Source: a virus
Direction: 5' to 3' (one strand)
IMG/VR virus record: IMGVR_UViG_3300045988_007107
Span: 1-44,614 of that record
DNA: 44,614 bases
In this document: positions 1 through 44,614 of the stretch, piece by piece
How positions within the stretch are numbered: position 1 is the stretch's first letter
Layout: each line of letters begins with the position of its first letter
The notes under the pieces: model-generated
Databases searched by the model: none
What the model was told of the DNA's origin: nothing
Seen by the model: only the letters and a program-made list of their open reading frames with translations
Made by a program: the position numbers and the translations under genes

Positions 1-89
1 ATTTTTTTTCAGTCTGGCAGACCTCTCGATACAGATTTATCTCCAATTCATCCTTATGCACCTCATACCAATCCGCCACATACTGCGGC
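1..89. repeat. Terminal direct repeat, copy 1 (identical to 44526..44614); circular-closure overlap
   Basis: Read directly: attttttttcagtctggcag...ccacatactgcggc occurs at both ends, which gives a unit length of 44,525 bp. Confidence 0.95.
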
Positions 90-208
90 ACTACTGGTTT
101 AGGGAAGAATGAGTCATACAAGTCCTCTGCGTATGATACAGAACCACCAGATATCCTTGATATTATCCGCACTGCTTCTTCTCGACTTATTGTTTCTTGT
201 CTAGTCAT
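1..208 (-). CDS. N-terminal segment of a junction-spanning early CDS (continues at 44525..44245; about 162 aa in total; DUF1642-like streptococcal phage protein)
   Basis: The ATG at 208 forms an ATGA overlap with the stop of ORF 205..396 and has GAGGTGGA just upstream. It reads MTRQETISREEAVRIISRISGGSVSYAEDLYDSFFPKPVVPQY and runs in frame into the VADWYEVHK... ORF listed at 44245..44604. Confidence 0.7.
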   Translation of the reverse strand, partial: MTRQETISREEAVRIISRISGGSVSYAEDLYDSFFPKPVVPQYVADWYEVHKDELEINLYREVCQTEKK

Positions 209-396
209 TTTCCACCTCTCACATAATATTTTCGTTCCAAGTCAATCATCTCTTGTCTAAGTTCAATTCCTAGACGTTTGATTTTTGATTTGTTAGCTGC
301 CGATGCCGTCCACCCATTAGGTGGTTCTTTGGAAAGCTCTTCACATTCAGAAATGTACCTATCACACATATTTTTTATGTAATCTAATTCATCCAT
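205..396 (-). CDS. Hypothetical early protein (63 aa from MDELDYIK; the 75-aa form from 432 is an alternative)
   Basis: ORF track. The internal ATG at 396 overlaps the end of the upstream small ORF (ATGGATGA), which is typical translational coupling. Confidence 0.6.
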   Translation of the reverse strand: MDELDYIKNMCDRYISECEELSKEPPNGWTASAANKSKIKRLGIELRQEMIDLERKYYVRGGK

Positions 397-544
397 CACA
401 TTCCACCATTTCAACCTTATACTTCCTAGCATTGCGATATTTCAATCCCAATCTGTGTAATTCATTAATCGCATCGTTCTTGTTGTTGAAGACATGCTCA
501 CTATCCTCCATGCCGTCGTAATAGACAATTACTTTATATTTCAT
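389..544 (-). CDS. Small ORF missing from the ORF track, 51 aa (MKYKVIVYYDGMEDSEHVFNNKNDAINELHRLGLKYRNARKYKVEMVECDG)
   Basis: Translated by hand. It has a strong Shine-Dalgarno sequence (GAGGAGG) 6 nt upstream of the ATG at 544. It fills the only gap in a tightly packed operon and is below the track's apparent 60-aa cutoff. Confidence 0.6.
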   Translation of the reverse strand: MKYKVIVYYDGMEDSEHVFNNKNDAINELHRLGLKYRNARKYKVEMVECDG

Positions 545-571
545 TTTCTGCCTCCTCTATTTCACAAAAAA

Positions 572-808
572 TCAATCTGTTGCATCTGTGTTTTGAACCT
601 CCCTGGCCTTCTCATCTAGAAAATCCCAGATAATGTGGAATTGATTTTTAACCAGTTGGTCCTGGTTGTATTTATCACAGATTTGGTTGATAGAGGTAAT
701 TGCCCAATTCCAGTAATCGGGTGTATTGAACCCAACCAACTGCATCATGCGATTGCTCTCTCTCATCCAATTTGGAACCTCTACTTCAAAGAACTCGATA
801 TAGTTCAT
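572..808 (-). CDS. Hypothetical early protein (78 aa from MNYIEFFEV)
   Basis: ORF track. The ATG at 808 is preceded by AAGGTGGA and directly abuts the RusA stop codon at 805-807. Confidence 0.6.
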   Translation of the reverse strand: MNYIEFFEVEVPNWMRESNRMMQLVGFNTPDYWNWAITSINQICDKYNQDQLVKNQFHIIWDFLDEKAREVQNTDATD

Positions 809-1200
809 AGCTGTTCCACCTTGATGTATATTCCAACAGTATCCGACCAAAACTTTTCAGCAATCTCACTGGCCACTTGCGCATCATCATGCCAATAACC
901 AAGATCAGTCATGCAGTCCTTAAGTAATTTCTGCAAGTTATCTGTATCTGGTTTAGTAGTCTTGTACTGGCCATGAGTCGCTTTTTTGATTTTAGGAAAT
1001 AGCCACTTGACTGTGAGACGTATAGGTCCGTCTATCTGCTCTTCTGGAGTGTATGGACTCAACAACTCAGTGAATAGACTTCTGGCTTCCTTCAAACTTT
1101 GAGGCTCATAGAAATGCGGTTTACCATTTCTGACAGTGACTTTCTTTTGTTGATGCGTTGTGGTCGGTATTTTCTGCACAGGTAGGAAAAATTCAATCAT
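805..1200 (-). CDS. rusA: RusA-family Holliday junction resolvase
   Basis: It carries the motif KPDTDNLQKLLKDCMTDLGYWHDDAQV, typical of RusA, and is about 130 aa. The start at 1200 (MIEFFLPV) has GAGGTGG upstream and overlaps the upstream stop codon. Confidence 0.8.
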   Translation of the reverse strand: MIEFFLPVQKIPTTTHQQKKVTVRNGKPHFYEPQSLKEARSLFTELLSPYTPEEQIDGPIRLTVKWLFPKIKKATHGQYKTTKPDTDNLQKLLKDCMTDLGYWHDDAQVASEIAEKFWSDTVGIYIKVEQL

Positions 1201-1444
1201 TTTTCGCCACCTCACCTTGATAATCGATACCGGTCCATTTTCCAGTCTCTCTGTCATAGGTAATATATCCAGCCGTTTTGAGTTGGTCCTTTACCCAATT
1301 CAAGAGAATCGGTTGATTCGCGATCCATTTCAAAACCTCTGAATCTGAATACCAAAAATCTTGACCCGGTAACGTGTGATAAAGTGGAGGCATTTTTTTC
1401 CCAATATCCAATTTGACCGAATATGTTTTTTTCTTTCGTGCCAT
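1193..1444 (-). CDS. Hypothetical early protein, 83 aa
   Basis: ORF track. It is co-oriented with the operon and is the first gene after the putative origin. No family was recognised. Confidence 0.55.
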   Translation of the reverse strand: MARKKKTYSVKLDIGKKMPPLYHTLPGQDFWYSDSEVLKWIANQPILLNWVKDQLKTAGYITYDRETGKWTGIDYQGEVAKND

Positions 1445-1865
1445 AACTTTTTACCTTTTTTAATTTTGCACTTTCTTTTTACTTTTTCTTATTACTTACC
1501 ACGCTCACGCGCCTAAGTTCAGAGTGAAGGACAGGGTTACAGGGTTACATGGGGGAGTCTTGGGACCCCCATGTTCCTGTACCTGTTCTTCTGAACTCTC
1601 AGGGACATTTTCCTAAATATCTCTCCTCACAGAGGGAGATATTCTGTCCCTGATTTTGTCCCTAGATTTTCGGGTTTGTCCCTAGAGTCTATAAATCGCA
1701 TGGTTGAGCGATTTCTTAGGGACATTTTCAGGTTTGTCCATGACCCTAGAGGGTTCTTAGGGACACAAGGACATTTTCGGGTTTGTCCTTGACTTTGAGG
1801 GACATTCCCGAAGTTGTCCCTCAGGTTTGTCCCTCGGGTTTGTCCTTGTCCCTATTTTGTCCCTG
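1445..1865. repeat. Putative origin of replication made of a T-rich tract, tandem 8-mers, palindromes and an iteron array
   Basis: The region contains a T-rich stretch (1445-1500), tandem cagggtta x2 (1532-1547) and a 9-bp-stem palindrome acatggggg/cccccatgt (1547-1574). It also has the inverted repeat atatctc/gagatat (about 1617-1642). About 9 direct copies of (G/T)TTTGTCC(C/T)T lie near 1654-1663, 1674-1683, 1731-1741, 1780-1790, 1812-1821, 1824-1834, 1837-1847, 1848-1853 and 1855-1864. Five inverse AGGGACA(TTTT) copies start at 1601, 1718, 1759, 1767 and 1798. The array lies immediately downstream of the primase-helicase gene. Confidence 0.65.
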
Positions 1866-4116
1866 GCTCTTCTCTCGGTGAAATTTGGTTATTTTTAACT
1901 TCAAAATTACCATTATTTTTCACCCATCTTCTGATAGTTTTTTCGCTGACCGGTTTATCTTCTGTTGAAAAATATTCCACCACTTCACTTAATTCGACTG
2001 GGTTGTTCCCATCAAATAATACCTGCATGGCGGTCTTAAATCTTTCATCAGCAGATTTCTTTTTCTTCTCGTTAGCTTTCTTGCTGTCTAGATTCTTCTT
2101 CCAACCTGGCGCAGAGTCCTCTAATTGAATATCAGCCAGCACACCAGTAGTGTCCACTTCATGAACTGGATAGCTGAACCACATATTGACCGGTTGGAAT
2201 TTAGCAAACTCACGAAGGGTCCCTTCAACTCGCCAAGCAGTTGCAATCTCAATACTATGGGTCGTCGTCTTGACCTCGTCAAGGTAAGGTTTACGCTTCA
2301 TAACATCAGGAATTGCTTTATCAAAGTGCTGTTGCATCTGATATCGACTTTCCAGATCATCGAGACTGACATAGTGTTGGTAGTAGTCGTTTGCTTGTTC
2401 TTGGAGAGCTCGTTGATAAATTCTAGCTGTTGCTTTTTCAGTACGAGCTTTAACGAGGTCTTCGTTAAGCTCTAACTCTACTAAGTCAACCAGAGCATCA
2501 GGGTCTCTGGCAAATACCCCAGAACCGCTAGCACGGTCCATGGACTTCTTACCACCTTGAGAACCTTTTGAGTGATGGTGACAATAGATTACAGCACACC
2601 CTAGCTCAGTAGCTACCTTATCGAACTGATTGGTAAAATGTGCCATTTGATCCGCTGAGTTCTCGTCGCCAGTCAGGACCTTATAGATAGGGTCGATAAT
2701 AACCGCTTGGTAATTCTTTTTCAGCGACCGCCTAATGAGTTTCGGGGCCAGCTTATCCATTGGCACTGTCTTCCCACGGAGATTCCAGATATCGATATTG
2801 CCAACGCTTGCTGGAGGTAAATTCATAGCATCGTAGACGTCTTTAAAGCGGTGAAGGGCTGACGGCCTATCCAGCTCTAAGTTGACGTAGAGGACTTTCC
2901 CTTGTTCGCACTGCCAACCAAGCCACTTGTGCCCCTCTGCGATAGCGATTGATAACTCGATGAGAGCAAACGACTTACCAGCTTTTGACGGCCCTGCAAT
3001 TAGCATCTTATGACCTTGACGCAACACACCGTGGATAAGTTCTGGGGCTAAATCTGGAAGGTGGTCCCACTCGTCCGCTAGTGTTTCAGGATCAGGAAGG
3101 TCATCGTTTAAATCTTCAACCCATTGATACCATTCTTCGTAGTTGGCTTTCCCCAGATTTGTATCAATCAAGAATTGCTTATGGCCATTTCGGATAACTC
3201 CAGGCATGCGAGAGAGTCGACTTGGATTACGGTTTTGGGTGTCAATATCAAGCCCGTTTTTCTTACAAATCTGATAAATGTAATCGACACGTTTCCGATA
3301 TTCTTGGTAGTCTCTAGCATCCACTCGTACCACTGCGTGTAGCGACTTGTGTCCAGAGTGTACCAGTGTCGCAATAGGAAGCTCCAACTCTTTAAATAGA
3401 GCGTATTGTTTCCCAAGCTCCATGCTGTCTGATTCTACTAAAGCGTATCTGAAATCAGTGACATTATCGTTCTTGACGCCCTTTCCATCCAATGGGTTGA
3501 AACGAATCCAAGCACCGGCTTCTTCCTTGTAGTCTCCGAAGACTGCGCCAATATCATCACCATTACTCTGAAGTTCTTTGATAAGCTCTCCGGCAGTCCT
3601 GTCGTAATTGCCTTGAGTTGGCTTATAGATTGGCCCGTTCTCTGTTTCAATCGGATAAGTAGATGTGACATAGCCAACAAGGTCGGTCATTTCAAACAAC
3701 GTTTCGATGTATTTGATAAGGTCTTTGACTGGATGCCAATTAATCGGTTCTCGGATTTCCTTTGATTCGACCCAGTTCTTATCTACGATTTGATAATCAC
3801 GGTCGATTGTAGAATCCCAGTCGAGCTCATAGTTTTCACCCGACTTGTTCATTGGTTCCCAGCCGTTATCTTTGGCCATTTGTGTGATAGTTGCACCAGT
3901 AACAGCACCCCCTCCGTCGTATTGGAAGGTATCCCATTTACTGAAACACTCACCTTTTTTATAGCGACTATCAGATTGAGACCAAGTATCCCAATCCATT
4001 GCCGTGTAACCCTCTTGTTTTAGGGCCATTCCTACGTTTACCCACTCTTGATAAGACAATGTAGAAGGATCAATATAATCTAAGAGTGGGATTAAATCAA
4101 AAGTACCTTCTGACAT
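1852..4116 (-). CDS. Primase-polymerase / replicative helicase fusion protein (PriCT-2-like N-terminus, prim-pol core, AAA_25/RepA-DnaB-like P-loop domain)
   Basis: The N-terminus reads YQEWVNVGMALKQEGY...WDTWSQSDSRYKKGECFSKW. The P-loop is AGPSKAGKSF, the Walker B-like motif is AVIIDPIYK, and CHHHSKG follows. The position next to the SF2 helicase fits this call. Confidence 0.8.
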   Translation of the reverse strand: MSEGTFDLIPLLDYIDPSTLSYQEWVNVGMALKQEGYTAMDWDTWSQSDSRYKKGECFSKWDTFQYDGGGAVTGATITQMAKDNGWEPMNKSGENYELDWDSTIDRDYQIVDKNWVESKEIREPINWHPVKDLIKYIETLFEMTDLVGYVTSTYPIETENGPIYKPTQGNYDRTAGELIKELQSNGDDIGAVFGDYKEEAGAWIRFNPLDGKGVKNDNVTDFRYALVESDSMELGKQYALFKELELPIATLVHSGHKSLHAVVRVDARDYQEYRKRVDYIYQICKKNGLDIDTQNRNPSRLSRMPGVIRNGHKQFLIDTNLGKANYEEWYQWVEDLNDDLPDPETLADEWDHLPDLAPELIHGVLRQGHKMLIAGPSKAGKSFALIELSIAIAEGHKWLGWQCEQGKVLYVNLELDRPSALHRFKDVYDAMNLPPASVGNIDIWNLRGKTVPMDKLAPKLIRRSLKKNYQAVIIDPIYKVLTGDENSADQMAHFTNQFDKVATELGCAVIYCHHHSKGSQGGKKSMDRASGSGVFARDPDALVDLVELELNEDLVKARTEKATARIYQRALQEQANDYYQHYVSLDDLESRYQMQQHFDKAIPDVMKRKPYLDEVKTTTHSIEIATAWRVEGTLREFAKFQPVNMWFSYPVHEVDTTGVLADIQLEDSAPGWKKNLDSKKANEKKKKSADERFKTAMQVLFDGNNPVELSEVVEYFSTEDKPVSEKTIRRWVKNNGNFEVKNNQISPREEPGTK

Positions 4117-4126
4117 TTAATCTCCT

Positions 4127-5710
4127 TTATTCTGGTTGGTATGTAGCTGGAATGATTCCTTTTGGTATTCTCCAGCCGCTGGCAGCGATTCGGTTAATCA
4201 AATTGCTGGCATCTTCAAATTTCCACATTCCGACATTGCGGAAGCCACGACCTTCGAGTAATCGTATTTGTTTAGGTGTGGTCAACCCACTGTCTTTGCG
4301 TTTGTTTAATCGGTCCAGTAGTTTACCAGCTTTTCCAGCATTCCCGATTTCTTCAGCATAAATACCGAATTTTTCGAGTGCTTTAAGCTGTTTTTCTGAA
4401 GGAGGAGCCATCTCCCAACCGAATGATGGGACGTAGTCCGCTAAATCTTCGGCTTGGATTGACATTTCGAACTGTAACGGATCCACAAGTTTACGTTTTT
4501 TCTTTCGCTGTTCTGCGAGTTGCTTAGCGAGAGCTTCTTCTCTCTCGGCGACAACATCTTTTCCAGCTTGTTCTTCGGCTTCCAATAGACTGAACTCAAC
4601 CTCGGTATCTTCAGCCATGTTTTCGGTCATTTTTTTGGCAACTTCTGGACTGCTGGCGATTAAATGCGCTGGTCTACAAAGTTCGTGACGTTCAGTGTGC
4701 CATAGGAAATCGAGTAGTAATAGGTTCTCTTTCCCTGGAGCGAGACGTGTTCCACGACCAACCATTTGACTATACAGAGCACGGACTTTTGTCGGCCTTA
4801 ACACAACCACGCAGTCAACTGTCGGGCAATCCCAGCCCTCAGTTAATAGCATCGAGTTGCACAAAACATTGTATTTATCCTTGTCGAAATCTTCTAGGAT
4901 TTCAGCGCGATCCTTGGACTCTCCGTTTACCTCAGCAGCTCGAAAACCCTTCTCGTTTAGGATATCTCGGAATTTCTGCGATGTTTTAACTAACGGTAAG
5001 AAGACGACTGTTTTTCTGTCTTTGCACTGCTTAACCATCTCGTCTGCAATCTGTTCGAGATAAGGGTCTAGGGCTGTTCCGATTTCACTGGCTTTGAAAT
5101 CACCACCTTGTTGGCTGACTGTTGACAAGTCAAGCTCGAGAGGGATTGTAATAGCTGTGATTTTCGATAGATACCCTGATTTAATAGCGTCAACTAATGG
5201 GTACTCATAAGCTAAACTGTCGAAATAACTTCCTAAATTTCGCATATCACCACGGTCTGGCGTGGCTGTGACACCTAAGACGTTAGCTTCTCCGAAATGT
5301 TCTAGCACACGTTGATAGCCGTCTGATATAGCGTGGTGTGCTTCATCGATAACAATAGTATCGAAGTGATTAGGTGGGAATTGACTGAGTCTCTTCTCAC
5401 GCTGCATAGTCTGTACTGAACCAACGACAACACGAAACCATGAGCCGATTGAAGTATTTTCAGCTTTCTCCAGTGCCGTTCCTAGCCCTGTAGCCGTCAT
5501 TAATTTATCACTGGCTTGTTCCAAAAGTTCTGAACGATGAGCGAGAACAAGGACACGTTCTCCCATCTTGACACGGTCTTCTATAATTTTTGAAAAGACA
5601 ATGGTCTTACCACAGCCAGTGGGTAGGACAAGTAGCGTGCGCTTCCTGCCCTCCTTCCACTCTTGCTGTACTTTAGCCCTTGCCTCTTCTTGGTAAGGTC
5701 TAAGCTGCAT
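4127..5710 (-). CDS. SF2 DEAD/DEAH-box helicase (ResIII-type N-terminus)
   Basis: Walker A is LPTGCGKT, the DEAH box is VIDEAHHA, and TATP and GRGTR motifs are present. The C-terminal extension has two short repeated helical modules. Confidence 0.85.
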   Translation of the reverse strand: MQLRPYQEEARAKVQQEWKEGRKRTLLVLPTGCGKTIVFSKIIEDRVKMGERVLVLAHRSELLEQASDKLMTATGLGTALEKAENTSIGSWFRVVVGSVQTMQREKRLSQFPPNHFDTIVIDEAHHAISDGYQRVLEHFGEANVLGVTATPDRGDMRNLGSYFDSLAYEYPLVDAIKSGYLSKITAITIPLELDLSTVSQQGGDFKASEIGTALDPYLEQIADEMVKQCKDRKTVVFLPLVKTSQKFRDILNEKGFRAAEVNGESKDRAEILEDFDKDKYNVLCNSMLLTEGWDCPTVDCVVVLRPTKVRALYSQMVGRGTRLAPGKENLLLLDFLWHTERHELCRPAHLIASSPEVAKKMTENMAEDTEVEFSLLEAEEQAGKDVVAEREEALAKQLAEQRKKKRKLVDPLQFEMSIQAEDLADYVPSFGWEMAPPSEKQLKALEKFGIYAEEIGNAGKAGKLLDRLNKRKDSGLTTPKQIRLLEGRGFRNVGMWKFEDASNLINRIAASGWRIPKGIIPATYQPE

Positions 5711-6294
5711 TAGAATCCTCCGAATCCACCACCGTTAGGGGCTTGTTGAGGTTGTTGATACCCTTGATTTTGCTGAGGTGCCGCTTGGTAGCTAGGAGCT
5801 TGTTGTTGAGGGGCTTGTTGTCCACCACCTTGAGAAACATTGGCATTCAATACTTTTGTCCAATCGACACTGTCGGCGTAAATCATTTGTTTAACGTCGT
5901 TATACACAGTTTCTTTGTATGTGCGGTTTCCGACACGACACACCCCTGTCGAACCTACAACGGTATTCCAATTCATTTGAAGTGGTTCTCCGTGTTTCTT
6001 TTGTCCAATAGCACCGAAGAACGCTGAGAGCATCCCTTCAGTAGATGAGTGCAAGAATAGATTGTGTGTCATTGTTGCAAGACCTTCTTCAGTCTCAACT
6101 TGGATTGTGACGATCGCTTTGTTACATGCTGGAAGTTTCCCAGGATTTTGTGGGTTGGGAGTGTGACGCCCACGTTCGAAGTTTGTTACAGTGAAGACAT
6201 AATCACCGGGAGTTAGTGTGATAAACTCCTTAGCGTCTTCTTGAATAGTGTCGTCCCAGCCAAATTCACGTTGAAAATTGTTGTTATAAGTCAT
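5710..6294 (-). CDS. DUF669-like protein (putative ssDNA-binding partner of the Sak4-like ATPase) with a Q/G-rich tail
   Basis: The N-terminal FGWDDTIQEDAKEFITLTPGDYVFTVTNFERG pattern resembles DUF669-type phage proteins. The tail is low-complexity: GGGQQAPQQQAPSYQAAPQQNQGYQQPQQAPNGGGFGGF. Confidence 0.55.
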   Translation of the reverse strand: MTYNNNFQREFGWDDTIQEDAKEFITLTPGDYVFTVTNFERGRHTPNPQNPGKLPACNKAIVTIQVETEEGLATMTHNLFLHSSTEGMLSAFFGAIGQKKHGEPLQMNWNTVVGSTGVCRVGNRTYKETVYNDVKQMIYADSVDWTKVLNANVSQGGGQQAPQQQAPSYQAAPQQNQGYQQPQQAPNGGGFGGF

Positions 6295-6313
6295 GTATAA
6301 AAATCCTTTCCTA

Positions 6314-7048
6314 TTAAGCCAAAATAGTGATATTATTTTGATCTTTGAGCCCTGTTTTGAGGTAGTCAGCGATGTTTTTAATAGCTTCTAGCTTCCATTT
6401 GCCACCGTCTGCTTCAAAAAGAGCAAGTTTAGCTTCTTTGTTGATGCGGAGCACAAATTGACTAGATGGCTGTGCGACTTCTGCAAATGTACGATATGGA
6501 CGTAATGTCACTGGGTTTGGTGCAGTTGCTTTTGCGAGACTAGCTACCCCTGATTTCACAGTAGTGGTCTGGTTGATACCGTTATCCACGATGTCAGCGC
6601 CGTTTTCGACTTTTAAAGCACTTGCGAATTCAAGCACAAGCTGACGGTCATCATCATTAATAAACGCAGACTGCAGCATAATATTGAACTGCTCTTGGCT
6701 ATTCCACTGGTTCAATTGAATAGATGGCGTATAAGCTATCACAGAGACAAGTTGTGGCCGTCTTCCATATTCCCAATCAACCTGATCATAGACGGCGACA
6801 TCTTCAGGGCTTTCCACCACAATGATTTTTTTAGATGCACTAATAGCGTCATTACCTGATTTGAGGTAATCGATAAGACTGTCGAGGGTGCATAATTGAA
6901 GTATTGGTGCGACTTTTCGAGGGTTTACCTCTTGAAGGTCGAATTGATCTGCATTGTAGTAGTGCTTGTCGCCAACTTGAATGGTTTTGCCACCACGTTC
7001 AGCGAGTTCTACACTGTATTTGAGAGCTTCTTTGATGTTTTCTGCCAT
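6314..7048 (-). CDS. Conserved hypothetical protein of the replication/recombination module, 244 aa
   Basis: ORF track, tightly packed in the operon. No family was assigned with confidence. Confidence 0.6.
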   Translation of the reverse strand: MAENIKEALKYSVELAERGGKTIQVGDKHYYNADQFDLQEVNPRKVAPILQLCTLDSLIDYLKSGNDAISASKKIIVVESPEDVAVYDQVDWEYGRRPQLVSVIAYTPSIQLNQWNSQEQFNIMLQSAFINDDDRQLVLEFASALKVENGADIVDNGINQTTTVKSGVASLAKATAPNPVTLRPYRTFAEVAQPSSQFVLRINKEAKLALFEADGGKWKLEAIKNIADYLKTGLKDQNNITILA

Positions 7049-7050
7049 GC

Positions 7051-7476
7051 TTAATTACCTGCTTTCTTTTGTTTGTTAAAGTCGATAACATCGTTGTTGA
7101 TACCTTTGTCGATGTCTTCAATTGGCTCACCAATATCTGTGCGAAGAGTCGCTTGATCGTCAAAATATGTCTGACCAGGCATGTTGCTCTTTAGCTCATT
7201 TGCATAGATTTGATCGCCTTCTTGACCAACAAGGATTGTTGTTGCTACAGCTTTTTGAGGTGCCAGAGTAGACTTGATTTCCATGGCAGTAGCGACTGTT
7301 TGACGTGTATCATCCGACTTCATCGTCAAAGTGATGACAAGCTTACGAGCTGTCTTAGCCTCGGTATTGGGGTCTAAGATGTTAGCAATAACTTTTTCAA
7401 GTTCTTTGTCAACTTTTTCTTGCAGACCACCGTCGCCAATTTGCGATAGGTCTAATTTGATAGTTTTATTTGTCAT
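7051..7476 (-). CDS. Conserved hypothetical protein of the replication/recombination module, 141 aa
   Basis: ORF track. It begins 3 nt upstream of the next gene. No family was assigned with confidence. Confidence 0.6.
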   Translation of the reverse strand: MTNKTIKLDLSQIGDGGLQEKVDKELEKVIANILDPNTEAKTARKLVITLTMKSDDTRQTVATAMEIKSTLAPQKAVATTILVGQEGDQIYANELKSNMPGQTYFDDQATLRTDIGEPIEDIDKGINNDVIDFNKQKKAGN

Positions 7477-7485
7477 GAGTTCCTC

Positions 7486-8583
7486 CTAAAATTCTGATCC
7501 ACGGATTTCTTTTACCATTTCAAAGACACGGTCCCAAGTAGCTACTAGAGCCCCGTCGATGAATGATTTGTCGTACATTGATATAGGTGTTTCAATAGGG
7601 TAGTAACCTTTAGAAGCTACAGCCTGTTGAAGTTCTTGTTCCGTGACCTGATTAGCAATCATTAGATCACGAAGAGCTGGCTCGATGAATGGAGCGGGCT
7701 CTTGATAAGCTCCACGTTCCACTGGCGCAGGGTTGACCGGCTCTTGTGGTTCTGGAGTTTGTGTTTGAGTTTGAATAGGTGTTTCTTCCACTGGCGCTGG
7801 AGTTGGTTTAGGTGCCGGCGGTGGGGTCTGTACCTCTACTGGCTGCTTAGCAACTTGAACATTATTGAAGATATGAGCAATTCCGGCGTAGTCTAGCGGC
7901 AGTTTATTAGGCAGATTGTGACGATTCTTTGCATCCCACGCTGGGTGATGTTGTGTATACATGACACGTTGTCCACCTTGTGCCTTCGACTTCTTGGATT
8001 TTTCATCAGTCATTACGATTGTCTCGTAGTTACAGAATAGAACCATGTCAGCCCATTCTTTAACCAACGGAGCTGTCTGCGAGCTTGTTTTCTTCCCAAG
8101 CTTGAGCTCGTAACGGTCATAACTTCCCATTTCGTCTGGTTGAGTAAAGGTCTTAATCTGAGCGTGTGCAGTAAGAACAACATTGATTCCTAGATCAATC
8201 AATTCGCTTAGACTGTTTAGGAAACGTCCAATTTCTTCACGGACGTAGGTATACCCATTACCCCAGCCAAAATCTTCGATTCCCTTCTTGCCATGCTGAG
8301 CGCAAACAGATTCAACCGCTAACGACTCAGCCCAATCGATTGTATCGATTACCAGAGTCCTACACGAGTCGGGATTTGCTTTGATGAAAGCAATCTCGTT
8401 CATCAACATGGTCCAACTTGATGGCTTATCCAATCTAGCTACATCCATATTGTCTGTAGAGCCTTCCGTGTCGATGAACACAGGGTCTGGAAACTGAGCT
8501 GCAAAACTTGATTTTCCGATGCCTTCAGGACCGTAGATAACGACCTTTTGAGCTCTGGCTTTAATACCTCTTGTGATTTGCAT
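7486..8583 (-). CDS. Sak4/AAA_24-like RecA-fold ATPase with a P/T/Q-rich linker and a small C-terminal domain
   Basis: Walker A is YGPEGIGKSS and Walker B is LVIDTIDW. The preferred start is the ATG at 8583 (MQITRG) with GGAGG 6 nt upstream and a TAATG overlap with the upstream gene. The linker reads PPPAPKPTPAPVEETPIQTQTQTPEPQEP. Confidence 0.75.
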   Translation of the reverse strand: MQITRGIKARAQKVVIYGPEGIGKSSFAAQFPDPVFIDTEGSTDNMDVARLDKPSSWTMLMNEIAFIKANPDSCRTLVIDTIDWAESLAVESVCAQHGKKGIEDFGWGNGYTYVREEIGRFLNSLSELIDLGINVVLTAHAQIKTFTQPDEMGSYDRYELKLGKKTSSQTAPLVKEWADMVLFCNYETIVMTDEKSKKSKAQGGQRVMYTQHHPAWDAKNRHNLPNKLPLDYAGIAHIFNNVQVAKQPVEVQTPPPAPKPTPAPVEETPIQTQTQTPEPQEPVNPAPVERGAYQEPAPFIEPALRDLMIANQVTEQELQQAVASKGYYPIETPISMYDKSFIDGALVATWDRVFEMVKEIRGSEF

Positions 8584-9896
8584 TAAAATCCTCCTTGCCA
8601 TGATGGCGTTTGTGGTGTTTCGATTTCAGCTTCCGTTGTTGGCTGATGCGTCTTGTTATCGAGACTATAGCCGTCTTCGATGATAATTGAGCATTCATCA
8701 CCAGTCGACACTCTCGTTGCAATGGCTTGTAGACCTTCATCTTCAAGCCATTTCCCAAATTGATTCAGTGTGATTTGGTCCATTTGTTCGAGTTTGTCGA
8801 TTAAAACGAAGCCACAATCCGGTTTTAGTTTTCGGACGATTGCGGTCGCTACCATGAGTTGTTGAGAACCTGACATGTTATCCCACTCTTGACCGAGATA
8901 GAGAAGTTTTCCATCGTTGACAGATAGACCTTCGAGTGGTAAGTCAGCATTAGTTAATAGGTCACGCTTGTCTTTTCGGACAGCTTCGATTTCGCTAGAT
9001 AATCTGTTGTATTCTTCACGTTGGACTCTAGCTTCTTCTTCAGCTTTTTCTTTGTCAAGATTAGCTCGAACCTTGAGGTTGATTTGCTCGATATTAGCGA
9101 TATTGCTTTCGATTTCTTCTGTAGATTCATCAATAAGGTCAATCGTTAAGTCGGTAGCGATTTGAAGGTCGTTTTCAAGAACTTCCAATTCTGCTTGAGC
9201 TGCCTTCAATTGTTCTGACAAACGGTTAACTTCAGCAAGTTTGCCTTCGTAGGCAGTTTTAATTTGCTGAGCGTTTTGACGTTTGCGAGCATTCTCTCCG
9301 TTTTTAGCCAACACCCCTTGTTGTTCTGCAATCAGATCTGCAATGGAAACTAACTCTTTTGGTGCGTCTGGATAATAGGTTTGTTCTTTTGCGAACTTCT
9401 CCTTCTGGTCTGCAATCACACCGATAGCGTGACGCTTGTCATATAACTGCTTCTCTTTGATTTCTAACTCGGCTAATTGGGGACCAACTCCGATGATTTG
9501 CAAAAGAATGTCAGCCTTCTCTTTAGCTGTGCTATCCATAAATTTCGGGAGGTTGATAGCCAATTCCTCAACAAAACTATCAAGAAGTTGTTGACCGCCT
9601 TTATTCCCATTAGGATCAATTACTTTCAGAGAACTATTCTTTCCTTTTCTCTCAACAATCAATCCATTTGACATGGTAATTTTAAGAGAAGGAGGAACGA
9701 CAGAACCTTCACGAGCTGCCTTGCTAGGTTTAAATCGATTTCCACCCAATGCCCAAGCAATAGAATCTAACACGCTTGTTTTACCTTGGTTGTTATTCCC
9801 ACCAATTACTGTGAGACCAGTAGGCGATGGCTCAACTTTGACTGCTTTGATTCGTTTAACGTTTTCGATTTCTAACTTATTTATTGCGATGCTCAT
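8583..9896 (-). CDS. SMC/SbcC/RecF-like ABC-type ATPase with a central coiled coil
   Basis: Walker A is GGNNNQGKTS, followed by a long heptad-rich middle region. The signature motif is SGSQQ and Walker B is FVLIDKLEQMD. Confidence 0.75.
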   Translation of the reverse strand: MSIAINKLEIENVKRIKAVKVEPSPTGLTVIGGNNNQGKTSVLDSIAWALGGNRFKPSKAAREGSVVPPSLKITMSNGLIVERKGKNSSLKVIDPNGNKGGQQLLDSFVEELAINLPKFMDSTAKEKADILLQIIGVGPQLAELEIKEKQLYDKRHAIGVIADQKEKFAKEQTYYPDAPKELVSIADLIAEQQGVLAKNGENARKRQNAQQIKTAYEGKLAEVNRLSEQLKAAQAELEVLENDLQIATDLTIDLIDESTEEIESNIANIEQINLKVRANLDKEKAEEEARVQREEYNRLSSEIEAVRKDKRDLLTNADLPLEGLSVNDGKLLYLGQEWDNMSGSQQLMVATAIVRKLKPDCGFVLIDKLEQMDQITLNQFGKWLEDEGLQAIATRVSTGDECSIIIEDGYSLDNKTHQPTTEAEIETPQTPSWQGGF

Positions 9897-11517
9897 TCAC
9901 TCGACCCTCGCTTTCGTTATACTTCTTAAATCCAAGAGTTAGAGCAGTGATACCTGCTGCAATGACCACAAGACCTAATGTGCTAGCAATTCCTTCTTTC
10001 TCGCCGGTAAGTGGAAGAGTACCACCGTAAACGGTTGTTTTAGGTGTCTCTTTGCTTGCTGGTGCGAAGTTATAAGATACTGTGGCAGGTTGTGCCACTT
10101 TTTCTTTTGGCACTTCTACGGGCTTGCTTGGCACCTCTTTCGGTGTCACTGGTTTTTCTGGCTCTACTGGGATGTGCAACTCTGGCAAATCCAAGATAGG
10201 GGCATCATTCGGAACTACTCCACCCTCGAATGGTGGAAGTTCACGCTCTTCCGGAATTCCAGGGATGCCCCCCTCAAATTCCGGAACGTCAACCTTTGGA
10301 GCTTCACGAGGAACTTCAAACGTTGGCTCCGGCTTGTTTTCACCAGACGCATCACCTCGTCCGCCGACAAGTTGAATCTTCATATATGAAACAGCGCCGT
10401 CTGATTCAGCTTTCAGTTCAATCTTGTTAGTAGGGTTAGTTGAGTCCTTAACAGCATTTACAAGTTTTGTTTTGTAGTACAAGTAAACCATGTGGTCTAA
10501 ACGATCCATTTTGATTTCAAATCCATGCTCAGATTTTGAGATAGACTTAACTAAGTCCATAGCTGAGCCTTTGTCAATCCAAGGGTCTACACTTTCGATG
10601 TTTTTGATTTCAAAGTAGTTATCAACCAACTTTTGGTTTTCTGACATTTCATCAACGATAGTCACATAGTTAAGTACCTTCTTTGCATAGTTAACTCGTG
10701 CTGTCCAATTAATCACAGTAGGGTCTTCTTTGTCTTGGAATCCCCATTTAGAAATCAATTCATCTTTACCGATGACCCCCTCATTACCAACATTGACTGT
10801 TACTACAGTTCCATTGAAATTGATATTTACTGGCTTACCTGCCACAACTTTATCTGTCCAACTTGCATCTAGTTTCAAGTTCATGATCTTATTCAAAGGG
10901 TGTGATTTGAAATAGTCGTTAAATACAGTGGTTACTTTGTTAGTGGTAGCGTCTGCTGTAGCTTTACCAACTACTGCTTTTTCTGGATTGTGTACATCAA
11001 ACTCGTAAGAGGTTTGGAATTTCACTTCTTGAGGCAAGTCGAAAGTAACCTTGTCACCCTCGTTAACCGGCACATTGTCTGGAATTTGAATATCTTTGTA
11101 TTCCACTTCGAATGGGCTATACTTACCATTGCCGTTAGGGAATGTTACGTTAACTTCTGGATTGGAAACGGTGATTTCTGTCCCCTCTTTAGTAACTGTA
11201 GTAGGTGCTGCTGGAGTTTCTGCCACTGGAGTAGCTGGAGTTTCCGCAATAGGTTGCGCTTCAACCGGCGCTGGTGTTTCTACTGGTGCCACTGTTTCAG
11301 TAGATGGTGTCACTGTCACATTTCCAGCGTTATCGGCAGTGTATACGTTAGACACTGTTGGTTGAGTATTTACTGCTGTTTCAGTCACTTCATCGGCTGA
11401 TACTGCACCAGCTCCGATTAGTAGAGCGGTAGCAAGAGCAACCGTTCCGCACAAGCCATAGGCTTTGCTCTTGGTGAAAGAAGTTTTAGCGATTGTTTGA
11501 GTGTTGAATGATTTCAT
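9877..11517 (-). CDS. LPXTG cell-wall-anchored surface adhesin with a Cna-type collagen-binding-like A domain (cargo gene / moron)
   Basis: It has a signal peptide ending AVSADE and a T/P/A-rich spacer. Cna-like motifs are present (PTVINWTARVNYAKKVLNYVTIVDEMSENQKL). A proline-rich wall-spanning region follows, then LPLTG, a hydrophobic helix and a basic tail. Confidence 0.85.
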   Translation of the reverse strand: MKSFNTQTIAKTSFTKSKAYGLCGTVALATALLIGAGAVSADEVTETAVNTQPTVSNVYTADNAGNVTVTPSTETVAPVETPAPVEAQPIAETPATPVAETPAAPTTVTKEGTEITVSNPEVNVTFPNGNGKYSPFEVEYKDIQIPDNVPVNEGDKVTFDLPQEVKFQTSYEFDVHNPEKAVVGKATADATTNKVTTVFNDYFKSHPLNKIMNLKLDASWTDKVVAGKPVNINFNGTVVTVNVGNEGVIGKDELISKWGFQDKEDPTVINWTARVNYAKKVLNYVTIVDEMSENQKLVDNYFEIKNIESVDPWIDKGSAMDLVKSISKSEHGFEIKMDRLDHMVYLYYKTKLVNAVKDSTNPTNKIELKAESDGAVSYMKIQLVGGRGDASGENKPEPTFEVPREAPKVDVPEFEGGIPGIPEERELPPFEGGVVPNDAPILDLPELHIPVEPEKPVTPKEVPSKPVEVPKEKVAQPATVSYNFAPASKETPKTTVYGGTLPLTGEKEGIASTLGLVVIAAGITALTLGFKKYNESEGRVNEHRNK

Positions 11518-11547
11518 GATATACTCCTTGTGTAGATGTTTTTTCTA

Positions 11548-11574
11548 GCATGGGCCCTAACCCATGCTTTTTTT
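11548..11574 (+). terminator. Intrinsic-terminator-like hairpin oriented on the plus strand, directly upstream of the minus-strand adhesin start codon
   Basis: The 7-bp stem gcatggg (11548-11554) / cccatgc (11561-11567) has a 6-nt loop and is followed by T7 (11568-11574). Confidence 0.5.
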
Positions 11575-11578
11575 AGTG

Positions 11579-11732
11579 CTTCAATCCGCACCCATAGCCC
11601 CACCGCTTCGGTTTATTAGTAAAGTAAATATGTTTTTTTAGAAAGATATGTGTGGGTAAAGTAAAGTTTATATTTTTGGGAAGAATGGGTATAAGATACA
11701 CTCCACGACGGGGCCGTGGCTACGGATTGAAG
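11579..11732. repeat. Imperfect 23-bp inverted repeat flanking a 108-bp AT-rich segment upstream of the adhesin gene
   Basis: cttcaatccgcacccatagcccc (11579-11601) matches the reverse complement of ggggccgtggctacggattgaag (11710-11732) at 19 of 23 positions. The interior contains GTAAAGTAAA twice. Confidence 0.6.
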
Positions 11733-11741
11733 ATAGTGATC

Positions 11742-11897
11742 TTAACGGTTTCCGTATTTTGCTAAAAGCTCTTGTTCACGTTTTTTGCGAGCTTCATATT
11801 TGCGTTCATTTTCTTCGTATGGTGTCCATACTGGTTCGAAGAAATATTCTGGTTCTTTCTCTTTTTTAGACCAAATCCAGTTAAATAGTTTTTTCAT
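11742..11897 (-). CDS. Small hypothetical early protein (51 aa from MKKLFNWIW)
   Basis: The internal ATG at 11897 is preceded by AAAGGAA. The longer 77-aa form has no ribosome-binding site and runs into a structured region. Confidence 0.45.
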   Translation of the reverse strand: MKKLFNWIWSKKEKEPEYFFEPVWTPYEENERKYEARKKREQELLAKYGNR

Positions 11898-11931
11898 TTT
11901 TAATTCCTTTCTATTCCCTAACCGCACTAGA

Positions 11932-12023
11932 GAGCTAGTGAGGTTCATATATTTAAGGAGACTTATGAATATCAAATCGTTGTTGCTTACTTAGTTGGTA
12001 TCGTTCAGTTTCCTCACTAGCTC
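11932..12023. repeat. Perfect 12-bp inverted repeat (gagctagtgagg / cctcactagctc) separated by 68 nt between the xis-like gene and the next ORF
   Basis: Read directly at 11932-11943 and 12012-12023. Smaller hairpins are nested inside: cactag-agag-ctagtg at 11926-11941 and ttcata...tatgaa. Confidence 0.7.
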
Positions 12024-12046
12024 ACTGCTACGGCTAGGGTTATGTG

Positions 12047-12328
12047 CTAGGCAATCTCTTGCCAGTTGTTGTTAAACCAATCTCTTACGGGGTCCCGTGG
12101 GTATCTGATTTGTGCCCCTCGACCTTTGTCGATTTTAGGGAAACCGTCAAGATTGGTTATCCGTAGAAATTCTGTGTAGTTGCCAATTCCTAACATTGAC
12201 TGGCACTGTTTAGCAGTCAGAATCAGTGGGAGTGTTTCGTCTATGTCAAACGCTTTTGATTTATCTGCTATGACTGCAGTCAGCATGCTGTCAAACTGGT
12301 CAGCTAATGGTTTGAATGGGTTGCCCAT
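12047..12328 (-). CDS. Excisionase/MerR-like (HTH_17-type) DNA-binding protein
   Basis: The LTAKQCQSMLGIGNYTEFLRI...IRYPRDPVRDWF pattern is typical of phage Xis-like HTH proteins. It is the second gene of the early operon. Confidence 0.6.
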   Translation of the reverse strand: MGNPFKPLADQFDSMLTAVIADKSKAFDIDETLPLILTAKQCQSMLGIGNYTEFLRITNLDGFPKIDKGRGAQIRYPRDPVRDWFNNNWQEIA

Positions 12329-12353
12329 TTTCGTCTCACCTCTTCCTAATCTG

Positions 12354-12367
12354 TACGAAATTTCGTA
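12354..12367. promoter_or_regulatory. Perfect 14-bp palindrome TACGAAATTTCGTA, a putative distal operator
   Basis: Read directly. Related sites lie at 12625-12638 (12 of 14 matches) and 12656-12669 (10 of 14 matches) in the switch region. Confidence 0.6.
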
Positions 12368-12385
12368 TATCTAGGTTAAAAAAAT

Positions 12386-12589
12386 TTAGGCTTCATCACG
12401 TTCACTGAATAGGTATTCTAATTCATATTCTGGGAAGAATACCTTCTTGATAGCCACTGTTTCGCCAAAACTGAAATCTGTTACACCGTTAATCTTGCTA
12501 CGAACCGTGCGATAATCAACTCCTAGCAAATCGGCAATGTCTACTAATGTAACACCTTTGTTCTTACGAATTTCTTCGATGTTTTTCAT
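12386..12589 (-). CDS. Cro-like XRE-family HTH regulator, 67 aa
   Basis: The HTH is VTLVDIADLLGVDYRTVRSKING. It is the first gene of the minus-strand early operon and is divergent from the repressor. The RBS is GGAGGAAG. Confidence 0.8.
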   Translation of the reverse strand: MKNIEEIRKNKGVTLVDIADLLGVDYRTVRSKINGVTDFSFGETVAIKKVFFPEYELEYLFSERDEA

Positions 12590-12618
12590 TTGCTTCCTCC
12601 TTCCTTAAGCTTGATTTA

Positions 12619-12647
12619 AGTATATACTAATTTTCGTATACTGTCAA
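12619..12647 (-). promoter_or_regulatory. Early lytic promoter (TTGACA - 17 nt - TATACT) with an operator-like site in the spacer
   Basis: The minus strand reads TTGACAgtatacgaaaattagtaTATACT. The spacer (12625-12641) contains the operator-like site TACTAATTTTCGTA (12625-12638). Confidence 0.7.
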
Positions 12648-12678
12648 CACAAAAGTACGATTTTTTTTACTTTTTTTA

Positions 12679-12707
12679 TTTACCTATACAATTTTCTGTG
12701 TTAATAT
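12679..12707 (+). promoter_or_regulatory. Repressor-side promoter (TTTACC - 17 nt - TGtTAATAT extended -10)
   Basis: The plus strand reads tttacc at 12679-12684, has a 17-nt spacer, then TG at 12699-12700 and TAATAT at 12702-12707. It lies about 30 nt upstream of the GAGGA RBS of the repressor gene. Confidence 0.55.
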
Positions 12708-12739
12708 ATATGTAGAAATAAAAATGAGGATTATAAAAA

Positions 12740-13084
12740 ATGCAGTCTGAAGAAAGAATTAAAGAGCTTATTATAGCTAAATATGGAAATGTTAGAGCTT
12801 TTGCGACAGAAAGCGGCATTTCTTATACTACTGTTCGCTCTATTTTGGAACGTGGTATCATGAATGCAAAAGCTGAGAATATTTTTAAGATATGTCGTTT
12901 ATTGGGGATATCACCGGATACTGTCGCAGATTGGGGAGTTTCCAACGAACTACAACCCAGCTCCCATGACATTGATGAAATCATAGCTAATGCAATGATG
13001 TTTGACGGCAAACCGCTGACCGATGATGATAAGCGGGCAATCCGTGGCATCATTGCGGGCTATATGAATAGCAAGGAAAAGTGA
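12740..13084 (+). CDS. cI-like XRE-family HTH repressor, 114 aa
   Basis: The HTH is NVRAFATESGISYTTVRSILERG. It is divergent from the cro-like gene and is followed by an ImmA-type peptidase gene. Confidence 0.8.
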   Translation: MQSEERIKELIIAKYGNVRAFATESGISYTTVRSILERGIMNAKAENIFKICRLLGISPDTVADWGVSNELQPSSHDIDEIIANAMMFDGKPLTDDDKRAIRGIIAGYMNSKEK

Positions 13085-13090
13085 GGTTTT

Positions 13091-13477
13091 ATGACTGAAA
13101 ATGAATTGCTTGAGCAGTTCAATGTGTCTCTTTGTGAGTTCGACTCTAGCCAGTGGTCACGAGATGGGTTCCTAGACCCTGTTAACCGTGTGGTTTACAT
13201 CAATAGGGATTTAGACCCAGAAATACGTTTAAAGGTAATTCTGCACGAGCTAGGCCATTTAGAGCACAACTCTAAAGATTATGAGCGTTTGCGTGAGAAA
13301 TACGAAGCTCAAGCCAATAGAAATATGATCCACGAGTTACTAGTTGATTATTTAAAATCTACTGATATCTACGATTTTAATTGGGTTCGCTTCGCTGCAC
13401 AGTATGATATTTCCACGACTTGGGGCGAAGCTATGATACAAGATGAATTTAGGAAAATTCAGCAAACTGTTATTTAA
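13091..13477 (+). CDS. ImmA/IrrE-family zinc metallopeptidase (putative repressor-cleaving anti-repressor)
   Basis: It has the HEXXH motif ILHELGHLEH, is about 128 aa, and lies immediately downstream of the XRE repressor. Confidence 0.8.
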   Translation: MTENELLEQFNVSLCEFDSSQWSRDGFLDPVNRVVYINRDLDPEIRLKVILHELGHLEHNSKDYERLREKYEAQANRNMIHELLVDYLKSTDIYDFNWVRFAAQYDISTTWGEAMIQDEFRKIQQTVI

Positions 13478-13489
13478 AAAAAGGAGAAA

Positions 13490-13966
13490 ATGAAAATGAA
13501 AATGGATGATGTTAGAAATATACCTACTTACTTAAAATTCGAAACAACTTTTGGCTGTACTTTTGGTGGGCTTATTTTAGGTTTTATCTTTCCTCCTTTT
13601 TGGTTATTAATGTTTGTGGGTATTGCTTTACTGTTCGCACGACTTTTTTGGGAGATAAAACACCCTATGACTAAAGAGCAAAAAGAACAATCAAAAATAG
13701 AGCAAGTAAAAGCGAAAGAGGAATTTCAACAAGCGAGAAATGAGTATAAAAAGGCAATGGCAGAAGCAAGAGCTGTAAAATGCCCTCATTGCAAAAGTAC
13801 GGACGTTGAATTTATGGTACAGCAAAGAAAAGGTTTCTCAGTTGGTAAAGCCGCTGCTGGAACTATTATGACTGGCGGTGTTGGTGCTCTAGCTGGTTTT
13901 GCTGGTAAGAAGGGCAAAAAAGAGTGGCACTGTAAGAACTGCGGTGCAGTCTTTACTACTAAATAA
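13490..13966 (+). CDS. Membrane protein with a coiled-coil linker and a C-terminal zinc ribbon split by a glycine-zipper segment (candidate superinfection-exclusion or Abi protein)
   Basis: The hydrophobic region is FGCTFGGLILGFIFPPFWLLMFVGIALLFARLFW, followed by a K/E-rich helix. Then come CPHC ... GKAAAGTIMTGGVGALAGFAGKKGKK ... CKNC. The gene sits between the immunity genes and int. Confidence 0.6.
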   Translation: MKMKMDDVRNIPTYLKFETTFGCTFGGLILGFIFPPFWLLMFVGIALLFARLFWEIKHPMTKEQKEQSKIEQVKAKEEFQQARNEYKKAMAEARAVKCPHCKSTDVEFMVQQRKGFSVGKAAAGTIMTGGVGALAGFAGKKGKKEWHCKNCGAVFTTK

Positions 13967-14022
13967 AAAATAAAACAAAAAAATCCCTGCACTCTCCATC
14001 ACTAGACTTTGAGTGTAGGGAT
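13967..14022 (-). terminator. Strong hairpin with a T-run that is functional only in the minus-strand direction, between the membrane protein gene and int
   Basis: The 12-bp stem atccctgcactc (13983-13994) / gagtgtagggat (14011-14022) has one G-T pair. Plus-strand A-rich DNA at 13967-13982 gives a U-run after the hairpin on the minus strand only. Confidence 0.5.
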
Positions 14023-14045
14023 TATCTATACAAGAGGACTAAACA

Positions 14046-15125
14046 ATGGCATCATACAGAAAACGAGAAAACGGCTGGGAATATCGGATAAACTACTACG
14101 ATTCTACTGGCAAACGAAAACCAAAGTCAAAAGGTGGTTTTCGGACTAAATCTGAAGCTATCAAGGCTGCTGCTGAAATGGAATTAAAATTACAAGAGAC
14201 TATCAATGTTGACGAAGATATCACTCTTTACGCTTATTTCAAGCAGTGGTGCGAAGTTTATAAGAAACCTACTGTTTCCAAAATAACTTATAAGGCATAT
14301 ATCAACACCCAGCGTAAGATAGAATTATTTTTTGGCGACAAGAAACTAAAATCTGTCACTGCCACACAGTACCAGCGTGCACTGAATAGCTACGCTAAAA
14401 CTCACGCTCAAGATACTGTCGAGCGTTTTAATGTGCATGTAAAATCATGCGTTGAAATGGCGGTTCATGAGGGATATATCAAGCGTAACTTTTGTAAGTT
14501 TGCTAAAATCAACGCAAAAAATAAAGGGCGTGATATTGAAACGAAATTCCTAGAGGTCGAGGAATACGAGCGATTGATCTACGAAACAAGCAAACATCCA
14601 GAATTTTCGTCTTATGCAGCACTCTATATCATAGCTAAAACTGGTATCCGATTCGCTGAGTGTCTAGGACTAACAGTGGACGATATCAATCGAGATACTG
14701 GCATGTTATCTGTCAATAAAACATGGGACTATAAGAATAATACTGGTTTCTTACCGACAAAAACAAAAAGCAGTATCCGAGAGATACCACTTGATGATGA
14801 ATTTATAAATTTTATTGACCAACTGCCACCTACTGAAGACGGTAGGCTACTACCATCACTATCCAACAATGCAGTTAATAAGACCTTGCGTAAAATCGTT
14901 GGGCGTGAGGTACGTGTCCACTCGTTAAGACACACTTACGCTAGCTACTTAATCTCACACGACATTGACTTAATATCGGTATCGCAAGTTTTAGGGCATG
15001 AGAATCTAAACATCACGCTTGAGGTCTACGCTCACCAATTACAAGAGCAGAAATCAAGAAACGACGAAAAGATAAAACAAATGTGGACAGAATGTGGACA
15101 AAACGCTTTAAAACCGCATGGTTAA
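14046..15125 (+). CDS. int: Tyrosine recombinase, phage integrase
   Basis: The C-terminal catalytic motifs are HSLRHTYASYLI and LGHENLNITLEVYAH. It has an N-terminal SAM-like domain and is about 359 aa. Confidence 0.9.
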   Translation: MASYRKRENGWEYRINYYDSTGKRKPKSKGGFRTKSEAIKAAAEMELKLQETINVDEDITLYAYFKQWCEVYKKPTVSKITYKAYINTQRKIELFFGDKKLKSVTATQYQRALNSYAKTHAQDTVERFNVHVKSCVEMAVHEGYIKRNFCKFAKINAKNKGRDIETKFLEVEEYERLIYETSKHPEFSSYAALYIIAKTGIRFAECLGLTVDDINRDTGMLSVNKTWDYKNNTGFLPTKTKSSIREIPLDDEFINFIDQLPPTEDGRLLPSLSNNAVNKTLRKIVGREVRVHSLRHTYASYLISHDIDLISVSQVLGHENLNITLEVYAHQLQEQKSRNDEKIKQMWTECGQNALKPHG

Positions 15126-15275
15126 AGGCTTAAAAATGTCCCCTGCCAACGAAAAGATGTAAAATATAAAAATAAATGAAAGCTATAAAGACTTGATTTT
15201 GCTAGGTTTTTATAGTTTTTATTTTTATTTATTTCCGTGTTTTTCCGAAAAAGGTGGACAGAATTGTGGACAAAA
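15083..15275 (+). repeat. Two pairs of GTGGACARAA direct repeats, putative integrase arm-type sites bracketing part of attP
   Basis: gtggacagaatgtggacaaaa lies at 15083-15103, inside the int 3' end. gtggacagaattgtggacaaaa lies at 15254-15275. The AT-rich DNA between them has short inverted repeats. Confidence 0.5.
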
Positions 15276-15376
15276 AAAGAACTGCCGAAACAGTCCTTGA
15301 CCAAATATGAAAACCCACCCGTAAAGGTGGCGTCTACCTATGAAGGTTACTCATCAAAACTATATCTAGTATAACA

Positions 15377-15406
15377 CAAAAAAAGCCCCAGCACAATGCT
15401 GAGGCT
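15377..15406 (-). terminator. Rho-independent terminator of the late (lysis) operon
   Basis: The minus strand reads agcctcagca-ttg-tgctggggct followed by TTTTTTT. It lies about 85 nt downstream of the endolysin stop codon. Confidence 0.75.
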
Positions 15407-15489
15407 TCGACCACTACTGCCATGATATCCCTACTGCAGTGTGAGGGGAGGTGATATACTCCTTTTATTTTATTTGTTTCGTGGTCTGA

Positions 15490-16896
15490 TTATTTACCAG
15501 TTTGACCTTGTGTAGCTTGTGCTCGGTCTTCGATTTGCTTAATCACTGCCACGTTTGCTTCACGGATAGCTTGTTCTACCCCTTTAATGTCGTTGCTTTG
15601 ACTTTCAAGGAAGCGTTTAAAATCACCATCATCCAATTGCAAACGTTTAGCACCTACTCCTTCAAGAGTGTCAACCGTACTCATTGAACCGATACCAAAT
15701 ACACGGCCATTAACGACTGCCACCCAGCCTTCTGCTCCAGATTCACTTCTTACTACAAAATTCATAATATCTTCTTCCTCTTTCTTTTTCTTAAAACTAT
15801 CACCGACGATTACCACGTTCTTATCCAACCCACCAGCAATTCCTGTACTTGTAAATTGCCACCATTTCGTGTGGCTCATGTTAGGATAAATCTCCCAGAC
15901 CGGATGCGGTGTTACATCATAGTTTGGATAAGCTGCAATCCATAAGCTATTCGGATAGCGTGCAGTGATTTGATCTACATACACATTAGCTAGTGTGTAC
16001 GGCTTGTAACTGTAATAGATAGGCTCGAAGCCGTTTGACTTACAAACGTCCATGAATGCCAATACTGCATTGGTGTTAGCTTGCTTGTCCCCACTAGCTC
16101 CGTCCTCATAGTCACATACAAGGTATTTAGGTCGTGATGGTAGATTACTAACAAAGTAATTTGCTTCAGCTTGTGCAGTGCCTACATCACCACCGAAACG
16201 AGCGAAATGATAGTAACCAATACAGTTACTTGTGTTGGTTTGTTGTGCCATAACTGGACTTAACCATCCGACACCCTCTGAAACCTTAATAATAGTATTC
16301 CTAGTGCCAGACGCTTGGCAAATTCCAGTGAGGTCTGCTGATTGGTAGGCTGATACATCGATGAAGTAATCGCCTTTGTTCATGCCTTCGGTTTCTAAAT
16401 CGTCTCCAGCACCATCAAATGGCAATTCAAACCAACCAACCATTTGCTGAGTTGGCGCATTCCAGTCAATATAACTGAAATTACCGGCACTATCGAGGTT
16501 CCTTGTTACCTTGCGAGTCCAACCGCCATTATAGAGGGCATCTCCATTCCTATCGATATTCTGTTCAACGGTGGTAACTGTCCCGTCTGGGTTCTCTGCG
16601 ACTACGAAACCGATATGTCCGAATTGGTGGTATGGCAAGCAGTTAGTTACCCAAACACTCCCCACTGGCGGATTGTTAGCACCGTTAAAGCGTGTGACTT
16701 TAAGCCCTAGACTTTCAGCACGGCTTAAGCCATCGATGGCATTTAAGTAGCTGAAATCAAGGTTAAACAAGCCTTGATATTGCAAAACGTTGTCAATCAA
16801 AGCCACACATTGCCCGCCATAAGGGTTAGTGGGGACAGTGACACGTTGATTAACGAGACTATCAAGCGTGTTTAATAATTGTGCTTTAGATGTCAT
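15490..16896 (-). CDS. Endolysin with an N-terminal CHAP domain, a central GH25 muramidase domain and an unassigned C-terminal domain
   Basis: CHAP motifs: YGGQCVALI ... FGHIGFVV ... EQN. GH25 motifs: DVSAYQ ... IIKVSEG ... CDYED ... WWQFTS. It is the last gene of the late operon. Confidence 0.85.
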   Translation of the reverse strand: MTSKAQLLNTLDSLVNQRVTVPTNPYGGQCVALIDNVLQYQGLFNLDFSYLNAIDGLSRAESLGLKVTRFNGANNPPVGSVWVTNCLPYHQFGHIGFVVAENPDGTVTTVEQNIDRNGDALYNGGWTRKVTRNLDSAGNFSYIDWNAPTQQMVGWFELPFDGAGDDLETEGMNKGDYFIDVSAYQSADLTGICQASGTRNTIIKVSEGVGWLSPVMAQQTNTSNCIGYYHFARFGGDVGTAQAEANYFVSNLPSRPKYLVCDYEDGASGDKQANTNAVLAFMDVCKSNGFEPIYYSYKPYTLANVYVDQITARYPNSLWIAAYPNYDVTPHPVWEIYPNMSHTKWWQFTSTGIAGGLDKNVVIVGDSFKKKKEEEDIMNFVVRSESGAEGWVAVVNGRVFGIGSMSTVDTLEGVGAKRLQLDDGDFKRFLESQSNDIKGVEQAIREANVAVIKQIEDRAQATQGQTGK

Positions 16897-16914
16897 AGGT
16901 CTCCTTTCTCATAA

Positions 16915-17187
16915 TTATTTTTGAATGCTCTGTTTAATCTCCGAGATAGTTCTCTCCAACTCTTCGACCTTCTGTTTTAAAGCTTCAATTTCACTTGTAG
17001 GTAATTGTGATTTTGTTACAATTGGGTCTTCCGCAAATTTATTTTGTTCTAAAACCTGCAGAAAAAAGTTATTATATGTCGGAAATAACCCATACGCTTG
17101 GTTGATAGTCAACGATGAGGATTGTTTATCTTTAATCTCGCCAATATCACGGCCAATGGCTTCAATGGCCTTGCTTAAATTGCTCAT
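16915..17187 (-). CDS. Hypothetical coiled-coil protein, 90 aa, whose N-terminus is paralogous to the next ORF
   Basis: MSNLSKAIEAIGRDIGEIK aligns with MSKLHDFAQAVGADIKEIK of ORF 17201..17536 at 10 of 19 residues. The RBS is GGGGGTGA. Confidence 0.6.
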   Translation of the reverse strand: MSNLSKAIEAIGRDIGEIKDKQSSSLTINQAYGLFPTYNNFFLQVLEQNKFAEDPIVTKSQLPTSEIEALKQKVEELERTISEIKQSIQK

Positions 17188-17200
17188 AATTCACCCCCTA

Positions 17201-17536
17201 TTAGAGAGTGTTTTTTGCAGTATTGTATACACTCACATAGTCTTCTTGCTCGATAGTGTCGAGACGAGTTCCCAATTCGGTCATTTTCGAAATGATACCA
17301 CTATCGGTATTGCCGCCAGCAGCGGTGATTTTATCAGCAAGCTCTTTAAGAGTATCAAGCTCTTCAGGAGCGCCACCAATAAGGTCAGTTTTAGCTTGTG
17401 CAATTGCGGTGTTAAGTTGGTCTTGAGTGATGCCGTTGGCGGTCACTTCCCCTTTCTCGGCTTTGCTAGCCAATGCTGTTTTAATTTCCTTGATGTCTGC
17501 ACCAACGGCTTGGGCGAAATCATGTAATTTACTCAT
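17201..17536 (-). CDS. Hypothetical fibre-like protein, 111 aa
   Basis: It contains LIGGAPEELDTLKELADKI, a motif I associate with phage tail-fibre shafts. It shares the N-terminal motif of ORF 16915..17187. Confidence 0.55.
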   Translation of the reverse strand: MSKLHDFAQAVGADIKEIKTALASKAEKGEVTANGITQDQLNTAIAQAKTDLIGGAPEELDTLKELADKITAAGGNTDSGIISKMTELGTRLDTIEQEDYVSVYNTAKNTL

Positions 17537-17548
17537 TTAGTTTTCCTT

Positions 17549-18001
17549 TCAAATTTTAGCTAGATTGTAGATGTTAACGAGGTCTTCTGTGATCTCAGTG
17601 CCACCACTGATTAAGCCAGAATCTCGCAATTCATCCGCTAGTAGTTTTAGTTTAGGGCTCTTGTCCGATGGAATAGCACTGTCTGCATTCAGTGAGTTTT
17701 TCACTTTCACCTTAAAGTTATTAGACGGGAAGATATGTCCATCTAGTTTAATTTCAAGGTAGTAAGTGCCAGTAGCTACCACGTTACCCATTGAGAATGA
17801 GAATCGACCACTCTCAACAGTAACATCTTGATAAAGTGCCACTGTTTCGTCATTGGATAGCGTCAGCTTACCAGTGCCAGACAGCTCCATGCGTTTTCCA
17901 TCAGCCCCTAGAATTTCAAAACCAAAGACTGAGGTAACATCCCCAGACTTGAGAATGTCGCCCCCTTCGATTTGGTTGATAGAGGTCATGAGTTTAGCCA
18001 T
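17549..18001 (-). CDS. Hypothetical beta-rich (Ig-like?) protein, 150 aa
   Basis: ORF track. The RBS is GAGGAC, 6 nt upstream. The composition alternates beta-strand-like segments (GTYYLEIKLDGHIFPSNNFKVKV). Confidence 0.55.
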   Translation of the reverse strand: MAKLMTSINQIEGGDILKSGDVTSVFGFEILGADGKRMELSGTGKLTLSNDETVALYQDVTVESGRFSFSMGNVVATGTYYLEIKLDGHIFPSNNFKVKVKNSLNADSAIPSDKSPKLKLLADELRDSGLISGGTEITEDLVNIYNLAKI

Positions 18002-18004
18002 AAG

Positions 18005-18280
18005 CTAGTCCTCATAAGGTTTAGTATATGATAGTGCTCGTTCGCTATCGCTAAGACCTTTCGTCGTTGGATCTGGGAACATATTCAAGGCGTTGAACAC
18101 TGTCAAACCTACCAAGTATGGATTAGACAAGAATCTGCCAAACAATCCAAACAAAGCTCCCCAACTTGTGATATCTTCAAACTTGATACCAAAGTAAGCC
18201 AAAACTGGCAACACCAAAGCTAGTGCAAAGCGTGTTACGAATGTACGGTTTTTAAAACGAATAGACCAGTTAATTTTCAT
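18005..18280 (-). CDS. Holin, phi LC3 family
   Basis: MKINWSIRFKNRTFVTRFALALVLPVLAYFGI ... FPDPTTKGLSDSERALSY matches the characteristic phi LC3 holin pattern. Confidence 0.8.
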   Translation of the reverse strand: MKINWSIRFKNRTFVTRFALALVLPVLAYFGIKFEDITSWGALFGLFGRFLSNPYLVGLTVFNALNMFPDPTTKGLSDSERALSYTKPYED

Positions 18281-18281
18281 G

Positions 18282-18698
18282 TTAGTTCCTCACTTCTAAA
18301 TTAATATATTTTTTATAAAGGGCATCAATGTACCCGTTGCCACCTAATTTCTTATAACTGGAGTGCATTTTATGGATAACATCCGAATTGTGAACGGTGG
18401 TATATCCACGCTCTAATTCTTTGTTAATATCACGTTCTAAACGTAGATACATAGTTACCAAATGTGCTTCATCATGCACTACCAGCTTGTCATTTAATTC
18501 GTTGATTTTCTCGCTGTTTGATTCACCGATTTGTTGAATAGTTTCAACCGAATCATGGATGTTGTTCAACTCGCCTTTTAAATCTCCGAATTGTGATTTA
18601 CTTAAATTAGCTGACTTGCTAGCTTTCATCCCAAACCAGCCCGTTGCTATCACTCCAATAGTAGGGGCAAGGTGGTCAATCAAATCAGAAATATTCAA
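18282..18698 (-). CDS. Hypothetical protein with an N-terminal hydrophobic segment, 138 aa (TTG start)
   Basis: ORF track. The TTG start at 18698 is preceded by AAGAGGT 8 nt upstream. The hydrophobic stretch is APTIGVIATGWFGM. Confidence 0.55.
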   Translation of the reverse strand: MNISDLIDHLAPTIGVIATGWFGMKASKSANLSKSQFGDLKGELNNIHDSVETIQQIGESNSEKINELNDKLVVHDEAHLVTMYLRLERDINKELERGYTTVHNSDVIHKMHSSYKKLGGNGYIDALYKKYINLEVRN

Positions 18699-18733
18699 TG
18701 TACTTTACCTCTTTTATTTTTTACCCCCATTTT

Positions 18734-20722
18734 TTAATTGTCTTCAGTGATGTAAGTAACTGTCCCGGTGTAGACAGACGGTTCTTGCGATTGGTTGGTT
18801 AAGAAAATCTCGCCATTGGGTGAAAACGTCCAAACAGCAACATCACTGTGTTTGGTGCTGACATTCTTGTTAGCTACAAGATGGACGGGAATGGACGGCC
18901 TAAAGCCGTTTGGGATGGAATTTTGTTCCATCTTCCCATTTTCGTAAACTCCGACTTTGTAGACGCTTCTATTTATCGAAGCGGTCACAACCGAGCCTTT
19001 TTTAACAAGAGAAATTTTCACATCCCATCCTAAATCCACTTCTCTTTTTATGATTGCGGGTTCTGGTTTCTCTTGTTTTGGCGTGTACTCAATCCATGAA
19101 CTGTTGGAATTACTGGTTACTGTCCGTTTGAACATGCGACCAGAAACAGTCGTTAGTGTTTGATGATAACCGGATGTACTTTCCACAACTTCTAAGAAAC
19201 CACCCTCGCCTTGTGCTGGATGATTTTTGTAATTACCCGCTATTGAGTAGAACCCCGTGGTTTTGTAGTCGTTTAAATTAGCTACTTTGTTATCGATTGC
19301 TGCACCGTTTGGTTCGGTCAGTTTATGGTGTTGTATCTGTTTTCGGTCCGAGTAAATCAAACCGTTAACATCTAACGCACCCATTTCACGGTATTTCCCA
19401 ATACCGACGCCATCACGTTCGTAGCTCATCACTACCTTATCCGTGGATACTGTGATAACAAACTCTGTGTATGAGAACTTATCTTCAACACGCCCCAAAA
19501 CCTCCCAAGAGGTATCGGCTGGATATTTGCCATTTAGATTGGCATCCGAGCCATTTAATTCAGAAATATTCTGCCACTCGTTTGTGCTATCTGTCGTATA
19601 TCCAGCAGTACCAACTTTTCGTGTTTTGAAAATCAGTTTAGTTGTGTTTTTTTGTGTTCCGTTAACAGATAGCGGTGCTACTTTTAAGAAGCGTTTCAAT
19701 GTGATTGTGTCTAGTTTTTCGCCCGTCCGTTTGGCTTCAAAACGTAGTGTAGGGTTAAAGTAAGCTAACACTGTTATGGTTTGCTCTCGCCAATCCGACC
19801 AAAAACCACGACTGTCTTGGACTTTAGCTCTAACAGTCATTTGCTTGTCGGTCATCGTTGACGGAACCGTAAGCGTGCCATTGTTCGACTGTACCGAACT
19901 ATTCCCGCTTACAATCTCAGCGTAGTATCCAGTTATTGAAGCCCCAGCAGCACCTTGACCGCCGTTAAAAACGACTTTGATACGTGACAAAGTGCTGACA
20001 AAATGCGTAGGGCTAGGGATAAGGTTTTGTGTCACTGGGTTTGTGTCCGATAAACTAAAACCAGTGAAACCCGGCTTAAAGAGATTAGTCGGGATATTGA
20101 CCGTGATTTTTCGGATGTCCCTTCCTCTTTCAATCCCGTCGGCGTATGAGATGTAAGTTATCGTACCGGTACCGCTTGCTGAGTTAGGGAATTGATTGGC
20201 TATTTCAACAGGCGGAATCCATGTAAAACTAGAATCTACATCGTCACCAGCAATTTTTTGATCCCAGTCTCCAACACGCACCCAAATAGAATGTCGCATC
20301 CACGCTTCACGTTTGGTAATGTTGATGGTCACTGGTTTAGCAATTTCAGCCGTCACATCCGCACCATAGCTGGCACGGGAGATGGTAGTTAAGACAAGAG
20401 CTGCATTGTTAATAGGTATTACCTTATTATTGCTCTTATTCTTAAATTCTCCACGATAATACACTGTACGAGTACCGTCTCCGTCGTGTGGAATGGTAAC
20501 CTCTTGGTCAATCAGCATAGCGGTTTGATTGGGTTCAACGGTTAGCGTGCCAGAGTTGGCTAAACGCTTCCCGCCGTCATAGTCAATGTACGCTTCCCAA
20601 GGAACACCAGACACCTTAGTGTCTCCGTTTTCCCAATAGAGCTGTAAACGCACTTGTGATGTATTGCTATCAATATTCGAGCTAGCTTCATAAGCACGTA
20701 GGACTGCTTTTCCTCCAGCCAT
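18734..20722 (-). CDS. Distal tail / baseplate protein, candidate receptor-binding protein, 662 aa
   Basis: It lies immediately after Tal with a TAATG overlap and GGAGG upstream. The composition is beta-rich. No specific family was assigned. Confidence 0.6.
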   Translation of the reverse strand: MAGGKAVLRAYEASSNIDSNTSQVRLQLYWENGDTKVSGVPWEAYIDYDGGKRLANSGTLTVEPNQTAMLIDQEVTIPHDGDGTRTVYYRGEFKNKSNNKVIPINNAALVLTTISRASYGADVTAEIAKPVTINITKREAWMRHSIWVRVGDWDQKIAGDDVDSSFTWIPPVEIANQFPNSASGTGTITYISYADGIERGRDIRKITVNIPTNLFKPGFTGFSLSDTNPVTQNLIPSPTHFVSTLSRIKVVFNGGQGAAGASITGYYAEIVSGNSSVQSNNGTLTVPSTMTDKQMTVRAKVQDSRGFWSDWREQTITVLAYFNPTLRFEAKRTGEKLDTITLKRFLKVAPLSVNGTQKNTTKLIFKTRKVGTAGYTTDSTNEWQNISELNGSDANLNGKYPADTSWEVLGRVEDKFSYTEFVITVSTDKVVMSYERDGVGIGKYREMGALDVNGLIYSDRKQIQHHKLTEPNGAAIDNKVANLNDYKTTGFYSIAGNYKNHPAQGEGGFLEVVESTSGYHQTLTTVSGRMFKRTVTSNSNSSWIEYTPKQEKPEPAIIKREVDLGWDVKISLVKKGSVVTASINRSVYKVGVYENGKMEQNSIPNGFRPSIPVHLVANKNVSTKHSDVAVWTFSPNGEIFLTNQSQEPSVYTGTVTYITEDN

Positions 20723-23700
20723 TAATAATTACCTCCTACCCATTTAATTACGTTTCGGTTTGGGTCAATTAAGTCTTGTTCCTCACGATAGTAACCGATT
20801 TGAATACTCTTTGAGAAGATACCGTTTTCGATATGAATAACACCTTTATCGATGTACATTACTTCGGTACCAGCACTAAACATAGAAATACGTTTATCTG
20901 AAACCAACACTGAGTTAGAACCATCGTTTTTACCAATAGTCAAGCCCTCGTTGGATGCTCGCATGTAATTGTCGAGGAAGTTCCAACGCTGAGAAGTTTC
21001 ACCTAGGTCGTTTTGCAGTTTTACAATACGTTGACTAGCTTCAACCAAAGCTTTTTCAGTCTTGTTCTTGTTTTCTTGATTCGTTGACAAGAAATCTTGA
21101 TAGGCTTTCACCCATTGATTCACCGTATCAAGAGACGCTTTAGCTCTCAATTCCGCTTGAACGATGGAATTAAGCTCGTTCAATTTATTGATTTGATCTT
21201 GCGTTAATGCACTATCGGCCTTGCTATCTAGCTTGCCTTTTAAATCTTTTGGCGATGCTTGCCACGCTCGGTCAGTGGTACCCTCGTAGCAATCCAGCTC
21301 TGTGAAGAATAACAACGATTCACTGTCGTTAGTCGTGCCTTTGTTGTCAATGCGAATGAAACCTTCATCACATTCACCAGAATTGAAGGTCAGATGCCAC
21401 TTAGCCAATCCCGTTGTTGACGGTGAGCCGTTGTGCGATTTGAATTTAACTACTTTAGTAAACGTTTTGTTCGTTTCGTTTGACTTACGGCCAAGGAAAT
21501 AGATATCAACTCCCTTGATGTTACCAGTAGCGAACGCTTGGATATTGACCGAATAATCAGTGTTGCGTTTGACTGGGAAACGTAGCGTAGATGCTGGGAG
21601 TGATGATGATGCTCTTAGCAAAAACAGTGGTCTAGCGCCATTGTAGTAAAAACCATGACTTGAAATGGACAGATTAGCGTTTGGCTGTGTATATTCCCAG
21701 AAGCCCCAATTATCAAGATTTTCTGGGAATGCTGAGTTAACGATTAGGTTTTCACCACCGACTGACACACTGCCAGTCATGTCATTCCAAGTGTAATCTG
21801 CTGGGTTGGTACTGTCCGATTGATCGAAATTAGTACACACACCCAAATAGCGCTTGTTTCCGTTTTGCGTCAAACTAAAACCAGTCCGACCATCCGAGCT
21901 ATCGGCGTAGGCGAAATGGACGTAAGGTGTGCGTCCGTCTGCTCCAGCCTTGCCGGGAATACCATCACGCCCGTCAGTACCCTTCCACTTGCTCCATCGG
22001 TAATCTTGTGGGTTTCGGCTATCTGTGGCATTGAAATCTTGATACATACCAATGAATGGTTTATTAGTATCAGTTTGACTAAAACCGCCACCAGAAACCG
22101 TGTCAGCGTAGGCTATGTGGGTGTACTGTGTCTTACCATCAGCACCCTTAACGCCTGGTATACCTTGGTCGCCTTTTGGTCCTTGCAAACCTTGTGGGCC
22201 ACGCTCACCCGGTAAACCTCTAGGGCCTTGCTCTCCACGGTCTCCCTTAGCGCCATCATTCCCTTTAGGGCCTTGTTCACCTTTAGCACCTTGAGGTCCT
22301 TGCTCACCGATTTTAGAAACTGAATACCCGGTTTCGTTCGTATTATCGGTATAGCTCCAAACTGTCTTCGTCCAAAGGAACTGCCCCGCTGGCACGTTTG
22401 GCACTTGACTAGTCCAACCAGTTGTTGGTGCTACTGTGCCGGATGTCCCTTGCGCATAAGTGATCGTAGTGCTACGAATACCCACCCCGTCTTTACCAGC
22501 TATACCATTGTTACCGTCATTACCATCTCTAGCAACATAGGTCTTTTGATACCCTGTTTCAGTGGTGTTATCAGTATAGGTCCAGACTGTTTTCGTCCAA
22601 AACCATTGCCCTTTAACTAACGATGGCGGGTTTTGGTACCACGCCGTAGGTGGCACGGTTTCAGCCATAGATAGACCATATAGAACGCTAGTGTTTCTAA
22701 TTCCGATACCATTCTTACCCGGTATCCCATCGTTCCCACGGTCCCCCTTCGGTCCTTGTTCGCCCATTTTGGCAACAGAAAAACCTTGCTCGCTCGTACC
22801 GTCTGAGTAGAACCATGTTGTTCTTGTCCAGAGGTATTCGCCGGGATTGACCGTTGGAATGTCTGGGGACCATACGCCATCTTCAAATACGATGTTTTTA
22901 ATCCAAATCGAATTATCTGTAGCGTAGGCGTTGACACGAATCTCATAGTCGCCAGTCGGGCGGTTGTGCGTGTATCGTGTGCCGTTTGCAGTGTTGCTAT
23001 CAGAAATAATCGCCCATGTACTAAAACTTGGATTGACAATCCAAACCGTAGCGTTGTTATTACTAGTTGCCGTATTGTGCTGATTAGTGAAACTGCCGTT
23101 CGTTTCAGCGGATAAGATGTAAGTCTTGCCTTGTTCCAAACGAACTTTTAGATCAGTGGTGATATTATTATCGATACTTGACCGATTCGGCTTAATCTCG
23201 TTAGGGAAATTAGCTACCACACTGCCAGACGGCTTATTTACACCGTCCGTAGATTTCGCATAACGCAATGTGGTATTAACCAACCCAACCCCGTCTTTAC
23301 CCGGTAGCCCATCATCACCTTTGGAGCCGTTTTGTGGAATGTATGTTTTTTGATACCCAGTTTCACTAGATAGGTCTGTATACATCCATTGCGTTTTGGT
23401 CCAAAGGTATTTACCTTTAACCAAAATCGGTGGGTTTGCTGTCCAGCTCGTAGGCATCACAGTGTCACTATCGCTCATGCCATAAGTGATAGTGGTAGAT
23501 TTGAGACCTACACCGTTTTTTCCGGGTAAGCCGTCATTACCTCTATCGCCTTTGTCCCCTTTAGGTCCGGGGTCGCCTTTAGCGCCGTTCTTACCGTCTG
23601 AGACATTTAAAAAAGTAACTTCTTCCGAAGCTACTTCTTTGTTATCTACCCACGCTGAAACCGTCAAGGCGGTTGGTTGGGTAATTTCTGACGCTACCAT

Positions 23701-25062
23701 GTCGTAGGTCATTCCAACATATTTGATTTCACCGTTAATCACGAAACGCCATGTCGCATTAACTGTTTTATCGCCTTGTCTCAAGACTGGTCTAACAGTA
23801 GAGCGACCAACACCGTTTTTAAATGCCGTCCCGTTCGTGGTTGTGATCTCAACACGATATGGCAAGGCTCTTGCTGCGATTTCATCAATACGCTGTTGCA
23901 ACTCATTTGATGGCTTATTAACGATTTTACGGTAATTCGAAAACACCACCGAGTTATTCAACGGCATATCGAAACTGACAATCATTTCAGTTACACGAGC
24001 TTCTAAGGCTAGTCCATCTCTAAAATTGCTATTGATAATTTTGACGGTGTCCCCTAGGTTAACATCCTTATAGTTTTCCATAAAACTAGAATGGACATCA
24101 ACGGTATAAGTCATCAATGGATAAGCATATTGCTTAATGGTACGCAATGCGTAGCCTTTTAGTGAATTAACATCCTTGTATTCAGTTTGAAAGTCCTTAC
24201 GTGTCCAGTTATCAGCGTTGTTTGGATTCATCGTTGATGGGTAACGCTCCCTAGATAGTGGAGCGAACACATAACTACTACCTTTTCGTGAATAGAACTC
24301 TACTTGTCCAAGCTCGTTCTTTTCTTCAAACTCGACACTTTCAAGGTTAACACCATCCGCACCAGTGAACACCCCAGCATTAAATAGCTGGGTTTTGTCA
24401 CTCGTTACTTGAACGCCTTTGAGTTCATTCTGATAATGTAACACCACATCCCCACGAGCCTTGCCAATACCGTGGTGGTTTTCGTCTGGAATCTGGTAGA
24501 TATCAATAGTAAAACGCTTGATTGTACCGTCTCGGTTCAATTCGGTACGGAAAGCAAACTCAGCTTCAAACTTAGACATGAGACTGTGTAACTGTGCCAG
24601 TTTTGTCTCTTGTGGCTCAAACTCAAGTGTCCTTGTCTTGTCTGATACCTCATTAACACCAATTTCAAGGTTGGTAAACCCTAGAATTTCAAGGTGTTCG
24701 AGGTACCATGCAATGCTTTGAGCTCCATTACTTTTAAGAGCAACCGACTGCTCTTGTGCCAATTCCAAGTTGGTGTTATTACAAGTGACTTGGAATGATG
24801 TATCATTCTCAATAAGTTGCGACACATAGAAAACTCGATAAGAGTTATCGTAATAAAACGAAACAAACATATCGTCTTTGATATATTTGATGTCTTCATG
24901 CAGTTTTCCATTGACAATCTTAGGAATTGTGAAATCGAATGTACTCGTTGCGTATTCAAGATAAGGATGCCATTGACTATTGGAATATGGCAACATGCCA
25001 GGAACGTTGTTGTTCAAGGCACAAACCTTACGCATGTTCTTGTCATGAATCCAAATTTGCAT
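20722..25062 (-). CDS. Tail-associated (Tal) / host-specificity protein with multiple collagen-like Gly-X-Y tracts and repeated modules
   Basis: The N-terminal roughly 400 aa look like a prophage tail endopeptidase/Tal. There are six Gly-X-Y tracts, for example [68 protein letters not shown]...ETGY modules repeat. The preferred start is the ATG at 25062, in a TAATG overlap with Dit. Confidence 0.8.
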
Positions 25063-26627
25063 TAAACAAAACGCTCCTTCCAAGTAATTTCAATCGTTGG
25101 ATCAGTCCTTGTCCAACTAGAAGTATAGATATCGATTTCAGTTTCACCCGTGCCGATACTAAACGGCTCGGATAAGTAAGTTAGCTCGTTAGACGCTGGC
25201 AAATTGTCAACAAAGGTCTTGCCTTTTGCCATGTCTATTTCAAGAATCGAACCCTTACGGAATCGGTTTGGGATATCTTCTTCTTTGTTAACATAATCTT
25301 TTCGATAAACGAAACTGTCCAGATACATGTGGGTTGCAAGCGGTGCATCACCAAGACCAAAGAAACCAACACTTATTTTTGCTGACTTCTTCCCTTTGAT
25401 TTCGGGTATCTTAAATCTAGGATATCCCCCTTGGTAATAAAATTGTATTTCATCATCAAAGCGTTGCATGTCCGACCACCCTTGTGGCTCATTAAATGGG
25501 TTTTGAGTCATGACATGCGTCCCCCAAAATTGCTTCCTGTCTAGTGTACGATAACTTCCGTTACCGTCACTAGCAAGGAAACGATACTCGCAACCTAGAC
25601 CGTTGACATGCTTAAGGGTTTCCACGCCATAGAGGAATGTGCCGTTTGCATCCGTAACAGATATTTTGATATATCCGCACTCGTTAGATGCACCGAGCCA
25701 AAAAATCTGCCTCCACCACATATACTCGTAGAGTGAGCCTTTTTCACCGTTGCTATCCGCTGGGATATCCCATGTAATCGAGCTACCACGTAGCAAGGTT
25801 GAGCCACTACCTCGATTGGTTAAGGCAATGTGTGGTCTGCCCCACGCATTATCAATCGCAAGCGTCCCATTCAAACTTTGCAAGTTGTCATTAAAACGCC
25901 CTTGGTTTTTTACACCAACCGCAAAACCGTTCGTGATCCAGTTGTTAGAAACATAGTCAAACAGAATTTCAGACTGTTTAACCGTGCGTGTATCAGCTTC
26001 ATTCGGATTGCCGATCTCATAGCTTTCGCTAGAAGATTTAACAATCCCAACCCATCCATTATCCGAATTGAATTTCAACTTAATGTTTGGGTAGGTTTCA
26101 GCCGTACCGAAATTCTTTAACGTAGCCTTGTAGTGTCCAGTGGATACTTTCTTAATACTTCCGTATTTAGTTTCACCGTCACTACTTACTAGGGCTTGTG
26201 CCTTGTTCTCACCGTAACTTTTCGGAACATCGAACGTAACCGTTACTGTTGCGGTAATCGGTGCCGTGTTCTTGTCCACCGTAAGCGACGCTTGACCAGA
26301 CGGAATAGCTTCCCAAACCTTGTTGGGCTCATCACCAAAAATCAATGTTTTTGGTTTATCAACATTGAGATAACCGCCCAGCGTTTCAGCAATGGTATTA
26401 AAGTAGTCGTAGTTTCCGACTAGGGTAAACGATACTTGAATCTGCTTAACTGACAAGGTGCTGTATAGGAATTGCTGACCATAGCGTCTACGCCCTTGGT
26501 CTTGATAGTTGTTGTTGAAGTTAGATGCCACGTTTTTTGTGACATCAACTGGAACGGTACGCCCTTGCCCCTCATTAAATAATTCGGTTAAGTTTTTACC
26601 GTCAAAAATGACTGACATTCCTATCAA
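25062..26627 (-). CDS. Distal tail protein (Dit), long form with an inserted or extended domain
   Basis: It sits between the tape measure and Tal. The N-terminal [10 protein letters not shown]...[15 protein letters not shown] is typical of siphovirus tail component proteins. The TTG start at 26627 has GGAGG 8 nt upstream. Confidence 0.7.
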
Positions 26628-29600
26628 ATAATGCTACCTCCTAGCAGCGCTTGTCTGCGCTCATAATCGTTTGTTGCCTTTGTCATGAACGGTGCGAGAC
26701 CGTTTGACACACTTCGACCATCGATGATATTTCTAACTTCGATTGGATTAGAGCCATTAGTTACCAATTGACCAAGTAAGTCAATCATGATATCTAGCTT
26801 GCTTTCTAGTACAGAAACACGCTCACGGTCTGACGTGCTATCGTGATTGCCTTGCGAGGAATCCCCCGCAAATCGTGCCACTGCCTCAGTAAGTAATTGC
26901 CACGCTCTACCACGTTTGGCAATGTCTGTCGGAATGACATACTCTGGCATGTCGCCTTCAGCCAATTCATACACACCATTCTTGTGGACTAGACCACCGT
27001 TAGCGTAGCCATAAGCGGCTACACGGGTAAAGGCTGCGTCTGATGTTCCATAACGGTGTTTAATGTAGTTGATTGCAGCGAGCAAGTTGTCATATCCGTT
27101 ACGGATATTATTGTGTCCTGCGTGCTTGTAAGCGTCAAATGTTGGTTGAATAGTTTGCATCAAACCAATGGACGGTGTACCAGCTCTTGCGTTACTGTCC
27201 CAGTTGTTTTGTACGTTAGGGTTACCACCAGATTCACGCTGAATAGTTGCCAAAATCTTAGACACACGGAAGTCATTCGGCTCGATACCGTTAGCCTTCA
27301 AGGCTCTAACAACCGATTCACGCCAACGAGAAACACCAGTACCTTGCGGACCGTCTTCACCGCCACCCGCTGGGCTGAGCAATGGGCCAAGTGTTTTCTT
27401 AATCCAGTCGAACATGCCACCAACTTGTCGTTTAATCAACGTTTGAAGTGGGTTATTTCGGTCCTTGAGTGGTTTACTATCATCACCACTACTACTTCCA
27501 CTGTCTCGAACACCGAAATCAAGGAAGGTAGCAGCGTTTGAAATATGACGTCCGGCGTATTGGTGATACTGACCATTCCCACCGTAGTTGTATTCTTCAC
27601 CATCGTAAGTATCGCCATGAACTGCGGTTACAAAGTCAACGTGGTTGCTTGAAACAGGACCGCCAGTGTAGACGGCTACTGTACCCGGTTTTGGTCTACT
27701 TAAGTGTGGTACACTCGCAGAAATCCACTGATTACCATTACCGAGGTGACTAAATAGACTAGGTTTAACACCAAGGTTGGCCAAACGGCTGGCAACGAAT
27801 GATACACACTCACGATAGAAGTAACCCCAAGGGTCTGCACCAGCGTCTTTCGCTTTATCTTTGAATCGGTAATCGTCACCTTTAGCGCCCATTGCCACTG
27901 TGCCTTCATCCATTGAGGCATTAGCCATAGACCAAAGCTCTTTCCACCAGTTCTTGGCTTCTTCGATTGGTTTCTTGTACAATGCGTTACCGAGTGGGTT
28001 AAACATACCGGCTAACTTATCAGCGTTAGGGCTGAATTTTTTAGCTAATGATCCAACCGGGTCTTTAACAACATCGGTCACAAACTCAATCATCTTCATG
28101 AATTTGTCAACACCGTTCTTCATTGTGTCCCAGACTGAGCCCGCCACGTTGGTAGCAGTATCCCAGATTTTAGACCAGAAACCAGTGCCTTTTGCAAAGG
28201 CTCCACGTTCTACGCCCATAAGCATAGCCAATTCGCTAGCATTGATGACCTCTGAGCCAGCAGGCAAGAGATACTCGACGTTTCGCCCTTGTGGTAAGAA
28301 TGACTGCCCGTTTGGCAAAATAACCATTTCTTGGTTGTTTGTCTCTGGGCTATCGTAGCCGTCGTTTAGAGTGGCAAGCGTAGGCTTGGTAATTGGGTTT
28401 CGGTATGAGCTAAACATACCAGTACCACCGGCAAACTTAACTTTCGGAATTTTAGAGATAGCTTCCTTGCTACCACCAAAATCAGAAATCAGTTTGTTGA
28501 TGCCATCGATACCAGCGTTTGGCAATGCAATGACGGCATTAATACCATCACCGGCAAGTTTCTTCATGCCGTCCCACATTTCGCCAAAGCCTTTTTTCAC
28601 GTTATCCCACGTATCTTTGAAGAACTTAGCGATATTAGTCAAGGCATCGGTAATCAGTTTGGTAATGTTAACACCAAATTTTTCTTGCGTTAACGCTCCA
28701 ATCTCATCCCATTTTTTAGATAGGAATTTCTTAGAATTTTCCCAACCGTCAAACCAGTTCTTATTGATACCCTTGTGGTGTTTGTCAATATCCTTACCAA
28801 GGGCAGTCATGGCTTCCGTAGCATTGCCCTTGATACCTTCCCACGTTTTAGATGCGAATTTCTTAACGTTGTCCCACTTTTCGCCCCAATCTTTTTTAAG
28901 GCTGGTCATGTGTTTTGCAACGCCTTTCGCCATATCTTTGACATGGTCCACTGTGCCATCGACAAATTTCTTGAATGGCTTGTTGTGCTTATACATCAAC
29001 TCAAACCCAGCTACTACTGGATTAGAGATAACAAGCAATTTCTTGGCGGTGTTCGTAAAGGCTTTAATACCTTTCTCACCGCCAGTGAAGTAAGTCTTGG
29101 TCTTTTCAAAACCTTTCTTGGTGCTCTTGGTCATTGAGTCCATCGCACCAGTCCAGGTCTTCTTCATGCCGTCCCATGTTTTGCCGAGCCATTTACCAGC
29201 ATTAGAAAAACCATCCTTGATGCTCTTAACGATACCATCAACGAATTTCTTGAATTTCTTGTTGTGCTTATAGATTAAAGCAAACGCCCCAGCAATCGGA
29301 TTGGCAATAAATAAAAGGACTTGTTTCCAGTCCTTTTTGAAGAAATCAATGATCTTACCAAAGATTTCTTTAGTCACTTTGAAAATCTTGTCAAAGGCTT
29401 TTTTGGCAGCGCTAAACATGCCGTCTACAAAGGCTTTGAATTTCTTGTTGTGTTTATAGAGCAACACTAGGGCAGTGATAGCCGTAGTTACCGCAACCAC
29501 GATTAAACCAATGGGATTGGAAGCCATTGCTAGATTCATTGCTTTTTGGGCTGCCGTCATACCAACCGTAGCTGTTCGCCATGCGTGGATACCTTTAACG

Positions 29601-31588
29601 ACTGCCGTGATACCTAGAGCAACTTTAGAGCCTACGAAGTAAGCAGCGAACAAAGAACCGACTGTTTTAATAGCTGTTTTATGTTTTGCAATACCGCCTA
29701 AAGCCTTGGACAGTGATGTAACTGGCCCTTTAGCTTTCTTACCGTTACCAGTCATGAGATTGAAAGCCCCAGCGACACTTTTAATCATGTCTACGGCTAC
29801 TTCCCAAACACCACCGGCAAAATCTTTACCAATGCTAAACACTGCACCCAGACTGTCTTTGGTTTCTTTGAAGAAAGCTACAATTTTAGGGGCATTGTTA
29901 GCAATGGTTTTACTAACATTGTCAACGACCTTGTTAAGACCGTCCATAAAGCCATTGAGCTTGTCCTTGCCATCGCCGAGATTAAACACTTTTGAAAAAG
30001 CGTCCAGGATAGTGCCTAGACCTTTAGAAACGTGCTCCCCTAAGTCTTTAAACTTGGTTTCAGTGTTAGGGTCAGCGACCCAATCCCCAATCTGTTGTAA
30101 GAATGGGTTTTTCATTTTATCGATCGGGTCACGGAATGCAGCGACTACCGCCGGCATACGAGACTGGATAGTTCTTTCAAGACCACCAATGGTAGTCGAG
30201 AAGTTAGCGGTGGCGTCCTTGTATTTGTCTTGCAACTCGAACAAGGCTTTTTGTGCCATCTCAGCGGTGATTTTGCCGTCTTTCTGTAGCTCTGCATATT
30301 TATCGGCGGTCATGTCTGCAATGCCAAGCTCTTGTGCAGCTACTTCTTTAAGTTGGTTTTTCATCTCTGGGAAGACATTGATGATTGACATCATGTCTTG
30401 CCCTTGGACCTTACCATTGGCAATCATTTGCGCCCATTGCGTAGCGAAATTCTCAACGGCTGCATCGGTCTGACCAAACGCATCTTGCAAGGTCAAAATG
30501 GCTTGTGTTTGCTGTTTAGTTAACTCGGTGTTGTGGGTAACGGCATAGAATTTTTGGTTCATGCCGTCAACCATTTCTGTTGAGTTGGCCGCAGCTTGTG
30601 CCATTTGGTTGGTCATATCGACCATTTTTTTGCCTTCTTCAGCATTACCGGTTAAGGTTAACCAAGTGGCGTTCATGGTTTGTTGGTATTTAACATACTC
30701 AGCACTGGACTGTGCGATTTCGTCAAACTTACCCTTAATAGCTCCCAACGCATTCTGGAAACCATTGCTGATTAGGTTAGCCGCAAACGTAGCGCCAAAG
30801 ATACCTTTCAAACGTGAGGTTTTATGTTCAGTTTCACTGACTTCACTTCCCAAACGCTTGAAGCTATCTTTTAAGCGACCTATGAACGTACTAGAGCGTT
30901 GACTTTGCTCGATTTCATCATTCAACTTGTCAGCGGCGTTCCTAGTGTGTGCAAGACTAGTAGCCGTTTCGTCTAAACGTTGCTTTTGCTTGCGGTATTC
31001 ATCGCTAGTCTTCCCAGACTGTTTAGCGACACGCTCAAGCATTTCTTTTTGGGTCTCATACTGCTTATTTAAATTAGTAATTGAACCCTTGTATTGCTTG
31101 AGTTGTTCCTGCCTAGCTTCGTCTTCCTTACCCTCTGCTTTCAGACGCTTGATGTAAGTGTCTGAAGATTCGTTTTGGGCTTTGTATTCCTTTTGAAGCT
31201 CTGCTAGTCCAGACCTATGATAATCAAGGCTATTCTTAGCTTGGCGCTGTTGGTTTTCCAACGATGCCAACCGTGTAGTAGCTTGGTCAATCTGTTGTTG
31301 GTACTTAAGATACTGTTCGGCAGTTTCAGCGGTACTCCCTTTAAGTTGAGACTGTTCTTGTTTCAGTTTCTCAATCTTATGTTGTTGATTTTGGATAGCA
31401 TTGCCCAAACCATCGTACTTGGCTTGTGCTGCACCTAAGTAGTCACCAGCGCTACGCATTTGGCTTTCTTGTGCCTTCCATGCGTTCGTAGAGCTATTAA
31501 CTAACTGAGTTAGTCGTTTAATCGAGTTAGCCGCTTGTAACGTGTCTAAGGCGATTTCGGTGGACATGGTAGCTTGTACTTTTGCCAT
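26624..31588 (-). CDS. Tape measure protein with embedded CHAP-like peptidase and lytic transglycosylase (SLT) domains
   Basis: It is 1654 aa with a coiled-coil N-terminus and hydrophobic central segments. The Y-K-H-N-K-x-F-K-x-F-V-D-G repeat occurs three times. The CHAP-like motif is YRECVSFVASRL...GNGNQWISA...NHVDFVTAV (about 27540-27840). The SLT motif is ILATIQRESGGNP...GLMQTIQPTF (about 27000-27300). Confidence 0.9.
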   Translation of the reverse strand: MAKVQATMSTEIALDTLQAANSIKRLTQLVNSSTNAWKAQESQMRSAGDYLGAAQAKYDGLGNAIQNQQHKIEKLKQEQSQLKGSTAETAEQYLKYQQQIDQATTRLASLENQQRQAKNSLDYHRSGLAELQKEYKAQNESSDTYIKRLKAEGKEDEARQEQLKQYKGSITNLNKQYETQKEMLERVAKQSGKTSDEYRKQKQRLDETATSLAHTRNAADKLNDEIEQSQRSSTFIGRLKDSFKRLGSEVSETEHKTSRLKGIFGATFAANLISNGFQNALGAIKGKFDEIAQSSAEYVKYQQTMNATWLTLTGNAEEGKKMVDMTNQMAQAAANSTEMVDGMNQKFYAVTHNTELTKQQTQAILTLQDAFGQTDAAVENFATQWAQMIANGKVQGQDMMSIINVFPEMKNQLKEVAAQELGIADMTADKYAELQKDGKITAEMAQKALFELQDKYKDATANFSTTIGGLERTIQSRMPAVVAAFRDPIDKMKNPFLQQIGDWVADPNTETKFKDLGEHVSKGLGTILDAFSKVFNLGDGKDKLNGFMDGLNKVVDNVSKTIANNAPKIVAFFKETKDSLGAVFSIGKDFAGGVWEVAVDMIKSVAGAFNLMTGNGKKAKGPVTSLSKALGGIAKHKTAIKTVGSLFAAYFVGSKVALGITAVVKGIHAWRTATVGMTAAQKAMNLAMASNPIGLIVVAVTTAITALVLLYKHNKKFKAFVDGMFSAAKKAFDKIFKVTKEIFGKIIDFFKKDWKQVLLFIANPIAGAFALIYKHNKKFKKFVDGIVKSIKDGFSNAGKWLGKTWDGMKKTWTGAMDSMTKSTKKGFEKTKTYFTGGEKGIKAFTNTAKKLLVISNPVVAGFELMYKHNKPFKKFVDGTVDHVKDMAKGVAKHMTSLKKDWGEKWDNVKKFASKTWEGIKGNATEAMTALGKDIDKHHKGINKNWFDGWENSKKFLSKKWDEIGALTQEKFGVNITKLITDALTNIAKFFKDTWDNVKKGFGEMWDGMKKLAGDGINAVIALPNAGIDGINKLISDFGGSKEAISKIPKVKFAGGTGMFSSYRNPITKPTLATLNDGYDSPETNNQEMVILPNGQSFLPQGRNVEYLLPAGSEVINASELAMLMGVERGAFAKGTGFWSKIWDTATNVAGSVWDTMKNGVDKFMKMIEFVTDVVKDPVGSLAKKFSPNADKLAGMFNPLGNALYKKPIEEAKNWWKELWSMANASMDEGTVAMGAKGDDYRFKDKAKDAGADPWGYFYRECVSFVASRLANLGVKPSLFSHLGNGNQWISASVPHLSRPKPGTVAVYTGGPVSSNHVDFVTAVHGDTYDGEEYNYGGNGQYHQYAGRHISNAATFLDFGVRDSGSSSGDDSKPLKDRNNPLQTLIKRQVGGMFDWIKKTLGPLLSPAGGGEDGPQGTGVSRWRESVVRALKANGIEPNDFRVSKILATIQRESGGNPNVQNNWDSNARAGTPSIGLMQTIQPTFDAYKHAGHNNIRNGYDNLLAAINYIKHRYGTSDAAFTRVAAYGYANGGLVHKNGVYELAEGDMPEYVIPTDIAKRGRAWQLLTEAVARFAGDSSQGNHDSTSDRERVSVLESKLDIMIDLLGQLVTNGSNPIEVRNIIDGRSVSNGLAPFMTKATNDYERRQALLGGSII

Positions 31589-31617
31589 GTATTGTTTTTC
31601 CTCCTTTCCTTAATTTT

Positions 31618-32186
31618 TTAGAGTAAAGATGTTGGATCTACCATCCTATCTTCTTCCTCTTTGGCATTTAGAATTTTCATCAACTCGTAATAATCGGTAT
31701 CGTAGTATTGATCTAGCGTCCACCCAAAACCTTGAATTGATTTTTTAGCAACAAGCTTTAAGTCCTCAATGCTATTTTCTAAATCAAAAATCTGTTCCCC
31801 TTTAGATTTTACTCTTTTGGGTCAGTTTCACCAGCGGCATTTTCAAGTTGTTCGTCTGTCAATCCGTACATGTAGCCCACCAATTTTTCAGCAATTTCTT
31901 GTGTGCGGACATTATCCAAATCAAGCAATTTGTCATAGGCTTCATCATCCAAGTTAAGAACGGCACGAATGAAACTGAGCATTTCTTTAAGGATTGTGAA
32001 GCTTGCTTGTGCTTGCTCTTGTGTGTCCCCATCTTCGACAGTATCGCTAATCTTAAGGACTGCCAATTGGTATTCGTGCATACGCAACACATTGCGGTTA
32101 CTTGTTGTAACCTTGAATGCTTTCTTGCTGATTTCCGGAATTTGAATAGTTCTGATTTCCATTTTATCTTTACTCCTTTTTAACAA
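31618..32186 (-). CDS. Tail assembly chaperone -1 frameshift fusion product (gpGT-like)
   Basis: After a -1 slip at CCCAAAA, the frame stays open for 66 more codons (KRVKSKGEQIFDLENSIEDLKLVAKKSIQGFGWTLDQYYDTDYYELMKILNAKEEEDRMVDPTSLL). It ends at the TAA at 31618-31620. Translated by hand. Confidence 0.7.
31809..32186 (-). CDS. Tail assembly chaperone (gpG-like)
   Basis: It is 125 aa, acidic, lies between the major tail protein and the tape measure, and ends at a slippery site. Confidence 0.75.
   Translation of the reverse strand: MLKRSKDKMEIRTIQIPEISKKAFKVTTSNRNVLRMHEYQLAVLKISDTVEDGDTQEQAQASFTILKEMLSFIRAVLNLDDEAYDKLLDLDNVRTQEIAEKLVGYMYGLTDEQLENAAGETDPKE
31815..31821 (-). promoter_or_regulatory. 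Programmed -1 ribosomal frameshift slippery heptamer C CCA AAA
   Basis: The plus strand reads ttttggg. In the zero frame it reads gaC CCA AAA gag taa, which fits the X XXY YYZ pattern, 2 codons before the stop. Confidence 0.7.
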
Positions 32187-32217
32187 AAATAGAGGTCAGG
32201 CCATGAGCCCGACCTCT
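32184..32217 (-). terminator. Hairpin plus T-run between the major tail protein and chaperone genes (attenuating terminator)
   Basis: The minus strand reads agaggtcgggc-tcatg-gcctgacctct, an 11-bp stem with one mismatch, followed by ATTTTTGTT. Confidence 0.6.
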
Positions 32218-32223
32218 TGCGAA

Positions 32224-32838
32224 TTATAGACTGTTTGATGCAACAGGAAGGACGTATCCTCCGAAGACTTCTTTAAACATATTTGTTTTGTCGAAGTTAG
32301 ATGCTCCAGAATAATATTTCTTGTAAGGCTCACCACCAAACGCATCCGCTGACAAGGCGTTGAATGTCATGTTGTCGTCTTGGCGAGTTTGGGCAGTGTC
32401 AGTATCTGTTGCAACGTTTTGAGTTGATTCTTGCATGATACCGTTAGCAAAGCCAAAGAATACTGAGTGTTTGCGATCAAGTGTTTCAGATTCAATCAAT
32501 ACCGCTGTGTGTGGTTTCTCACCGTCCATCACATAACCACCTTTGCCATCTGGTTTGAAACCAAGCATTTTTTGTTTAATTTCAAAGTCAAGGTTATTGA
32601 AGTCAAAAGCTACTGTTGGTGAACCCGGTGCGATCATTACATCTTGTACTGAGTTATTCCCGGGAATTTTAGTCGCTTGACCTTCCAAGTTTGAGATGTT
32701 AGCGGTACGAGTACCAAGCATTTTAGAATCGACTTCGATAACACCTTCTGTTGAAAGGCCATCATTGCCTTTAAGTAGTTTTTGGGTTTTAGGGTCAACC
32801 AAAGCAAGTCGAACCATTTTCAAACCTACAATTGCCAT
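32224..32838 (-). CDS. Major tail protein (phi13/TP901-1-like family)
   Basis: It is 204 aa, upstream of the G/GT chaperones, with a strong RBS. The sequence pattern resembles phi13-family major tail proteins. Confidence 0.75.
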   Translation of the reverse strand: MAIVGLKMVRLALVDPKTQKLLKGNDGLSTEGVIEVDSKMLGTRTANISNLEGQATKIPGNNSVQDVMIAPGSPTVAFDFNNLDFEIKQKMLGFKPDGKGGYVMDGEKPHTAVLIESETLDRKHSVFFGFANGIMQESTQNVATDTDTAQTRQDDNMTFNALSADAFGGEPYKKYYSGASNFDKTNMFKEVFGGYVLPVASNSL

Positions 32839-32856
32839 ATAGTAATTTCTCCTTTG

Positions 32857-33228
32857 TTAAATTAATTTATCGAGAGCAACAAAAAAGACCGCCGTGATCT
32901 GCAATGTATCGGGGTCTATGCTATGTTCTCTCATATCTGTAATTGAGTAGTGTTCAGATTTTAGGAATTTCAGCAATTCCATTTCAAAGGCTTCGATATC
33001 AAAATCAATATCAGCCTTGTAAAAAATCTGTACCTCTACTCTATCTGTTTTACTGAAAAAGGTATTGTTTCCGCTTAAGTCAAGGGATGGGTTGCTTTCT
33101 GTGAGCAAAACGATTGTCTTATCGGTGTTTTCTTCGAGCTCTTTAGGCAAGTTGTTTGCATATACTTCGCTTATTTCACCAAATTCTTTGCCGTCAATTA
33201 GCTCTTTTAGTTTTACGGTTGCTAACAC
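32857..33228 (-). CDS. Tail completion / tail terminator-like protein, 123 aa
   Basis: The call rests on its position between the gp10-like protein and the major tail protein. No motif was assigned. Confidence 0.5.
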   Translation of the reverse strand: MLATVKLKELIDGKEFGEISEVYANNLPKELEENTDKTIVLLTESNPSLDLSGNNTFFSKTDRVEVQIFYKADIDFDIEAFEMELLKFLKSEHYSITDMREHSIDPDTLQITAVFFVALDKLI

Positions 33229-33232
33229 TTAA

Positions 33233-33664
33233 TCACTTCCCTCCTTTTCTGCGAATGAGTTTCTCATATTCCTCTTTTTCTGCTAATAGCACCTTCCTTT
33301 GGACAGCACTATCGTTTTGGACATTGGTAACGAAATGATCAGCACGATATTTCTTGGTGCCGTCATTTAATCGTCTGGCATTTTGGGCGTGGTAATTGTT
33401 TTTCCATCCTACGGTTGCCACACCGTTCTTTCTGCCGTCCGCATTAGTGGACTGGACAGATAAACCGTCAGCCATGTGCCCATACTTCAAATGTTTCTTA
33501 TTTGAGTAGTGTTTCTCACGGGTTACATCTTCTAACTCCTTTTGAAACACTTTTGCGCCAGCGGTGGTAATCTTAGCTTGTTCCGCTGGTGTTAAATCGC
33601 CAATACTGGCTACTGTTTCAAGCCAGCCCTCTAGCGCCTTATCAAGCCCTACCATAGCCATCAC
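33233..33664 (-). CDS. HK97 gp10-family head-tail joining protein
   Basis: Position and size (about 143 aa) fit this family. The start is GTG at 33664 or ATG at 33661, overlapping the upstream TGA. Confidence 0.6.
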   Translation of the reverse strand: MMAMVGLDKALEGWLETVASIGDLTPAEQAKITTAGAKVFQKELEDVTREKHYSNKKHLKYGHMADGLSVQSTNADGRKNGVATVGWKNNYHAQNARRLNDGTKKYRADHFVTNVQNDSAVQRKVLLAEKEEYEKLIRRKGGK

Positions 33665-34011
33665 CCAACTTTCTTGCGTTTTCTCAAAGTCAGAAAGTCG
33701 TAGCGGTTAAGCCCAAAGTTTTCATTTGGACTAACTCGTACAATGTCATACTGAGTACCGTTTAGGACGGCCACTTGACCTTCAATCACTTTAGCATTGT
33801 GCCGAATGACGATAACTTTTGTATCGGTCTCGCCATTCTGTTGGGCCAAATACTCTTGATTGAGTGTGCGAGTGTGGGGTTTATAATGCAGCGTAAACTG
33901 TTTCACGAATTTTGGCACGCTCACACCCGTAAACTTGTTAGGGGTGCTTTGGTATGTACCAAAATCAGCCTTGAAACGAAAATCTGAGGGTAAATATCTA
34001 ACTTTAGGCAT
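33661..34011 (-). CDS. Head closure / head-tail adaptor protein
   Basis: It is 116 aa, lies after the QLRG-family connector, and has overlapping start and stop codons. Confidence 0.6.
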   Translation of the reverse strand: MPKVRYLPSDFRFKADFGTYQSTPNKFTGVSVPKFVKQFTLHYKPHTRTLNQEYLAQQNGETDTKVIVIRHNAKVIEGQVAVLNGTQYDIVRVSPNENFGLNRYDFLTLRKRKKVG

Positions 34012-34325
34012 TAGTCACATCTTTCTTCACTGTACGTTGCGTATAAGCCCCTTAATTGCCCGATTATGCTATTCAATGTGAGATTGACAGGATAAGTCAC
34101 CGTGTCTGTTAAAGCCACTCTATAGGTGAAATATGAGCTTGTGAGGGCTATTACAGCCGTGTCGTATAGAGATTCTACACTTTCGAGGTCATAGAATTTC
34201 TTATCGCTACCGACTGCATTGATAATGTACTGTTGAGCCGATTCAATGTAAGCTGGAATGAGTGCAGTGTCGTCTGTCTCATCCAGATTGAGGGTCTGCA
34301 TGATAGTTTCCTTAGATACACTCAT
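34011..34325 (-). CDS. Head-tail connector / DNA-packaging protein, QLRG family (gp6-like)
   Basis: It contains IIGQLRGLY (the QLRG motif), is 104 aa, and lies directly after the major capsid gene. Confidence 0.7.
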   Translation of the reverse strand: MSVSKETIMQTLNLDETDDTALIPAYIESAQQYIINAVGSDKKFYDLESVESLYDTAVIALTSSYFTYRVALTDTVTYPVNLTLNSIIGQLRGLYATYSEERCD

Positions 34326-34339
34326 TACTTACCTCCTAA

Positions 34340-35533
34340 TTAGGCTCCTGGTGTAAGATTAGCTTTTTGGTCAGCAATCGCTTTGAATGACGCTGGAACA
34401 AATGCTTCTTCATCTGTTTTAACAACATCGAAACGGTCAATCACACGTACTTTTGTTGTATCAGTTTCGAATGCTCCACCACCGATGTTAGTAGAGAGCA
34501 ATGACAAGTGTTGACGGTCAAACAATGTTACTGCTTGTTTCAAGTCACCAAAGTAAAGTGGCATAGCTCCACCAGTGCCATTAGCAAGCCAACGGTCAGA
34601 TACTTCTTTAACTGTGAAACCATCAATTGAGTATCCAGTAGGTGATTTCACATCACGTTCCATCAAGTAATCACCCATTGCATTCTTAACTTTCTTAAGG
34701 GCAGTGAAGCCTGAAGTGTTAGTCAAGAAGAATGAGGTTTGTTTGATTGCTGGGTCAACTTTAGCTTCAAGATCAATGATGTCATCCCATTTAGCCAATG
34801 TTGGTTTAGTTGGAAGTGTTGCAATAACTTCCAAAATGGCTTTGTTACGAGTAACAACGACTTTCTTGGCAATCCAACCAGACAACCATGCAAGGATATT
34901 TTCAGCAGAATCAGCAAGCAAGCTGTTAGTTACTGTTGAGATACCGGCATAGCGTTTGATAGCGTAGCGGATAAGAGAAAGTTTTGGATCGTCGTTTTGA
35001 CCGATTTGACCAGCTTCATCATCAATTTTATTAAGACCAGTAATATCAGCCCATTTTTCGTAAACACGAGAACCAGTAAGAGTCGTTACGTTTTCAACGT
35101 TTACGTATTCTTGCAACGAGTCGTATTGGCGAACCAATGTATTGATAGCTGTACGGATATCTTGAGGGATAGTCAAGCCAGCGTCAGCACCAGTGCCGTC
35201 TGTTTTAGAATCAAGCAAGTTTTGGTAACGACCACGAACGAGGTTTTTAAAATCTTTAACGAAGTTAGCTTTAACTTCTTCTTCGTTCTCAGTCAACGGT
35301 TTCTTGTCTTCTTCAGACATATTTGCAACTTCACTAGCACGCGCTTCTGTGTACTGTTCTTTGAACATGTCACGCTTCATTTTCGCAGTGTCACGCTCAT
35401 TTTTGATTGCTTGCAATTCTTCAGTGGTTACTGAATCATCAAGCATAGCTACGTTAAGTTTTTCATTCAAGTTTTCGACCTTGTCGCCTTGAGCAACCCA
35501 AAGGTCATGCAATTCGTTTGATGTTTTCATCAA
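34340..35533 (-). CDS. Major capsid protein, HK97 family, with an N-terminal delta/scaffold-like coiled coil
   Basis: It is 397 aa and follows the ClpP-like protease. The N-terminal roughly 100 aa are charged and helical, and the remainder is HK97-fold-like. Confidence 0.85.
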   Translation of the reverse strand: MMKTSNELHDLWVAQGDKVENLNEKLNVAMLDDSVTTEELQAIKNERDTAKMKRDMFKEQYTEARASEVANMSEEDKKPLTENEEEVKANFVKDFKNLVRGRYQNLLDSKTDGTGADAGLTIPQDIRTAINTLVRQYDSLQEYVNVENVTTLTGSRVYEKWADITGLNKIDDEAGQIGQNDDPKLSLIRYAIKRYAGISTVTNSLLADSAENILAWLSGWIAKKVVVTRNKAILEVIATLPTKPTLAKWDDIIDLEAKVDPAIKQTSFFLTNTSGFTALKKVKNAMGDYLMERDVKSPTGYSIDGFTVKEVSDRWLANGTGGAMPLYFGDLKQAVTLFDRQHLSLLSTNIGGGAFETDTTKVRVIDRFDVVKTDEEAFVPASFKAIADQKANLTPGA

Positions 35534-35544
35534 TCATCTTCCTT

Positions 35545-36213
35545 TCATTCTTCAAGTAAAATCGCCAATTTCTGCTCACGCAATGAATTGGTTTTAGGTG
35601 TAGCAATCATATTCTTAAATTTAGTGATTGCTGATTTGCTTGGTAGTTGATGTACGGCATTAGTAACCATGATTTCTTCTTCATCATCGTTAAAGAACAT
35701 AATTTCATCCGCAAAACCTTTATCAACGGCAGTTTTAGCATTAAGCCATGTCTCTTTAGCCATGAGATCTAACAATTCTGGTTGTTTAAGTCCAGTTTTC
35801 ATCTCGTAAGCCAAAGCAATAGATTCATCAATGCTATTCAATACTGCTGATTGATGTTCCAAATCATCGCTATTACCGACAATACCAGTAGACGCTTTGT
35901 GAATCATAATATGTGCCGTTGGACTGATACGAACAGTATCGCCAGCCATAGAAATGACACTCGCAGCACTAGCCGCAAGCCCTTGTACATTAACCACAAT
36001 ACGCTTACCACTGGCTTTAAGCATTGTATAGATTTCGCTAGCTGCGAATACATCACCGCCATTTGACGCAATATTAAGCGTAATTTCTTCGTCTTCATCG
36101 TTAGCAATGGCATCTTGTACCAGTTTAGGATAGGTACTAGACATGCCGAAATACTCATAAAATGCCCCGGCATCATCGCTTACAATATCGCCTTTAATGT
36201 CAATCTTGCCCAT
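35545..36213 (-). CDS. ClpP-like (S14) head maturation protease
   Basis: NIASNGGDVFAASEIYTML ... GLAASAASVISMAGD ... IMIHKAS carries the ClpP Ser/His pattern. It lies between the portal and capsid genes. Confidence 0.85.
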   Translation of the reverse strand: MGKIDIKGDIVSDDAGAFYEYFGMSSTYPKLVQDAIANDEDEEITLNIASNGGDVFAASEIYTMLKASGKRIVVNVQGLAASAASVISMAGDTVRISPTAHIMIHKASTGIVGNSDDLEHQSAVLNSIDESIALAYEMKTGLKQPELLDLMAKETWLNAKTAVDKGFADEIMFFNDDEEEIMVTNAVHQLPSKSAITKFKNMIATPKTNSLREQKLAILLEE

Positions 36214-37351
36214 TTATCTCACCTCCTTTCAATGTGGTCCTATTAGGGTTCTTACCCTCTGGCAACTCTTTAGGTAAAATCTCGGCTTGTTGCAAAATAT
36301 ACAAGCCTTGATTCTGTGCAAGTGTGCCACTTTTAACCATGCTGTTGATACGGCTGATATAGTTAGCACCAGTCGGATCAACCGCTGGGAAAATATCTGC
36401 GTCCACATCGCATGAAAGTTTCTGAGATAACTCACTAAGGAATGGCCTTAAGTAGCGTGCTACCGCTTTAGAATAGACATTTGAACTCATTTCTAGTGAG
36501 GATTGTTGGTCTCCTTGTCCTCCGACTACATTCTCTGGGATACCGTAGACTTTTGCAAATTGTCCGGTCGTCCAGTCCGCTTGCTTAAGTAGTTGGGCCA
36601 CGTTGGACTTGATTTCAAGAGGTGTGAAATCTTCTAAATCATCTAGTACCAACGGACCACCTTGCATTTGCTTCATTGCTTGCCGTGAGCGTGAGACTTT
36701 AGTTTTGAAATCGAGCAATCCACCGCCCTTGATTTTCAAAATACCATTGGCGTTTAGGGCGTTCTTAAGAGAGTTAAGCGTTAACTTATCACTAGCTTTT
36801 TGAATATCTAGTTCTCTACCAAGAGCCATCAACGGACTTACGCTTGTCAAACCACCGTCCACAGATAGCAATCTAAAGTGTAAGATATCGCTTTGTGGAA
36901 CGTGCTGCTTTGGCGGAATACGTGGATCATCAAACGTAATGTTGTAGTAAAGGCCATTCTGATTGTCCAATCGGTTGAAAGTGACTTGAGACGGTCTCAA
37001 ATATTCCCACTTCATATCACGGCCATTGTCATTACGCCATCGATAGGCAAAGGCTTCCCCACCCAAAAGCATTTGAGCAAAGATTGACTGATAGAAATTA
37101 AAGCGGTTAGCATTGTTTGACGGGTTATCCACGATACCTTGCATTTGTTTTCGGCTGGTCGTTAGCTTAGCTGTCGCAAGGTCATTGGATAGCTGACTGA
37201 TAATAGAGAATAGGTCCGAGTTTTTAAGAGCAGTTTCGGCTGAAACCCACTCACTACCATTCAAGGTAGCTAAAAACTCTGGATCAGTAATATCAAAAAA
37301 GCCCCCTTGATTGCTCGGTGGGCTTTCGGTCGCTAAATTAAATATCGGCAA
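36200..37351 (-). CDS. Portal protein, HK97 family (TTG start)
   Basis: It is 383 aa and lies downstream of TerL. The TTG start at 37351 is preceded by AAAGGAGGTGA with a 6-nt spacer. Confidence 0.85.
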   Translation of the reverse strand: MPIFNLATESPPSNQGGFFDITDPEFLATLNGSEWVSAETALKNSDLFSIISQLSNDLATAKLTTSRKQMQGIVDNPSNNANRFNFYQSIFAQMLLGGEAFAYRWRNDNGRDMKWEYLRPSQVTFNRLDNQNGLYYNITFDDPRIPPKQHVPQSDILHFRLLSVDGGLTSVSPLMALGRELDIQKASDKLTLNSLKNALNANGILKIKGGGLLDFKTKVSRSRQAMKQMQGGPLVLDDLEDFTPLEIKSNVAQLLKQADWTTGQFAKVYGIPENVVGGQGDQQSSLEMSSNVYSKAVARYLRPFLSELSQKLSCDVDADIFPAVDPTGANYISRINSMVKSGTLAQNQGLYILQQAEILPKELPEGKNPNRTTLKGGEINGQD

Positions 37352-37368
37352 TTATTATCACCTCCTTT

Positions 37369-37548
37369 CTAGCCTTTCTTGCTAGCTAATTCACTCACTA
37401 GCCCAGCTAGTACGAATGTGGTGGTCATGCTGACACCAAACCACACGTAGCCAATATGGTAAGTGGTCACATTAAGCGAAATTGCAGCTAAAATGAACAT
37501 CAAAATGTCAAAAATAGCCCAAATCGCCTTAAAAAACTTTAAAATCAT
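37369..37548 (-). CDS. Small two-helix membrane protein missing from the ORF track, 59 aa (MILKFFKAIWAIFDILMFILAAISLNVTTYHIGYVWFGVSMTTTFVLAGLVSELASKKG)
   Basis: Translated codon by codon. The ATG lies 3 nt after the TerL stop codon. It fills the whole TerL-portal gap and has two hydrophobic helices. It is one residue below the track cutoff. Confidence 0.55.
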   Translation of the reverse strand: MILKFFKAIWAIFDILMFILAAISLNVTTYHIGYVWFGVSMTTTFVLAGLVSELASKKG

Positions 37549-37551
37549 GTC

Positions 37552-39429
37552 TTAATACTCCTCTAATAGCCCACTGTCTGGGTTTTTCAACCAATTTAAA
37601 ACGGCCTCTTGACTCATGTGTTCGACCTTCCACGTTGGATTGTTAGTAATAGCGTAATCTTCGAACGCATACATGCCATCATAAAACGCATCGATAAGAG
37701 CATCCACCACGTCGATTTTATAGGTTGATTTCATTTTATCGACTTGAATACCGATGTTATCCTCTTTAATCACTGCATTTATCAAGGCTTTTCGCATGAT
37801 TTCATCATCAAGGCGGGTGATATTGCCTTCGATAAAGAGCGTTTGAAGGAATTTAGTAGGGTCTTTCAACTCGCTTGTTCGTTGTCTAATTGGCATCATC
37901 GGGAAACTGGTGTTAGACTCCAAAGCCTTGATAATCTTTGATACTCCCATAGCGTCATAGCCAAAGAAAACCACATCAAGCTGATTGTCTTCGACATAGT
38001 CACAGAACCACCGATAGACTTCTTCTGGATTGATTAGACCTTGTGGGTGGCTTGTAATCGTACAAAAGCCCTTGGTTTCCAAATCCCGATAATTGACACC
38101 GTCCTGTTCCATCTTGGCTTCTAACGATCCCGCTTGTTGCCAAGGAATGAAACTGTGTTGTTCGATGTGCCATTTCTGACTACCATCTTCAGTAACGTAG
38201 GGATAGACGAAACCAATGGCTGTGTTATCGCTAAACATTGACGCATCCAGTCCAACATATACACGCTTGCCCTTGATGTCAAATTCATCAACGACTGCAT
38301 TTTCAATATCGTCTAAATCAAGAAAGCTATTGCTATCTGCCAATAGCCAGCAATTCATGTTCTTAACTTGGAAGTCAGCAAGTTTACCCATGAGTAGTTT
38401 CTTGTCACGCTCAGAAAGTAGCCCTTTCATCAATCCATCTTTTAGTTTTGGATGATTTAGCAAAGGATTGCTTTTCGACCACGTTTCCGGTTTAAAAACT
38501 TCTTCCAAGTTATCTTGAGACCAGATTAGACATAACTGGTCATCACCAGACCGGTCAAAGTCACGCTCCATAATCTCAATCAGTTTCTTTTGCTCTTGGT
38601 GAAACGGAACATCGGGCGTTTGGTAAGAAGTCGAAATCTCAATAAATCGTGAGCCCTCAGTGTTAACTTGCCCGGATGTGATTTTAGAAATACCTTCATC
38701 CGTTCTAAGCTCACCAACCTCATCAGCTACGGCTAATTTAAAGTGCTTACCATCAAATTTACCAGATTCAAATGAAATGGTATGGATGGTATTGGCATCT
38801 ACAAGCGATTTAATTTCTCGTGAGTATAATTGAACTTGCGTTTCCTCTGCTAACGACTTAAACGGCTCATTCTCGATGATTCTTGCCATCATAGATTTAA
38901 CATAAGTGTATAGCTTCATCGTTTGGTCGAAGTTTAGCGAACTAACAAGAAAGTCTTGGTTACTTTGCCCGATAATCTCAATCAGATAAGAGAAATTAAG
39001 GCAGATACCAGCTATCATCGTTTTCCCTTGCGAACGAGCAATGGAAATAATGATGTTTGAAAACCTTGGTACATCGTCTAAATCAAACCACGCAAAGAGT
39101 TGGGCAAATATGAAATACTGCCAATCCATAGGCTCTAGTTTTTGGCTAAGATCATCAACGTTAGGCACTAAAGACAAGAATTTCAAGAAACGGTTAAACG
39201 CATCAACCGAATAGACATAAGGAAAATCGCTATCCCCTTGTCTTTGCAAATCTCGGAGGTGTCTAAAACATGCTAACTGGATATTGTAGCCAGCGACAAT
39301 CTTACCATCTAGCACATCAAAACAGTATTGCGTGCCGTAATCTATGTAAGTTTTTCGCTCATAAGAAAAATCGATACTTTTATAAGTACCGATTACATCT
39401 TTTGACTTGGTTAAATCAATCTTTTGCAT
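37552..39429 (-). CDS. terL: Terminase large subunit
   Basis: It is 625 aa and lies after TerS. ATPase-like motifs are ARSQGKTMIAG and VADEVGEL. A C-terminal nuclease region is present. Confidence 0.9.
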   Translation of the reverse strand: MQKIDLTKSKDVIGTYKSIDFSYERKTYIDYGTQYCFDVLDGKIVAGYNIQLACFRHLRDLQRQGDSDFPYVYSVDAFNRFLKFLSLVPNVDDLSQKLEPMDWQYFIFAQLFAWFDLDDVPRFSNIIISIARSQGKTMIAGICLNFSYLIEIIGQSNQDFLVSSLNFDQTMKLYTYVKSMMARIIENEPFKSLAEETQVQLYSREIKSLVDANTIHTISFESGKFDGKHFKLAVADEVGELRTDEGISKITSGQVNTEGSRFIEISTSYQTPDVPFHQEQKKLIEIMERDFDRSGDDQLCLIWSQDNLEEVFKPETWSKSNPLLNHPKLKDGLMKGLLSERDKKLLMGKLADFQVKNMNCWLLADSNSFLDLDDIENAVVDEFDIKGKRVYVGLDASMFSDNTAIGFVYPYVTEDGSQKWHIEQHSFIPWQQAGSLEAKMEQDGVNYRDLETKGFCTITSHPQGLINPEEVYRWFCDYVEDNQLDVVFFGYDAMGVSKIIKALESNTSFPMMPIRQRTSELKDPTKFLQTLFIEGNITRLDDEIMRKALINAVIKEDNIGIQVDKMKSTYKIDVVDALIDAFYDGMYAFEDYAITNNPTWKVEHMSQEAVLNWLKNPDSGLLEEY

Positions 39430-39441
39430 GTTTCACCTCCT

Positions 39442-39918
39442 TTATTTGAAGAATGCCGCCATCTTGTCTTTCATCGAAGAATTATCCGCTTGACTTCCGG
39501 CTATCTCAGCCAATTCAGCCCTTCCTTTAGGTGTTAGACCTAGTTGGATGCCTATTTTATTAAGGGTTTCAGCAGCGTCTTTCATCGTCGCAACGGCTGG
39601 GTTTTTCTTAAACCCCATTGATTGCTCGCCTAAAATTTCACCGGTTCCGGGCGATTGAATAACTTTGATAATCTCGGTTTGGATACCGTTTTCTTTCACG
39701 TCCTCATAGGCTTTCTTGTAAATCTCGTAAGTCGTGCAGTAGGTTTCCACTAGGAAGGTATCGATACGCTCGACCTTTTCAGTAGCTTTTAAAAATGGAA
39801 TGATTTTAGTCCAAACCGTTCTCGCCACAGTGCCTAGATAGTTTGGCGGGTCAAGCGGTAGAAAACGGTCATTTTGCTTGTAAAACGGCTCTCGCCTTGC
39901 TGGGGACTTATTCGCCAC
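39442..39918 (-). CDS. terS: Terminase small subunit, P27 family (GTG start)
   Basis: The GTG at 39918 is preceded by GGAGGTGAGGAA. The product, ANKSPARREPFYKQN...GLTPKGRAELAEI, is typical of P27-family TerS proteins. The longer 197-aa form has no RBS. Confidence 0.8.
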   Translation of the reverse strand: MANKSPARREPFYKQNDRFLPLDPPNYLGTVARTVWTKIIPFLKATEKVERIDTFLVETYCTTYEIYKKAYEDVKENGIQTEIIKVIQSPGTGEILGEQSMGFKKNPAVATMKDAAETLNKIGIQLGLTPKGRAELAEIAGSQADNSSMKDKMAAFFK

Positions 39919-40095
39919 TTCCTCACCTCCTAAATCGTAAATCTGACCCTTGTTAAAACCCCTCAAAATTGGCGTGCGGTGTAAGAGGACACCTTGCGGC
40001 GGCTCTCCTTGGCACGAGAAAGGGGCGGGGGTCAATTTTAAATCGTGTCGAGGGTTATTATACCACCCTTATTATAAAATCGTGCTATGGGCTTA
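39919..40095. other. Putative cos / packaging-initiation region
   Basis: It lies between the HNH and TerS genes, as in HK97-like cos phages. GC-rich blocks (ccccgcccc, ggagagccgccgcaaggtgtcc) contrast with the surrounding AT-rich DNA. CACGATTT occurs as a direct repeat, and there is a short palindrome agggt...accct. Confidence 0.45.
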
Positions 40096-40620
40096 TTAGA
40101 GGGGTTTAACGACGTCCTCTTTTTTCCGGGCTATTAAATCCGCCCACGCTGCCACGGAAAGTCGTAGCTCCGTGTTCTGTTTTGTCCTATTTTGACCAGT
40201 ACCATAGATTTCTTGTTCTAATGTCCGCTTGGTATTATCGCAACTTCTGCACGTTGCTACCACGTTTGAAATTTCAGTCCTAAGTTCTGGCGCAATTTCA
40301 ACGGGTGTAACGTGGTCGCCTATGCGTGCGTCTGGTGTGGTCACACCCAACGCTAGACAGTACTGACATAGATAGTTGTCACGTTCTAATGCAATCTTAC
40401 GAATAGAAGACCAAGTCTTTGAACGATAGAATGCATAGCGTTCCTTGCTCTCATCATCTCTGTTCCTTACTCGCTTATTGTATCTAGTGCGTGAATATCT
40501 CTGTCGCTCTTCCATGTATGCTGCTTCCATACTGTGGTGTGTCGTACAGTAGTGTGCTGGTCTCTCTGTTAAGGCACGGCACCCCTCTGCCTTACATCGT
40601 CTGACCATTGGCATTGGCAT
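40096..40620 (-). CDS. HNH endonuclease (packaging-associated)
   Basis: The motif is CQYC...GDHVTPVE...CRSCDNTK. It lies immediately upstream of the P27-family TerS gene. The start may be the second or third ATG (40614/40608), given the GGAGG spacing. Confidence 0.85.
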   Translation of the reverse strand: MPMPMVRRCKAEGCRALTERPAHYCTTHHSMEAAYMEERQRYSRTRYNKRVRNRDDESKERYAFYRSKTWSSIRKIALERDNYLCQYCLALGVTTPDARIGDHVTPVEIAPELRTEISNVVATCRSCDNTKRTLEQEIYGTGQNRTKQNTELRLSVAAWADLIARKKEDVVKPL

Positions 40621-40631
40621 ACCTCCTTTCA

Positions 40632-40665
40632 GATAAAGTAAAAGAAGAACACCACTGTGTCCTTC
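40632..40665 (-). terminator. Rho-independent terminator between the late regulator gene and the HNH/late operon
   Basis: The minus strand reads gaaggacac-agtg-gtgttcttc, a 9-bp stem with one G-U pair, followed by TTTTACTTTAT. Confidence 0.6.
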
Positions 40666-40734
40666 TGATTCGATAATACTATATTACCACGTCGTAAGTA
40701 TGATGGAGTATGGATTGGTATATACCACTATAGA

Positions 40735-41133
40735 TTAGTCCAAATACTTCTCAGCTTGTCTTAACTTAACGTAGTAGGTAGCTTTACTAAAGCCCATGCG
40801 GTCACATATCTGCCAGATATCTAGCTGGTCTATGTAAACCATTTGCAGTAGGGACCTAGCATCTATATCCCCCACGTTTGCTATCTGTCTGCGAAACTCT
40901 AGCTTCTGCTTAATAGCTTCAGCCGTGAAGCGTTCTACTTCTTCACGAGCCGTCATGAGTTCGACATAGATATCATCCTTACCCTTACGCTTACCACCTT
41001 GCACCATATCCGTTTGCATAGCTCCAGCCGTTATTTTGAGCGCTTGCGATTCCAGTCTTTTAATCTGTTCTATCTGACTGTCAATATATCTATCAAGCGC
41101 CTTGATTTGTTGCAGCCGTTCAACTGTTCTCAT
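40735..41133 (-). CDS. DUF1492-like late-gene transcriptional regulator (sigma-70 region-4-like HTH)
   Basis: Read from MRTVERLQQIKALDRYIDSQIEQIKRLESQALKITAG, with the C-terminal HTH IWQICDRMGFSKATYYVKLRQAEKYL. The RBS is AAAGGAAA. It sits just upstream of the packaging genes. Confidence 0.65.
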   Translation of the reverse strand: MRTVERLQQIKALDRYIDSQIEQIKRLESQALKITAGAMQTDMVQGGKRKGKDDIYVELMTAREEVERFTAEAIKQKLEFRRQIANVGDIDARSLLQMVYIDQLDIWQICDRMGFSKATYYVKLRQAEKYLD

Positions 41134-41346
41134 AAATTCGTTTCCTTTATGGTATAATAATATTATTAGCGTTTGAACAGTCCTAGGCATTAGTCTGGGT
41201 CTTTTTTTATACAAGAATAAAGAAGGATTAGGGTACCACCTCCCATGCATTAGATTTAGCCATGCCACCAGCAATGCAAGGCTAGGATTGAAAAAATCAA
41301 AAAGGATTCCTCGATTCTATAACTTATTATTTACTGGATTTTTGGT

Positions 41347-41449
41347 GTCGAGGTCTGTCAGCTCGACAGTGTTAAAAAAGTGTTAAAAAAGTGTTCAAGC
41401 CACTAAAAATCTATATTTATTTTTTAGCTTCATTTTTTTATTTTTAGTG
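41347..41449. repeat. Structured AT-rich intergenic block containing an inverted repeat, 11-bp-phased tandem repeats and a 10-bp inverted repeat
   Basis: gtcgag-gtctgtcag-ctcgac lies at 41347-41367. agtgttaaaaa occurs twice plus agtgtt at 41368-41395. cactaaaaat (41401-41410) pairs with atttttagtg (41440-41449). Confidence 0.65.
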
Positions 41450-41460
41450 ATGACAGACAA

Positions 41461-41502
41461 TAGCTAGTGAGGGAGTCGAACCCTCGTAAACCGTTCTAGC
41501 TA
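41461..41502 (-). other. tRNA-like acceptor-stem/T-arm minihelix (not a complete tRNA)
   Basis: The minus strand reads TAGCTAG-AACGGTTTAC-GAGGG-TTCGACT-CCCTC-A-CTAGCTA. The T-arm is canonical (5-bp stem, TTCGACT loop) and is enclosed by a 7-bp outer stem. The 5' arm contains the TAG stop codon of ORF 41500..42210. Confidence 0.4.
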
Positions 41503-42210
41503 CACGCCTAGTGCATAGGCTGTATATAGGGCTTTTCTGACCGTTGCTTTATTACGACCTACCTTGCCCTTAGTTCTATATTCTAAGGTGATGCGGTCAA
41601 TCTCACTATCTAGGCTCTCTGACCATTCGTAATGATTAAATACATACTTAGCTATCTCGCTGAATAGCTCTCTGGACAGCAATTCTTCTAACTGAATCAC
41701 CTTGCGAGGTGTTAGAGCGGCGTGTTCTGAGTAGACAGCGTTGATGACGCTTTGAATCGTCATAGCTTCTTTTTTTGAACACCCCTTAACATCCATAATA
41801 TGCTTGACAACACCGTTAGGATAAGTCTTTCTAAGCACTTCAACTTCTGCACGGAACCGCTTGAAAAGGTGTTCTGGCAGTCCTGCGTTGGTTTTCTCCA
41901 ACACTGGGCGCGTGGTTTTACCTCTAGTGTAATTAGTTGACAGATAGTCTTGAAGGTCGTCGAATAATTCATCAGAAATGATGCCTTCCAAGCGGTCGAC
42001 AGTTTGGGGCGATATCCTCGCACGTTCCACCACCGCACTATTGAATGCTTGATAAATGATGCGAGCTTGTACTTCACTGCACTGTTTCACATCTTGAAAA
42101 AACTGTTTATAGGAGCCTTTTTTGTGTGTTTTTCTAAGTGCCGCATGTTCACTGACTAACCGTTGATATAATTCCTCGGTCAATCCGGAATACTTGTATC
42201 TAACACTCAT
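41500..42210 (-). CDS. Hypothetical protein with an internal tandem duplication, 236 aa
   Basis: Residues from about 9-95 (LTEELYQRLVSEHAALRKTHKKG...RIIYQAFNSAV...ISPQTVDRLEGIISDELFDDLQDYL) align with residues from about 111-195 (LPEHLFKRFRAEVEVLRKTYPNG...MTIQSVINAV...LTPRKVIQLEELLSRELFSEIAKYV). Confidence 0.65.
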   Translation of the reverse strand: MSVRYKYSGLTEELYQRLVSEHAALRKTHKKGSYKQFFQDVKQCSEVQARIIYQAFNSAVVERARISPQTVDRLEGIISDELFDDLQDYLSTNYTRGKTTRPVLEKTNAGLPEHLFKRFRAEVEVLRKTYPNGVVKHIMDVKGCSKKEAMTIQSVINAVYSEHAALTPRKVIQLEELLSRELFSEIAKYVFNHYEWSESLDSEIDRITLEYRTKGKVGRNKATVRKALYTAYALGV

Positions 42211-42497
42211 GAGCCACGTCCTTTCAGATAGCTGGGGATATCATCCCCGACTTGCACGCTATCGTACTGCTCCTTGCTCACTAGAAACTTACCATACGCC
42301 CCACAATCAAGCGTGTAGAGTTTTCCGACCATTTCTTTTCCGGTAATTTTTCCATGCAATACAGTGGCATTGTCAGCCTTATGCACCACGATGGCTTCTA
42401 CTGGTCGATTGACCACGCTGATCACTGTACCAATGTTAATGGCTAGTGATACCACTAACAGAATTATGGCAATGGATAGATCTTTATGTTTTTTCAT
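42207..42497 (-). CDS. Small membrane-anchored protein, DUF1372-like
   Basis: It has an N-terminal TM segment (LSIAIILLVVSLAINIGTVISVV) and is 96 aa. Start and stop codons overlap on both sides. Confidence 0.5.
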   Translation of the reverse strand: MKKHKDLSIAIILLVVSLAINIGTVISVVNRPVEAIVVHKADNATVLHGKITGKEMVGKLYTLDCGAYGKFLVSKEQYDSVQVGDDIPSYLKGRGS

Positions 42498-43633
42498 AGA
42501 TACCTCGCTATTTCTTTAATAACATTCACGGTAACACTGTTCCCAGCTTGCTTGTAGAGCTGACTATTACTGTTCACTTCTTGCGCTTTATCAAACGCCC
42601 AATTTGGGAAACCTTGCAATCTCCAACACTCTCGAGGTGTTAACTTGCGAATACGGAAACTGGACTCTACCACACCTTGGCTCTCACCAGTCAATAGAGT
42701 ATTAGCGATTTGTTTTCCAACTCTCACTCTACGTGTTTTAGAGTTTGGGTGCGACAGATTAACACTATCTCCCACGCTTGCTTCAGCATAGCCTTGCTTA
42801 GTTGCTTCACGGACACGGATTTTGGGTTCTAATCCACCACCTTGCATCGTTCTTATTGTCGGTGAGATTCCATCCGTTTCGTAAACCACTCCACTTTGAT
42901 TGAAATTAGGTTGCAATACCCCAAATCGTTTTATGGTATTGGTTTTTACTGCTATCTTCTGTCCTTCTCCCTTGTTTGTTGTAAGCGTAGGAGCTAGACC
43001 TTCAACTCGATAGACTTCTCCATTCATGCCATTTCCAGACGGATTAACATTCCCGATTTTCATGACTGACTGATTACTAATTGACTGACTTTCTCCTCCG
43101 ATAGGAAAAATCTTTCGTCCACTTTCTCCTCTAAGATGTCCGATAATGAACACACGCTCCCGGTTTTGTGGTACTCCGAAATCTTTACTGTTAAGCACTT
43201 GCCACTCCACATCATACCCGAGTTCATCCAACGCTGAGAGGATGACCTCAAAGGTATCTCCTTTGTCGTGATTAAGGAGTCCTTTGACATTTTCAAGGAA
43301 TAAATACTTAGGTTTGAGTATAGATGCGAACCTTGCGATTTCAAAGAAGAGAGTTCCTCTAGTATCTTCGAATCCTCTTCGATTTCCCGCAATGCTGAAA
43401 GCTTGGCACGGAAATCCTCCGCAGATTGCGTCAACGTGTCCGATGCTTCTGATTTCGTCGTCTGTGACTTGTGTGACGTCATGTAGTTCTATTTCTCCTT
43501 CAGTGTCGTGAATTGCTTTGTAACTTGCTCTAGCGAATTTGTCAATTTCACAAAATGCCACGCATTCATGTCCGGCGCTCTCCATCCCAAAACGGAAACC
43601 ACCGATACCTGCAAATAGGTCAATAAATTTCAA
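42494..43633 (-). CDS. Orphan DNA (cytosine-5)-methyltransferase
   Basis: Motif I is DLFAGIGGF, motif IV GFPCQAFS, motif VI ENVKGL, motif VIII QNRERVFIIG and motif X GNSVTVNV. No adjacent restriction endonuclease gene is present. Confidence 0.9.
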   Translation of the reverse strand: MKFIDLFAGIGGFRFGMESAGHECVAFCEIDKFARASYKAIHDTEGEIELHDVTQVTDDEIRSIGHVDAICGGFPCQAFSIAGNRRGFEDTRGTLFFEIARFASILKPKYLFLENVKGLLNHDKGDTFEVILSALDELGYDVEWQVLNSKDFGVPQNRERVFIIGHLRGESGRKIFPIGGESQSISNQSVMKIGNVNPSGNGMNGEVYRVEGLAPTLTTNKGEGQKIAVKTNTIKRFGVLQPNFNQSGVVYETDGISPTIRTMQGGGLEPKIRVREATKQGYAEASVGDSVNLSHPNSKTRRVRVGKQIANTLLTGESQGVVESSFRIRKLTPRECWRLQGFPNWAFDKAQEVNSNSQLYKQAGNSVTVNVIKEIARYL

Positions 43634-43959
43634 AGGTCTTCCTCCTTGACAAAGTTATCATCAATCATCACTCCTTTTCTATCTTTAATGTCGTTATAAG
43701 CGATTGTAAGGCACTCTTCAACGTCGTATCCTAATTGTAGACATAGAACAATCAGTGTTACGATAGAATCTCCTATGGCGTCTTTTAGCGACCATTCTGG
43801 GTTTTCAAAATCAGACGGTCTCAGAAACACGTCTCTGATTTCCCCGACTTCTTCCGTTACCTTCATCCACTGAGTTTTAGGGTTGCTTTTATCTAATCCG
43901 TGACTGATAGCCCATTCGTTAACTTTTGTGACTAGCTCTGGAATTCCGTCATAAGCCAT
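43630..43959 (-). CDS. MazG-like nucleotide pyrophosphohydrolase
   Basis: The pattern is EEVGEIRD ... DAIGDSIVTLIVLCLQLG ... AYNDIKDRKG. It is 109 aa. Confidence 0.7.
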   Translation of the reverse strand: MAYDGIPELVTKVNEWAISHGLDKSNPKTQWMKVTEEVGEIRDVFLRPSDFENPEWSLKDAIGDSIVTLIVLCLQLGYDVEECLTIAYNDIKDRKGVMIDDNFVKEEDL

Positions 43960-44244
43960 CTACTCCACCTCCTCAACTTCAATACCTAAATCTACTAATT
44001 GTGTCTTTAAATTTTTGATCGTTTGTTTCAATGCGTCATTGATTGCGTCTGATAAAATTTTCGATGTTATTTCCATAGTTTTTTCATCAAAAAAGAATCT
44101 CTTTTTAATTGCCACCCTGAATCTTGGTTCTTGTTTTATAATAAAAACTTTGTCAAGAGGTGACAGTTTGTAGTTGATAAATTTTTCCAATTCTTCAATC
44201 TGTTGTCTAATTTCTTCTGCTTTTTTTAACTCTAATAAATCCAC
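43960..44244 (-). CDS. Hypothetical early protein, 94 aa (GTG start)
   Basis: ORF track. The GTG start directly follows the upstream TAG, with GAGGTGGA upstream. Confidence 0.5.
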   Translation of the reverse strand: MDLLELKKAEEIRQQIEELEKFINYKLSPLDKVFIIKQEPRFRVAIKKRFFFDEKTMEITSKILSDAINDALKQTIKNLKTQLVDLGIEVEEVE

Positions 44245-44614
44245 CTATTCCACCTCTTTCACTTCCACGCCTGGGCAGTCGAACACCCAGCCGAGATTCA
44301 ATTTTTCGAGGTCGTTTTTCGTGAAATCCATCCTAAAGCCTGGAGAGAAATGAAGATTCCCCTCATCGTTGCATAAGTATTGATTAGTGACTTTGATTCT
44401 GACAGTGTACTTCGTCTCTTTCTCGACCTCATACCCAAACTGGTGCATGTTGACGAGGACACTAAAAGGGCTTGTTTTGCCACTAATCAGCCATTCTTGG
44501 AAGTCAGTCAAAACGCCACAGTTGTATTTTTTTTCAGTCTGGCAGACCTCTCGATACAGATTTATCTCCAATTCATCCTTATGCACCTCATACCAATCCG
44601 CCACATACTGCGGC
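44245..44614 (-). CDS. C-terminal segment of the junction-spanning DUF1642-like CDS (see 1..208)
   Basis: The track ORF 44245..44604 starts at a GTG only because the window ends. The frame stays open to 44614 and continues at 89..208 of the duplicated copy. Confidence 0.7.
   Translation of the reverse strand, partial: PQYVADWYEVHKDELEINLYREVCQTEKKYNCGVLTDFQEWLISGKTSPFSVLVNMHQFGYEVEKETKYTVRIKVTNQYLCNDEGNLHFSPGFRMDFTKNDLEKLNLGWVFDCPGVEVKEVE
44526..44614. repeat. Terminal direct repeat, copy 2 (identical to 1..89)
   Basis: The 89 nt match bases 1-89 exactly by eye. Confidence 0.95.

Follow-up and report, generated by a model that had tools for sequence, protein, structure and literature searches.

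[quoted passage not shown] The product, a 546-residue protein (positions 9877–11517, ATG start, stop codon 9877–9879; this and all features below are on the minus strand) identified by ORF calling, Pfam and NCBIfam matches and structure prediction, is a compact LPXTG-anchored adhesin of the cell surface that has no stalk and belongs to the MSCRAMM fold class. Temperate siphophages of oral streptococci (salivarius, parasanguinis and mitis/sanguinis groups) carry the gene repeatedly as an accessory cassette, and it is hence a common, already annotated feature of these phages rather than a one-off or recent capture. Our preferred reading, to which we assign a probability of about 0.55, is that this recurrent MSCRAMM-fold cassette occupies a variable slot and is transcribed with the early operon headed by the cro-like gene.

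Architecture and fold of the adhesin

The protein begins with a signal-peptide-like sequence that resembles YSIRK-type signals (residues 1–42, MKSFNTQTIAKTSFTKSKAYGLCGTVALATALLIGAGAVSA|DE; positions 11392–11517), in which a K-rich n-region, the hydrophobic core LCGTVALATALLIGAGAV and the c-region VSA|DE can be read, and which scored under the cut-off of TIGR03726 (17 vs 20.85 bits). Next come a T/A/V/P-rich spacer (residues 43–105, 11203–11391; T 21%, A 18%, V 16% and P 16% over residues 44–105), a two-domain A region (residues 106–395, 10333–11202) and a P/E-rich wall-spanning segment (residues 396–497, 10027–10332; P 22%, E 16%). The last of these contains two FEGG units of SIALI-17 type, for which the NCBIfam repeat model gave 32 bits against a 30-bit cut-off. 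The C-terminus has the order of elements seen in sortase substrates: an LPLTG motif (residues 501–505, 10003–10017), a hydrophobic segment (residues 510–530), then KK and the charged tail KKYNESEGRVNEHRNK (residues 531–546; segment and tail together 9880–9990). The MSCRAMM-type architecture that the earlier note had described, from signal-like N-terminus to tail, is therefore borne out.

Both A-region domains were found by Pfam above the gathering score: Big_8 at residues 142–226 (E = 7.1e-14), followed by Collagen_bind at residues 253–359 (E = 6.8e-11). The note's Pfam check gave a mixed outcome in that Collagen_bind passed while Gram_pos_anchor (PF00746) reached 14.5 bits in the window copy against a 20-bit cut-off (E = 0.036), a cut-off that many close relatives pass. 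The PF00746 model is short and weak, and a score below its cut-off costs the sortase assignment little confidence.

An AlphaFold2 model of residues 96–407 had a pLDDT of 91.3 and a pTM of 0.79 when a deeper alignment was used; an alignment of >79%-identity relatives alone gave a pLDDT of 59.5. Searched against the PDB with Foldseek, the model aligned over its full length with MSCRAMM A regions at TM-scores of 0.6–0.69 and E-values of 1e-14 to 1e-17, including Cna (2f68, TM 0.66/0.69), SdrE, Bbp, ClfA, SdrG, RspB and Cnm. The best 33 of the 50 listed matches, and nearly all the others, were two-domain adhesin A regions, the only non-MSCRAMM entries being one further chain and two adhesins from yeast. 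Searches of the PDB by sequence, with the single protein or with a family profile, returned nothing significant. The profile matches and those of the predicted fold are nevertheless significant, far above chance, and the model, Foldseek and Pfam all point to the two adjacent IgG-like (DEv-IgG) subdomains that define an MSCRAMM. The note's proposal of an LPXTG-anchored, Cna/Sdr-type gene on a phage has stood.

Two groups of known adhesins are instructive for comparison. S. aureus Cna (PDB 2F68, 2F6A), Ace, RspB and Cnm share the two-domain IgG-like A region, Collagen_bind and LPXTG, but identity to Cna and other collagen-hug adhesins is only 14–16%, and the window adhesin has no CnaB or FctA stalk repeats. 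Because Collagen_bind is the name of a Pfam family and not of a demonstrated ligand, collagen binding is here putative. The Clf/Sdr MSCRAMMs (SdrE, Bbp, ClfA, SdrG), chiefly in ligand-bound closed forms, gave the lowest E-values in Foldseek (1e-17 to 1e-15). Like these dock, lock and latch proteins, the window adhesin has in its first domain (Big_8) a sequence, VTTVFNDYF (residues 195–203), resembling TYTFTDYVD; its motif [VT]FN[DN]YF, invariant across the family, has the same likeness to the Clf/Sdr motif. K257, D289 and N364 are likewise invariant in the family and are candidates for a Lys-Asp-Asn isopeptide triad. It also has an extra C-terminal strand, GRGDASGE (residues 386–393), which is confidently predicted in the model and is a candidate latch. 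Unlike Clf/Sdr proteins, it lacks a Ser-Asp repeat region, and the genus differs.

Genomic setting, leader and candidate promoter

The adhesin gene lies where the earlier note had placed it, with the cro/HTH genes on one side and the replication module on the other. Upstream are a cro-like repressor gene (12386–12589), which is the first gene of the early operon and is homologous to ORF31 of phage 2972 and to its YMC-2011 counterpart, the gene of an HTH DNA-binding protein (12047–12328, phrog_668; 'xis-like' in the note) and a small ORF of 51 residues that accompanies the leader (11742–11897, phrog_1022). Downstream is the gene of an SbcC/SMC-like AAA ATPase (8583–9896, phrog_1499), which opens the replication/recombination module. 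All four genes are co-oriented with the adhesin gene, whose 3' end overlaps the start of the ATPase gene by exactly the 20 nt that the note had given (9877–9896; ATPase ATG at 9896–9894). The adhesin gene is thus in the early region and distant from the morphogenesis genes (15.5–41 kb); its product had no match in PHROGs or PADLOC. Its GC content (0.431) does not set it apart from the genome (0.423) or the replication module (0.437), and the gene so lacks the foreign composition expected of a moron, the autonomous accessory phage gene in the sense of Hendrix and co-workers.

Directly upstream of the adhesin gene is a 224-nt structured leader (11518–11741), with a predicted long-range stem (5' arm 11710–11732, 3' arm 11579–11601), two hairpins (11703–11719 and 11547–11568) and a Shine-Dalgarno sequence, AAGGAG (11524–11529). 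An Rfam scan of 9700–12800 gave no credible match. The leader is common to >300 S. thermophilus phages that have no adhesin gene, and in related phages the leader with its ribosome-binding site directly precedes the first gene of the replication module. The adhesin gene therefore occupies a variable cargo slot directly behind a conserved leader. The first hairpin, together with the U-containing tract that follows it, might partly terminate transcripts of the cro group before they reach the adhesin gene, and a promoter active in lysogens could lie hidden in the leader's AT-rich loop; either would count against transcription with the early operon.

Chou et al. 2017 reportedly described in YMC-2011 a rightward promoter upstream of the cro-like gene that is induced by mitomycin C. 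In the window, only one strong match to a sense-strand promoter precedes the adhesin gene: TTGACA-17-TATACT (12619–12647, 11/12 matches), a candidate early promoter whose role is inferred from phage 2972, where the cro-like ORF31 is first behind the early promoter and the genes downstream are early (PMC13575424). The literature on 2972 also puts the origin of replication downstream of the replication module, and the leader was accordingly rejected as a replication origin. Consensus scans, which overlook non-canonical promoters, found no sense-strand promoter or terminator around the adhesin gene, either here or in three other slots. The promoter and terminator of its own that would mark a moron were thus not detected, although consensus scans are weak evidence on this point. 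Since neither was found, we infer that the gene is transcribed from the early promoter in front of the cro-like gene. The note's suggestion that the upstream region drives expression in lysogens fares poorly, because that region is the leader shared with adhesin-less phages and contains no promoter match.

Relatives, slots and the mosaic 3' joint

Homologues in the same slot occur in six GenBank phages (YMC-2011, SA-TP2 and Javan534, 535, 539 and 536), and relatives were found on at least 482 viral contigs of IMG/VR, so that the note's view of the gene as a rare phage cargo, which the phage-like GC content also speaks against, had to be given up. The nearest known relatives are Ssal_phage00024 of YMC-2011, annotated as 'lpxtg cell wall surface protein, collagen binding domain protein', gp23 of SA-TP2, the '0035' proteins of Javan534/535/539, annotated as 'sialidase', and the Javan536 homologue. 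The 'sialidase' label was rejected, as a Pfam search gave no sialidase domain; it stems from the SIALI-17 repeat alone. These homologues are 56–81% identical over their full length, have the same orientation and domain order, and likewise follow the phrog_1022 ORF and the conserved leader. The window copy differs from them in having fewer proline-rich repeat units (its wall-spanning segment is 19–35 residues shorter than in SA-TP2, Javan535 and YMC-2011), in the downstream replication module, of which the six carriers have three different ones, and in a private C-terminal extension that overlaps the ATPase gene.

Short contigs apart, all of the ~25 genomic loci at ≥55% identity are flanked by phage genes left and right, and the ≥55% A-domain relatives on contigs long enough to judge are all in prophage early regions. 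They are spread over five or more different slots, in every case co-oriented and closely packed; gaps in the helicase-primase slot are −53 to +21 nt, and gaps of 2–4 nt to neighbors also occur. All carriers with readable flanks appear temperate. Among virulent S. thermophilus phages, Sfi11 and 2972 were examined and have no adhesin gene; in both, the leader and start codon lead into a 14-codon mini-ORF, behind which lies the replication gene. Alignment to phages without the insert, as the note had proposed, was informative: both flanks of the adhesin genes of three relatives (L094, L107 and L112) are contiguous in Sfi11 and 2972, so that the gene is inserted, as a moron would be, between two genes that are direct neighbors in related phages. 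Absence from dairy S. thermophilus phages would suit a host-niche (colonization) role better than a role in the phage cycle. In SVep1 the slot is occupied by a different gene, whose 191-residue product was considered as a possible adhesin remnant and rejected.

The search for a donor locus in streptococcal chromosomes did yield relatives, the nearest being S. salivarius adhesins of ~1010 residues that are 48–49% identical. These proteins (e.g., in strain KSS6, NZ_CP145863, ~537.8–540.8 kb) have the closest non-phage A region and come from the same host species, but they carry a canonical YSIRK signal, 4–10 FctA stalk domains and LPETG, and their genes have no phage neighbors. In the phage form, ~100 residues of proline-rich sequence stand in place of the FctA stalk.

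As judged by allele comparison, the window copy is a mosaic, whose stop codon was lost at the joint with the ATPase module, lengthening the protein by eight residues. All six relatives with the same downstream ATPase read ...GAGGAT TAA GTGA ATG, and where they have the stop codon TAA the window has CGA (9901–9903, R539), within a recombination patch that reads GTCGA in place of ATTAA (~9899–9903). The 5' side of the joint is identical to an orf106-linked allele and the 3' side to the ATPase-linked module, nucleotide identity rises at the joint from 76–80% to 93–95%, and the A domain has its closest matches in alleles that go with another replication module. Comparison of more alleles led us to reject loss of the stop by a simple point mutation. 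The long charged tail that the note had remarked on is thus explained by loss of the stop codon at a recombination joint, as it had supposed, but this did not occur when the gene first entered a phage, since the six relatives keep TAA. The extension occurs in 0 of 80 IMG/VR relatives; it leaves the KK after the hydrophobic segment in place and contributes more basic residues.

Expression and possible roles

The likely fate of the product follows from established sortase biology, by which such proteins are exported, cleaved between T and G and linked to peptidoglycan. The adhesin would be exported by the Sec system, cleaved at that bond by sortase A and joined covalently to peptidoglycan, which would hold its binding domains near the wall surface; a protein or peptide ligand might then dock in the inter-domain trench and be secured by the GRGDASGE strand acting as latch. 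Transcribed through the early operon, it would be made at infection or on induction, with at most a basal leak in lysogens, and would not be an independently expressed lysogenic-conversion gene. Two features sit uneasily with this. The window copy combines a sub-cut-off Gram_pos_anchor score with an unusual eight-residue tail extension that might affect sorting, and a covalently anchored adhesin has no obvious benefit in cells that will soon lyse.

The main alternative is a classic lysogenic-conversion moron, transcribed from its own upstream promoter in lysogens, where it would aid oral or gut colonization, and additionally by read-through on induction. We consider this possible but unlikely. 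It would fit the homology of the A domain to chromosomal S. salivarius adhesins (48–49% identity), the AT-rich intergenic region of 224 nt, the other cargo gene in the same slot of SVep1 and the absence from dairy S. thermophilus phages with the same flanks; however, that intergenic region is the conserved phage leader, present without the gene too and devoid of a sense-strand promoter match, merely 10–21 nt separate the gene from its neighbors in other slots, and its GC content is not atypical. Moreover, with no terminator after the gene, constitutive transcription would enter the replication genes. A more doubtful alternative is an early lytic-cycle surface function that serves the phage itself, such as superinfection exclusion, receptor masking, protection of progeny from debris or tethering in a biofilm. 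Early surface proteins with such roles are known in other phages (T4 Imm and Sp, and T5 Llp, a lipoprotein that shields progeny from re-adsorption to debris), and this alternative would account for the tightly packed, co-oriented early-operon slots and for a short stalk-less form that keeps the binding domain by the wall. Against it, the adhesin matches no exclusion family in PADLOC or PHROGs, the MSCRAMM fold is known for binding host ligands, and the carriers with readable flanks appear temperate, while the virulent Sfi11 and 2972, to which exclusion would be useful, do without the gene.

Two further possibilities carry little weight. The window copy could be a decaying passenger of no current function, its stop-removing joint either impairing sorting or being tolerated. 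Its extension is private, and frameshifted or truncated relatives exist (L004 is split, and L023 and L026 have no LPXTG), but decay is improbable for a copy with an intact 546-codon frame, preserved family-invariant residues, a retained KK and further basic residues beyond it. Least probable by far is a place for the protein in the virion, as a structural or host-recognition component: virions commonly carry Ig-like domains, and PblA/PblB of phage SM1 are adhesive tail proteins, yet the signal peptide and LPXTG signal would target the product to the cell wall, the gene is remote from the morphogenesis genes and no PHROG matches it.

Phage-carried proteins that alter host adhesion are exemplified by SasX/SesI of staphylococcal SPbeta-like prophages and by PblA/PblB of SM1 in S. 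mitis. SasX is encoded at a prophage end and does not have the MSCRAMM fold, and PblA/PblB belong to the virion tail and are released by lysis; unlike the window adhesin, neither is embedded in an early operon. A literature search on phage-encoded LPXTG adhesins of oral streptococci found no functional characterization. Beyond our preferred reading of a cassette transcribed with the early operon, we tentatively suggest that these phages may display a sortase-anchored binder on the infected cell rather than on the lysogen, which would make the adhesin gene a true part of the early lytic cycle. Such display might tether the virus factory in a host-dense biofilm, or block superinfection or re-adsorption of progeny, and the structured leader might tune expression, with an RNase III-type processing stem and an oop-like antisense RNA of ~40 nt as possible means.

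For the window alone the significance is modest: the gene had already been annotated, and this is one more copy of it with a slight rearrangement. S. salivarius and its relatives dominate among the early colonizers of the mouth and small intestine, and with hundreds of their phages carrying a wall-anchored binder, phages may shape where these bacteria adhere and which of their strains persist. Placement of the gene at varying positions in early operons, without a promoter or terminator of its own, poses the question of lysogenic conversion versus lytic-cycle manipulation of the infected cell. Early lytic-cycle display, if true, would add a new class to the early functions of phages of Gram-positive bacteria.

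Architecture and fold of the adhesin

The window carries an exact 89-nt terminal repeat (1-89 and 44526-44614) and is thus a circular assembly of a complete phage genome of 44,525 bp. The genome has the attP arrangement: genes for integrase (14046-15125, plus strand) and endolysin (15490-16896, minus strand) lie side by side. The adhesin ORF (9877-11517, minus strand) matches the phage in GC content and encodes a 546-aa product that the earlier note had described as an LPXTG-anchored, Cna-type adhesin. Sequence, Pfam and NCBIfam comparisons recovered every element of that architecture: an N-terminus resembling a signal peptide; a spacer in which T (21%), A (18%) and, at 16% each, V and P predominate; an A region (aa 106-395) matching Big_8 at aa 142-226 (7.1e-14) and Collagen_bind at aa 253-359 (6.8e-11); a stretch rich in P and E that contains two FEGG units and reaches the NCBIfam cut-off for the SIALI-17 repeat; and LPLTG (aa 501-505), with a hydrophobic segment behind it and KKYNESEGRVNEHRNK as the tail.

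Searching the PDB by sequence alone gave no match to the adhesin, and an AlphaFold2 model built with close relatives only was poor (pLDDT 59.5). A second homologue search brought 58 further, more divergent relatives into the alignment, and the repeat run gave a model of aa 96-407 with pLDDT 91.3 and pTM 0.79. In the PDB its top structure matches, aligned over the full length at sequence identities of 12-17%, were the two-domain A regions found in wall-anchored adhesins: SdrE with complement factor H (E 1e-17), Bbp, ClfA, SdrG, RspB, Cnm, and Cna (2f68), which had the top TM-score (0.66/0.69). The exceptions, lower among the 50 matches listed, were two Candida Als adhesins and one unrelated chain. 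In a viral structure library, the sole protein of the same fold was a 'clumping factor' of an uncultured siphovirus. The motif VTTVFNDYF, invariant across the family, sits in the first domain, and an extra strand, GRGDASGE (aa 386-393), is modelled confidently beyond the second; the two look like a candidate trench motif and latch of MSCRAMM-type adhesins. The predicted latch strand (GGRGDASGEN) contains an RGD tripeptide (aa 387-389, window 10351-10359); because its R alternates with K in the family (e.g., GKGDA in Javan535), the tripeptide probably has a structural role, not that of an integrin motif. The prediction is well supported that the protein is exported, is anchored by sortase and displays a binding module of the MSCRAMM fold near the wall.

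Distribution and slots in phage early regions

The gene had been read as rare cargo, but it proves common in phages, with relatives on at least 482 IMG/VR viral contigs; the best 80 of these are 81-96% identical in the A region. Two queries of a large protein database returned 1620 and 3360 relatives. By tblastn, full-length homologues occur in the S. salivarius phages SA-TP2 (81%), Javan534/535/539 (75%), Javan536 (59%) and YMC-2011 (56%, annotated as an LPXTG collagen-binding protein), and partial ones in S. parasanguinis Javan371 and S. mitis Javan311. The 'sialidase' label of Javan534/535/539 (e.g., 4744-6465 in Javan535) was rejected, as these proteins are without any sialidase domain; the proline-rich SIALI-17 repeat is its most likely source.

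In a scan of one genome per species, every locus with ≥55% A-region identity had phage genes on both flanks, short contigs excepted; these loci came from S. salivarius, S. parasanguinis, S. gingivalis and unnamed species. A clade at 39-40% identity was found in S. sanguinis and S. oralis prophages. Chromosomal S. salivarius proteins of 1008-1014 aa are the closest relatives to lack phage neighbours (48-49%); they share the A region, with a canonical YSIRK signal before it and FctA (Spy0128-like) stalk repeats and then LPETG after it. The phage adhesin is thus a compact derivative, its stalk replaced by ~100 aa of proline-rich sequence. Some prophage copies look damaged—one (L004, 7577-9377) is split into two gene calls, and two (L023, L026) end before the LPXTG—so that the gene is dispensable in some lysogens. 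A 476-aa homologue with 32% identity lies at 3911-5341 in MW057932 ('Campylobacter phage CJLB-5', from poultry faeces). The gene layout there matches, running from cI and protease genes through early genes, excisionase and adhesin to a replication protein; the Campylobacter host label looks doubtful, and the record looks like a Gram-positive phage.

The adhesin gene is co-oriented with the early genes at every locus, but its slot differs. In the window (slot A) it lies 3' of a small phrog_1022 ORF (11742-11897) and a conserved leader, and 5' of the replication module. Annotations of SA-TP2, YMC-2011 and Javan535 give the order cro, antirepressor, HTH genes, phrog_1022 small ORF, adhesin, replication module, and Javan536 has the same small ORF and leader directly 5' of its homologue. 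The replication modules next to the salivarius-phage homologues are of three unrelated types. The leader is present at ~58 of the best 80 of at least 482 IMG/VR loci. Slot B, in S. parasanguinis-type phages, lies between the helicase and primase genes of the window's own replication-module type, with intergenic gaps of -53 to +21 nt; slot C lies 3' of replication genes and 5' of DUF1642-type genes; two more slots exist. Between slots, A regions are ~83% identical while signal peptides and C-termini diverge. In the S. vestibularis phage SVep1 an unrelated 191-aa YdcK-type β-solenoid protein (3361-3936) fills the adhesin slot, followed by the same 106-aa ORF that follows the adhesin in YMC-2011 and SA-TP2; slot A is therefore a variable cargo slot.

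Two other genes of the window were compared with defence systems. The phrog_1499 SbcC/SMC-like ATPase (8583-9896, minus strand) gave weak PADLOC matches (E 1e-10 to 1e-5) to LmuB, AriA, PtuA and GajA, a likeness that is probably generic among SMC/ABC-type ATPase heads. A 158-aa membrane protein with a zinc-ribbon (phrog_24502; 13490-13966, plus strand), encoded between the ImmA-like protease and integrase genes, had no PADLOC match; in S. thermophilus phages its place is taken by the Ltp superinfection-exclusion lipoprotein.

Boundaries of the indel, leader and C-terminal joint

Expression from the gene's own upstream region had been proposed, but the 224 nt between small ORF and adhesin ATG (11518-11741) are a phage leader, conserved in more than 300 adhesin-less S. 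thermophilus phages, including Sfi11, 2972, 858 and O1205. In Sfi11 (3365-3409) and 2972 (3333-3377), the leader's ribosome-binding site and ATG start a 14-codon mini-ORF (MKTFKITTIREGRN), with the first replication gene directly 3'. In three adhesin loci (L094, L107, L112), what lies 3' of the adhesin gene (GGGAGGG.AGGCATTAAATATGGCA) has its homologue in the region 3' of the mini-ORF, and both boundaries of a ~1.7-kb adhesin indel are thereby defined. Over its first 15 nt the mini-ORF is similar to the start of the adhesin gene, so the empty site may be a scar of deletion, the dairy lineage having lost the gene; alternatively, the empty site is possibly ancestral.

The leader folds more stably than shuffles (z = -4.4). 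RNAalifold on 11 phages predicted a long-range stem of 20 pairs between arms 11710-11732 and 11579-11601. Three of its columns are fully compensatory, and its many G-U pairs imply that the folded strand would be the sense RNA. A second predicted hairpin (11547-11568) has two compensatory columns; another hairpin lies at 11703-11719 (minus strand). Rfam gave no match for the leader, which could act in regulation or as a site of RNase III-type processing. A replication origin was rejected, the origin of 2972-type phages being located downstream of the replication module (PMC13575424). On the antisense (plus) strand, 11497-11575 holds a promoter-like TTGAGT-17-TGaTATACT overlapping the adhesin start codon, then a canonical terminator (hairpin 11547-11568, then T7), a pair also present in prophage copy L004. 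An antisense RNA of ~40 nt, reminiscent of lambda oop, could be made from it.

At its other end the adhesin ORF overlaps the ATPase gene start by exactly 20 nt, as noted earlier. The long tail had been attributed to a stop codon lost on insertion; the stop is indeed lost, but at a module-exchange joint. Six relatives with the ATPase downstream all read GAGGAT TAA GTGA ATGAGC, where the window has GAGGGT CGA GTGA ATGAGC. On the 5' side of the GAGG common to both, the window shows no difference from an allele normally followed by the 106-aa ORF (L103); 3' of GTGAATG, it is identical to an ATPase-linked module (L095); between them GTCGA replaces ATTAA. Nucleotide identity to ATPase-linked phages is 76-80% over the 3' part of the adhesin gene and jumps to 93-95% in the ATPase gene, and the extension was found in none of the best 80 of at least 482 IMG/VR relatives. 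On this evidence the joint appears private to the window genome. The top A-region nucleotide match (L091, 92%) is linked to a different replication module. The extension leaves the KK behind the hydrophobic segment in place and brings further basic residues, so sorting would be expected to work.

Expression and possible roles

Consensus scans of the window and three other slots found no sense-strand promoter or terminator flanking the adhesin. Upstream of it, the sole strong match to a sense-strand promoter is TTGACA-17-TATACT at 12647-12619, 5' of the cro-like gene (12386-12589). In YMC-2011, the rightward promoter 5' of the homologous cro-like gene was reportedly found by Chou et al. in 2017 to be induced by mitomycin C. 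In phage 2972, the homologous cro-like ORF31 is first behind the early promoter, and the downstream genes are early (PMC13575424). From this we infer that the adhesin gene shares the transcript of the early operon upon infection or induction; a non-canonical promoter in the leader's AT-rich loop is possible.

Among the readings of the gene, early-operon expression of an adhesin ranks first, classic lysogenic conversion second, and an exclusion or progeny-protection role third. As to its role, a colonisation benefit for the host would fit the homology to host adhesins and the absence of the adhesin from dairy phages, and a function in the infected cell would fit the embedding in operons at several slots.

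The window gene is thus a slightly rearranged member of an annotated family without functional characterisation. What may be new is a widespread, phage-specific clade of stalk-less form in varied early-operon slots, together with a defined cargo slot that follows the conserved, structured leader.
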